Source: a virus (lineage: Duplodnaviria > Heunggongvirae > Uroviricota > Caudoviricetes). Taken from it: a DNA stretch of 7,740 bases. Location of the stretch: the IMG/VR virus record IMGVR_UViG_2875722834_000001, positions 1-7,740 of that record. One strand, written 5' to 3'. Below the pieces are notes generated by a model. That model searched no databases. It was not told where the DNA came from and saw only the letters and a list, made by a program, of their open reading frames with translations. Numbering within the stretch: the stretch's first letter is position 1; the number at the start of each line of letters is the position of its first letter. Both the position numbers and the translations under genes were made by a program. Shown here one piece after another: positions 1-7,740 of this stretch.

Positions 1-170
1 ACCTGCACTCCAATTATTGACCAGTTCCTCACCGCGCCTCCCTCTCCGGCGGCGCGAATGAACATCTTATTGGCTATCACATCCGACACAAATGTTGCCA
101 TCCCATTGCTTAATCGAATAAAAATCAGGCTACATGGGTGCTAAATCTTTAACGATAACGCCATTGAGGC

Positions 171-200
171 TGGTCATGGCGCTCATAAATCTGGTATACT
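171..200 (+). promoter_or_regulatory. Candidate sigma70 promoter for ssrA: -35-like TGGTCA (171-176), 18-bp spacer, -10-like TATACT (195-200)
   Basis: Hexamers read directly from the sequence. TATACT ends 14 nt upstream of the mature tmRNA 5' end at 215, consistent with a short 5' leader removed by RNase P. The -35 match is weak. No ORF of 60 aa or more lies in 1-214, so this stretch looks intergenic. Confidence 0.4.
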
Positions 201-214
201 TACCTTTACACATT

Positions 215-577
215 GGGGCTGATTCTGGATTCGACGGGATTTGCGAAACCCAAGGTGCATGCCGAGGGGCGGTTGGCCTCGTAAAAAGCCGCAAAAAATA
301 GTCGCAAACGACGAAAACTACGCTTTAGCAGCTTAATAACCTGCTTAGAGCCCTCTCTCCCTAGCCTCCGCTCTTAGGACGGGGATCAAGAGAGGTCAAA
401 CCCAAAAGAGATCGCGTGGAAGCCCTGCCTGGGGTTGAAGCGTTAAAACTTAATCAGGCTAGTTTGTTAGTGGCGTGTCCGTCCGCAGCTGGCAAGCGAA
501 TGTAAAGACTGACTAAGCATGTAGTACCGAGGATGTAGGAATTTCGGACGCGGGTTCAACTCCCGCCAGCTCCACCA
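215..577 (+). ncRNA. ssrA: tmRNA (SsrA, transfer-messenger RNA), mature 363-nt form
   Basis: Starts GGGGCTGATTCTGGATTCGACGGG and ends GGTTCAACTCCCGCCAGCTCCACCA (tRNA-like acceptor/T-arm with CCA). The internal tag reading frame at 304-336, GCA AAC GAC GAA AAC TAC GCT TTA GCA GCT TAA, encodes ANDENYALAA-stop, the E. coli/Shigella-type tag. The whole gene matches my recollection of E. coli ssrA. Confidence 0.95.
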
Positions 578-585
578 AATAAATC

Positions 586-620
586 AAGGGGTTACGTAAA
601 AGCGTAGCCCCTTTTTCTTT
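586..620 (+). terminator. Intrinsic terminator downstream of ssrA
   Basis: Left arm AAGGGGTTACG (586-596) pairs with right arm CGTAGCCCCTT (603-613), with one G-U pair, around loop TAAAAG, followed by the T-tract TTTTTCTTT to 620. Seen directly in the sequence. Confidence 0.6.
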
Positions 621-635
621 GGTAGTGGCGGCAAA

Positions 636-674
636 ATGGCGACAGACTTTTGCGTCCATCTTGCCTGTCGCCAT
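636..674. repeat. Perfect 10-bp inverted repeat ATGGCGACAG (636-645) / CTGTCGCCAT (665-674) with a 19-bp spacer; the octamer CCATCTTG is also repeated directly (656-663 and 671-678)
   Basis: Read directly from the sequence. It lies between the ssrA terminator and the RBS (AAGAGG 689-694) of the 701-1183 gene. Possible operator, recombinase or IHF arm site, or RNA hairpin. Confidence 0.5.
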
Positions 675-700
675 CTTGAAATCATGCAAAGAGGTTTCAC

Positions 701-1183
701 ATGGAAGAACTTCACTTTGTTTACATCAATGCAAATGGTCGTATCGGAGTTCACTCAATACAGAGCATCAGTTATAGCGAAAATCATATACAGGGCATTT
801 GTAAGAACACCGATCGAATAAAAACCTTCCGAAAAGACCGCATTCTTAAACAGTACGATTCACCAGAACAAGCCATTCAGGAATGCGCGTCATTCCTCCC
901 CGAAAACTACTCACACCTCACTAAGCAGTCTGGTCCGAAAAAAAATACATTCGATGTGTGTTTCACCGGATTTAAGAAAGCAGATAAAGAAAGATTGGTT
1001 GATAAGGCGAATGAACAAGGATTAACGGTAAGAACCTCTGTAACCCAAAGCCTTCAGATGCTCTGTTGCGGTTACAATGCAGGCCCATCAAAAGTATCGG
1101 CAGCCAGGATGAAAGGCACAATCATCATAGATGAGCCTGGCTTTATACATTTTCTTGAAACGGGTGAGATCCCAGATGAATAA
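701..1183 (+). CDS. Hypothetical 160-aa cargo protein: N-terminal WYL-like domain fused to a C-terminal BRCT-like domain
   Basis: Strong RBS AAGAGG 6 nt upstream of the ATG at 701. The N-terminal half contains RIKTFRKDRI, resembling the R-x-F-R-x-D-R-I hallmark at the end of WYL domains. The C-terminal half (NTFDVCFTGF ... GLTVRTSVTQSLQMLCCGYNAGPSKVSAARMKGTIIIDEPGFIHFL) resembles the BRCT fold pattern of NAD-dependent DNA ligase (LigA) C-termini. The region is visibly AT-rich compared with the adjacent phage core. Domain calls are by eye and need HMM confirmation. Confidence 0.7.
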   Translation: MEELHFVYINANGRIGVHSIQSISYSENHIQGICKNTDRIKTFRKDRILKQYDSPEQAIQECASFLPENYSHLTKQSGPKKNTFDVCFTGFKKADKERLVDKANEQGLTVRTSVTQSLQMLCCGYNAGPSKVSAARMKGTIIIDEPGFIHFLETGEIPDE

Positions 1184-1211
1184 AAACCTGCCGTAGCAGG
1201 TTCTCTTTCTC
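1176..1211. terminator. Bidirectional intrinsic terminator between the convergent 701-1183 gene and ogr
   Basis: Perfect 7-bp stem AACCTGC (1185-1191) / GCAGGTT (1196-1202) around loop CGTA. On the minus strand the stem is followed by TTTTTATT; on the plus strand by CTCTTTCTC. Confidence 0.55.
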
Positions 1212-1428
1212 AAAAATTCATATGCCCCTGACCACCTGGCAATGGATGTGGAGGAGCAGTAGCAATCAGTGCGGGTGTCACAATAAACCGGACCACTGTT
1301 TCATGGGTAACAAAAGTGCTCCCGCAGTTAATATTTTGGCACTGGCAGTAACGCTCTTTGGTGCTTTCAGTTACTTGAAAACTGCTCCTTGTGTGTGCCG
1401 CATGACCACACTTTGGACAATTCATCAT
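1210..1428 (-). CDS. ogr: Ogr-type zinc-finger late-gene transcriptional activator (P2 Ogr / 186 B / P4 Delta family)
   Basis: The ORF 1210-1473 contains MMNCPKCGHAAHTRSSFQVTESTKERYCQCQNINCGSTFVTHE..., with the C-x2-C ... C-x4-C spacing and overall resemblance to P2 Ogr (about 72 aa). The upstream 16 codons of the six-frame ORF are probably not translated, so the start is set at the internal Met at 1428; the start is uncertain by one codon (1425 or 1428). Confidence 0.85.
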   Translation of the reverse strand: MMNCPKCGHAAHTRSSFQVTESTKERYCQCQNINCGSTFVTHETVVRFIVTPALIATAPPHPLPGGQGHMNF

Positions 1429-1496
1429 ATCCAGATCCCTACCTTTGCTATCAGAATCATTGTAATGATACACAAAATATCAACATTGAGAACACT

Positions 1497-2597
1497 TTAT
1501 TCCATTTCAAGATCATCAATCTTCACTTCGAGTTCAATACTGGTCGTAAAACCATTATCCGGGCTGACGGTATGAGTCAGAGTCGTAATGGTCCATTCCG
1601 CATCATCTATCGGTTGTTTAAAGCCACTAACTTTCACTGGCATTTCCGTGTAAAGATCTGCCCGCCCTTCCGCCAGTTGTAGCGAGAATGACGCAACGCC
1701 GCGTTGCAGGCGTTCCCACTGCATTTTCGCTGCCCGTTCAGCGTTGCTCCGGTTGGCATAAGTGCGATTAAGTACCAGCACGTTTTCATCCGTACCCACC
1801 AGGTAATCGCCCTGCTTCGCTTCCGGCTCTTTCTTCTGCTTCTTAGTTCTGCGCTTACGCTTCACCGTGGTACTTTCTTTCTTCGCAGGTTCGCGGGTAT
1901 GCAACCAGCTGGCAATTACGCCCGTGTAGGCTCCGCGATCTGCCAGGGTAAATCGGTGACTGTCGCCGTCCTTGCGTGTGATAGTGATCACTGGCAGAGG
2001 TTTACCAGTGGCGCTTTTGCCCTGCCCCTGCCGGATGAATAACAGATTGCCATTTTTCACCGACGCGATGGCACCGTACTGTCGCGCCAGCCGCATCAGA
2101 AAACTGCCGTCACTCTCATTAGTCTGGTCTATATGCTCCACGGGCTTATCCGACAGGTCTTTACCCAGTGCCATCTTCAGCTTGTGCCGCGCGGCTATTT
2201 CCTTCACCACTTCCCCGACGGTGGTCTTATGCCACGATTTTTCACGGCGGGTATTCAGCGTTTCCCGAAAATCAGCACTTCGCGCCCGAATAGTCAGGCG
2301 GTCCGGTGCGCCAGTGTGTTCAATCTCGTCCACTGTGAATGCCCCTTTCGGGAAAAGCGGCTGCCCCTTCCAGCCCAGCGCCAGCGTAATAACCGCACCA
2401 CGGCGCGGCAGCACGATTTTTCCGTCAGCGTCATCCAGCTCCAGATCAAGCTGGTCCGCTTCAAAGCCCCGGTTATCCGTCAGCGTCAAACTCATCAGGC
2501 GGTTATCCAGCACAGTGGTGATATCCCTGCCCTCAATACTGATGCTGAATGCGGGAGTTTTGTTGCCTTTGTTAAGCAGTTCAGAGCTGAAATTCAC
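1497..2597 (-). CDS. D: P2 gpD-like tail protein (late control D family), 366 aa
   Basis: Size and position match the P2/186 order T-U-D-ogr. Its start overlaps the stop of the upstream U gene by 4 bp (ATGA-type coupling). GC-rich codon usage typical of the phage core. The identity rests on synteny, not on a recalled gpD sequence. Confidence 0.85.
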   Translation of the reverse strand: MNFSSELLNKGNKTPAFSISIEGRDITTVLDNRLMSLTLTDNRGFEADQLDLELDDADGKIVLPRRGAVITLALGWKGQPLFPKGAFTVDEIEHTGAPDRLTIRARSADFRETLNTRREKSWHKTTVGEVVKEIAARHKLKMALGKDLSDKPVEHIDQTNESDGSFLMRLARQYGAIASVKNGNLLFIRQGQGKSATGKPLPVITITRKDGDSHRFTLADRGAYTGVIASWLHTREPAKKESTTVKRKRRTKKQKKEPEAKQGDYLVGTDENVLVLNRTYANRSNAERAAKMQWERLQRGVASFSLQLAEGRADLYTEMPVKVSGFKQPIDDAEWTITTLTHTVSPDNGFTTSIELEVKIDDLEME

Positions 2598-3079
2598 GAC
2601 AGCAGCCCTCCCACCGTTTTACTGATATCGCTTAAGGCAGACGTTGCCGTGTCCTGCAGATTATTCAGTTGCGCACTGAGATCACCGAACATATCGGACA
2701 GGGATTCATCCACTCGTTTGAGCGACAGGGTGAACTCAATCCGGCGCGGCATACCGTCGCGGAAAAACTCCGTTTTAGTCTGATTCAGTCCCTCAATCAC
2801 ATACATGCCGTAAATCGTGCCGCTGCCTTCAATCAGGGGCCATGCTTTCCCCTGTTCTGCCATCTGCTCCAGTGCCAGCAACGACAGCCTGCCGCCTGTT
2901 ATTTCCGGCATAAGAACACCGGAAAGCGTCAGCATGTCGTTTTCCGGTCCCAGAAACTGCGTGGACGGACGTCGGTTTACCCGACTGTTTGCCGCATGTC
3001 GCCAGCTGCGTTGATACTGCAGTTCCTGATACGGAACGGTGCGCAGCATAAACACGTACAATCCCAGCACCATCATCAT
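2594..3079 (-). CDS. U: P2 gpU-like tail protein, 161 aa
   Basis: About 160 aa, located between the tape-measure gene and D, with 4-bp overlaps at both ends. The start is one of three consecutive Met codons (MMM). Confidence 0.85.
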   Translation of the reverse strand: MMMVLGLYVFMLRTVPYQELQYQRSWRHAANSRVNRRPSTQFLGPENDMLTLSGVLMPEITGGRLSLLALEQMAEQGKAWPLIEGSGTIYGMYVIEGLNQTKTEFFRDGMPRRIEFTLSLKRVDESLSDMFGDLSAQLNNLQDTATSALSDISKTVGGLLS

Positions 3080-4476
3080 GCGTCGTATCCCCCCTGATCG
3101 CTGTAGTTACTCCTGGCTTTTGCCTTCAGCCTGCGTTCACGTTCATCAAGCTGGCGTGCCACCTCCCGCGCAATATCCTGCGCACTTTGTCCTGGCTGCG
3201 TCTGAATGATGATCTGCGTCGGTGCCTCAATCCGTTGAACGAGCGGCACAGTGGCTGCGCGACTCACAATTGCTTCTCCACCTTTCGCGGGAAGTGCCAA
3301 GGGGTGCAACGGTGGAAGCTCTGCTGGCGCGGCAGCAACGCCCATCATTCCGGCAACAACGGCAGCCAGTGCAGCTGTATTTCTCCGGCTGGTCACATTT
3401 GCCGGGCCGTTAACAATTTCCGGCCCGTTTTCACCGACGATGCCAAACTGCCCGCGCGGGATATACCCGCCGCTGTCATACATCCCCGCAAAGCCATATC
3501 CCCATGATGGAAAACCACCCGATGGCATCATCACTTTACCGTCTGCATTCACCGTCGCAGGTTGCTGACGCGTCACGCTTTCCGGCAGTTTTGCCTTTGC
3601 GGCCTCTTTACTGACAATGCCGAGCTTCTCCAGCAACCAGGAAACGCCGGATTTCAGGGAGTCCAGCGGATGCATGACCATATTCAGCCCTTCCGCCAGT
3701 GCCTCCCCGAATCGCCGCCCCATTGCCGCTGCGCTCTGCAGTTCGGCAGAGGTCGACTTAACGGGCGTCAGCAGATCAGTAAACCAGCCCCACAGCGCCT
3801 GCACTTTGTCGCCAATCCACTGGAACACGGGCTTAAGCGGTTCGAACGCTGCACTGATGGGACCTGCCGCCGCTTTGAATCCTTCCACCACGCCACCGAG
3901 AAATGCGGTGATGGGTTGCCAGTATTTCCAGACAACCAGCGCCACGCCCGCCAGTGCAGTAACCACAAGACCTATCGGACTGAGCAGAGCACCTAACAGA
4001 CCAGATATGGCATACAGGGCAACGCGCAGCATCGCCAGTGGACCAGATGCCAGTACTCGCAGCACCGTGCCTGCGGCGGCCAGTCCACCGCGCAGTACCG
4101 CCAGAGGATTCATAAACATCACAGCAACAGCACGTAAACCGGATACCGCACCTGCAGCAACACGCCCGATCTCTGCGGTTGCACTCATGACGTAATGTGG
4201 CAGTTTCTCTTTTGCCACCTCATTAATCGGTACACATGGCAGGCAGTGAATCTGAGCCAGAAAACCATCTACCAGCGTTGAATCTTCAGTCAGATCGGTA
4301 AGCAACCAGATTTCTGGTGCAGTTAATAAATGAGGTTGAGCTGGGTTCAGCTTGTTCCGCAGAATCTGCACATTCATGCCTGCACGTTCTGCCAGTTGCA
4401 CCAGGTTGTGGCGCAGTGCAAAAGCCCTACAGGCTTCATCGAAATGCGGATGTTTGGAAATCTTGTAATCAAACAT
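3076..4476 (-). CDS. In-frame chimeric ORF (466 aa): CII-like regulator N-terminus (about 100-120 aa) fused to the C-terminal part of a tail tape-measure protein (gpT-like); probable deletion remnant
   Basis: The N-terminus [45 protein letters not shown]...[25 protein letters not shown] matches what I recall of phage 186 CII. The rest is Ala/Gly/Val-rich with hydrophobic segments typical of tape-measure proteins and sits directly upstream of U and D. Good SD (AAGGGGGG) before the ATG at 4476. A full gpT in P2 is about 800 aa. Confidence 0.75.
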
Positions 4477-4509
4477 GGTGCCCCCCTTAGAAAGTTCCCA
4501 TAATTGAAC

Positions 4510-4752
4510 TTACTTACCAACAATGACTCGGAAGTTGGAATGACCGAGGGATTCACGGACCTGATCGGTTTTGTACATCAGATAACGCAGGCTTACGCGA
4601 CCTTTGTTTTTTTCTTTCTTGACCATGTACTTAGCAAGTTGACCATGGTGAATTTTTTGGTAAACAGAGCCGCGGGAAATACCCTCCCACTCTGCGAACT
4701 CTGCAGGCGTAGCCATCTCTTTTGGTACACGAATTGAAATATCAGTACTCAT
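4510..4752 (-). CDS. Small HTH DNA-binding protein in the Apl/Cox position (putative excisionase and switch regulator), 80 aa
   Basis: It is the first gene of the operon leading into the CII-like gene, divergent from the cI-int operon, as for 186 apl or P2 cox. The segment TPAEFAEWEGISRGSVYQKI looks like an excisionase-type helix-turn-helix. Assignment is mainly by synteny. Confidence 0.65.
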   Translation of the reverse strand: MSTDISIRVPKEMATPAEFAEWEGISRGSVYQKIHHGQLAKYMVKKEKNKGRVSLRYLMYKTDQVRESLGHSNFRVIVGK

Positions 4753-4873
4753 AGTGCAGTATCTCTTACTTTGTGTGCGTGTTAGTTCGTTTTAGCCCGT
4801 CTCTTAAACTCTCACATCAAGAGACATGAAGACATTACGATCTTGATTCAAGATTGTCAAATGGAGATTACCA
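4753..4873. promoter_or_regulatory. Lysis-lysogeny switch region between the apl-like gene and cI, with candidate promoters and operators
   Basis: On the minus strand there is a consensus -35 TTGACA (plus coordinates 4855-4860), a 17-bp spacer holding the perfect 15-bp palindrome ATCTTGATTCAAGAT (4840-4854), and a -10-like TAATGT (4832-4837). A 7-bp inverted repeat GTCTCTT (4799-4805) / AAGAGAC (4819-4825) and several TCTCTTA-like repeats (4761-4810) are also present. The cI RBS is GGAG at 4863-4866. The plus-strand cI promoter may lie within the start of the apl-like gene (TTGAAA at 4734-4739), as in the face-to-face promoters of 186 and P2. Confidence 0.55.
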
Positions 4874-5506
4874 ATGTTAAACATCAGAATGGGTTCCGAT
4901 ACGGGAGGTAAGGCAGCTATTGAAAGGCTGCTTGAGGCTTATGGATTCACAACTAAGCAGGCATTAAGCGAGCACCTGAATGTCTCAAAAAGCACTATGG
5001 CAAACAGAGTGTTACGTGACAGCTTTCCTGCTGACTGGATAATTCAGTGCGCACTAGAAACCGGTGTTTCGTTGCTTTGGTTAGCTACAGGACAGGGAAG
5101 CATGAAAGGAGGAGCTGAGCCTGAGAAAAGTTCTCATAATGAGAACAAACAAGCAATTAAACCGTTATCCAAACTCATAACTCCAGCTATTCCTAAAGGA
5201 ACCCTGGAGAATGGACAACTCAGTATTGATGAAGAGATTTTCCTAGACCACAGCATATTACCTGCAGATTATGAAGAATCGATGTTCTTAGAAACCCCTA
5301 CTGATTGTTATCTCATCGATAAATCAATTAAACAGGTCAGCAATGGATTCTGGCTTATCAATATTGATGGAATGATTATTGTTGCAAAAATCATGCGGAT
5401 TCCCGGCAATAAGATTGTAGTAAATCAAGATGAAGCGTCTTTCGAGTGCTCTACTGATGATGTGGAAGTTATTGGGCGTGCAGTCAAAGTAATAAAGAGT
5501 ATCTAA
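4874..5506 (+). CDS. cI: Phage 186 CI-like immunity repressor, 210 aa
   Basis: The motifs LEAYGF, CALETGVSLLWLATGQG, GFWLINIDG, RIPG, FEC and IGRAVKV align with what I recall of 186 CI (CEAYGF, CALETGANLQWLLTGEG, GLWLVDIEG, KLPG, FEC, LGRVVGV). It lies immediately upstream of int on the same strand, as in 186. Confidence 0.85.
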   Translation: MLNIRMGSDTGGKAAIERLLEAYGFTTKQALSEHLNVSKSTMANRVLRDSFPADWIIQCALETGVSLLWLATGQGSMKGGAEPEKSSHNENKQAIKPLSKLITPAIPKGTLENGQLSIDEEIFLDHSILPADYEESMFLETPTDCYLIDKSIKQVSNGFWLINIDGMIIVAKIMRIPGNKIVVNQDEASFECSTDDVEVIGRAVKVIKSI

Positions 5507-5508
5507 AC

Positions 5509-6525
5509 ATGACTGTCAGAAAACAGCCAAACGGTAAATGGTTGTGCGAGTGCTATCCCAATGGACGCAATGGCAAGCGCGTGCGTAAGCAATTTGCTAC
5601 GAAAGGCGAAGCCATTGCTTTTGAAAGCTTCACAATGGAAGAAGTGAACAAAAAACCATGGCTGGGGGAAAAGGAAGATCGGCGACACCTATCAGAATTA
5701 ATTGAGCAGTGGTATTCCCTGTATGGTCAAACACTCGCAGACCCCAAGCGCCTCATGGCGAAACTTAGAATTATCTGTAATGGTCTAGGCGATCCCATCG
5801 CCTCAGAACTAACAGCCGGTGACTTTACGAAATACCGCGAAGCACGGTTAAAAGGTGAAGTACGAAATGAAGATGGCACGCTTATGTCGCCCGTTAAGCC
5901 CCGCACGGTAAACCTTGAACAGCGCAATCTATCATCGGTGTTCGGTACATTAAAAAAACTAGGACACTGGTCAGCACCAAACCCGCTGGCAGGACTTCCG
6001 ACCTTCAAAATTACCGAAGGTGAGCTGGCTTTTCTTTCCGTGGACGAAATCAAGCGCCTGTTGGCTGCATGTGCTGAATCTCAAAGCCCGAGCCTACTAA
6101 TGATTGCAAAAATATGCTTAGCTACCGGCGCACGGTGGAGTGAAGCCGAAAACCTTCAGGGCCACCAAATATCGAAATACCGAATTACTTATACAAAGAC
6201 AAAGGGCAAGAAAAACAGAACAGTACCAATATCTCAAGATCTGTATCACGAACTCCCCAAAAACAGAGGGAAGTTATTCACGCCATGCAGAAAATCTTTT
6301 GAGCGTGCAGTAAAAAGAGCAGGTATTGACTTGCCAGAGGGCCAGTGCACGCATGTATTGCGCCATACATTCGCTAGTCACTTTATGATGAATGGCGGAA
6401 ATATTCTTGTATTGAGAGATATTTTAGGGCACTCAGATATAAAAATGACAATGGTCTATGCCCATTTCGCACCAGAACATCTTGAAGATGCTGTTACTAA
6501 AAACCCCTTATTTAACTTAAAGTGA
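5509..6525 (+). CDS. int: Tyrosine site-specific integrase, P2/186 family, 338 aa
   Basis: The C-terminal catalytic region HVLRHTFASHFMMNGGNILVLRDILGHSDIKMTMVYAHF carries the R-H-x-x-R ... Y signature of tyrosine recombinases; an upstream conserved Arg lies in LATGARWSEA. It starts 2 nt after the cI stop, suggesting translational coupling. Confidence 0.95.
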   Translation: MTVRKQPNGKWLCECYPNGRNGKRVRKQFATKGEAIAFESFTMEEVNKKPWLGEKEDRRHLSELIEQWYSLYGQTLADPKRLMAKLRIICNGLGDPIASELTAGDFTKYREARLKGEVRNEDGTLMSPVKPRTVNLEQRNLSSVFGTLKKLGHWSAPNPLAGLPTFKITEGELAFLSVDEIKRLLAACAESQSPSLLMIAKICLATGARWSEAENLQGHQISKYRITYTKTKGKKNRTVPISQDLYHELPKNRGKLFTPCRKSFERAVKRAGIDLPEGQCTHVLRHTFASHFMMNGGNILVLRDILGHSDIKMTMVYAHFAPEHLEDAVTKNPLFNLK

Positions 6526-6534
6526 TAAATAAAA

Positions 6535-7740
6535 ATGCATATTCAACAAGAACTCGATGAAGAACTTAATAATCTTTTTGACACTATTAGAAAAAAATCA
6601 AGTATTCGACCACCAATTGAGATTGAAAAAAACCTTACTTTGATAGATGACTTCGCTCTAAAATGCAGTAAATTCCGGGGTTGTTTAGTAGATTACATCC
6701 AGGAAAATGATAACAGGTTAAGTTTACGCTTGCGCAATAGACTTAGAGCTGTAGATATCATGCAGAAAGAAATCGTCTCGTGTTTAGAGTGTTTTTTATC
6801 AGGGGATATTAAGTCGGCATATGACTCATTTGAAAGTATGCTAGAGCCACGAACTATATCTCGTCATATTGAAAATATATGCATACCTCTTTCTGACTTA
6901 TGTAATGAAGATAAACCATTATTCCGCGTTAGAAAATCTGATACGCCACTTACATCAAGAAGAGATATGTTTCATATTCCGTTCAGTCAGCGTCACTTTG
7001 TTAGAGCACAGAGATTTTCAGTTGCTGGTCTACCCTGTTTATATTTAGGAACATCTCTTTATATATGCTGGAGAGAAATGGATAAGCCAGATTTTGATAA
7101 GCTATATATATCTGCCTACAAGATCGATAAAAATAATGACTCAAAGGTACTAAATATAGGACCTGATTTTTTATATAAACAGAGATCTATATTAGAGTCA
7201 AAAAGAAAGAACAAATATGATTTCAATACCAAACTCTCATATTTAGCACTTTGGCCTTTGATAATTGCATGCAATTATTTAAAAAAATATGACAATGCTT
7301 CCTTTGTACAAGAATATATTATCCCCAATCTTTTGATGCAATGGATCAGTCGGAACAGCAATGAGAATGTTGTTGGTATAGCCTACCGCTCAACAAAATT
7401 ACCTGCTAATGCCTTAGGTAGCAGAGGAATAAATGTGGTACTTCCTCCAAAAGTGCGTTACGAGGAGATGGCCAATAATGAATTTTGTCCAAATCTAGCG
7501 AAAATTTTCAAATTCACATTGCCTGTATCTTGGCAGGTCCTAAAAACAGTTGAGTACGTGCCTGAATCAGTTGCACAATCCGATCGAGAGAATCTCAGCA
7601 GAAGGCTACGAAGAAGAAAAAATCGTGAGCTAACAGGAAGCATAGATGATGAAATTTTGAACATCTATAATTTAACTGACTTTTATAAACTCGAAACTTG
7701 TATGGATGAAATTCAAGTATATGCCCATATTAAACCATGA
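6535..7740 (+). CDS. Hypothetical 401-aa cargo protein with a central RES-domain signature (putative NAD+-targeting toxin or defence effector)
   Basis: RFSVAGLPCLYLGTSLYICWRE gives Arg160-x9-Tyr170-x10-Glu181, and GIAYRSTKLPANALGSRGINVVL gives Ser286, matching the conserved Arg/Glu/Ser and their spacing in RES-domain toxins. There are long N- and C-terminal extensions, including the basic stretch RRLRRRKNR. The region is very AT-rich. The ATG is 9 nt after the int stop with no recognisable SD. The stop codon is at the last three bases of the window. Confidence 0.75.
   Translation: MHIQQELDEELNNLFDTIRKKSSIRPPIEIEKNLTLIDDFALKCSKFRGCLVDYIQENDNRLSLRLRNRLRAVDIMQKEIVSCLECFLSGDIKSAYDSFESMLEPRTISRHIENICIPLSDLCNEDKPLFRVRKSDTPLTSRRDMFHIPFSQRHFVRAQRFSVAGLPCLYLGTSLYICWREMDKPDFDKLYISAYKIDKNNDSKVLNIGPDFLYKQRSILESKRKNKYDFNTKLSYLALWPLIIACNYLKKYDNASFVQEYIIPNLLMQWISRNSNENVVGIAYRSTKLPANALGSRGINVVLPPKVRYEEMANNEFCPNLAKIFKFTLPVSWQVLKTVEYVPESVAQSDRENLSRRLRRRKNRELTGSIDDEILNIYNLTDFYKLETCMDEIQVYAHIKP

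Follow-up and report, generated by a model that had tools for sequence, protein, structure and literature searches.

A decayed P2/186-like prophage in ssrA of Escherichia coli HH107, its att-flanking accessory genes and a recurrent deletion breakpoint in cII

Why would a prophage that has lost its virion genes keep its immunity repressor, excisionase and integrase together with an accessory gene next to each attachment site? This is the question raised by a stretch of 7,740 nucleotides (here 'the window') from the genome of E. coli HH107, where an element is integrated in the tmRNA gene (ssrA). The original prediction, made from the letters of the window, read the element as a gutted P2/186-like prophage that persists as a minimal integrative island, possibly because its cargo is beneficial. 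By combining domain and profile searches with comparisons across 5,426 complete E. coli genomes, we find the prophage to be real and the deletion to look recent, and trace the deletion end to a cII nucleotide used again and again in other remnants.

A defective prophage bounded by ssrA repeats

The right boundary lies outside the window. A second copy of the 45-nt ssrA 3'-end repeat that forms attL at 533-577 is found at extended coordinates 7860-7904 (19860-19904 in the coordinates of locus L001), 120 nt past the window end, and constitutes attR. A repeat search shows that the two copies share an exact 38/38-nt repeat, ATGTAGGAATTTCGGACGCGGGTTCAACTCCCGCCAGC, and over the full length they agree at 45/46 positions with one indel; their positions give an element length of 7.33 kb. 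Together with T-U-D-ogr / att / int-cI-apl-cII synteny and family-specific Pfam and PHROG domains, both attachment sites bear out the proposed P2/186-like prophage (Table 1). Pfam confirms the CI repressor, CII (CP76), the tyrosine integrase and the Ogr/Delta zinc finger, and PHROGs 6912 and 575 place the gene described as Apl/Cox-like among Apl/Cox-type excisionases.

Table 1. Annotated features of the HH107 element in window coordinates
Feature	Position	Strand	Evidence
ssrA (tmRNA), tag ANDENYALAA; 3' end is the integration target	215..577	+	ARAGORN; RefSeq HH107
attL core, left copy of 45-nt direct repeat	533..577	.	38/38 exact repeat
Phage-borne predicted intrinsic terminator, now ending ssrA	586..613	+	12-bp stem then T-run; inside Cartapus-shared segment 533-4145
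160-aa accessory gene, ogr-att position: N-terminal small beta-barrel (WYL-like TFRKDRI motif) and C-terminal BRCT	701..1183	+	
ogr, late-gene activator	1210..1428	-	Pfam Ogr_Delta E 1.5e-20; RefSeq CDS
Tail gene D, intact	1497..2597	-	Pfam Phage_GPD; protein accession is that of intact MSB1_4I prophage
Tail gene U, intact	2594..3079	-	Pfam Phage_P2_GpU E 3e-44
Tape-measure T 3' remnant, C-terminal 353 codons	3076..4145	-	RefSeq pseudogene; collinear with Cartapus down to 19851
Deletion junction T/cII, GATA microhomology	4142..4145	.	blastn against Cartapus, MSB1_4I, UTME-8; junction sequences
cII' codons 1-113	4142..4476	-	Pfam Phage_CP76 (residues 10-111); compared in translation with CII of Cartapus
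apl, Cox/Apl-type excisionase and lytic-side repressor	4510..4752	-	phrog_6912, phrog_575; 100% nt identity to Cartapus gp36
Lysis-lysogeny switch region	4753..4873	.	Candidate pR-like promoter reads toward apl
cI immunity repressor, intact	4874..5506	+	Pfam Phage_CI_repr and Phage_CI_C; identical to Cartapus
ssrA-specific tyrosine integrase, intact	5509..6525	+	Pfam Int_N and Phage_integrase; identical to Cartapus gp34
401-aa accessory gene, int-att slot: N-terminal helical and remote RES-like (ADP-ribosyltransferase-fold) domain	6535..7740	+	34.6% GC

The loss of virion genes holds for most of them, not for all, as D and U are intact and the C-terminal 353 codons of T remain; these pieces and part of cII had been passed over at first. 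None of the modules of a functional phage (replication with A and ori, cos/terminase, head, lysis, tail) is complete in the element, and with about 26 kb missing and with T and cII truncated and fused, it is a defective remnant. Replication and packaging appear to be beyond it, and the SOS antirepressor region is gone, while the presence of Int, Apl and both attachment sites suggests that it could in principle excise. The switch region has a candidate pR-like promoter (TTAACA-16-GACAAT, hexamers 4880-4853 on the minus strand) that a promoter scan picks up by consensus match, in what we take, from established knowledge of phage 186, to be a 186-like arrangement. CI should still repress pR, and homoimmunity is expected.

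A P4-like or PICI-like satellite that exploits a P2-like helper could also be this small, with int, a repressor and accessory genes near att, and a P2 ogr homologue (compare P4 delta) is indeed present. We nevertheless find this origin scarcely credible, as all segments are collinear with a complete phage genome at 96-100% identity, two genes are plainly cut short and joined to each other, and neither the ORF list nor the RefSeq annotation contains psu, sid, alpha primase or cos, with delta likewise not among the element's ORFs or annotations.

Deletion and parent phage

Gene order and the ssrA attachment sequence of the element are shared with Escherichia phage Cartapus (NC_070909; Peduoviridae, Elveevirus), prophage 4 of AIEC LF82 and, in the available text of PMC9928086, one of five LF82 prophages reported to be spontaneously induced. 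Whereas Cartapus is a complete 33.4-kb phage, the HH107 element lacks about 26 kb between the middle of cII and, downstream of it, the middle of T (Cartapus 27182-33368 plus 1-19850), a region that held fil, the replication gene A, a DinI/Tum-like SOS module, cos, the head and lysis genes and most tail genes. The right arm (window 4142-7740), comprising the 5' part of cII, apl, cI, int and the RES-like gene, is 100.000% identical to Cartapus, with 0 mismatches in 3,599 nt; the left arm (533-4145), comprising the BRCT gene, ogr, D, U and the 3' part of T, matches Cartapus at 96.3% and the MSB1_4I prophage at 99.8% identity. At the junction, T' is fused in frame to cII', creating a 466-aa chimeric ORF; one illegitimate-recombination event at the 4-bp GATA microhomology joined mid-T to cII codon 113.

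An 80-mer spanning this junction occurs only in HH107 among the 5,426 genomes, and only one of them carries at least 80% of the window in one place. The unique junction and the absence of right-arm mismatches to Cartapus make the deletion look recent, rather than part of a maintained island. Positions 533-7740 and the 164 nt beyond thus very probably derive, by a recent internal deletion, from a Cartapus-type P2/186-like phage that integrates in ssrA. Since no intact prophage was found to combine an MSB1_4I-like left arm with a Cartapus-identical right arm, we infer the parent, which could have been a mosaic phage or two tandem lysogens.

A deletion across two tandem prophages, the left one MSB1_4I-like and the right one Cartapus-like, would fit the differing closest relatives of the arms, and strain 503440 does carry a chromosomal attP-type junction (int-cargo-attP-BRCT-ogr) as expected of tandem lysogens at ssrA. 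Yet P2-like phages are highly mosaic, the UTME-8 prophage joins a 99.9% identical right arm and a 98.4% identical left arm in one intact genome, and the HH107 lineage bears no direct sign of tandem lysogens, so that we consider this route unlikely. UTME-8 also shares gene order and both accessory genes with intact Cartapus; in the MSB1_4I prophage, the int-att gene differs.

Accessory genes flanking attP

The parent phage, when intact, carried both cargo genes: in Cartapus they flank attP, and integration distributes this single accessory region between the two ends of the prophage. Two-ended cargo therefore needs no special explanation, and the element is a clean example of how two prophage 'ends' correspond to one region in the phage. 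Both genes had been described as AT-rich, which fits the 401-aa gene (34.6% GC) and not the 160-aa gene (41.6%), whose composition is comparable to that of the lysogeny module (cI 40.9%, apl 44.4%, int 45.3%).

The 160-aa protein has a BRCT fold, and its N-terminal half combines a near-invariant T42-F43-R44-x-D46-R47 motif with a five-strand beta-barrel that resembles WYL by eye; one homologue carries PF13280, while the window protein has no direct WYL match. It is 98.8% identical in Cartapus, and at 95% identity or more the gene occurs in 176 of the 5,426 E. coli genomes, always adjoining ogr, as it does in every relative inspected. Homologues occupy the interval from tail gene D to the lysogeny module in P2-like phages of Yersinia, Mannheimia and Burkholderia, and in the E308 lineage the ogr-att slot is simply empty. 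The same gene beside ogr in 176 genomes is at odds with a varying cassette; this is a conserved, putatively lysogen-expressed gene of the phage lineage. Conservation in intact phages of the family, which would speak against both genes as exchangeable cargo, is thus found for the BRCT gene and half found for the RES-like gene.

The other side behaves differently. We delimited the int-att slot in 62 loci, with integrases at least 90% identical for IMG/VR loci and about 84-100% identical at the DNA level for E. coli loci. The slot measures 130-2,788 nt and holds the RES-like gene in 19 loci, nothing in 15 (the 130-bp empty state), families c1, c2 and c3 in 15, 8 and 3, and further contents including one defence gene that matches the PADLOC dCTP-deaminase model (locus L014, E 2e-146). 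The cargo, mostly a single AT-rich gene, is interchangeable: it belongs to one of five or more alternative families or is missing, which makes the slot a cassette site, as anticipated for this end. [quoted passage not shown] These hotspot papers give the ogr-att side no entry of its own, and here it is occupied by a conserved gene, not cassettes, whereas the classic P2-like hotspots (old/tin between gpA and gpQ; Z/fun in the tail genes) fall in the part deleted from the element.

The last codon of the window is the stop codon of the 401-aa ORF, so the slot gene is complete. Its start lies 10 nt beyond int, no terminator intervenes, and it is probably co-transcribed with cI-int. The protein is 100% identical in Cartapus, and the gene occurs in 11 of the 5,426 genomes. 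Only HH107 has the compact arrangement of the window; in the full-length prophages of LF82 and tcmA_3, the RES-like and BRCT genes lie about 32 kb apart, and the full-length UTME-8 prophage also carries the RES-like gene. Two Cartapus morons are reported in LF82, and by name neither can be recognised as the RES-like gene in the available text (PMC9928086). Homologues in the full-length P2-like Salmonella phages RE-2010 (ELPhiS) and SopEPhi (Fels-2 group), which have different hosts, are 100% and 47% identical, and lie at the extreme left end of the record, a record position expected for the int/att end. SopEPhi reportedly integrates at ssrA as well.

Structurally, the 401-aa protein has a remote likeness to the RES/ADP-ribosyltransferase fold. 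Its Pfam RES (PF08808) score of 11.9 bits stays under the 23.2-bit cut-off, with the best family member reaching E 0.011; PADLOC gave no match to the window gene, and a profile search of PDB sequences returned nothing. Characterized RES toxins (Xre-RES, MbcTA, ParST, NatRT) have roughly 150-250 residues, whereas this protein has an additional 115-residue N-terminal helical domain, similarity below every curated threshold and no separate antitoxin gene: int lies 10 nt upstream and attR downstream, with no Xre-type or other partner ORF beside it. We predict that its most likely role is that of an NAD+-targeting RES-type effector, either a toxin or an abortive-infection protein, restrained by its own N-terminal domain.

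Does this cargo explain the persistence of the element? A selected minimal island, in which int, apl and cI are kept to persist or move and are retained for host-benefiting cargo, would agree with the intact Int, Apl, CI and att sites, with the same retained block in remnants of CUPF12/PK5, FG31-1, E308, BL21 and A21005, and with slot cargo that is defence-like, in one relative a known dCTP-deaminase system. But the unique junction and a right arm equal to that of an active phage leave no time for visible selection, the same cargo sits in full-length prophages where checked (LF82, tcmA_3, UTME-8), and other remnants have different, truncated or no slot cargo. The element also lacks replication and packaging functions as well as cos, and a mutational hotspot accounts for the recurrent architecture without any benefit of the cargo. 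We therefore judge such an island improbable; nothing indicates selection for the cargo, and the proposed persistence through beneficial genes is not sustained. The element is one more decayed P2-like prophage, with accessory genes and an att-flanking location that are on record in isolated Cartapus and in two recent hotspot surveys.

A recurrent breakpoint in cII

The HH107 junction led us to a nucleotide-precise breakpoint in many independent remnants. Twelve distinct deletion junctions in P2-like remnants end at one cII nucleotide, GATA/CCGCACC (the slash marks the breakpoint), within the sequence CCAGATA/CCGCACCTGCAGC of this minus-strand gene (window 4139-4158). Their partners lie in A (two sites), portal (two), the terminase region (three), tail-X/holin, the tail fibre, T (two) and D, and share an invariant TA and a likeness to CCAGATA far above chance. 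The junctions span different attachment sites and integrases, and that of the E. coli B/BL21 remnant is one of them; 2-28 kb of lytic genes are lost each time, and cII'-apl-cI-int and the att-proximal cargo always stay. The cII end is thus non-random: this breakpoint recurs, and at least 12 different remnants arrived at it independently.

Whether the cII sequence is itself a site-specific deletion hotspot that dictates the decay of P2/186-like prophages is finely balanced, and we put it forward tentatively. A fixed DNA end or an arrested 3' end at this site might be resolved by microhomology-mediated joining or template switching, and such a 'self-disarming' breakpoint, undescribed so far, would turn prophages into immunity-plus-cargo islands. 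The recurrent breakpoint, combined with selection against lytic genes and for the repressor, appears to be sufficient reason for remnants to keep the cII'-apl-cI-int-cargo block. If mechanistic, the hotspot would explain why P2-like remnants, BL21 included, retain repressor, integrase and att-proximal cargo as they lose lytic genes, and would offer a tractable system for prophage domestication.

In E. coli B (BL21/C41), the defective P2-like prophage is a remnant of the same kind. Its cII'-apl-like-cI-int block with att-proximal small ORFs is alike and its cII' ends at the identical nucleotide, whereas it occupies another attachment site (ybjL/rcdA), has a different int and cI, and lost only about 3.4 kb (cII to A), retaining most virion genes and a retron.

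Layout and parentage of the HH107 remnant

The window derives from E. coli HH107 (NZ_CP116405.1), running from smpB–ssrA toward ypjA. All survivors named in the original prediction are present, namely the immunity repressor, the switch, an Apl/Cox-like gene, the integrase, Ogr and two accessory genes, but the list was incomplete, as it omitted D, U, one third of the tape-measure gene T and two thirds of cII. The last two are fused in a 466-aa chimeric open reading frame (ORF), whose N terminus corresponds to CII residues 1–113 and whose C terminus corresponds to the last 353 residues of T. This fusion is in frame and downstream of apl, and its expression is expected only with pR derepressed.

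Features of the HH107 remnant in window coordinates (attR in extended coordinates)
Feature	Position	Strand	Remark
ssrA	215–577		ARAGORN
attL	533–577		
Left arm	533–4145		
Intrinsic terminator	586–613		Strong; directly after ssrA
orf160	701–1183	+	160-aa BRCT accessory gene, ogr–att position
ogr	1210–1428	-	
Tail gene D	1497–2597	-	
Tail gene U	2594–3079	-	
Chimeric ORF	3076–4476	-	466 aa
cII side at hotspot	4139–4158		
HH107 junction	4142–4145		GATA
Right arm	4142–7740		
apl	4510–4752	-	
cI	4874–5506	+	
int	5509–6525	+	
orf401	6535–7740	+	401-aa RES-like accessory gene, int–att slot; stop coincides exactly with window end
attR	7860–7904		

The ssrA 3′-end repeat proposed to lie to the right of the window does exist: a second copy (ATGTAGGAATTTCGGACGCGGGTTCAACTCCCGCCAGC, then [T]CCACCA) is found 120 nt past the window end, directly before ypjA, so that the element has both attL and attR and a length of 7.33 kb. 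The HH107 attR (19860–19904 in the retrieved locus, L001) is one T short compared to attL (…GCCAGC-CCACCA versus …GCCAGCTCCACCA); in the intact prophage of strain UTME-8, attR is identical at 46/46 positions. As the terminator after ssrA falls within the Cartapus-homologous, phage-derived segment, it is supplied by the phage, and every ssrA-integrating phage would thus swap the 3′ end and terminator of the tmRNA gene.

The same gene order occurs in the intact ssrA prophages of strains MSB1_4I and UTME-8, and the isolated phage Cartapus (NC_070909; prophage 4 of strain LF82) is of the same type as the parent of the HH107 element. The right arm is 100.000% identical to Cartapus 27181–23583 (3599 nt, 0 mismatches), 99.9% identical to UTME-8 and 84–91% identical to MSB1_4I, while the left arm is 96.3% identical to Cartapus 23463–19851 and 98.4% identical to UTME-8, and window 1–4145 is 99.8% identical to MSB1_4I. 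The two arm alignments share four nucleotides (GATA), so that a single deletion of roughly 26 kb brought T and cII together at a microhomology, with CCGGATA/ATCC on the T side and CCAGATA/CCGC on the cII side. Lost with it were fil, replication gene A, a DinI/Tum-like gene, cos, the head and lysis genes, and most tail genes. Among 5426 complete E. coli genomes the arrangement of the window is found in HH107 only, and an 80-mer across the junction is likewise confined to HH107; both observations, along with a right arm free of mismatches, speak for a deletion of recent date. A satellite interpretation was rejected, and the comparative data lend no support to a minimal island maintained by selection, as had been suggested. 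The HH107 element is real but ordinary: a known phage that recently underwent an internal deletion, with accessory genes inherited from the intact phage.

The arms differ in their closest relative, the left being nearest to MSB1_4I and the right to Cartapus, so either the parent was mosaic or the deletion ran across two tandem prophages. In E. coli 503440 (NZ_CP025881.1; locus L005, 3866–6921), an attP-type order is found within the chromosome (int, a 309-aa slot gene, the att region, BRCT, ogr and D-U-T), the order that tandem lysogens or a permuted insertion would give; its BRCT and ogr copies are frameshifted pseudogenes.

Given that the switch, cI, apl and int match those of the active phage at every nucleotide, the predicted CI repression and homoimmunity should persist, and excision could still be possible through Int and Apl acting on attL and attR. 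The element would nevertheless be locked in, with no spread by itself, as it has lost cos, the replication functions and the antirepressor region.

Accessory genes at the attachment sites

In Cartapus, gp32 (BRCT, 98.8% identical to the orf160 product) and gp33 (401 aa, 100% identical to the orf401 product) are neighbours that flank a 287-bp attP interval between ogr and int, and integration splits this single attP-flanking region onto the two prophage ends. Both genes had been described as AT-rich, which suits only one of them. The 401-aa gene has a GC content of 34.6%, but the 160-aa gene (41.6%) resembles cI, apl, ogr and int (41–45%); the tail genes reach 54–59%. Content varies at the int–att slot, whereas the BRCT gene at the ogr–att position is conserved in the lineage.

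We surveyed the int–att slot in 80 IMG/VR loci with an integrase at least 90% identical, 58 of which have a slot delimited by the att core, and in four E. coli loci. Of these 62 delimited loci, 15 are empty, with a slot of only 130 nt, and the longest slot measures 2788 nt. Found in the slot are a RES-like family (19 loci), a family of ~350-aa membrane proteins (15), a ~510-aa family (8), a family of ~220-aa membrane proteins (3) and, at one locus each, a PADLOC dCTP-deaminase defence gene, a dCTP-deaminase-like and ThyX pair, and an IS-like gene with a ~350-aa-family gene. Of the relatives L014 and L033 (IMG/VR), one carries a 585-aa PADLOC dCTP-deaminase defence gene on the opposite strand; in the other, a gene for a ThyX thymidylate synthase comes after one for a membrane-anchored dCTP-deaminase/dUTPase-like protein. 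The RES-like gene is rare (11/5426 complete E. coli genomes) and lies within a full-length prophage in LF82, tcmA_3 and UTME-8, the compact arrangement being found in HH107 only. By these comparisons of sequence, the variable contents and lengths, the empty state and the rarity of the RES-like gene mark the int–att position as a true cassette slot. It is not a new cargo site, as this att-flanking hotspot is already published (PMC13586616).

Hotspots have also been described between gpA and gpQ and, in K139-like phages, between cI and int (Rousset et al. 2022). The cI–int interval, which is the hotspot position reported for K139-like Vibrio phages, also has variable content in P2-like remnants at the ybjL/rcdA att site, a gene for a DUF4041 protein being one example (E308, locus L087, 7310–8986; L089, 6623–7567; L088, 8302–8493); small ORFs also occur between int and att in these remnants.

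The orf401 product is a full-length member of phrog_7835. Its relatives form a family of ~400 aa that is widespread in Enterobacterales prophages, and YopC of SPbeta is a 30%-identical homologue. It belongs to no Pfam, NCBIfam or PADLOC family, and searching PDB sequences with a profile of its family gave 0 matches at E ≤ 1. The commonest sub-threshold match, in 22 of 36 family members, is Pfam RES; the invariant residues include R131, R133, a YLGTS motif and E181, and the AF2 model (pLDDT 77, pTM 0.81) has an N-terminal helical domain (1–115) and an alpha/beta domain. Our best guess, about an even call, is that this protein would be a self-inhibited RES-type, NAD+-targeting abortive-infection effector; the literature searched gave nothing specific on RES defence by a single gene. 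Only 10 nt, with no terminator, separate the start of the gene from int, and read-through from the cI–int transcript is plausible.

At at least 95% identity, the BRCT gene is found in 176/5426 E. coli genomes, always adjoining ogr, and it is present in all relatives inspected. Its homologues (34–73% identity) occupy the D/lysogeny-module junction in Yersinia MLG42, Mannheimia PHL101 and Burkholderia phages, that of PHL101 directly downstream of cI. In LF82, the Cartapus gene annotated as ‘putative exonuclease protein’, which by its product name is gp32, has a transcript level 15-fold over prophage background (PMC9928086). Thus, orf160 is a conserved, lysogen-expressed lineage gene and not a cassette. 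Its product has only a weak PADLOC match to the BRCT region of PDC-S48 (E 2e-7) and sub-cut-off NCBIfam matches to ligase and exonuclease BRCT models, and one homologue contains a Pfam WYL domain. A simple promoter scan upstream of orf160 returned no sigma-70 consensus, which is uninformative either way, and nothing specific was found in the literature on a WYL-BRCT anti-phage protein. It could plausibly serve the lysogen as an adaptor that senses a ligand or DNA ends.

A recurrent breakpoint in cII

The truncated cII′ of HH107 ends at the same nucleotide as that of independent remnants, a point we refer to as the hotspot. In CUPF12/PK5, which shares the att site of HH107, the breakpoint in T differs, lying 646 nt away, and the right arm is only 89.6% identical. 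In E308, at the ybjL/rcdA site and with a different int and cI, cII′ is joined to the portal gene; in BL21/C41(DE3) it is joined to gene A, and in A21005-2 to another position in A. Seven more distinct partners came from pattern scans anchored on the part of cII that is kept: the terminase region (three sites), a second site in the portal gene, tail-X/holin, a tail fibre gene and gene D. The resulting 12 distinct junctions, in P2/186-like remnants with various att sites and integrases, all read …TA/CCGCACCTGCAGC, the cII side being …CCAGATA/CCGCACCTGCAGC. Junctions lie at ~4998–5002 in L004, ~6009–6014 in L087, ~7005–7008 in L088 and ~5001–5004 in L089; further ones are in L093, L098, L175 and L214–L220. 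All deletions extend from the hotspot pR-downstream, over 2.3 to ~28 kb, and never leave the prophage.

The anchored scans detect junctions within 12 nt of the hotspot only, and within this range a single position holds all 12. Truncated cII copies found without site anchoring give five independent events at the hotspot (HH107, CUPF12/PK5, E308/PSS-10, the BL21 lineage and A21005-2) and two elsewhere (FG31-1 and ETEC4070); a partial segment occurs in ~59 of the 1291 E. coli genomes carrying the cII segment. A pattern scan of genome contigs returned 2 matches only, both intact cII.

Intact partner sequences, recovered in seven cases, share 2–6 nt of exact microhomology with cII. TA is present in six of the seven; in the remaining one, the T-b partner, AT is shared instead. 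Compared with CCAGATA at the five positions upstream of TA, the partners have a mean of 2.17 mismatches against 3.62 expected, a likeness reached in 0/100,000 resamplings of random TA-ending 7-mers of the phage. One end is fixed, while the partner varies and is picked by short imperfect homology, at whose 3′ edge the crossover falls. This pattern would suit a nick or break made at a specific site, or a 3′ end arrested there, with template switching or microhomology-mediated joining as the way of repair.

Several candidate causes were rejected. A hairpin or cruciform is disfavoured by DNA folding z-scores of +0.3 and +0.9, no better than shuffles; no motif related to a pseudo-origin for the A nickase occurs in gene A or elsewhere in Cartapus, so that this candidate was set aside to the extent that it could be tested; and a pseudo-site for the phage DNA invertase fails because the hotspot bears no resemblance to the real crossover repeats (…ACCTTGGTTTGGGAGAAG…). 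A by-eye check for Chi, EcoKI and common type IIS sites at the hotspot gave nothing convincing. Most junctions agree by eye with the cleavage rule of type IA topoisomerases (C at position -4), but this match is post hoc and is not claimed here. Nothing relevant on a deletion hotspot in cII or prophages was found in the searchable literature. Of all the observations on this element, the recurrent breakpoint alone may be novel and merit further study.

In two intact-looking IMG/VR loci (L069 and L072), nucleotide similarity to Cartapus cII (~70%) stops 6 nt from the hotspot, a point that may have served in phage evolution as a boundary between mosaic segments as well; the stop could equally reflect plain sequence divergence.

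Follow-up and report, generated by a model that had tools for sequence, protein, structure and literature searches.

A WYL-BRCT gene of the temperate-phage lysogeny and attachment module at the ssrA-proximal end of a P2/186-like prophage remnant

The DNA analyzed here (referred to as the window; 7,740 nucleotides) is 100% identical to the chromosome of Escherichia coli HH107. It opens in the smpB–ssrA region and continues downstream into a P2/186-like (Peduoviridae) prophage, a remnant from which most of the phage genome is gone. The tmRNA gene ssrA lies at positions 215 to 577 on the plus strand, as identified by ARAGORN (tag ANDENYALAA) and by the RefSeq annotation of the source genome, and its 3′ end serves as the target for phage attachment. 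An exact repeat search located the attL copy of a 38-nt direct repeat, the att core that marks the prophage boundary, at positions 533 to 570. The second copy lies just past the end of the window; in the extended locus (L001), the two exact copies occupy positions 6533 to 6570 and 13860 to 13897. Since the core is repeated 7,327 bp downstream, the prophage begins right after position 570, and ORF160, which encodes a 160-amino-acid protein from an ATG start (positions 701 to 1183, plus strand), is its first gene, inside the ssrA-proximal end. The 38-nt core is invariant in ssrA-integrating relatives and in the attP sites of free phages. Between the core and ORF160, the phage supplies a replacement ssrA 3′ end together with an intrinsic terminator detected by a terminator scan (positions 571 to 613, plus strand). 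This terminator is strong, with a hairpin at 586 to 613 that combines a 12-bp stem with a T-tract, and the sequence from 571 to 613 also lies downstream of the core in the free phages Cartapus and MLG42.

Convergent with ORF160 is ogr, the late-gene activator (positions 1210 to 1428, minus strand; Pfam Ogr_Delta, 8.9e-21, in agreement with the annotation), which marks the late-gene end of the prophage. The placement of ORF160 between ssrA and ogr, as an earlier note on this DNA had described it, is thus confirmed by the positions of both genes and by the repeated core. On the minus strand, ogr is followed by gpD (1497 to 2597), gpU (2594 to 3079), a single open reading frame that fuses the N terminus of CII to the C terminus of the tape-measure protein (3076 to 4476; annotated as two pseudogene fragments), and an Apl/Cox-like gene (4510 to 4752). 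The plus strand then carries a 186-type cI repressor gene (4874 to 5506), int (5509 to 6525), and an open reading frame of 401 amino acids (6535 to 7740). ORF160 itself is intact in this remnant.

ORF160 is a genuine gene with well-defined boundaries. A ribosome-binding site, AAAGAGG, can be read from the sequence at positions 688 to 694 (plus strand; GAGG at 691 to 694), 6 nt from the ATG, and ORF160 homologs share the N terminus MEE(L/M)HFVY, which fixes the start codon. A terminator scan of the plus strand identified a hairpin at positions 1185 to 1202 that is common to the convergent ORF160 and ogr genes; a T-tract can also be read from the sequence on the opposite strand, where the hairpin runs into TTTTTATT, so that ogr is served as well. 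A sequence scan found no sigma-70 consensus promoter upstream of ORF160 on the plus strand. What lies there is the P′ arm of attP (positions 626 to 673), which contains TGGCGRCA repeats in direct orientation at 626 to 633 and 637 to 644, spaced 11 bp apart, and in inverted orientation at 666 to 673, the last ending 28 nt before the ATG. The window holds five matches to TGGCGRCA relative to 0.61 expected, and a matching tandem pair is present on the other att arm beside the attR core (13747 to 13765 of the extended locus) as well as in Cartapus. Judging from their sequence and arrangement, the TGGCGRCA repeats are probably arm-type sites of the integrase. The upstream block GTGGCGGCAAAATGGCG(A/G)CAG, made up of these repeats, is invariant across genera, and we considered it as a promoter or operator of ORF160; this candidate was rejected given that its tandem repeat is also found beside the core on the opposite arm.

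With no promoter found upstream and a strong terminator after ssrA, expression of ORF160 in this arrangement is uncertain. Transcription may come from leak-through at the ssrA terminator, from int read-through in the circular form, or from a weak promoter overlapping the arm sites. For the suggestion that ORF160 looks well expressed and has its own terminator, the GAGG and the 1185 to 1202 hairpin are in place, and the upstream region, which is an att arm array, lends no support.

The same note had called ORF160 accessory cargo, probably a moron, and the accessory status is well supported. ORF160 is present in 171 to 187 of 5,426 complete E. coli genomes (~3%), compared to about 1,300 that carry gpD at ≥94% identity, and in roughly 1,100 of these genomes the homology breaks off precisely where gpD stops. 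ORF160 is missing from sister prophages with near-identical tail genes, and in one sister lineage ogr lies directly at the prophage end, with nothing between it and the host gene. Absence from closely related phages, one hallmark of a moron, was thus observed; for another, a promoter and terminator of its own, the hairpin is present, while the att arm repeats occupy the region in which a promoter was sought. AT-richness, from which moron status had been argued, proved uninformative as a sign of foreign origin. The GC content of ORF160 (41.6%) falls within the range of its regulatory neighbors, namely cI (40.9%), apl (44.4%), int (45.3%), and ogr (46.6%), so its base composition is not distinct. 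The late genes have a GC content of 54 to 59%, and the outlier of the window is the 401-amino-acid open reading frame, at 34.6% (GC3, 28%).

Annotations of E. coli genomes and of the phages 500465-1 and Cartapus include identical or near-identical proteins, and phrog_2561 matches residues 1 to 159 of ORF160 (2.2e-77), which places both in the same family over the full length. Some copies carry the NCBI name "BRCT domain-containing protein." Other names attached to the family did not survive inspection. The "DNA ligase" label (PHROG 2561 and RefSeq phage records) reflects a match to TIGR00575 that covers only positions 549 to 650 of 652, the BRCT tail, at 19.6 bits versus an NCBIfam cutoff of 444; ORF160 is only 160 amino acids long and lacks the LigA adenylation motif KxDG, the OB fold, the Zn finger, and the HhH. 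"Putative exonuclease," the name used in Cartapus, which would imply a DEDDh enzyme, likewise rests on the BRCT tail of NF004719 (positions 229 to 307 of 331; 26 bits versus a cutoff of 389). The PADLOC model PDC-S48 was matched only over its BRCT portion (model positions 335 to 406 of 411), by the query and its fused relatives alike. Finally, we rejected membership in the wHTH-WYL-WCX regulators, since no HTH was found, the N-terminal barrel of ORF160 starts at residue 3, and a BRCT domain stands in place of the WCX domain. Searches of Pfam, NCBIfam, and PADLOC and the predicted structure revealed no HTH or catalytic domain in ORF160, as had been proposed from the sequence.

AlphaFold models of ORF160 (mean pLDDT, 91.4) contain two domains. 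The first, a WYL domain, comprises residues 1 to 54 (positions 701 to 862, plus strand) and forms a five-strand Sm-like β-barrel with the signature KTFRKDRI. Residues 55 to 82 (positions 863 to 946, plus strand) form two short helices and a linker, based on the secondary structure in the AF2 model and on length variation in the alignment, and pLDDT falls to 68 at residues 71 to 80. The second, a BRCT domain of the RFC1/LigA class with a conserved ETGEIP tail, comprises residues 83 to 160 (positions 947 to 1183 with the stop codon, plus strand); in the model, residues 83 to 154 adopt the canonical BRCT fold, with a four-strand parallel sheet and three helices. HMM profiles applied across the family, together with structure prediction, support both folds and hence the earlier assignment of a WYL-like domain joined to a BRCT of the ligase type.

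For the N-terminal domain, the query alone has no match to Pfam WYL (PF13280; gathering threshold, 21.8 bits), and the assignment draws on its relatives. WYL was matched in 8 of 48 aligned homologs at an E value of ≤0.1 (best, 1.5e-5), more distant relatives exceed the gathering score in the homologous region (P0143, 28.5; P0262, 28.6; P0246, 27.8; P0196, 27.6), and PADLOC WYL models match distant relatives at 3.7e-9. The (R/K)xFRxDRI signature is present on the last strands as K41-T-F-R-K-D-R-I48. This motif, which had been singled out in its longer form RIKTFRKDRI, is the most conserved part of the N-terminal domain among 45 sequences: T42 is invariant, followed by F43 (44/45), R44 (40/45), D46 (39/45), and R47 (38/45). 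It aligns to RNFRLDRV and RTFRLSRI of PafBC when the N-domain profile is compared to the PDB, with E values of 0.6 to 1 that allow the registration of the motif only. At the position of the W-Y-L triad, ORF160 reads N28-H29-I30, with a middle residue that is H or Y across the family.

The ligand of WYL domains is single-stranded DNA (ssDNA) in CapW, DriD, and PafBC (PMC11662680, PMC10853764, PMC11804915), and CapW contacts it through S144, R164, R168, and R184 (PMC11662680). The two ssDNA-contacting arginines that flank the triad in CapW and BrxR are not conserved in ORF160, which has E27 and Q31 at these places; they are missing from PafBC too, according to the N-domain profile alignment, which again serves for registration only. 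With a pI of 8.9, the WYL half is basic, a property that is compatible with a nucleic acid ligand without being diagnostic of one.

For the BRCT domain, the query scored 19.5 bits (E value, 1.1e-3) against PF00533, relative to a gathering threshold of 21.3. A BRCT match was found in 41 of 48 aligned homologs (best, 1.2e-7), and relatives score above the cutoff (e.g., P0246, 31.6; P0185, 28.2). When the family profile was searched against solved structures, the RFC1 BRCT (4e-6) and the LigA BRCT (3e-5) were matched, and Foldseek matches included RFC bound to nicked or gapped DNA. F88-T89-G90-F91, L99, L121, G124, and K131 are invariant in 45 of 45 sequences, and K93, K96, and N126-A-G-P129 are near-invariant among the same 45, with position 96 being K or R in all of them. 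The pattern of a BRCT phosphate pocket is present, with S/T-G on the β1-α1 loop (T89-G90) and a lysine at the start of α2 (K131). The FTG motif aligns with F165-T166-G167 of yeast Rfc1 and AGPxK with A205-G-P-K208-K209, so that K131 corresponds to K209. Since its residues are invariant, the classic BRCT phosphate pocket is under strong selection.

In yeast Rfc1, the recessed 5′ end sits in a cavity lined by K208 (PMC9293004), and the same paper cites work showing that the human RFC1 BRCT, in isolation, binds tightly to DNA with a recessed 5′ phosphate. By family resemblance, we infer for ORF160 a ligand of this kind at the BRCT domain and ssDNA at the WYL domain. With a pI of 5.3, however, the BRCT half is net acidic, and its ligand could be a phosphoprotein or another partner instead of DNA.

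Among 1.84 billion cluster representatives, a profile of the family matched 2,655 proteins at an E value of ≤1e-3, 894 at ≤1e-10, and 208 at ≤1e-30. Most family members stand alone at about 160 amino acids, and amino acid identity across genera is ~70%. Among 50,697 phage records, only 28 carry a WYL-BRCT gene, all of them P2-like or related. The carriers are the Escherichia phages 500465-1 and Cartapus, Yersinia phage MLG42, Vibrio phage PV94, Burkholderia phages, Mannheimia phage PHL101 and its relatives, and one Pseudomonas phage.

ORF160 is an accessory gene of the temperate-phage lysogeny and attachment module, and its usual place is directly downstream of the repressor gene. The order cI, WYL-BRCT, variable genes, and int on one strand was found in PHL101, in which WYL-BRCT starts 4 nt past the cI stop codon, and in PV94, Xenorhabdus, Pectobacterium, and Serratia. 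About half of 48 species-level loci have either cI immediately upstream or ogr/D convergent downstream, and in Pseudomonas loci the upstream gene encodes an HTH+Peptidase_S24 repressor. In the ssrA-integrating lineage, WYL-BRCT is co-oriented with cI and int. The free Cartapus genome runs from cI through int, the 401-amino-acid gene, and attP to WYL-BRCT, which converges on ogr and D; MLG42 has the same order without a gene between int and attP. Integration then parts WYL-BRCT from cI-int and puts it about 125 nt 3′ of the host tmRNA gene, an arrangement that holds in Escherichia, Erwinia, Klebsiella, Plesiomonas, Tatumella, and Citrobacter.

ORF160 occupies a position at which phages commonly carry anti-phage cargo. 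In K139-like phages, the cI-int interval is a published defense hotspot (PMC9122126), and the defense hotspots published for P2-related phages include the int-att interval of P2 (PMC13586616). The genes that follow WYL-BRCT in the cI-int slot include one for a TIR-like effector in Pectobacterium (L139) and one for a PDC-M04A/DUF3800 protein in PHL101. Outside prophages, family members lie beside integron-type integrases (L018 and L025), between AbiGi and AbiTii flanks (L021), next to an McrB_N-HNH gene (L039), and in an island of integrase, AlpA, Mrr, and methylase genes. The survey of homologs that the earlier note had called for thus uncovered an association with both prophage lysogeny modules and defense-type neighborhoods.

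No constant partner or effector gene emerged from these loci; the neighbors vary, and many phages have none. In marine Gammaproteobacteria, WYL-BRCT is fused on either side to a conserved region that we call domain X, which is encoded by an adjacent gene in L018. Domain X had no Pfam or PADLOC match and only a weak S-layer match in the PDB (E value, 0.019); it is absent from all P2-like loci examined and is unrelated to the 401-amino-acid protein. The latter was also considered as an obligate partner or RES toxin and was rejected, since it occurs in only 11 E. coli genomes, has no match in Pfam, PADLOC, or the PDB, and bears a "RES" label in Cartapus that we could not confirm.

Taken together, these observations lead us to propose, tentatively, that ORF160 encodes a noncatalytic binder or sensor of ssDNA and 5′-phosphate junctions that is made by the lysogen and is of protective benefit to it. 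The protein would be produced in the lysogen and would recognize ssDNA through its WYL domain when joined with a 5′-phosphorylated end, nick, or gap bound by its BRCT domain. Such structures occur on foreign DNA as it enters or replicates, as well as on damaged DNA, and the protein might act either by occupying them or by signaling to other factors. The outcome would be exclusion or another defense-type benefit, as for other genes parked 3′ of phage repressors. A bolder form of this proposal, which we regard as doubtful, is that ORF160 represents a new stand-alone class of nonenzymatic prophage immunity or surveillance proteins, which would read a composite ssDNA/5′-phosphate signature on DNA that is invading or replicating and either block it by occluding ligation, priming, or repair at the junction or serve as a portable sensor for hotspot effectors, with integration of the ssrA lineage shifting transcription from behind int to behind the tmRNA gene.

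Other explanations would assign the protein to the needs of the phage itself. As a helper for phage DNA, it might protect nicks, gaps, or cohesive ends from nucleases or recruit host ligase or repair during circularization, replication, or integration and excision. The BRCT domain is closest to those of LigA and RFC1, which act at nicks and gaps, the gene adjoins int and attP, and curators have repeatedly labeled the family "DNA ligase" or "exonuclease" on the basis of BRCT similarity. Nevertheless, most P2-like phages do without the gene, including sister lineages with near-identical tail genes, indicating that the life cycle can proceed without it; its orientation is that of cI and int and not that of the early replication operon; it also occurs outside phages, beside integron-type integrases, Abi genes, and restriction genes; and recombination by tyrosine integrases leaves no 5′-phosphate nicks. 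We therefore consider a helper role unlikely. Quite unlikely, in our estimation, is a damage sensor that tunes induction or the SOS response, in which ssDNA would bind the WYL domain and the BRCT domain would then target the repressor or be in competition with RecFOR/RecA for the 5′ junctions of gaps. Characterized WYL proteins do sense damage-derived ssDNA (PMC11662680, PMC11804915, PMC10853764). The maintenance repressor gene is also adjacent, at a distance of 4 nt in PHL101. Repressors of the 186 CI type are not cleavable by RecA and need an antirepressor. Against this reading, the neighboring repressors fall into at least three unrelated types, among them the self-cleaving HTH+Peptidase_S24 type that needs no antirepressor, and the combination of varied repressors with an almost invariant BRCT surface makes a specific repressor contact unlikely; the gene is also found in non-prophage settings.

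Defense-related alternatives to the protective binder differ in what the protein would serve. In a two-part system, WYL-BRCT would be the sensor or adaptor for a separate effector, such as the 401-amino-acid RES-annotated gene product, the TIR-like proteins, or domain X. The fusion to domain X in marine Gammaproteobacteria and its separate adjacent gene in L018 argue for this arrangement, as do the variable defense-like genes that follow WYL-BRCT in the cI-int slot (TIR-like in L139 and PDC-M04A in PHL101) and the position of the 401-amino-acid gene as the neighbor across attP in both Cartapus and this window. There is, however, no constant partner: the 401-amino-acid gene is found in 11 E. 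coli genomes compared to 171 to 187 for ORF160, no obvious effector is present in MLG42, Serratia, or Xenorhabdus, and domain X is confined to loci other than the P2-like ones. These gaps make a dedicated two-part system decidedly unlikely. An anti-defense decoy, an idea already raised in the earlier note, that sequesters ssDNA, DNA ends, or a nucleotide signal from host sensors (WYL-regulated systems, RecBCD, or retrons) would suit a small, nonenzymatic, phage-encoded protein whose domains mimic host sensor (WYL) and ligase (BRCT) modules. We judge it very unlikely, since anti-defense genes are typically early lytic, whereas the ORF160 family is co-oriented and often operonic with cI; the chromosomal members lie in defense-type neighborhoods (AbiGi/AbiTii and McrB_N-HNH), and the gene has been kept intact in a defective prophage that is unable to infect.

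ORF160 is a member of a widespread, uncharacterized family of small, noncatalytic, two-domain proteins. The combination of WYL and BRCT was already among the WYL fusions cataloged in 2014 (PMC4012209), and our literature search, which covered WYL-BRCT, BRCT proteins in anti-phage or prophage settings, and the P2 hotspots, yielded this mention of the fusion and no functional study. If the reading of ssDNA together with 5′ phosphates is correct, a prophage could keep watch over foreign or damaged DNA, or block it, with no need for a catalytic effector, and a function would become available for at least several hundred sequence clusters that now bear a mistaken ligase or exonuclease label. The gene, a small one, lends itself to testing and is present in the cultured phages Cartapus, MLG42, and PHL101.

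Among known systems, ORF160 is most similar at its input end to the WYL sensors of the wHTH-WYL-WCX type (CapW, BrxR, PafBC, and DriD). It differs from them in having neither the wHTH nor the WCX domain, in carrying a BRCT domain after the barrel, and in being half their size; its triad reads N-H-I, and the DNA-contacting flanking arginines of CapW are missing. In contrast to these transcription factors, we found no evidence that ORF160 regulates transcription. To our knowledge, the WYL domain is an emerging ssDNA-sensing input of many bacterial defense regulators and is always coupled to a DNA-binding HTH output. In ORF160, a WYL input is coupled to a BRCT of the DNA-end type, with neither an HTH nor an enzyme, in the lysogeny module of many temperate phages.

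At its other end, ORF160 has its best sequence and structure matches in the BRCT domains of RFC1 (p140) and LigA. Whereas those domains belong to clamp-loader and ligase proteins, ORF160 stands alone, is accessory, and lacks the clamp-loader and ligase modules, and its DNA binding is putative; furthermore, the RFC1 BRCT is basic, whereas that of ORF160 is net acidic. The third likeness is one of genomic position. WYL-BRCT is related neither in sequence nor in fold to Rex or to other known exclusion proteins, and in the E. coli lineage it departs from the rexAB type of layout in that attP lies between it and cI-int and, once the phage has integrated, so does the entire prophage. Nonetheless, like the exclusion genes found downstream of repressors, such as the cI-int cargo of K139-like phages, WYL-BRCT shares the strand of cI and lies behind it, often across a gap of a few nucleotides. 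This is the same genomic logic as that of lambda rexAB, the exclusion genes that the lysogen expresses from downstream of its repressor gene.

The prophage remnant bears the scar of an internal deletion in which most of the prophage was lost. This scar is a single 466-amino-acid open reading frame (ORF) on the minus strand (window positions 3076 to 4476), whose beginning is the N terminus of a phage regulator of the CII family and whose remainder is the C-terminal third of the tape-measure protein of the tail; it appears in RefSeq as two pseudogene fragments. After the deletion, ~7.3 kb of prophage is left between the att repeats. In ~1,100 E. coli genomes, gpD is found at 94 to 98% identity and homology stops exactly at its stop codon (window position 1497), an abrupt mosaic boundary at which the tail module meets alternative ogr/att/int modules.

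Because the phage carries its own ssrA 3' end (CCACCA) followed by a strong terminator (window positions 571 to 613), integration restores an intact tmRNA gene. This sequence is also present in the attP sites of two free phages, Cartapus and MLG42. The att core is flanked on both arms by TGGCGRCA repeats: the P' arm (window positions 626 to 673) has a tandem pair and a third copy in inverted orientation, and the P arm (positions 13747 to 13765 of L001, the locus that holds the window) has a tandem pair. These repeats are unchanged from Escherichia to Plesiomonas and are probably arm-type binding sites for the integrase. Given that the P' array stops 28 nt before ORF160, the WYL-BRCT gene under study, Int binding at these putative sites could influence ORF160 transcription.

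In related elements, other genes separate the WYL-BRCT gene from int, namely, one for a TIR-like protein in a Pectobacterium prophage (L139, 7512 to 8447; PADLOC TIR effector, 1.1e-9) and one for a DUF3800/PDC-M04A protein in Mannheimia phage PHL101 (L003, 6318 to 7127; 1.3e-32). Two genomes of uncultured gammaproteobacteria have an integron-type integrase gene with Phage_int_SAM_4 and Phage_integrase domains (L018, 6521 to 7507, minus strand; L025, 6382 to 7428, plus strand) at a distance of ~0.5 kb from the WYL-BRCT gene, which may thus be an integron cassette.

The WYL-BRCT module also occurs in larger proteins. In marine Gammaproteobacteria, a conserved domain of ~200 amino acids with the motifs GW.FAV, LDIK, and WTQG is fused to either side of the module (proteins P0123, P0130, P0159, P0179, and P0182); it is encoded by a separate, adjoining gene in L018 (8502 to 9098) and matched nothing in Pfam or PADLOC and nothing informative in PDB. 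Some family members have N-terminal transmembrane segments, and some have two tandem WYL-BRCT modules (P0107, P0114, P0115, P0125, P0143, and P0185), which suggests that membrane-anchored versions of this putative DNA-recognition unit exist.

A very AT-rich ORF of 401 amino acids (34.6% GC; GC3, 28%) lies between int and attR (window positions 6535 to 7740, plus strand). It is rare in E. coli, with copies in only 11 of 5,426 genomes, one of them that of LF82. Its product had no sequence match in Pfam, PADLOC, or PDB. The Cartapus copy is annotated as a "putative RES protein." This ORF is probably a defense or toxin gene, and its position is that of the int-att interval of P2-like phages, a published defense hotspot (PMC9122126, PMC13586616).

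Follow-up and report, generated by a model that had tools for sequence, protein, structure and literature searches.

An open reading frame of 466 codons in the remnant prophage described here, in which the start of a cII regulator gene runs in frame into the end of the tape-measure gene T, is very probably what a single deletion by illegitimate recombination left behind in a 186/P2-like, Cartapus-type prophage at ssrA. Its product is most likely a non-functional by-product silenced by CI. By itself the ORF is ordinary prophage decay, a new instance of a common event. The place at which cII was broken recurs in many other defective prophages, and in DNA comparisons this recurrence points to a breakage hot spot in cII.

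The remnant at ssrA

The window, by which is meant the whole stretch of 7,740 nucleotides that was analysed, is 100% identical to the E. coli HH107 chromosome (NZ_CP116405.1) downstream of smpB-ssrA. Its genes (Table 1) are those of a defective P2/186-like prophage (Peduoviridae, Elveevirus type) at ssrA, of which a stump with both ends is left. The integrase gene and a direct att repeat derived from the ssrA 3' end place it among the ssrA prophages. The second copy of the 46-bp repeat lies 120 bp past the end of the window, giving a remnant of ~7.3 kb between the repeats; a 46-bp repeat is also present in strain CUPF12. Attachment site, gene order and sequence are shared with the prophages Cartapus (NC_070909, Elveevirus), LF82 and MSB1_4I. 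For example, Escherichia phage Cartapus holds all phage genes of the window in identical order, and the 160-aa cargo ORF is found in all three. In contrast to these prophages, the window lacks 26,041 bp, and complete replication, packaging, head, lysis and tail modules are absent from it.

Table 1. Features of the window, with positions counted from its first nucleotide
Feature	Position	Strand	Basis and remarks
ssrA (tmRNA) gene	215..577	+	ARAGORN, tag ANDENYALAA; RefSeq annotation; 3' end is the phage attachment site
att core repeat, 46 bp	533..578		exact repeat at 3533 and 10860 of locus L001
Cargo ORF, 160 aa, adjoining att	701..1183	+	weak Pfam BRCT match, E=0.0011, below cut-off
ogr-like late-gene activator, intact	1210..1428	-	Pfam Ogr_Delta, E=1.5e-20; RefSeq CDS of 219 nt
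gpD tail protein gene, intact	1497..2597	-	Pfam Phage_GPD, E=2.5e-27
gpU tail protein gene, intact	2594..3079	-	Pfam Phage_P2_GpU, E=2.8e-44
cII'::'T fusion ORF, 466 aa, ATG start	3076..4476	-	ORF call, Pfam, BLASTP
T-derived part of fusion ORF, T codons ~672-1025 and stop	3076..4141	-	DNA identity, BLASTP
Deletion junction, TATC microhomology	4142..4145	-	three-way alignment
cII-derived part of fusion ORF, cII nt 1-331	4146..4476	-	identity to Cartapus/LF82; Pfam PF06892
Shine-Dalgarno sequence of fusion ORF, AAGGGGGG	4481..4488	-	read from sequence; 4 nt before ATG
cox/apl-like excisionase-repressor gene, first in lytic operon	4510..4752	-	Cox-like in Cartapus annotation; Rha family in RefSeq; no Pfam match
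pR-like promoter, TTGACA-17 nt-TAATGT	4832..4860	-	read from sequence; putative function
CI repressor gene, intact	4874..5506	+	Pfam Phage_CI_repr and Phage_CI_C, E ~1e-30 each
Integrase gene, intact	5509..6525	+	Pfam Int_N and Phage_integrase
Cargo ORF, 401 aa, other prophage end	6535..7740	+	no Pfam match; 'putative RES protein' in Cartapus

The two parts of the fusion

The earlier note, made from the sequence alone, had read the first 100-120 or so residues of the ORF as a 186-type CII regulator and the remainder as the C-terminal third of a tape-measure protein, and database comparisons agree on both. The Pfam family PF06892 (Phage_CP76, CII) matches residues 10-111 with E=6.2e-37; the match ends at position 111 of a model of 146 positions (1-111), so that the CII domain is cut short. 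In BLASTP comparisons, residues 1-113 are 100% identical to Cartapus CII 1-113. Residues 111-466 match residues 670-1025 of the 1025-aa T protein of the MSB1_4I prophage at 99.7% and Cartapus T at 98.0%, and residues 156-308 are 44% identical to P2 gpT 586-736. The DNA of the T-derived part is 99.8% identical to the T gene of the MSB1_4I prophage and 96.3% identical to that of Cartapus. It supplies the last 35% of T, including a strongly hydrophobic stretch, by hydropathy, at fusion residues ~147-186. Colinearity of the whole product with one protein family was not seen in these alignments; the match is in two parts.

Neither parental protein is complete. The fusion carries a fragment of CII and not the full-length protein of ~169 residues with its C-terminal third; residues 114-169 are gone and 353 residues of tape-measure protein stand in their place. 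An intact CII homologue, from LF82, matches residues 1-145 of 186 CII (PDB 6VLI) with E=6.5e-65. In an AlphaFold model of intact CII, confidence is good for residues 10-76 only, with pLDDT ~50 beyond 76; in this low-confidence region the break falls at the end of a predicted helix (residues 92-112), ahead of a kink predicted at 113-117. Full-length gpT (~815-1025 aa), with its N-terminal two thirds, is likewise absent, T codons 1-669 having been deleted together with the PF10145 region of longer T proteins.

Each part keeps the gene neighbourhood of its parent on one side. Like the CII gene of coliphage 186 (PF06892; PDB 6VLI/6VPE/6VMH), the fusion ORF stands behind pR as the second gene of the operon, after apl/cox and divergent from cI-int, a position found in the window, in Cartapus and in LF82. 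The CII protein of 186 is an activator of pE and is broken down by RseP and FtsH (PMC8538670). At the other end, the colinear match of residues 111-466 to the final 356 residues of the 1025-aa T continues to the native stop, and U and D follow as at P2-type T loci. The fusion overlaps U by 4 bp (3076-3079) and U overlaps D by 4 bp (2594-2597), just as the earlier note had described, and its good Shine-Dalgarno sequence is also there. In contrast to the T loci of Cartapus, MSB1_4I and P2, the E/E' frameshift chaperone genes and the late tail operon upstream of T are absent from the window, and so is the late promoter.

The deletion junction

The junction, which had been expected at roughly 4100-4200, maps to a TATC. 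Homology on the ssrA side stops at window position 4145 and on the cII side at 4142, and the four nucleotides of overlap are common to cII (GGTATCTGG) and T (TTATCCGG). Across the junction cII reads GGTGCGG-TATC-TGGCGATG, T reads CTGGAT-TATC-CGGTTTACG, and the window reads GGTGCGG-TATC-CGGTTTACG. The flanks meet in TATC and are otherwise unrelated, as in a microhomology-mediated (illegitimate) deletion. Some intact cII alleles read TATCCGG; the original microhomology may therefore have been 7 bp.

A single contiguous block of 26,041 bp is absent relative to the intact LF82 ssrA prophage, and the same figure is obtained with Cartapus, where the block corresponds to coordinates 27178-33368 plus 1-19850. 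Its early part comprises the cII 3' end, fil, dam and gpA, followed by the cos site; its late part holds portal, terminase, capsid, lysis, baseplate, fibre, invertase, sheath, tube and E/E' genes and T codons 1-669. On either side of the missing block the sequence is colinear with the intact prophages at ssrA in LF82 and MSB1_4I, which upholds the proposal that one deletion had removed the virion-building core while the reading frame was kept. An in-frame join of two co-oriented genes is expected in one case out of three, so the retained frame alone is unremarkable.

The joining mechanism that we infer starts from a DNA end in cII, with the coding strand ending in ...GGTGCGGTA-3'. This 3' end would have been joined through the TATC microhomology to T codon 670, removing the 26,041 bp from the cII 3' end to two thirds of T. 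The frame was kept by chance, and cox - cII'::'T - U - D now make up a single operon that follows the pR-like promoter. Its fusion product retains the N-terminal DNA-binding part of CII, without the C-terminal third, and has gained the hydrophobic C-terminal third of T.

The closest relatives of the two window halves differ, an observation that counts against a simple one-parent account. Window 1-4145 is 99.8% identical to MSB1_4I and window 4142-7740 is 100% identical to Cartapus; identity to the LF82 prophage is 99.97% over window 4139-7740 and 96.1% over window 26-4145. No intact relative matching both halves at >99% was found among the collections compared. Since the cII side is 100% Cartapus or 99.97% LF82 and the T side is only ~96% identical there but 99.8% identical to MSB1_4I, the parent would be a mosaic absent from these collections, or one side was exchanged by recombination at a later time.

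Carriers and related fusions

The junction of the HH107 type occurs in one of 5,426 complete E. coli genomes, and at least 16 contigs from other assemblies code for exactly the same 466-aa protein. In the eight loci compared, the remnant is 99.8-100% identical, and some carriers have another island in tandem at ssrA. The RefSeq PGAP annotation treats the ORF as two adjoining pseudogenes, a tape measure 'missing N-terminus' and a CII 'missing C-terminus'. Other records name the 466-aa protein 'phage regulatory CII family protein', and similar fusions of the T C-terminus are named 'tolA'. The ORF illustrates how annotation pipelines can disagree on one sequence.

The chimera had been thought unusual, a view that did not survive comparison. 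A protein search with the fusion returned in-frame cII::T fusions of 521, 466, 420, 416 and 409 aa, and at least six junction versions of in-frame cII::T are now seen. In E. coli, the C-terminus of T is also commonly found fused to a dozen other phage genes. Dozens of proteins carry the same T C-terminus on pieces of sheath, baseplate V/W/J, gpL, lysozyme or capsid scaffold, and further partners include terminase, Dam, resolvase, gpA and upstream parts of T itself. Some 62 junction types (~62) were distinguished among 120 cluster representatives, with T breakpoints clustered at codons ~602, 632, 670 and 716-720. The 466, 420 and 416 aa junction types each occur with two diverged cII N-terminal alleles, which indicates that exchange of the left module happens. 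In a protein search with intact CII as query, only full-length proteins were listed.

A recurrent end in cII

Comparison at the DNA level yielded 16 distinct deletion junctions that end cII at ...GGTGCGGTA/ (cII nt 333; the slash marks the break), or equally ...GCAGGTGCGGTA/, which maps between window positions 4144 and 4143. They span two attachment sites (ssrA and rcdA-ybjL) and different immunity modules, and include E. coli B/BL21. In every cII::T fusion the cII break lies within codons 111-113. The partner is T at six positions (T613, T670, T718, T721, T727 and T885), the last being an unannotated in-frame junction in strain CUPF12. Portal is the partner in two junctions and terminase in three, each at a different position. 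Single junctions join the cII end to gpA (in T7Express, an E. coli B derivative with a remnant at rcdA-ybjL), to gpD out of frame (locus L036) and to a fragment of the IS66 family, and two more join it to further sequences. These defective P2-like prophages share with the window the cII end and a short microhomology to gpA, T, portal, terminase or D; they differ from it in the partner site, and mostly also in attachment site and immunity module. Several of the junctions join genes on opposite strands. Together with the out-of-frame D partner, this shows that the recurrence is independent of the making of a fusion protein.

Some of the 16 junctions came from queries anchored on the hot spot. 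When these queries are left aside, four of seven junction types fall at nt 333-338, the others lying at ~nt 161, 207 and 395. The probability that four of seven fall within a single stretch of 6 nt in a gene of 510 nt is ~7e-7 by hand calculation, uncorrected for the choice of that stretch; counted more loosely, seven out of ten give P = 3.6e-12. The dinucleotide TA, matching the end of cII, is found directly left of the join in 9 of the 11 partners with a reference sequence, and GGTA in two of those nine (P ~2e-11 for the TA match at the TA frequency of the phage). Such a pattern would follow if a coding-strand 3' end at cII nt 333 annealed downstream through its last 2-4 bases and were then joined or extended. 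Two sites in T, T670 (TTA/TCCGG) and T718 (ATA/TCTGG), behave like preferred acceptors for many donors, and T718 also serves as the left end in one multi-deletion remnant. The position of the cII break coincides with the boundary where diverged cII alleles cease to be alike. Pattern scans of genome contigs and metagenomes hit mostly an unrelated conserved gene, and three loci were derived from cII. No description of a cII hot spot was found in the searchable literature.

Possible sources of the cII end

Illegitimate recombination with one fixed end is known from nick-site deletions at the M13 and pC194 origins and from gyrase- or REP-associated joins. These share with the cII junctions the pattern of one precise end and many partners with 0-7 bp of microhomology. 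It is conceivable, and is offered tentatively since the balance leans somewhat against it, that a sequence-specific process makes a 3' end at GGTA/TCTGG in cII of 186-like prophages, with acceptors TA/TCYGG in T, and that this is a main route of their inactivation in E. coli. Candidates for the end-making process are a topoisomerase/gyrase cleavage site, the target of an unrecognised nickase and a strong replication stop. A topoisomerase/gyrase site is a candidate that would fit a network of discrete sites recombining pairwise. We know of no nickase site in cII.

Several other sources were considered and set aside. A pseudo-origin for gpA does not account for the site, as the nick in the P2 ori (GCCGCGCCTC/GGAGTCCTGTCAATAAC, GCGCCTC/GGAGTCC) and the Cartapus gpA counterpart are unlike GGTGCGGTA/TCTGGCG; in this the cII site differs from the nick-site deletions. 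Chi/RecBCD is not favoured either: neither Cartapus strand has an exact Chi, and sites with one mismatch lie away from the hot spots. Hairpin slippage was rejected, single-stranded folds of the cII, T670 and T718 regions being no stabler than shuffled sequences (z -0.56 to +1.30). The phage's own crossover site for a Gin-type invertase, ACC-TT-GGTTTGGGAGAA, is unrelated to the hot spots. TATCYGG is not a sufficient motif, since it has 21 copies in Cartapus and none of the mapped non-T partner breakpoints (gpA, Dam, J and others) lies on one. One copy, near T codon 338, has a recurrent breakpoint ~6 nt away, at T codon 343. The T670 sequence TTATCCGGTTTAC presumably resembles the 3' arm of a REP element, a weak lead in that ~0.7 REP-like matches at 11 of 13 positions are expected by chance in a 33-kb genome (a rough estimate of our own).

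Expression and function

The palindrome ATCTTGAATCAAGAT, read from the sequence, lies within the spacer of the pR-like promoter and is probably a CI operator. A scanner for consensus promoters chose a neighbouring weaker site instead of TTGACA-17-TAATGT. With the late promoter lost, the fusion ORF, U and D would be readable only from the pR-like promoter, and as the cI gene is intact this operon is probably repressed. The claim that the chimera is probably still expressed from the lytic promoter has to be corrected: its ORF is the second gene behind the pR-like promoter, and that promoter would be kept silent by the intact CI. The suggestion that it might have acquired a function gained no support, and RefSeq calls the ORF two pseudogenes. 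No sign of function for the fusion ORF was found in sequence and database comparisons. The carriers are 99.8-100% identical, which leaves no time for decay, so that conservation of the ORF is uninformative.

Alternative explanations

That the fusion is an artefact of assembly or gene calling is so improbable as to be negligible, because one complete genome and at least 16 separately assembled contigs have the junction with identical sequence, and nothing was found in favour of an artefact. It is also quite improbable that the chimera is functional and under selection, for example as a CII DNA-binding domain tethered to the membrane by the T segment and interfering with the CII of superinfecting 186-like phages. 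In favour of this, the reading frame is uninterrupted and has a Shine-Dalgarno sequence and coupled stops, the identical protein recurs on at least 16 contigs, and the break lies at the mosaic boundary of cII alleles and, more weakly, at the predicted helix break at residues 113-117. Three of four same-strand hot-spot junctions found without a protein search are also in frame (CUPF12, LR-27 and BL21, versus L036). However, three of four does not differ significantly from the expected one in three, and the near-identity of the carriers in DNA takes away the weight of conservation. Partners of this cII end include opposite-strand genes, an IS fragment and D out of frame; the Pfam CII domain is cut at 111 of 146; the promoter is under an intact repressor; and the structure model has low confidence past residue 76 (pLDDT ~50).

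A junction formed between two P2-like prophages, either tandem ssrA lysogens or a resident remnant and an incoming phage, is unlikely. It would suit the different nearest relatives of the two halves (96% versus 100% to Cartapus), the other islands in tandem at ssrA in some carriers and the left-module exchange evident from the 466, 420 and 416 aa types with their two diverged cII alleles. Yet P2-like phages are mosaics as a rule, which makes a single mosaic parent the simpler account, and no tandem intermediate was found. The join is a microhomology join in either case, and the nature of the ORF is unchanged. To about the same degree it is doubtful that the shared cII end arose without a mutational hot spot, through one ancient truncation followed by nested deletions or through stringent selection for the exact truncation. 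A second deletion using the junction TA would recreate the cII end, turning for example the 521-aa form into the 466-aa form. But the gpA (3.4 kb away), terminase and portal partners keep DNA that is absent from the cII::T forms, so the junctions are not one series, and they occur at both ssrA and rcdA-ybjL with different immunity modules. Each new end would, moreover, have to hit the old junction exactly, which is the hot spot again. Selection for a CII N-terminal fragment leaves single-base precision unexplained, given the dissimilar downstream sequences, opposite-strand and out-of-frame ones included. A single deletion within one prophage, from a recurrent cII end, is the preferred reading.

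Implications

The recurrent cII breakpoint, more than the ORF itself, merits follow-up. If the hot spot is real, a sharp peak at nt 333 would be seen in lineages with GGTATCTGG and lost in alleles with GGTTTCTGG. Were a sequence-specific process at work, the fusion in the window would be the product of a reproducible decay pathway and not a random accident. True recurrence would explain the int-cI-cox-cII' stump found in many E. coli strains, including B. Should breakage indeed recur at a single base in cII and a handful of T sites, the decay of these prophages would be partly deterministic and could be reproduced in the laboratory, which might lead to the enzyme or DNA feature behind the end.

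A Recurrent Deletion End Point in cII

Among P2-like remnants of prophages in E. coli, 16 different deletion junctions have the cII end of the fusion, ...GGTGCGGTA|, in common. The loci listed with it are L002, L006, L007, L009, L019, L020, L021, L025, L036, L074, L076, L077 and L079. TA lies directly left of the join in nine of the 11 partners that could be mapped. Diverged cII alleles (L093, L101, L118, L123, L133 and L170, compared with L004 27179-27184) are similar through nt ~338 and different beyond it; the deletion hot spot is therefore the same place as a mosaic boundary within cII.

A second ssrA remnant, in E. coli CUPF12, has cII nt 333 joined in frame to T codon ~885, the junction reading ...GAV|YGFAGMYD.... 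This chimeric ORF is unannotated because RefSeq marks the cII fragment only. A locus related to the CUPF12 remnant, with IS1 under the match, has been observed in PK5. In E. coli T7Express, a B derivative, cII nt 333 is joined in frame to gpA, just ahead of the gpA EPHHDG (HUH) motif. The remnant with this join is a defective prophage of P2-like type that lies between rcdA and ybjL in E. coli B, and its junction is present again in metagenome and IMG/VR contigs (also L024 and L075). A single remnant on a food metagenome contig (L025) has three separate internal deletions, two of them at these same hot spots.

Positions of junctions, prophage segments and cargo genes
Feature	Position	Observation
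160-aa ORF	window 701-1183	between ssrA and ogr; BRCT match below threshold
T-U-D-ogr side	window 533-4145
T part of the fusion	window 3076-4145	T codons 670-1025
Recurrent cII end	window 4139-4147	cII nt 330-338
cII-cox-cI-int side	window 4142-7740
401-aa ORF	window 6535-7740	adjoins int; in a low-GC region, 29-36%
CUPF12 cII-T join	L002 4580-5331
T7Express cII-gpA join	L020 3501-4946
Food metagenome remnant	L025 1-9982
Deletion in L025		cII to portal
Deletion in L025		scaffold region to T start
Deletion in L025		T718 to T codon ~993
Nuclease-like cargo gene	L019 3358-5034; L006 1127-2803	int-cI interval

Acceptor and Donor Sites in T Fusions

On the other side of such joins, acceptor hot spots occur in T at codons ~602, 632, 670 and 716-720 (proteins P0136-P0240). 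Donors to these sites are many and include sheath, V, W, J, L, lysozyme, scaffold, Dam, resolvase, gpA and upstream T. Certain donor breakpoints are reused with several T sites: lysozyme ...NQGLD|, V ...INGGV| and sheath ...ALLS|. Several T C-terminal fusion proteins (P0123, P0134, P0217-P0236) are called 'tolA' in the source annotation; on tape-measure fragments this automatic name is misleading.

Attachment Site and Cargo

Another integrase island lies between ssrA and the remnant in several carriers (L011, L012, L014 and L015, at positions matching window coordinates below ~550), a sign that the attachment site at ssrA has been used in tandem. The extra ssrA islands are of the CbtA/CbeA toxin-antitoxin type or of another type. 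The 160-aa ORF, kept in every remnant examined, is labelled BRCT domain-containing by RefSeq in some genomes and a putative exonuclease in the Cartapus annotation. A Pfam search with the 401-aa ORF gave no match; the Cartapus annotation makes it a putative RES/NAD+-binding protein, and it looks like defence-type cargo. Prophages at rcdA-ybjL (L019 and L006) carry a DUF4041/SNIPE-T5orf172 nuclease-like cargo gene.

Ancestry of the Two Halves

The nearest relatives differ between the two halves of the window remnant. On the T-U-D-ogr side identity is 99.8% to the MSB1_4I type and 96% to Cartapus/LF82, and on the cII-cox-cI-int side it is 100% to Cartapus. From these identities, either the parent of the remnant was a mosaic or one module was exchanged later.

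Follow-up and report, generated by a model that had tools for sequence, protein, structure and literature searches.

A perfect 15-bp palindrome lying inside the spacer of a predicted lytic promoter raises two questions about the intergenic region between the apl-like gene and cI of a P2/186-like prophage remnant: is the palindrome the operator of the CI repressor, and is the switch to which it belongs still intact? The region is part of a stretch of viral DNA of 7,740 nucleotides, the whole of which was analysed and is called the window here. We consider it likely that a Cartapus/RE2010-type remnant has kept its lysis-lysogeny switch intact here and that the palindrome is the primary CI operator in the spacer of the lytic promoter pR.

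The remnant adjoins ssrA in an E. coli chromosome and is of the Cartapus/RE2010 type, that is, a degraded P2/186-like virus that is Fels-2-like and of the 186 class. The entire window is 100% identical to E. coli HH107. Its immunity region (4400-5600) shows 100% identity with E. coli LF82 and its prophage Cartapus and 99.6% identity with Salmonella phage RE2010. The genes of the window are as follows:

215-577: tmRNA gene ssrA
after ssrA: an ORF of 160 aa, an Ogr-type zinc-finger gene and the tail genes D and U
3076..4476, minus strand: chimera of cII and the tape-measure gene, downstream of apl, joining the N-terminal 111 aa of CII to a C-terminal part of gpT
4510..4752, minus strand: apl/cox-like gene of 80 aa, heading the lytic operon, a Cox-like excisionase and repressor according to the Cartapus annotation
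4863-4866 and 4874-4876, plus strand: Shine-Dalgarno sequence GGAG and ATG of cI
4874..5506, plus strand: cI, 186-type immunity repressor of 210 aa
5509-6525: int, divergent from apl and co-oriented with cI
after int: cargo ORF, a RES-domain protein according to the Cartapus annotation

The three genes cI, int and the cargo ORF are all co-oriented and separated by gaps of only 2 and 9 bp. Compared with the Cartapus map, about 26 kb are missing from the remnant, and it is this deletion that fuses cII to the tape-measure gene. The deleted stretch takes in the 3' part of cII, the replication genes, the DinI-like/tum-equivalent region, cos, the head and tail genes and the tape-measure gene as far as its middle. 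CII, complete in Cartapus, is cut after about 111 residues in the remnant, where the Pfam domain PF06892 covers residues 10-111 only of the chimeric ORF; positions 1-4145 of the window match the tail-gene regions of other prophages. Cartapus (LF82 prophage 4, NC_070909) and RE2010/ELPhiS differ from the window in being complete genomes of about 33-34 kb, whereas their switch, including cI, apl, the palindrome and both promoters, is the same (100% and 99.6%, respectively). In an LF82 lysogen, whose CI gene is identical to that of the window, transcription of cI exceeds background about 5-fold, with low-level release of Cartapus virions (PMC9928086). The same switch sequence is thus active in LF82/Cartapus and functional in at least one host.

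Two predicted promoters face each other between apl and cI and are accompanied by symmetric elements:

4734..4762, plus strand: pL analogue, consisting of TTGAAA at 4734-4739, a 17-bp spacer and CAGTAT at 4757-4762, facing pR
4799..4825: second dyad GTCTCTTAA-ACTCTCACA-TCAAGAGAC, with 9-bp arms and 1 mismatch, at about +1 to +27 of pR
4832..4837, minus strand: -10 hexamer TAATGT of pR, with a predicted start near 4825
4839..4842: GATC (Dam site) overlapping the palindrome at the end of the pR spacer nearest the -10 hexamer
4840..4854: ATCTTGATTCAAGAT, a perfect palindrome of 7-1-7 form within the spacer of pR, proposed as the primary CI operator (O1)
4855..4860, minus strand: -35 hexamer TTGACA of pR, read from the sequence and ending 13 bp before the cI ATG

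The original prediction had placed TTGACA, a 17-bp spacer, the palindrome and a -10-like hexamer on the minus strand, and each of these elements lies where it was said to lie. The spacer is ATCTTGAATCAAGATCG on the minus strand, and on the plus strand the palindrome reads ATCTTGA-T-TCAAGAT. The same prediction called the promoter consensus-like; the -35 hexamer is perfect, and the -10 hexamer matches TATAAT at only 3/6 positions (T1, A2 and T6, the three best-conserved ones). With -10 hexamers as weak as these, both pR and pL were missed by a consensus promoter scan. What the scan flagged is TTAACA-16-GACAAT (4880-4853), which overlaps pR. The pR hexamers are conserved: TTGAC(A/G) is invariant as the -35 hexamer across all relatives compared, TAnnnT lies 17 bp from it in every immunity type, and the -10 hexamer is invariant in all window-type relatives. 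The -35 hexamer of pL lies within the coding start of apl, and pL is conserved in all Fels-2-like types as well as in Xenorhabdus loci. Transcription from pL is predicted to start near 4769, so that the predicted starts of pR and pL (about 4825 and 4769) face each other at a distance of about 56 bp; in P2-like phages, face-to-face promoters are 40-60 bp apart (PMC7498355).

By itself, the palindrome is statistically unremarkable in the window. Four perfect palindromes with 7-bp arms were seen in the 7.7 kb against 1.09 expected, and the probability of at least one is 0.66; the chance of one falling within one given 17-bp spacer is about 1e-3. With up to three mismatches allowed, a search of the window and of the entire 33-kb Cartapus genome turned up no second copy of the palindrome in either. 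The view that the element goes beyond chance is supported by its position, which is homologous to that in 186 pR, by its conservation together with the same repressor and by covariation of the dyad across immunity types. Taken together, these point to the palindrome being most likely a CI repressor site inside the lytic promoter.

The repressor gene next to it is clearly of the 186 type. CI matches Phage_CI_repr (PF07022, E = 1.9e-30) and Phage_CI_C (PF16452, E = 3.5e-30) and, among PDB entries, 2FJR (the 186 CI structure, E = 9.6e-27) and 2FKD (E = 2.3e-12). The protein is 100% identical to CI of RE2010 and SE479_1PHIH2, and its DNA is 100% identical to that of Cartapus. Lambda-type CI proteins possess a C-terminal S24 domain and undergo RecA-stimulated autocleavage, whereas a Pfam search of the window's CI found no S24 peptidase domain; its C-terminus is Phage_CI_C.

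Conservation within the immunity type was assessed in ten sequences, namely the window, Cartapus, RE2010 and seven prophages of E. coli whose CI proteins are 95-100% identical. In these ten, 6/121 intergenic sites are variable compared with 22/80 third-codon positions of apl (Fisher p = 1.3e-5). Positions 4832-4860 contain 0 of the 6 variable intergenic sites, and none of the six hits the arms of the second dyad or the pL hexamers. This constraint covers the whole intergenic region and does not single out the palindrome, the probability of zero hits in 29 bp at the intergenic rate being P = 0.19. More relatives were added from a scan of viral contigs. Among 27 sequences whose CI shows no change in the N-terminal arm or the helix-turn-helix (HTH), 25 have a perfect palindrome. 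The prophages L078 and L097 have the same CI HTH, yet carry substitutions in one arm of the palindrome. In the more diverged L116, the spacer element is ATCTCGAATCGTGAT, in which pair 5-11 has changed from T.A to C.G on both sides with preservation of the dyad; within the DNA-binding domain, all differences between the CI proteins of L116 and the window lie in the N-terminal arm, and the inner bases of the operator are changed as well. A CI search of genome contigs returned only distant relatives with at most 47% identity over the full protein, which are informative for conservation of pL and pR and not for the operator.

Heteroimmune relatives allow the element to be followed alongside different repressors. 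The set comprised Fels-2, SopEPhi, SEN8, the Klebsiella ST15/ST437 phages and the E. coli prophages L048, L049 and L054, in all of which the pL half of the intergenic region is common and the pR half different. All of them have TTGAC(A/G)-17-TAnnnT, and most have a dyad in the same register with other inner bases:

L048 spacer: ATCACTT-T-AAGTGGT, dyad 6/7
L054 spacer: ATCCCAT-T-ATTGGAT, dyad 6/7
L049 / SopEPhi spacer: ATCCAAT-ATTTGAT, dyad 6/7
ST15phi14.1 spacer: ATCCCGATATTGGAT, dyad 4/7
Fels-2 spacer: no dyad, other inverted repeats present

At least four immunity types have a same-register spacer dyad with differing inner bases. When 12 distinct promoter cores were compared, 69% of the cells are paired compared with 57% in shuffles (0/500), and four of the seven pairs change on both sides. 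In these cores, the 7-1-7 register reaches a covariation score of 0.387; shuffles give 0.170 (0/500) and slid registers no more than 0.156, with shared-ancestry effects only partly controlled. The SopEPhi and SEN8 types have ATCCAATATTTGAT-like dyads in two copies each, and in SEN8/L049-type phages the spacer motif occurs again 30 bp toward pL. This repetition resembles the pair of CI sites, 32 bp apart, at pB of 186 (PMC3675496). Throughout the set, every type has the outer ATC...GAT and, in CI, the predicted recognition helix SKSTMANRxLR; it is the inner bases, helix 2 and the N-terminal arm that vary. A shared outer frame with varying inner bases is the pattern that would be expected of an immunity-defining repressor operator. 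Since both the outer triplets and the recognition helix are shared among heteroimmune relatives, immunity specificity appears to be set by the inner bases of the ATC-N9-GAT frame. The original prediction of an operator in the lytic promoter of the apl-like gene and the cII chimera gains support from the 186-type CI, the 186 pR geometry, the dyads of the heteroimmune types and the working switch of Cartapus.

The earlier reading also drew attention to an inverted repeat, GTCTCTT ... AAGAGAC, near the palindrome, and this second dyad is present as described, with compensatory arms around a conserved core. Its core repeat occupies 4799-4805 and 4819-4825, and its extended arms 4799-4807 and 4817-4825. 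The arms are invariant in all window-type relatives, while ST15/L054-type relatives have different, complementary arms, CAACTTCTAA...TTAGAAGTTG, flanking an identical 9-bp core. Six of ten pairs have changed on both sides and 88.6% of the cells are paired (0/500 shuffles; slid controls at most 0.133), and the element follows the type of CI and not that of Apl. On these patterns, the second dyad would serve CI as a further binding site or, alternatively, form a hairpin at the 5' end of the pR transcript. The TCTCTTA-like repeats, which had been listed as a further feature, do not hold up as an element of their own: the copy at 4800 is the left arm of the second dyad and the copy at 4762 is part of a pL module common to all immunity types, and both were rejected as operators.

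The strength of the second dyad raises the possibility that CI binds chiefly at 4799-4825 and/or at flanking sequences and that the spacer dyad is a by-product of an ancestral symmetric sequence, the promoter itself being correctly assigned. The second dyad covaries more strongly than the palindrome, its arms are invariant even in L116 with its diverged spacer, a good spacer dyad is missing from Fels-2 and ST15phi14.1, and the arm substitutions of L078 and L097 appear to be tolerated. However, the spacer dyad recurs in one register in at least four immunity types that differ in its inner bases, 186 has its annotated central CI operator at the equivalent position, and the switches of the L048 and L049 types have the spacer dyad and lack an equivalent of the second one. 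We therefore regard this alternative as unlikely and retain the palindrome as the primary operator. The two elements could also both be recognized. The inner half-sites of the second dyad, TCTTAA/TCAAGA, resemble those of the palindrome and are 8 bp further apart. One rather speculative model, which we hold to be doubtful, is that in CI proteins of Fels-2-like phages of the 186 class immunity specificity comes not from the recognition helix but, as the changes in L116 hint, from the N-terminal arm together with helix 2, these two contacting the four inner bases in either half of the operator, and that the same CI might also bind the wide second dyad over the pR start. Such a second geometry might echo the two recognition sequences of 186 CI.

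A different proposal is that the symmetric elements act as RNA, in the form of a cI-leader hairpin in the pL transcript, a 5' hairpin in the pR transcript or sense/antisense pairing of the convergent transcripts. The second dyad starts at about the predicted pR start and is predicted to fold as a stem-loop with a 9-10-bp stem and a 9-nt loop, its single mismatch would be a G.U pair in the RNA of the pR strand, and covarying arms around a conserved loop are a classic signature of RNA structure. Against this, neither leader folds better than shuffled sequences (z = -0.06 for the leader with the hairpin and -0.38 for the other leader), no Rfam family was matched, and an A-to-T variant at 4806 abolishes the wobble pair in several relatives. 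As for the palindrome, an RNA loop of 1 nt is impossible, the alternative would be a weak A/U-rich stem, and the element is upstream of the pR start. RNA explanations were set aside on the fold z-scores and the lack of an Rfam match, and are kept as a minority view for the second dyad only; we judge the RNA proposal as a whole very unlikely and keep operator DNA as the preferred reading of the palindrome.

The apl-like protein has 30% identity to 186 Apl (E = 4e-13), and a separate set of sites can be proposed for it:

4779..4794, plus strand: candidate Apl operators, GTGTTA at 4779-4784 and GTTTTA at 4789-4794, direct repeats 10 bp apart

In heteroimmune relatives, the same hexamers occur at intergenic positions 17/27/37/47 with 10-bp phasing, L048 and L049 among them having an identical Apl; by chance, 0.002 phased hexamer pairs would be expected in each window. 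The binding sites of 186 Apl, located between pR and pL, are direct repeats with a spacing of 10-11 bp (PMC7498355). As candidates, the GTGTTA/GTTTTA hexamers would fit Apl operators better than the TCTCTTA repeats do. GTTTTA at the attP of Cartapus was considered as support for these sites and set aside, as it has one clear copy only. These repeats bear on the suggestion that the palindrome is bound by a factor other than CI, be it the Apl/Cox-like protein, a host regulator or a Dam-sensitive control acting through the GATC at 4839-4842. The GATC at the -10-proximal edge of the spacer is kept in all enterobacterial types except SopEPhi, Cartapus carries a Dam methylase gene, and Apl of 186 represses pR as well as pL. 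On the other hand, the GATC covers one arm of the palindrome only, the Apl-type direct repeats are found separately at 4779-4794, and recombination directionality factors, Apl included, use direct repeats about 10 bp apart and not compact palindromes (PMC7498355). Moreover, Apl is identical in prophages of the window, L048 and L049 types and the spacer element differs between them, so the element tracks CI and not Apl. A non-CI factor is the least probable of the readings considered here, and CI is again the preferred ligand of the palindrome.

Two further dyads lie at distances that recall the distal CI sites FR and FL of 186, which flank its switch at about 300 bp on either side:

4492..4511: FR-like dyad AAGTTC-N8-GAACTT at the apl stop, overlapping CATAAT
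5130..5146: perfect 8-1-8 palindrome GTTCTCATAATGAGAAC of 17 bp inside cI, at +256, candidate FL-like distal operator

The FR-like dyad is at -16 from the apl stop, where 186 has its annotated CI site FR at -15. All Fels-2-like phages, heteroimmune types included, have kept the dyad, which is therefore not immunity-specific. The CATAAT that it overlaps could be the -10 hexamer of a CII-dependent promoter, pE. The FL-like palindrome, at +256 of cI compared with about +269 for 186 FL, has 14 consecutive bases, AAAGTTCTCATAAT, in common with the FR-like site of relatives. It contains three sites that vary among same-immunity relatives; it was for this reason not accepted as a firmly conserved site and is retained as a candidate only.

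From the anatomy of the sequence and the homology, conservation and covariation described above, we infer start sites, CI binding, an oligomeric state, looping and transcriptional interference that would combine into the following mechanism. A strong lytic pR on the minus strand would face a weaker lysogenic pL on the plus strand. A CI dimer, probably within a larger oligomer as in 186, would bind the palindrome and keep RNA polymerase off pR, and with pR occluded, apl and the downstream genes would be silent. By analogy with 186 (PMC3675496), CI at pR would also lessen transcriptional interference on pL, and the freed pL would maintain expression of cI-int and probably of the RES-domain cargo gene, read-through from pL being plausible given the co-orientation of and small gaps between these genes. 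The suggestion that the residual genes and the cargo are under CI control would hold in an indirect sense only: cI, int and the cargo would be read from pL, which in 186 is activated indirectly by CI.

SOS induction of 186 depends on Tum, a LexA-controlled antirepressor; the tum of Fels-2 and PSP3 is divided between two ORFs, one for an antirepressor and the other DinI-like (PMC3121763). In Cartapus, gp44 and the DinI-like gp45, located downstream of gpA, may be a split-tum-like pair of this kind with gp44 as the putative antirepressor. Both map to the segment that is deleted from the remnant. Having lost its own tum/DinI-like region, the remnant could be reached by SOS only via the antirepressor of another prophage, and derepression in trans by a co-resident prophage is plausible. 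An ATGTTTG-type CII half-site and the CATAAT are still present in the remnant; with no intact CII, however, the remnant could not re-establish repression through pE.

An apparently intact switch, with the same sequence as in an active phage, makes it probable that CI is still produced by the remnant in E. coli HH107. If so, Cartapus/RE2010-type phages would meet superinfection immunity, transcription of cI-int and probably of the RES-domain cargo would continue, and apl and the leftover tail genes would be silent. The layout is an ordinary one, the expected control region of a known phage type, and the general understanding of such switches is unchanged. What the comparative data add is a concrete operator model for the window's immunity class, for which there seems to be no operator mapping in the literature searched; nor did that literature yield a published mapping for Cartapus or RE2010. 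The CI immunity classes of Fels-2-like phages have been little studied (PMC3448106), and the comparative set leads to operator predictions for heteroimmune prophages of the Fels-2-like group, often found in E. coli, Salmonella and Klebsiella.

Among known systems, the lysis-lysogeny switch of phage 186 is the one that the region matches, a comparison that rests on the annotation of GenBank U32222 and on PMC3675496. The two share the fold family of the repressor, the gene order cII-apl / cI-int, face-to-face promoters, 10-bp-phased direct repeats between the promoters and, as candidate counterparts of the distal sites, a dyad at the FR offset and a dyad about 260 bp into cI. The distance from the pR -35 end to the cI ATG is 14 bp in 186 against the 13 bp found here, and pL of 186 (TTGCGA-17-CATGAT) has its -35 hexamer inside the apl start, the same position as TTGAAA-17-CAGTAT in the window. 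The 186 pR spacer likewise contains an inverted repeat, TATCTC-N8-GAGATA, in the annotated CI operator region, whereas the window has its compact 15-bp palindrome in an ATC-N9-GAT frame. Furthermore, 186 has three CI operators two helical turns apart, covering about 56 bp at pR, whereas no such set is evident in the window, which instead has the wide covarying dyad at the start site. A search for 186-style operators at +/-21 bp from the palindrome centre found nothing similar, the second dyad being centred 35 bp away, and a TGAAGA half-match at 4827 was discarded as a flanking operator as it varies among same-immunity relatives. For Apl, 186 has seven TTGCCA-like sites and the window two clear copies of the GTTTTA type. 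The CI proteins are about 30% identical, with a longer inter-domain linker in the window's CI. The 186 repressor is a 14-mer wheel that wraps or loops DNA, a property to which the window's CI is tied only by homology of its C-terminal domain. The remnant also differs from 186 in its truncated cII and deleted tum region.

Comparison with 186 pR/pL and P2 Pe/Pc had been proposed for this locus, and it separates the two systems, the geometry being as in 186 and a C/Cox switch of the P2 type not being matched. Like the window, P2 (also of the Peduoviridae) has convergent early promoters between the repressor gene and a cox/apl-type gene. However, the C repressor of P2 has about 99 aa and binds direct repeats flanking the Pe -10 (PMC1904263), whereas the window's CI of 210 aa is unrelated to it and the element in the window is a dyad; cII, moreover, is absent from P2. 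The Felsduovirus phages Fels-2 and SopEPhi resemble the window in their architecture, the ssrA integration site, near-identical versions of apl, pL and the FR-like dyad, and the CI helix SKSTMANRxLR, and differ from it in being heteroimmune, with CI proteins 50-58% identical and a different pR-proximal half of the intergenic region.

Three features crowd around pR, the predicted lytic promoter on the minus strand, and its spacer:
4839-4842, a Dam site (GATC) at the end of the pR spacer nearest the -10, overlapping the palindrome proposed as the operator of the immunity repressor CI
4826-4831, a hypervariable stretch of six bases that separates the second dyad from the -10 of pR
4880-4853, minus strand, an overlapping promoter-like site, TTAACA-16-GACAAT, returned by the promoter scan

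The GATC is kept in nearly all enterobacterial relatives irrespective of their immunity type, Cartapus-type phages encode a Dam methylase of their own, and methylation of this site might modulate pR or the binding of CI. Among otherwise near-identical relatives, the six hypervariable bases read ATGAAG, AAGAAA, ACGAAG, GTGAAG or AATCAA within surroundings that are invariant. The overlapping site, with its -35 across the start codon of cI and a -10 that shares bases with the -35 of pR, could be spurious or else mark a tandem start.

Two relatives bear on the repressor and on the apl/cox-like gene, apl. The DNA-binding domain of CI encoded by the IMG/VR contig L116 differs from that of the window in its N-terminal arm alone (MLSIKVGT versus MLNIRMGS), and the operator in the L116 spacer carries four changes, a compensatory pair among them, which hints that the arm contributes to specificity. 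In RE2010, apl has a 1-bp deletion relative to the window, at the equivalent of position 4607; the record annotates a truncated excisionase and only a short repressor ORF, although the full 210-aa CI was found by tblastn.

The 100% match of window positions 1-7740 to E. coli HH107 (NZ_CP116405.1) is reported as two joined pieces, the 7,740-bp query spanning 7,904 bp of the record. A second place in the same record also matches the window and is possibly another P2-like prophage that could supply factors in trans. Two ORFs lie towards the ends of the window:
701-1183, plus strand, a 160-aa ORF between ssrA and ogr with a weak BRCT-domain match
6535-7740, plus strand, the cargo ORF downstream of int, running past the window end

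The Cartapus counterpart of the first is annotated as 'putative exonuclease', and in the LF82 lysogen the Cartapus gene with this annotation was expressed 15-fold over background, one of two prophage genes well above it (PMC9928086). The cargo ORF had no Pfam match; the Cartapus annotation gives it as an NAD+-binding protein with a RES domain.

Seven palindromes with gaps of 0-3 were counted in the window against 1.9 expected, and perfect examples are found within genes:
1693-1707, GCAACGCCGCGTTGC, within the gpD-like gene
5130-5146, GTTCTCATAATGAGAAC, 17 bp, within cI
7263-7276, AATTGCATGCAATT, within the cargo ORF

The palindrome within cI drifts among sequences of the same immunity type. 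In Xenorhabdus prophages (L008-L034), a long inverted repeat occupies the interval from the pR -10 to the facing lysogenic promoter pL, ~40-80 bp upstream of cI. Its outer arms covary among the species (CCCCATAAGATCT-N7-AGATCTTATGGGG in L031, for instance) and enclose a conserved dyad, TCTCA...GAGAAC, similar to the palindrome within cI. That palindrome also has 14 consecutive bases in common with the dyad present in relatives at the stop of apl (window 4492-4511). Since positions 5130-5146 and 4492-4511 match those of FL and FR, the distal CI operators of phage 186, our analysis suggests both as candidate distal operators.

Follow-up and report, generated by a model that had tools for sequence, protein, structure and literature searches.

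The window, i.e. the whole 7,740-nucleotide stretch of DNA that was analysed, ends with a gene that raises a question: how is a probable, potentially lethal NAD+ enzyme expressed from a prophage when its gene has no visible promoter, ribosome-binding site or antitoxin? The initial annotation had proposed that this cargo gene (6535..7740, plus strand, 401 aa, its ORF ending exactly at the window end) is positioned for read-through expression from the cI-int operon. The DNA derives from a Cartapus/RE-2010-type 186-like prophage at ssrA in E. coli HH107, of which deletions have left a remnant. This remnant lacks cII and most of the phage, yet its cI-int-cargo segment is intact and 100% identical to that of LF82, where a full-length version of the prophage is present. 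Rfam detects the tmRNA gene ssrA at 215-577, and its 3' end supplies the att core. The attL copy of this 46-bp core lies at 533..578 (plus strand) and equals the attR of LF82 (locus L001, 12061-12106). At E ≤ 1 the tmRNA was the sole Rfam match, and no RNA element was found at the int-cargo junction. The attR copy is located 120 nt past the cargo stop, beyond the window end.

The first cistron (4874..5506, plus strand) encodes a 186-type CI repressor (Pfam Phage_CI_repr, 1.9e-30; Phage_CI_C, 3.5e-30). Directly behind it and on the same strand, the second cistron (5509..6525) encodes the tyrosine integrase Int (Pfam Int_N, 9.4e-29; Phage_integrase, 5.6e-24). At their junction (5504..5511, plus strand), the cI stop TAA (5504-5506) is followed by 2 nt (ac) and the int ATG (5509), exactly the spacing that had been claimed, and int has a weak Shine-Dalgarno (SD) sequence (AAAGAG, -2.4 kcal/mol). 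A candidate pL (TTGAAA-17-CAGTAT; 4734..4762, plus strand) was located upstream by a position-weight scan and by homology to phage 186. It scores 8.7, the third best value in 4650-6540, lies within the 5' portion of an apl/cox-like gene and corresponds in alignment to the pL region that is annotated in phage 186. A candidate pR given by the consensus promoter scan (4880..4853, minus strand) faces it. This face-to-face assignment comes from position and homology, both promoters being candidate sequence matches.

The int stop TGA (6523-6525) and the cargo ATG (6535) are separated by nine bases, taaataaaa, and the junction thus reads TGA TAA ATA AAA ATG (6523..6537, plus strand), with two tandem in-frame stops. 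Since an in-frame TAA occupies 6526-6528, 6535 is the first possible cargo start, and the cargo homologues begin at the equivalent start. SD strength was calculated as the anti-SD duplex energy over positions -18 to -4. The value for the cargo (-1.6 kcal/mol, against a window background mean of -1.3) corresponds to no SD sequence, while cI reaches -6.4 and phage D, U and cII -10 to -12 kcal/mol. The statement that the RES-domain gene starts 9 nt past the int stop without an SD therefore holds for the window copy; about a third of the related junctions have a weak-to-moderate one. The 20 nt upstream of the cargo start are 85% A/U. An unusually open leader was nevertheless not supported, start-site accessibility being unremarkable (probability unpaired 0.51, background 0.47). 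An Int-cargo fusion made by stop-codon read-through was also rejected: the two ORFs share a frame, but the tandem stops TGA TAA intervene, and relatives do not maintain the shared frame. In E. coli, termination-reinitiation works over gaps of -8 to +10 nt, and a 9-nt gap leads to reduced reinitiation (PMC10666635).

No terminator-like hairpin was found on the plus strand anywhere in 4400-7740. Folding of 6480-6560, as suggested in the initial annotation, revealed no significant structure (z = -1.5), and neither this segment nor 6440-6620 (z = -0.2) contained a hairpin followed by a U-run. The hairpin scan and the folding thus agree with the earlier view that no terminator-like hairpin lies between int and the cargo. 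Sequence scans found neither a dedicated promoter nor a dedicated terminator in this interval, either of which had been named as evidence against read-through. The consensus scan showed no promoter-like site between the two genes, but such scans could miss a weak promoter inside int. From cI to the cargo, these scans gave no terminator-like site at all and no promoter-like site above chance.

Downstream of pL, the first terminator on the plus strand is the native one of ssrA, located beyond attR (L001 12233-12254). An intrinsic terminator supplied by the phage (586..613, plus strand; 12-bp stem and T-run) lies just past the att core at the other end. In the circular (attP) form, this terminator would end the cI-int-cargo transcript, and in the prophage the ssrA terminator would do so. 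A 186-type pair of Int arm sites (TGGCGGC and TGGCGAC; 626..643, plus strand) follows, the consensus being taken from PMC3448106 and the phage 186 record. The matching pair on the other arm begins 7 nt past the cargo stop, beyond the window, and forms the right edge of the slot in which the cargo resides. The cargo is therefore inside the prophage, the arm sites and the attR core both being 3' of its stop. It is a further cistron between int and the arm sites, with a terminator only beyond the att core, which matches the annotation of phage 186.

The phage 186 record (U32222.1) indeed lists pL-cI-int-orf69, then the arm sites, the attP core and a 'predicted terminator of lysogenic operon'. Both loci have tightly joined cI and int genes and a third co-oriented ORF (orf69, CP69, in phage 186) in the same slot between the int stop and the arm sites. 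They differ in detail. The phage 186 cI stop and int start overlap by 1 nt (TAATG), unlike the 2-nt gap of the window, the int genes share only distant DNA similarity, and the window prophage uses ssrA, not tRNA-Ile, as its att site. Moreover, orf69 encodes an 83-aa repeat protein and starts 14 nt after int with a strong SD (GGAGG, -9.9 kcal/mol), whereas the window slot holds a 401-aa RES-fold protein without SD, 9 nt after int. Co-transcription of cI and int in 186-type phages, which had been assumed beforehand, agrees with this operon annotation and with the covariation of cI and int RNA in LF82 (r = 0.976 over 10 published RNA-seq samples; PMC9928086 S1 Table).

In the cargo protein, an N-terminal helical bundle (residues ~1-115) precedes a divergent RES-fold core (~125-340), which is followed by a helical C-terminal region. 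Its description as a RES-domain protein needs qualification. The window protein itself remains below the Pfam RES (PF08808) gathering cut-off of 23.2 (11.9-14.1 bits, E 0.05-0.23), and its match spans profile positions 11-48 only. The assignment is supported by its relatives, by its fold, which is of the RES/ADP-ribosyltransferase-like type, and by its active-site residues. Seventeen of 59 diverse relatives match PF08808 at E ≤ 0.01 (best 6e-5). The NatT active site comprises R23, R82, Y93, S184 and N193 (PMC11535050). Mapping by motif order and spacing, not by superposition, placed counterparts at R131/R133, R160, Y170, S286 and N300 of the cargo core, together with E181 (the eponymous Glu). 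R160, Y170 and E181 are found in all 59 relatives, S286 is Ser in 52 and Thr in seven, and N300 is kept in 56; P27, D39 and C44 are invariant in the cargo homologues. There was no sequence match to solved RES structures: PDB profile searches gave nothing or spurious designed helical proteins, and Foldseek against the PDB gave insignificant helical-bundle matches only. The cargo had no match in NCBIfam and no family match in PADLOC-DB 2.0 at E ≤ 1, and its PHROG family is of unknown function.

The family to which the cargo belongs is present in many phyla (2,457 clusters at 50% identity). A conserved antitoxin-like neighbour was sought in 80 genomes from many phyla, and none was general: the members stand alone without a universal partner, and the largest conserved neighbour cluster has seven loci, all from Bacteroidota. 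The puzzle of a toxin lacking an antitoxin, raised in the initial annotation, is thus real yet general to the family. The type II toxin-antitoxin modules RES-Xre, MbcT-MbcA, NatT-NatR and ParT-ParS all include an antitoxin, whereas the cargo and its relatives have no Xre/MbcA/ParS-type gene upstream; in the window, the upstream gene is int. Since the family is stand-alone and without a universal partner, the cargo is not the toxin of a RES-Xre toxin-antitoxin system. Compared with RES-Xre, MbcT, NatT and ParT toxins, it is about twice as long, with the N-terminal bundle, a ~100-aa insertion and a C-terminal extension, and it is sub-threshold in Pfam. Most probably, it is an effector that consumes NAD+ or carries out ADP-ribosylation and that its own additional domains keep inactive.

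To see how the slot is used elsewhere, 80 loci with Int 90-96% identical were surveyed, of which 73 could be scored. The slot is empty in 16, with the Int arm sites starting 4 nt past the int stop. Of the 57 occupied slots, 49 hold a co-oriented ORF that begins between -38 and +26 nt relative to the int stop and reaches the arm sites. In three surveyed loci the cargo is on the opposite strand, and read-through is therefore not the slot's sole mode of use. The cassettes are ORF-only and come from at least six unrelated families, the RES-like one being the commonest. Tight spacing is not peculiar to the window copy: relatives show 44 distinct int-cargo junctions, of which 41 fall between -19 and +14 nt. 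Int is conserved among relatives up to ...AVTKNPL, its final 3-12 residues vary with the cargo when the C-terminal tails are compared, and megablast homology of relatives stops at window ~6509-6527.

Taken together, the phage 186 operon annotation, the terminator located downstream and the bare-ORF cassettes support the proposal that the cargo is positioned for read-through, and read-through expression is well supported by the architecture. The cargo is probably the third cistron of the lysogenic operon, a RES-fold effector read through from pL and translated at a low level in a manner coupled to Int. In the lysogen, transcription would start from pL; intact phages would additionally use the CII-dependent pE during establishment. 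The transcripts would run through cI and int into the cargo and past the att core, where the native ssrA terminator (prophage) or the phage-supplied one (circular form) would stop them. Ribosomes finishing int 9 nt upstream would probably go on to translate the cargo, and some SD-independent initiation on the A/U-rich leader perhaps adds to this. Lacking its own promoter, ribosome-binding site and terminator, the gene would most likely be expressed at a low level in dormancy. In LF82, int RNA is ~4.6-fold below cI RNA and near background in overnight LB. Because Int is weakly translated and its RNA is less abundant, the cargo protein is expected to be continuous but low, set by CI autoregulation, and its level would drop once the prophage turns lytic.

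One may ask whether the tight packing reflects regulation at all. It could result from cassette exchange only, by recombination between the conserved int end and the arm sites. In this view, the protein is neither a toxin nor a defence factor and might, for instance, contribute to lysogenic conversion or act in counter-defence for the phage. Several observations fit this explanation: variation begins on the left at a single conserved position (after KNPL) and ends on the right at the arm sites, no PADLOC match was obtained, and no RES-domain toxin-antitoxin system has been linked to immunity according to PMC11535050. However, exchange through flanking homology does not require the loss of every regulatory base, and canonical ATGA or TAATG overlaps, present at some junctions, recur in different families. 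The company that the family keeps also argues for defence. Its heterogeneous neighbours across the 80 genomes include integrase, CI, DNA methylase, Abi_C, DUF4145 and a Metallophos+PRTase protein; certain members also occur as fusions with restriction-endonuclease domains. Other slot occupants include dCTP-deaminase-like and SMEK-domain proteins. Exchange without regulation is considered unlikely. The most plausible role of the cargo, as a passenger of the lysogenic operon, is to protect the lysogen against phages by an abortive-infection type of function. A bolder view is possible, if doubtful: in this group of 186-like phages, the few bases between the int stop and the arm sites would be a dedicated acceptor for promoter-less single-ORF cassettes that bring their own last Int codons, with expression that is low, CI-governed, Int-coupled and off on induction, and the RES-like occupant, stand-alone and self-restrained, would be the first RES-domain NAD+ enzyme in anti-phage immunity. 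PADLOC models, including PD-T7-4, gave no match to the five other cargo representatives tested.

Alternatively, the cargo might be essentially silent in the established lysogen, through Rho, H-NS or RNA decay and an SD-less start, and be made in bursts, for example from CII-activated pE after infection, together with Int. The scarcity of int RNA in LF82, the missing SD, the base composition of the cargo (31-37% GC, against 45-48% for int) and the annotation of pE as feeding the operon in the phage 186 record are in line with this possibility. Read-through may decay further beyond int, and the AT-rich cargo could be silenced by H-NS or shortened by Rho. But the HH107 remnant has lost cII and has kept cI-int-cargo intact and identical to LF82, and the active-site residues are strongly conserved. 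Both points speak against silence, short of proving expression in the lysogen. Silence during lysogeny seems quite improbable. The LF82 record behind the RNA-seq tables leaves the cargo (CARTA_33) unannotated, and the tables cover cI and int without it.

An autonomous 'moron', transcribed independently of pL from a cryptic promoter that lies within the conserved 3' portion of int or arises from the AT-rich junction, and translated without an SD, is equally hard to defend: prophage accessory genes are classically autonomous (definition in PMC9928086), a promoter within conserved int would serve every cassette, the GC content is lower than that of int as is typical of morons, and weak sites are present in this AT-rich region (TTGCCA-17-TGTATT, 6331-6359; TTACTA-18-TAAAGT, 6494-6523), but the former, the best position-weight site in the last 250 nt of int, has a score of only 7.7 that 71% of shuffles reach, the gene is flanked by only 9 nt (upstream) and 7 nt (downstream) of non-coding DNA with no promoter-like site above chance and no terminator, and the cassettes come without any upstream DNA whereas chromosomal copies of the family keep a 300-500 nt upstream spacer. 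In the three chromosomal examples outside phages, SD energies are -4 to -5.8 kcal/mol, a small difference from the slot copies.

If the cargo rides on cI-int, its level would be fixed by repressor autoregulation and silenced when the prophage goes lytic. Such passenger expression would be an economical arming of the host without harm to the phage, and would explain the carriage of a potentially lethal NAD+ enzyme without an antitoxin. In phage lambda, rexA and rexB are co-transcribed with cI from PRM, and their exclusion function is on while the prophage is repressed. They resemble the proposed role of the cargo in being exclusion or defence passengers of a repressor operon expressed in the lysogen. 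They differ in following cI instead of int, in being two genes with their own translation signals and in belonging to an unrelated protein family. The operon arrangement is already of a known kind, and the RES-like cargo gene family is unstudied. A defence hotspot between integrase and att has been reported in P2-like prophages (PMC13586616), and PD-T7-4 is a validated defence gene 'often overlapping an integrase gene' (PMC9519451); neither report describes cassettes that consist of a promoter-less ORF alone, or the RES-like family. Cloning screens that use native promoters would miss such genes because they have none. RNA-seq detection of morons overlooks them when they are unannotated, as in LF82, and they fall outside the models of defence finders. 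The RES-like family is a large one, and no RES enzyme has yet been linked to immunity.

The repeat search gave short two-copy matches only. One of them (6454-6474/7717-7737) is judged to be due to chance, since homologues do not conserve the C-terminus of the cargo. In Klebsiella sp. R390, a second 186-type prophage carries a member of the family that begins 9 nt after the cI stop, which favours the read-through explanation.

In the window, cI (4874-5506), int (5509-6525) and the cargo gene (6535-7740, encoding a 401-aa RES-like protein) are tightly packed. As the initial annotation had stated, int starts 2 nt past the cI stop codon (TAA-ac-ATG, 5504-5511) and the cargo ATG lies 9 nt past the int stop codon (TGA-taaataaaa-ATG, 6523-6537), both read directly from the sequence. 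The ATG at 6535 is the earliest start available to the cargo, and its homologues agree. The absence of a Shine-Dalgarno (SD) sequence was also borne out, the anti-SD duplex energy (-1.6 kcal/mol) being indistinguishable from the window background (-1.3), as compared with -6.4 for cI, -2.4 for int and -10 to -12 for the phage tail genes. Scans detected neither a terminator-like site on the + strand from 4400 to 7740 nor a promoter-like match between int and the cargo, and folding of the int-cargo junction RNA, which the annotation had proposed, gave no significant structure. The int and cargo ATG codons share a reading frame, with two tandem stops (TGA TAA) between them (6523-6537). This is probably coincidental, since the frame relation is not kept in relatives.

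The sequence beyond the window was taken from the LF82 prophage locus L001. There the cargo lies within the prophage and is followed by a 186-type Int arm-site pair (TGGCGAC/TGGCGGC) starting 7 nt past its stop codon (L001 11948-11965), the 46-bp att core repeat at 120 nt, and the native ssrA terminator, the first +-strand intrinsic terminator, at about 290 nt. The attL side bears the phage's own terminator (586-613), other Int arm sites (TGGCGGC / TGGCGAC, 626-643) and an inverted arm site, GTCGCCA (667-673), so that the core is flanked on both sides by 186-type arm sites. A pL-like site (4734-4762) occupies the position homologous to the lysogenic promoter pL of phage 186. The GenBank record of phage 186 has the same plan (pL, cI, int, orf69, arm sites, core), with a "predicted terminator of lysogenic operon" annotated after the core; there, int overlaps cI by 1 nt and orf69 lies 14 nt after int. 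Because the order of arm sites, core and terminator matches this plan, the cargo can be assigned to the place that orf69 takes in a lysogenic operon of the 186 type. The arrangement is of a known kind, with phage 186 orf69 and lambda rexAB as precedents. What is new is the ORF-only cassette geometry of the interval from the int stop to the arm sites (the slot), along with the fact that its main occupant is a large, stand-alone RES-like family.

Over positions 4800-7740 the sequence is 100% identical to the LF82 prophage Cartapus (E. coli; Peduoviridae, Elveevirus), and its identity to Salmonella phage RE-2010 is 99.9%, while the whole window is present in one complete genome only, E. coli HH107. 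Between a BRCT-like ORF (701-1183, + strand, 160 aa) and the apl/cox-like gene (4510-4752, - strand) lie ogr, D, U and a T::cII fusion. This cII::tape-measure fusion is a single in-frame ORF (3076-4476, - strand), which joins the first ~112 CII residues to a C-terminal segment of the tail tape-measure protein near 4145, a junction found in E. coli HH107 only; about 25 kb of prophage is deleted. The fusion and the restriction of the window to HH107 thus identify the window as the 7.5 kb that natural deletion has left of a Cartapus-like prophage inserted at ssrA (tmRNA, 215-577). In strain BE2-5, another related prophage at ssrA was reduced by a different deletion, and apl-cI-int-cargo is kept intact in both remnants.

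The slot was compared in four E. coli genomes and in 80 viral contigs with Int identities of 90-96%; 73 contigs were scored, the other 7 missing a usable int ORF or downstream sequence. Counted over contigs that include related phages, and hence not as independent events, the slot is empty in 16 of 73, with arm sites beginning 4 nt past the int stop. In 49 of the 57 occupied slots lies a co-oriented ORF whose start falls within -38 to +26 nt of the int stop and whose end is at or inside the arm sites; of the other eight, three carry the cargo on the opposite strand, two hold copies degraded at the N-terminus and three are disrupted by an IS, degraded or unclear. Most distinct int-cargo junctions fall within -19 to +14 nt (41/44) or even -8 to +10 nt (30/44), several being ATGA or TAATG overlaps. 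Int is conserved to ...AVTKNPL, after which the last 3-12 residues vary with the cargo (window ~6500-6525, loci L006-L085); in empty-slot phages the tail reads HNLNW(H/N/K)R. This variation places the left-hand limit of cassette recombination inside int and, with the tight junctions, indicates that the cassettes are bare ORFs, essentially devoid of regulatory DNA. In contrast, RES-like copies on chromosomes are preceded by 300-500 nt of spacer and have SD energies of -4 to -5.8 kcal/mol. As a less likely reading than read-through expression, the tight packing in the slot may reflect cassette exchange only, with a cargo function other than defence. In P2-like prophages, the integrase-att interval is a minor defence hotspot in a recent survey (PMC13586616), and Vassallo et al. 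mention a validated defence gene often overlapping an integrase gene (PMC9519451).

At least six unrelated families occupy the slot. Over the 80 contigs and four genomes, the RES-like family was counted at 23 loci, a ~350-aa membrane protein with N-terminal membrane helices at 16, a ~510-aa protein at 8, a 222-aa membrane protein at 3, a dCTP-deaminase-like protein (first gene of a two-gene cassette) at 2, and a SMEK-domain protein matching the PADLOC "Aga" model (2.7e-30) at 1. Non-RES occupants were seen at L003 6731-7789, L005 6737-7405, L006-L012, L032, L059 and L080, most of them without a family assignment. In several relatives the cargo ORF extends into the arm sites, and unrelated proteins therefore share the C-terminal tail GG(T/N)LAAEH. 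A 186-type prophage of Klebsiella sp. R390 (L098 2398-5255) carries, between cI and int, a RES-like member of 41% identity. It begins 9 nt past the cI stop, and a terminator-like hairpin (4214-4233) holds the int ATG inside its T-run, with a promoter-like site just upstream; the same three genes are wired differently here.

The proposal that the cargo is expressed by read-through from the cI-int operon is supported at the level of architecture and comparison. The cargo would be the third cistron of pL-cI-int, transcribed by read-through reaching the terminator past the att core, and translated mainly by ribosomes fresh from terminating on int. With transcription and translation so arranged, its level would be low, set by CI autoregulation, and would fall on induction. 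In LF82, cI and int RNA rise and fall together across ten samples (r = 0.976), int lying 2.19 log2 units under cI; for the divergent apl-like gene there is no such co-variation (r = 0.13) (PMC9928086 S1 Table). The cargo is unannotated in the LF82 record behind that study and so has no expression value there and could not be scored as a "moron". Termination-reinitiation in E. coli operates at gaps of -8 to +10 nt, its efficiency being lower at a few nt already and mostly gone by ~38 nt (PMC10666635). Alternatively, though less probably, the cargo, where GC drops from the 45-48% of int to 31-37%, may be nearly silent in the lysogen, whether by Rho, H-NS or decay, and made only in bursts from the CII-activated promoter pE. 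A further, less likely alternative is a cryptic promoter within int driving the cargo; the top site of a weight-matrix scan of the last 250 nt of int was matched by 71% of shuffles. Anatomy, slot geometry and RES features are shown; we infer co-transcription with cI-int, translational coupling and a low level.

Against the Pfam RES model, the cargo alone scored 11.9-14.1 bits, below the cut-off of 23.2; PADLOC and NCBIfam searches with it gave zero matches, and its PHROG is one of unknown function. Its family comprises 2,457 representatives at 50% identity, from Proteobacteria, Bacteroidota, Acidobacteriota, Firmicutes, Planctomycetota and others. Among 59 diverse members, 17 matched PF08808 at E <= 0.01, and other families did not recur. 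For NatT, the RES active-site residues are given as R23, R82, Y93, S184 and N193 (PMC11535050). The cargo counterparts (R131/R133, R160, Y170, S286 and N300, plus E181) are invariant or nearly so in the 59 members. The cargo is accepted here as a divergent RES-fold enzyme, probably an active one, that may have a defence role.

A partner gene was sought near RES-like family members in 80 genomes and no generally conserved one was found, and the label "RES-Xre toxin" was rejected on this ground. The lack of an antitoxin is best explained by a self-contained effector, since no partner is conserved and the RES core is surrounded by a helical bundle at the N-terminus, an insertion and an extended C-terminus. 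Elsewhere, members neighbour DNA methylase, Abi_C, DUF4145 and Metallophos+PRTase genes, and rare ones are fused to restriction-endonuclease domains, which in this small sample hints at conflict systems. In seven Bacteroidota loci (L115, L120, L125, L128, L133, L137 and L145), a conserved ~220-aa protein without Pfam match is encoded immediately upstream of the RES-like gene, at offsets of -14, -4 or +1 nt, and could be a lineage-specific partner or antitoxin.

The BRCT-like ORF follows the attL arm sites and precedes ogr, with the strongly transcribed ssrA and the 586-613 terminator a short distance upstream. It matches phrog_2561 "DNA ligase" and PADLOC PDC-S48 (1.8e-7); the Cartapus record names it "putative exonuclease". 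In LF82 it is transcribed more than any other Cartapus gene, 15-fold above background (PMC9928086 Table 1). Its location marks a further cargo position, at the opposite prophage end.

Follow-up and report, generated by a model that had tools for sequence, protein, structure and literature searches.

The 7,740-nt window (the whole stretch of DNA that was analysed) ends in a RES-like gene that probably encodes a stand-alone RES-superfamily effector (NAD+ phosphorylase/ADP-ribosyltransferase fold), which would deplete NAD+ in abortive infection. This assignment is the best supported one because of the fold, the catalytic residues, the homology to aRES and the genomic context. In all likelihood, the gene works like aRES, whereas by its sequence it lies outside the published aRES definition because its N-terminal domain differs. 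Since aRES has already established the principle of stand-alone RES defence, we regard the gene as a variant and not as a new principle. What is new here is a different putative sensor/regulatory module, a phage-borne site in a lysogeny operon, and a large family that annotation tools do not see.

Prophage context and gene integrity

The window opens with ssrA and continues into a degraded P2/186-like prophage remnant, from which about 26 kb is gone and in which cI, int and the RES-like ORF are still intact. The features of the window are listed below.

215-577: ssrA (tmRNA), which opens the 7,740-nt window
535..577, + strand: attL core, formed by the ssrA 3' end; its attR counterpart is about 120 bp past the window end
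701-1183: ORF of 160 aa within the decayed prophage
After the 160-aa ORF: ogr, gpD and gpU
3076-4476: ORF fusing a CII N-terminus to a tape-measure C-terminus, an internal deletion
Between the fusion ORF (3076-4476) and cI: Rha/Apl-like gene
4874-5506, + strand: cI repressor, head of the putative lysogenic operon
5509-6525, + strand: int, P2/186-type integrase; the putative cI-int lysogenic operon spans 4874..6525
6526..6534, + strand: spacer of 9 nt between int and the RES-like ORF, TAAATAAAA
6535..7740, + strand: RES-like ORF, putatively the last gene of the cI-int operon

The entire window is identical in E. coli HH107, where the order is smpB-ssrA-remnant-ypjA, and the cI-int-ORF segment matches Cartapus, an intact prophage of E. 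coli LF82, at 100% identity. The ORF is complete, running from an ATG start through 401 codons to a stop at 7738-7740, the last bases of the window. Its product is identical to WP_001429732.1 and to CARTA_33 of Escherichia phage Cartapus, and the identical protein is also encoded by phage RE-2010. A RES name has been given before: the Cartapus record reads "putative RES protein, NAD+ binding domain", and the names of some UniRef and NCBI homologues read "RES domain-containing". The gene is scarce in E. coli, being present in 11 of 5,426 complete genomes; among these 11 genomes, the DNA identity is 99.8-100% and the ORF is intact. Homologues of 395-420 aa are found throughout Enterobacterales. 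Compared with a 90%-identical allele, the ORF has a dN/dS of 0.13, and the core is constrained more tightly (0.07-0.08) than the N-terminal domain (0.17). Collectively, the ORF is a real gene under purifying selection. The sequence-only reading had described the gene as much richer in AT than the phage core, and the composition agrees: its GC content is 34.6% (0.346; GC3 0.28), against 0.54-0.56 for the late genes, with 0.45 for int and 0.41 for cI.

Based on its position, the RES-like gene would close the cI-int lysogenic operon of a P2/186-like prophage that has ssrA as its integration site. A Shine-Dalgarno sequence is absent from the 9-nt spacer, no terminator-like site was found between int and the ORF, and a promoter scan was uninformative, as it returned 3 sites, against 10 expected by chance. 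In published RNA-seq data for LF82 lysogens, cI and int are expressed, with int reads at about one third of cI reads, and the table omits the RES-like gene (PMC9928086). Expression of the ORF by co-transcription from the lysogenic promoter is likely, because int and the ORF are not separated by a terminator-like site and because cI and int are expressed in LF82.

The upstream neighbour of the gene is int, 9 nt away, with cI before it, just as the earlier reading had it when no antitoxin-like gene was recognised on that side. In HH107 and LF82 alike, the ORF is followed on its right by roughly 120 bp without coding sequence, then by attR (which repeats the final ~45 nt of ssrA), a terminator hairpin and host DNA. 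From its position just 3' of the duplicated ssrA end, the terminator is presumably the native ssrA terminator. The idea that a toxin partner lies beyond the window thus fails, since nothing else follows position 7740. With int upstream and attR and host DNA downstream, no adjacent and co-oriented Xre-HTH/DUF2384 antitoxin gene is present, and the RES-like gene has no partner gene.

The same surroundings are found for its relatives. Among the best 80 IMG/VR contigs, the homologue lies directly 3' of a P2/186-type int in 79, with cI upstream. Local synteny recurs in just two forms among 80 genomic loci of many phyla: the enterobacterial cI-int-X arrangement, and a Bacteroidota module in which the RES-like protein is accompanied by HNH, a GHKL ATPase and a 220-aa protein. 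Family members in these 80 loci have no recurrent small HTH neighbour; the sole exception seen is SPbeta, in which the HTH gene yopB lies ahead of yopC. In L010, cI is immediately ahead of the RES-like gene.

Furthermore, the cargo of the int-attR slot differs among sister 186-like prophages at ssrA, and in other phages the cargo genes of the int-att slot follow int at gaps of about 1-46 nt. Three alternatives were found.

Slot cargo 1: gene annotated as GapS1 family, in the order int stop, 8 nt, gene, attR
Slot cargo 2: unrelated gene of 352 aa
Slot cargo 3: 65%-identical allele of the RES-like family

The slot therefore has both marks of an int-att cargo hotspot, an att-bounded position and a variable content that includes a known defence family. 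A 2026 survey covering thousands of P2-like prophages described the int-att region as a minor defence hotspot that held 3% of P2 systems (PMC13586616). Beyond these phages, the family comprises 2,689 clusters at 50% identity (E<=1e-3) in many phyla, with a typical protein length of 360-420 aa. Most members lie in non-phage defence islands of many phyla, and their neighbours there include type I and type III R-M, Avs2, DrmD, BrxH, PbeA and PDC-S39.

RES core, catalytic residues and additional segments

The sequence-only reading had placed R160, Y170, E181 and S286 in a 401-aa product with about 125 extra N-terminal and 95 extra C-terminal residues. All four residues stand at those positions, and the extra segments flank a RES core at residues ~126-306. 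The parts of the protein and their codons are as follows.

6535..6909, + strand: N-terminal domain, residues 1-125, a bundle of 4-5 predicted helices
6910..7452, + strand: RES (ADP-ribosyltransferase-like) core, residues ~126-306, with a variable insert at 191-235
6925..6933, + strand: codons of R131-V-R133 (motif LFRVR), corresponding to aRES R182/R184 and the MbcT R27 region
7012..7077, + strand: codons of R160...Y170...E181 (QRFSVAGLPCLYLGTSLYICWRE), corresponding to aRES R215/Y225/E236
7390..7434, + strand: codons of S286 (YRST) to N300 (INVVL), corresponding to aRES S334 and N349
7453..7737, + strand: C-terminal extension, residues 307-401, about 95 aa

A Pfam RES search, which had been proposed as a check, gave a divided answer. 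The protein itself matches RES (PF08808/COG5654) below threshold, at 11.9 bits against a cut-off of 23.2 (E=0.23, residues 146-182 only), but RES is the sole Pfam family that recurs among its relatives, with matches in 20 of 34 close and 25 of 75 diverse ones (best E 6.3e-6). Ten diverse relatives score 13-22 bits, and their matches cover profile positions 2-136 of 157. NCBIfam and PADLOC searches of the RES-like protein gave zero matches, and a PHROGs search gave only families of "unknown function". When the protein and two family profiles were searched against PDB chains, nothing was found in the RES core and only helical-bundle noise at the N-terminus. Moreover, hhalign comparisons with MbcT alone or with an MbcT-family alignment reached a probability of 14-16%, confined to the Y...E motif; the MbcT subfamily alignment is too narrow to inform on the RES-like family. 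Such weak sequence scores are normal in the RES superfamily, because canonical RES toxins match one another only at E 0.1-0.5 (phmmer). Collectively, these results show that curated thresholds and present defence finders miss a large RES branch.

At the residue level, Y170 and E181 correspond to Y58 and E69 of MbcT, and R160 corresponds to MbcT R47 by motif position. All 34 close homologues retain R160, Y170, E181 and S286. The set of 75 diverse homologues keeps R160, Y170 and E181 without exception, and conservation there reaches at least 90% for R131, R133 and N300; the S286 column stays below this level. As reported, R27, R47 and Y58 matter in MbcT, in addition to the motif R47-E69-S126 (PMC6436930), and Y and N substitutions have been described in the RES clade, with Asn typical at the position of N300 (PMC9503650). 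The R...E...S motif and the Arg and Tyr residues of the NAD pocket are thus all represented (R131/R133, R160, Y170, E181, S286 and N300). Structure prediction, likewise proposed as a check, returned a RES/ART-like beta-sandwich in the modelled protein. Collectively, the protein has the RES fold together with the full catalytic set.

The segments outside the catalytic core are less uniform. The N-terminal bundle is confidently predicted, tightly packed and Cys-free. Its sequence is variable; G90, within LSGDIKSAYD, is invariant. The bundle is similar to nothing more specific than generic bundles and sensor domains. An hmmscan of residues 1-128 assigned it to no Pfam family (0 matches at E<=10). 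At the other end, residues 307-340 are conserved (C318, P319, W333 and Q334) and probably belong to the RES core; residues 341-401 are variable. The Arg/Lys-rich stretch that had been pointed out in the sequence exists (residues 350-366, 47% K+R), but it is not conserved, and the Arg/Lys-rich helix 341-366 ranks lowest in conservation within the family (0.09 majority fraction). When built from the 34 close homologues, an AF2 model reached only a mediocre pLDDT of 69, and a second model superseded it. The pTM of 0.92 of the predicted model indicates one compact unit and not a set of tethered domains. A Foldseek search against BFVD gave no significant match. A fused antitoxin was also considered and is unsupported, as neither an MbcA-like nor a DUF2384 signal was detected. 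With no signal of a fused antitoxin and no antitoxin gene between int and attR, the RES-like gene does not belong to an ordinary RES-Xre pair, the outcome that had been named as counting against a stand-alone effector. Separately, we rejected the possibility that the C-terminal "GGxLAAE" tails of some homologues arise from read-through into a reverse-complemented tRNA-type att, as attR has the same orientation and sits about 120 bp downstream.

Relationship to aRES and other systems

The aRES are stand-alone RES proteins of 300-600 aa, with examples from E. coli UC5, K. pneumoniae S_34AVR and E. chengduensis GN04826, and their protection covers diverse phages and is accompanied by growth arrest and NAD+ depletion (Osterman et al., January 2026 preprint, bioRxiv 10.64898/2026.01.28.702374). 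[quoted passage not shown] In the aRES pattern, NARP1 fails, and rescue comes from NARP2 or from NARP1 together with the Adpp phosphatase (NARP1-AP). To compare the two groups, aRES sequences were taken from Table S4 of that preprint.

The family profile aligns with residues 176-357 of aRES UC5 over 172 columns (hhalign 86%, E 5e-6). The six residues mutated in aRES, R182, R184, R215, Y225, E236 and S334, fall one-to-one on R131, R133, R160, Y170, E181 and S286. Both groups have the same grammar and spacing, LFRxR ... R-x9-Y-x10-E ... (K/R)ST ... NVVL. Additionally, the RES-like protein is a stand-alone protein within the 300-600 aa range and has no operon partner, and relatives of its gene also lie in defence islands.

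In contrast, the N-terminal regions differ. The aRES N-terminus consists of a CxxC...CxxC zinc-ribbon and HEPN_RES_NTD1 (PF18870), a domain that also occurs fused to other effectors, and the RES-like family has neither. The hhalign probability between the family and aRES residues 1-175 is 0.2%. PF18870 turned up neither among the 25 families listed for the 34 close relatives nor among the 8 that the 75 diverse ones matched, whereas the aRES used as positive controls for HEPN_RES_NTD1 gave hmmscan scores of 21.3 and 41.1 bits. The Pfam RES scores of aRES are also higher, at 53-55 bits against 11.9 for the RES-like protein, and the latter adds the 191-235 insert and the 95-aa C-terminal extension. 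Furthermore, the RES-like family is fixed in P2/186-like phages, whereas aRES UC5 has no match in the genuine phage records of the collection searched; its one match lies on a Salmonella genome contig. The aRES gene list includes no entry for LF82 or B. subtilis.

[quoted passage not shown] The RES-like protein differs in its three extra segments and in the lack of an antitoxin gene, and at 401 aa it falls outside the range of small toxins (about 140-250 aa), the solved toxins being 144-250 aa. The sequence similarity between these toxins and the RES-like family is marginal (hhalign 16%). SPbeta YopC (442 aa, an NCBI RES domain-containing protein) belongs to the same family as the RES-like protein, with 30.5% identity over residues 73-346. 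YopC is likewise prophage-borne and also just short of the Pfam RES cut-off, at 22.4 bits. However, its gene lies in a Gram-positive giant prophage, distant from int-att, after yopB, a 75-aa Cro/C1-type HTH gene.

Two further comparisons concern logic and location. GAPS1 is a validated single-protein PD-(D/E)xK anti-phage system that causes dormancy, and its one polypeptide is thought to combine sensor and effector (bioRxiv 10.1101/2023.03.28.534373). A GapS1-family gene occupies the identical int-attR slot in a sister prophage at ssrA, whereas its nuclease-superfamily fold and its chemistry are unrelated and it shows no sequence similarity to the RES-like protein. The SIR2 effectors DSR1/DSR2, the TIR effector SpbK and the NIR/DUF4062 effectors share the logic of a sensor fused to an NAD+-destroying domain in abortive infection. 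In these effectors, however, the catalytic fold is another one and the product is ADPR, whereas ADPR-1P would be expected for the RES-like protein.

Proposed mechanism, competing explanations and allelic diversity

Based on homology to aRES and RES toxins, a lysogen would make the RES-like protein at a low level and keep it inactive, and infection by another phage would activate it. The RES core would then cleave NAD+ with phosphate to give nicotinamide and ADP-ribose-1''-phosphate. As the NAD+ pool is emptied, the infected cell would be arrested and replication of the invader blocked, by abortive infection or dormancy. More speculatively, the N-terminal bundle, the 191-235 insert and the C-terminal tail might be sensing or autoinhibitory parts, and they might stand in for the Xre antitoxin and for the aRES zinc-ribbon and HEPN_RES_NTD1. 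ParT is a RES-fold protein ADP-ribosyltransferase, and NAD+ depletion is not guaranteed because the RES fold also includes such an enzyme.

The RES-like protein could accordingly be an ADP-ribosyltransferase that modifies a macromolecule and does not deplete NAD+, serving defence or host manipulation, with a target that is either a protein (as for ParT on Prs) or a nucleic acid (as for DarT and CmdT). We consider this unlikely, since the best sequence relative whose activity is known, aRES, is an NAD+ phosphorylase, the basic helix shows the weakest conservation in the family, and region 3 has the RES-type Asn (N300) and lacks the catalytic Glu of the transferases. A toxin of the toxin-antitoxin type that stabilises the prophage by addiction, with its antitoxin built in (the bundle) or supplied in trans (for example, by cI), is slightly less probable again. 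Such a toxin would fit the facts that every solved relative is a toxin-antitoxin toxin, that SPbeta yopC follows an HTH gene, that the HTH repressor cI heads the enterobacterial operon and directly precedes the gene in L010, and that the gene persists alongside cI in a decayed prophage; the absence of any partner gene and of a fused antitoxin signal has been described above.

A role in the service of the phage itself, either as a counter-defence enzyme against NAD+-derived immune signals or as an establishment or induction factor, seems improbable. The gene is phage-encoded and linked to int in nearly all of the best 80 viral contigs, and ADP-ribose-handling enzymes are common among phage counter-defences (PMC9503650). 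However, the gene lies in the lysogenic cI-int unit and not in an early-lytic unit, the family is mostly found in non-phage defence islands of many phyla, and the same slot is used by a GapS1-family defence gene. Least probable of all, and barely credible, is an inactive relic with no present function. The degraded state of the prophage, with its CII::tape-measure fusion, and the scarcity of the gene in E. coli complete genomes would suit a relic, whereas the intact ORF, its near-identity among the 11 E. coli genomes, the same protein in Cartapus and RE-2010, and the low dN/dS would not. The conservation of the 7 catalytic residues in the 75 diverse sequences, 3 invariant and 3 at 90% or more, argues against a relic as well. 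The NAD+-depleting abortive-infection effector thus remains the reading that we favour.

A wider reading, which taken as a whole we rate a little short of an even chance, is that the family founds a second class of RES immune proteins that stand alone, with a structure of its own in which a helical bundle is fused to RES. Such a class would comprise thousands of sequence clusters in many bacterial phyla and would have escaped Pfam thresholds, PADLOC and probably the aRES detection pipeline. Its Enterobacterales members would be hard-wired in the cI-int-X lysogeny operon of P2/186-like phages. The fast-evolving surfaces of the bundle, insert and tail would form the phage sensor, and the alleles (43-100% identical, next to int at 90-94%) would recognise different invaders.

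If the family is active, NAD+-phosphorolytic immunity through ADPR-1P would be wider than the ~4% of genomes credited to aRES. Temperate phages would carry this immunity themselves and express it with the repressor, and it would be a form of lysogenic-conversion immunity that NARP1, a common counter-defence of phages, does not stop. Moreover, the family would offer a natural domain-swap series, in which the RES core is shared with aRES, the front domain is another one, and the alleles stand beside a near-constant integrase. With this series, one could ask how NADases made of a single protein recognise phages, and what keeps them silent when there is no antitoxin.

The divergence within the int-att slot bears on the age of the gene. 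The sequence-only reading had taken the AT-rich gene for a recently acquired moron, which is contradicted by the best 80 viral contigs, in which alleles 43-100% identical, all at 32-37% GC, hold this same slot. Divergent alleles include those of SCU-115 (65%) and SopEPhi (47%). The adjoining integrase is 87-100% identical, mostly 90-94%, and the lineages are old because the synonymous sites of int are saturated (dS 1.1-1.5). By these sequence comparisons, the RES-like gene is an old resident of the int-att slot. Allelic replacement had been considered from the contrast between int and RES identity and was rejected, as int dS is saturated and the contrast mainly reflects faster evolution of the RES-like protein. 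This protein evolves about 5x faster, with a dN of 0.21-0.28 against ~0.04 for int. Most of its change falls within the N-terminal bundle, insert and tail, and whole-segment dN/dS gave no sign of positive selection. One pair is mosaic, with a RES dS of 0.36 below the int dS of 1.08.

Internal deletion and retained genes of the remnant

The structure of the remnant was compared with that of Cartapus, the intact prophage of E. coli LF82. Two open reading frames in the window are relevant to its decay and cargo.

window 3076-4476, minus strand: fusion of CII and tape-measure sequences in one single ORF, 466 aa
window 701-1183, plus strand: second att-proximal cargo gene, 160 aa, between attL and ogr at the opposite prophage end

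In the 466-aa ORF, the N-terminus of a phage CII regulator is joined to the C-terminal third of a tail tape-measure protein, and this fusion marks an internal deletion of ~26 kb relative to intact Cartapus. The cI, int, RES-like and att-proximal 160-aa genes are all intact in the remnant, which suggests that cargo and immunity genes were kept through prophage decay.

The 160-aa gene has a GC content of 41.6%. The C-terminal half of its product shows a BRCT match below threshold (19.5 bits); this half also matches PDC-S48, a PADLOC candidate, at the C-terminal end of that protein (E 1.8e-7). As reported for LF82, this gene, named 'putative exonuclease', is the top-expressed Cartapus moron, at 15 times background (PMC9928086).

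Alternative cargo of the int-attR slot and the P2 hotspot

In related 186-like prophages at ssrA, the slot between int and attR, in which the RES-like gene lies, is occupied by alternative single genes (L085 4631-5689; L087 4637-6163). One encodes a 352-aa hypothetical protein (WP_059320302.1), for which a PADLOC search returned no match and which is a candidate defence gene by its position; another encodes a GapS1-family protein. Additionally, the classical P2 defence hotspot of intact Cartapus, between portal and DinI (L001 3696-5604), encodes three proteins, one of them a DUF4145 protein and the others hypothetical, and two of these three genes are strongly induced under the LF82 RNA-seq conditions (PMC9928086, supplementary table).

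Gene order around RES-like homologues

For Klebsiella sp. R390 (L010 5398-8255), the order is the variant cI (189 aa), RES-like gene, int. For Citrobacter sp. FP75 (L006 3794-7185), an additional 375-aa gene of no family separates int from the RES-like gene. In SPbeta, a Bacillus prophage, the 442-aa family member YopC lies directly 3' of YopB, a 75-aa Cro/C1-type HTH protein (L003 2776-4439); among the loci seen, no other arrangement resembles an HTH-RES pair. In Bacteroidota, a conserved module of four genes (L034 2811-6996; also L040, L043, L046, L051, L055 and L063) ends with the RES-like gene, whose product has 365 aa. The other three genes encode an HNH endonuclease (~290 aa), a GHKL/HATPase_c_3 ATPase (~507 aa) and a protein of 220 aa without a family. 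This module may be a multi-gene system sharing the RES-like effector.

C-terminal tail of the RES-like protein

Some homologues share a conserved terminal tail, GG(T/K)LAAE(H/P) (columns about 437-447 of alignment A1), whereas the window allele terminates at TGA-TAG-TAA. A remnant of the tail is found directly 3' of the ORF.

L001 (LF82 Cartapus) 14342-14376, just past window end 7740, in a different frame: tail remnant ending in GDILAAEH and a stop

Because the tail coding sequence persists out of frame, the tail was lost in the window lineage through a frameshift or stop.
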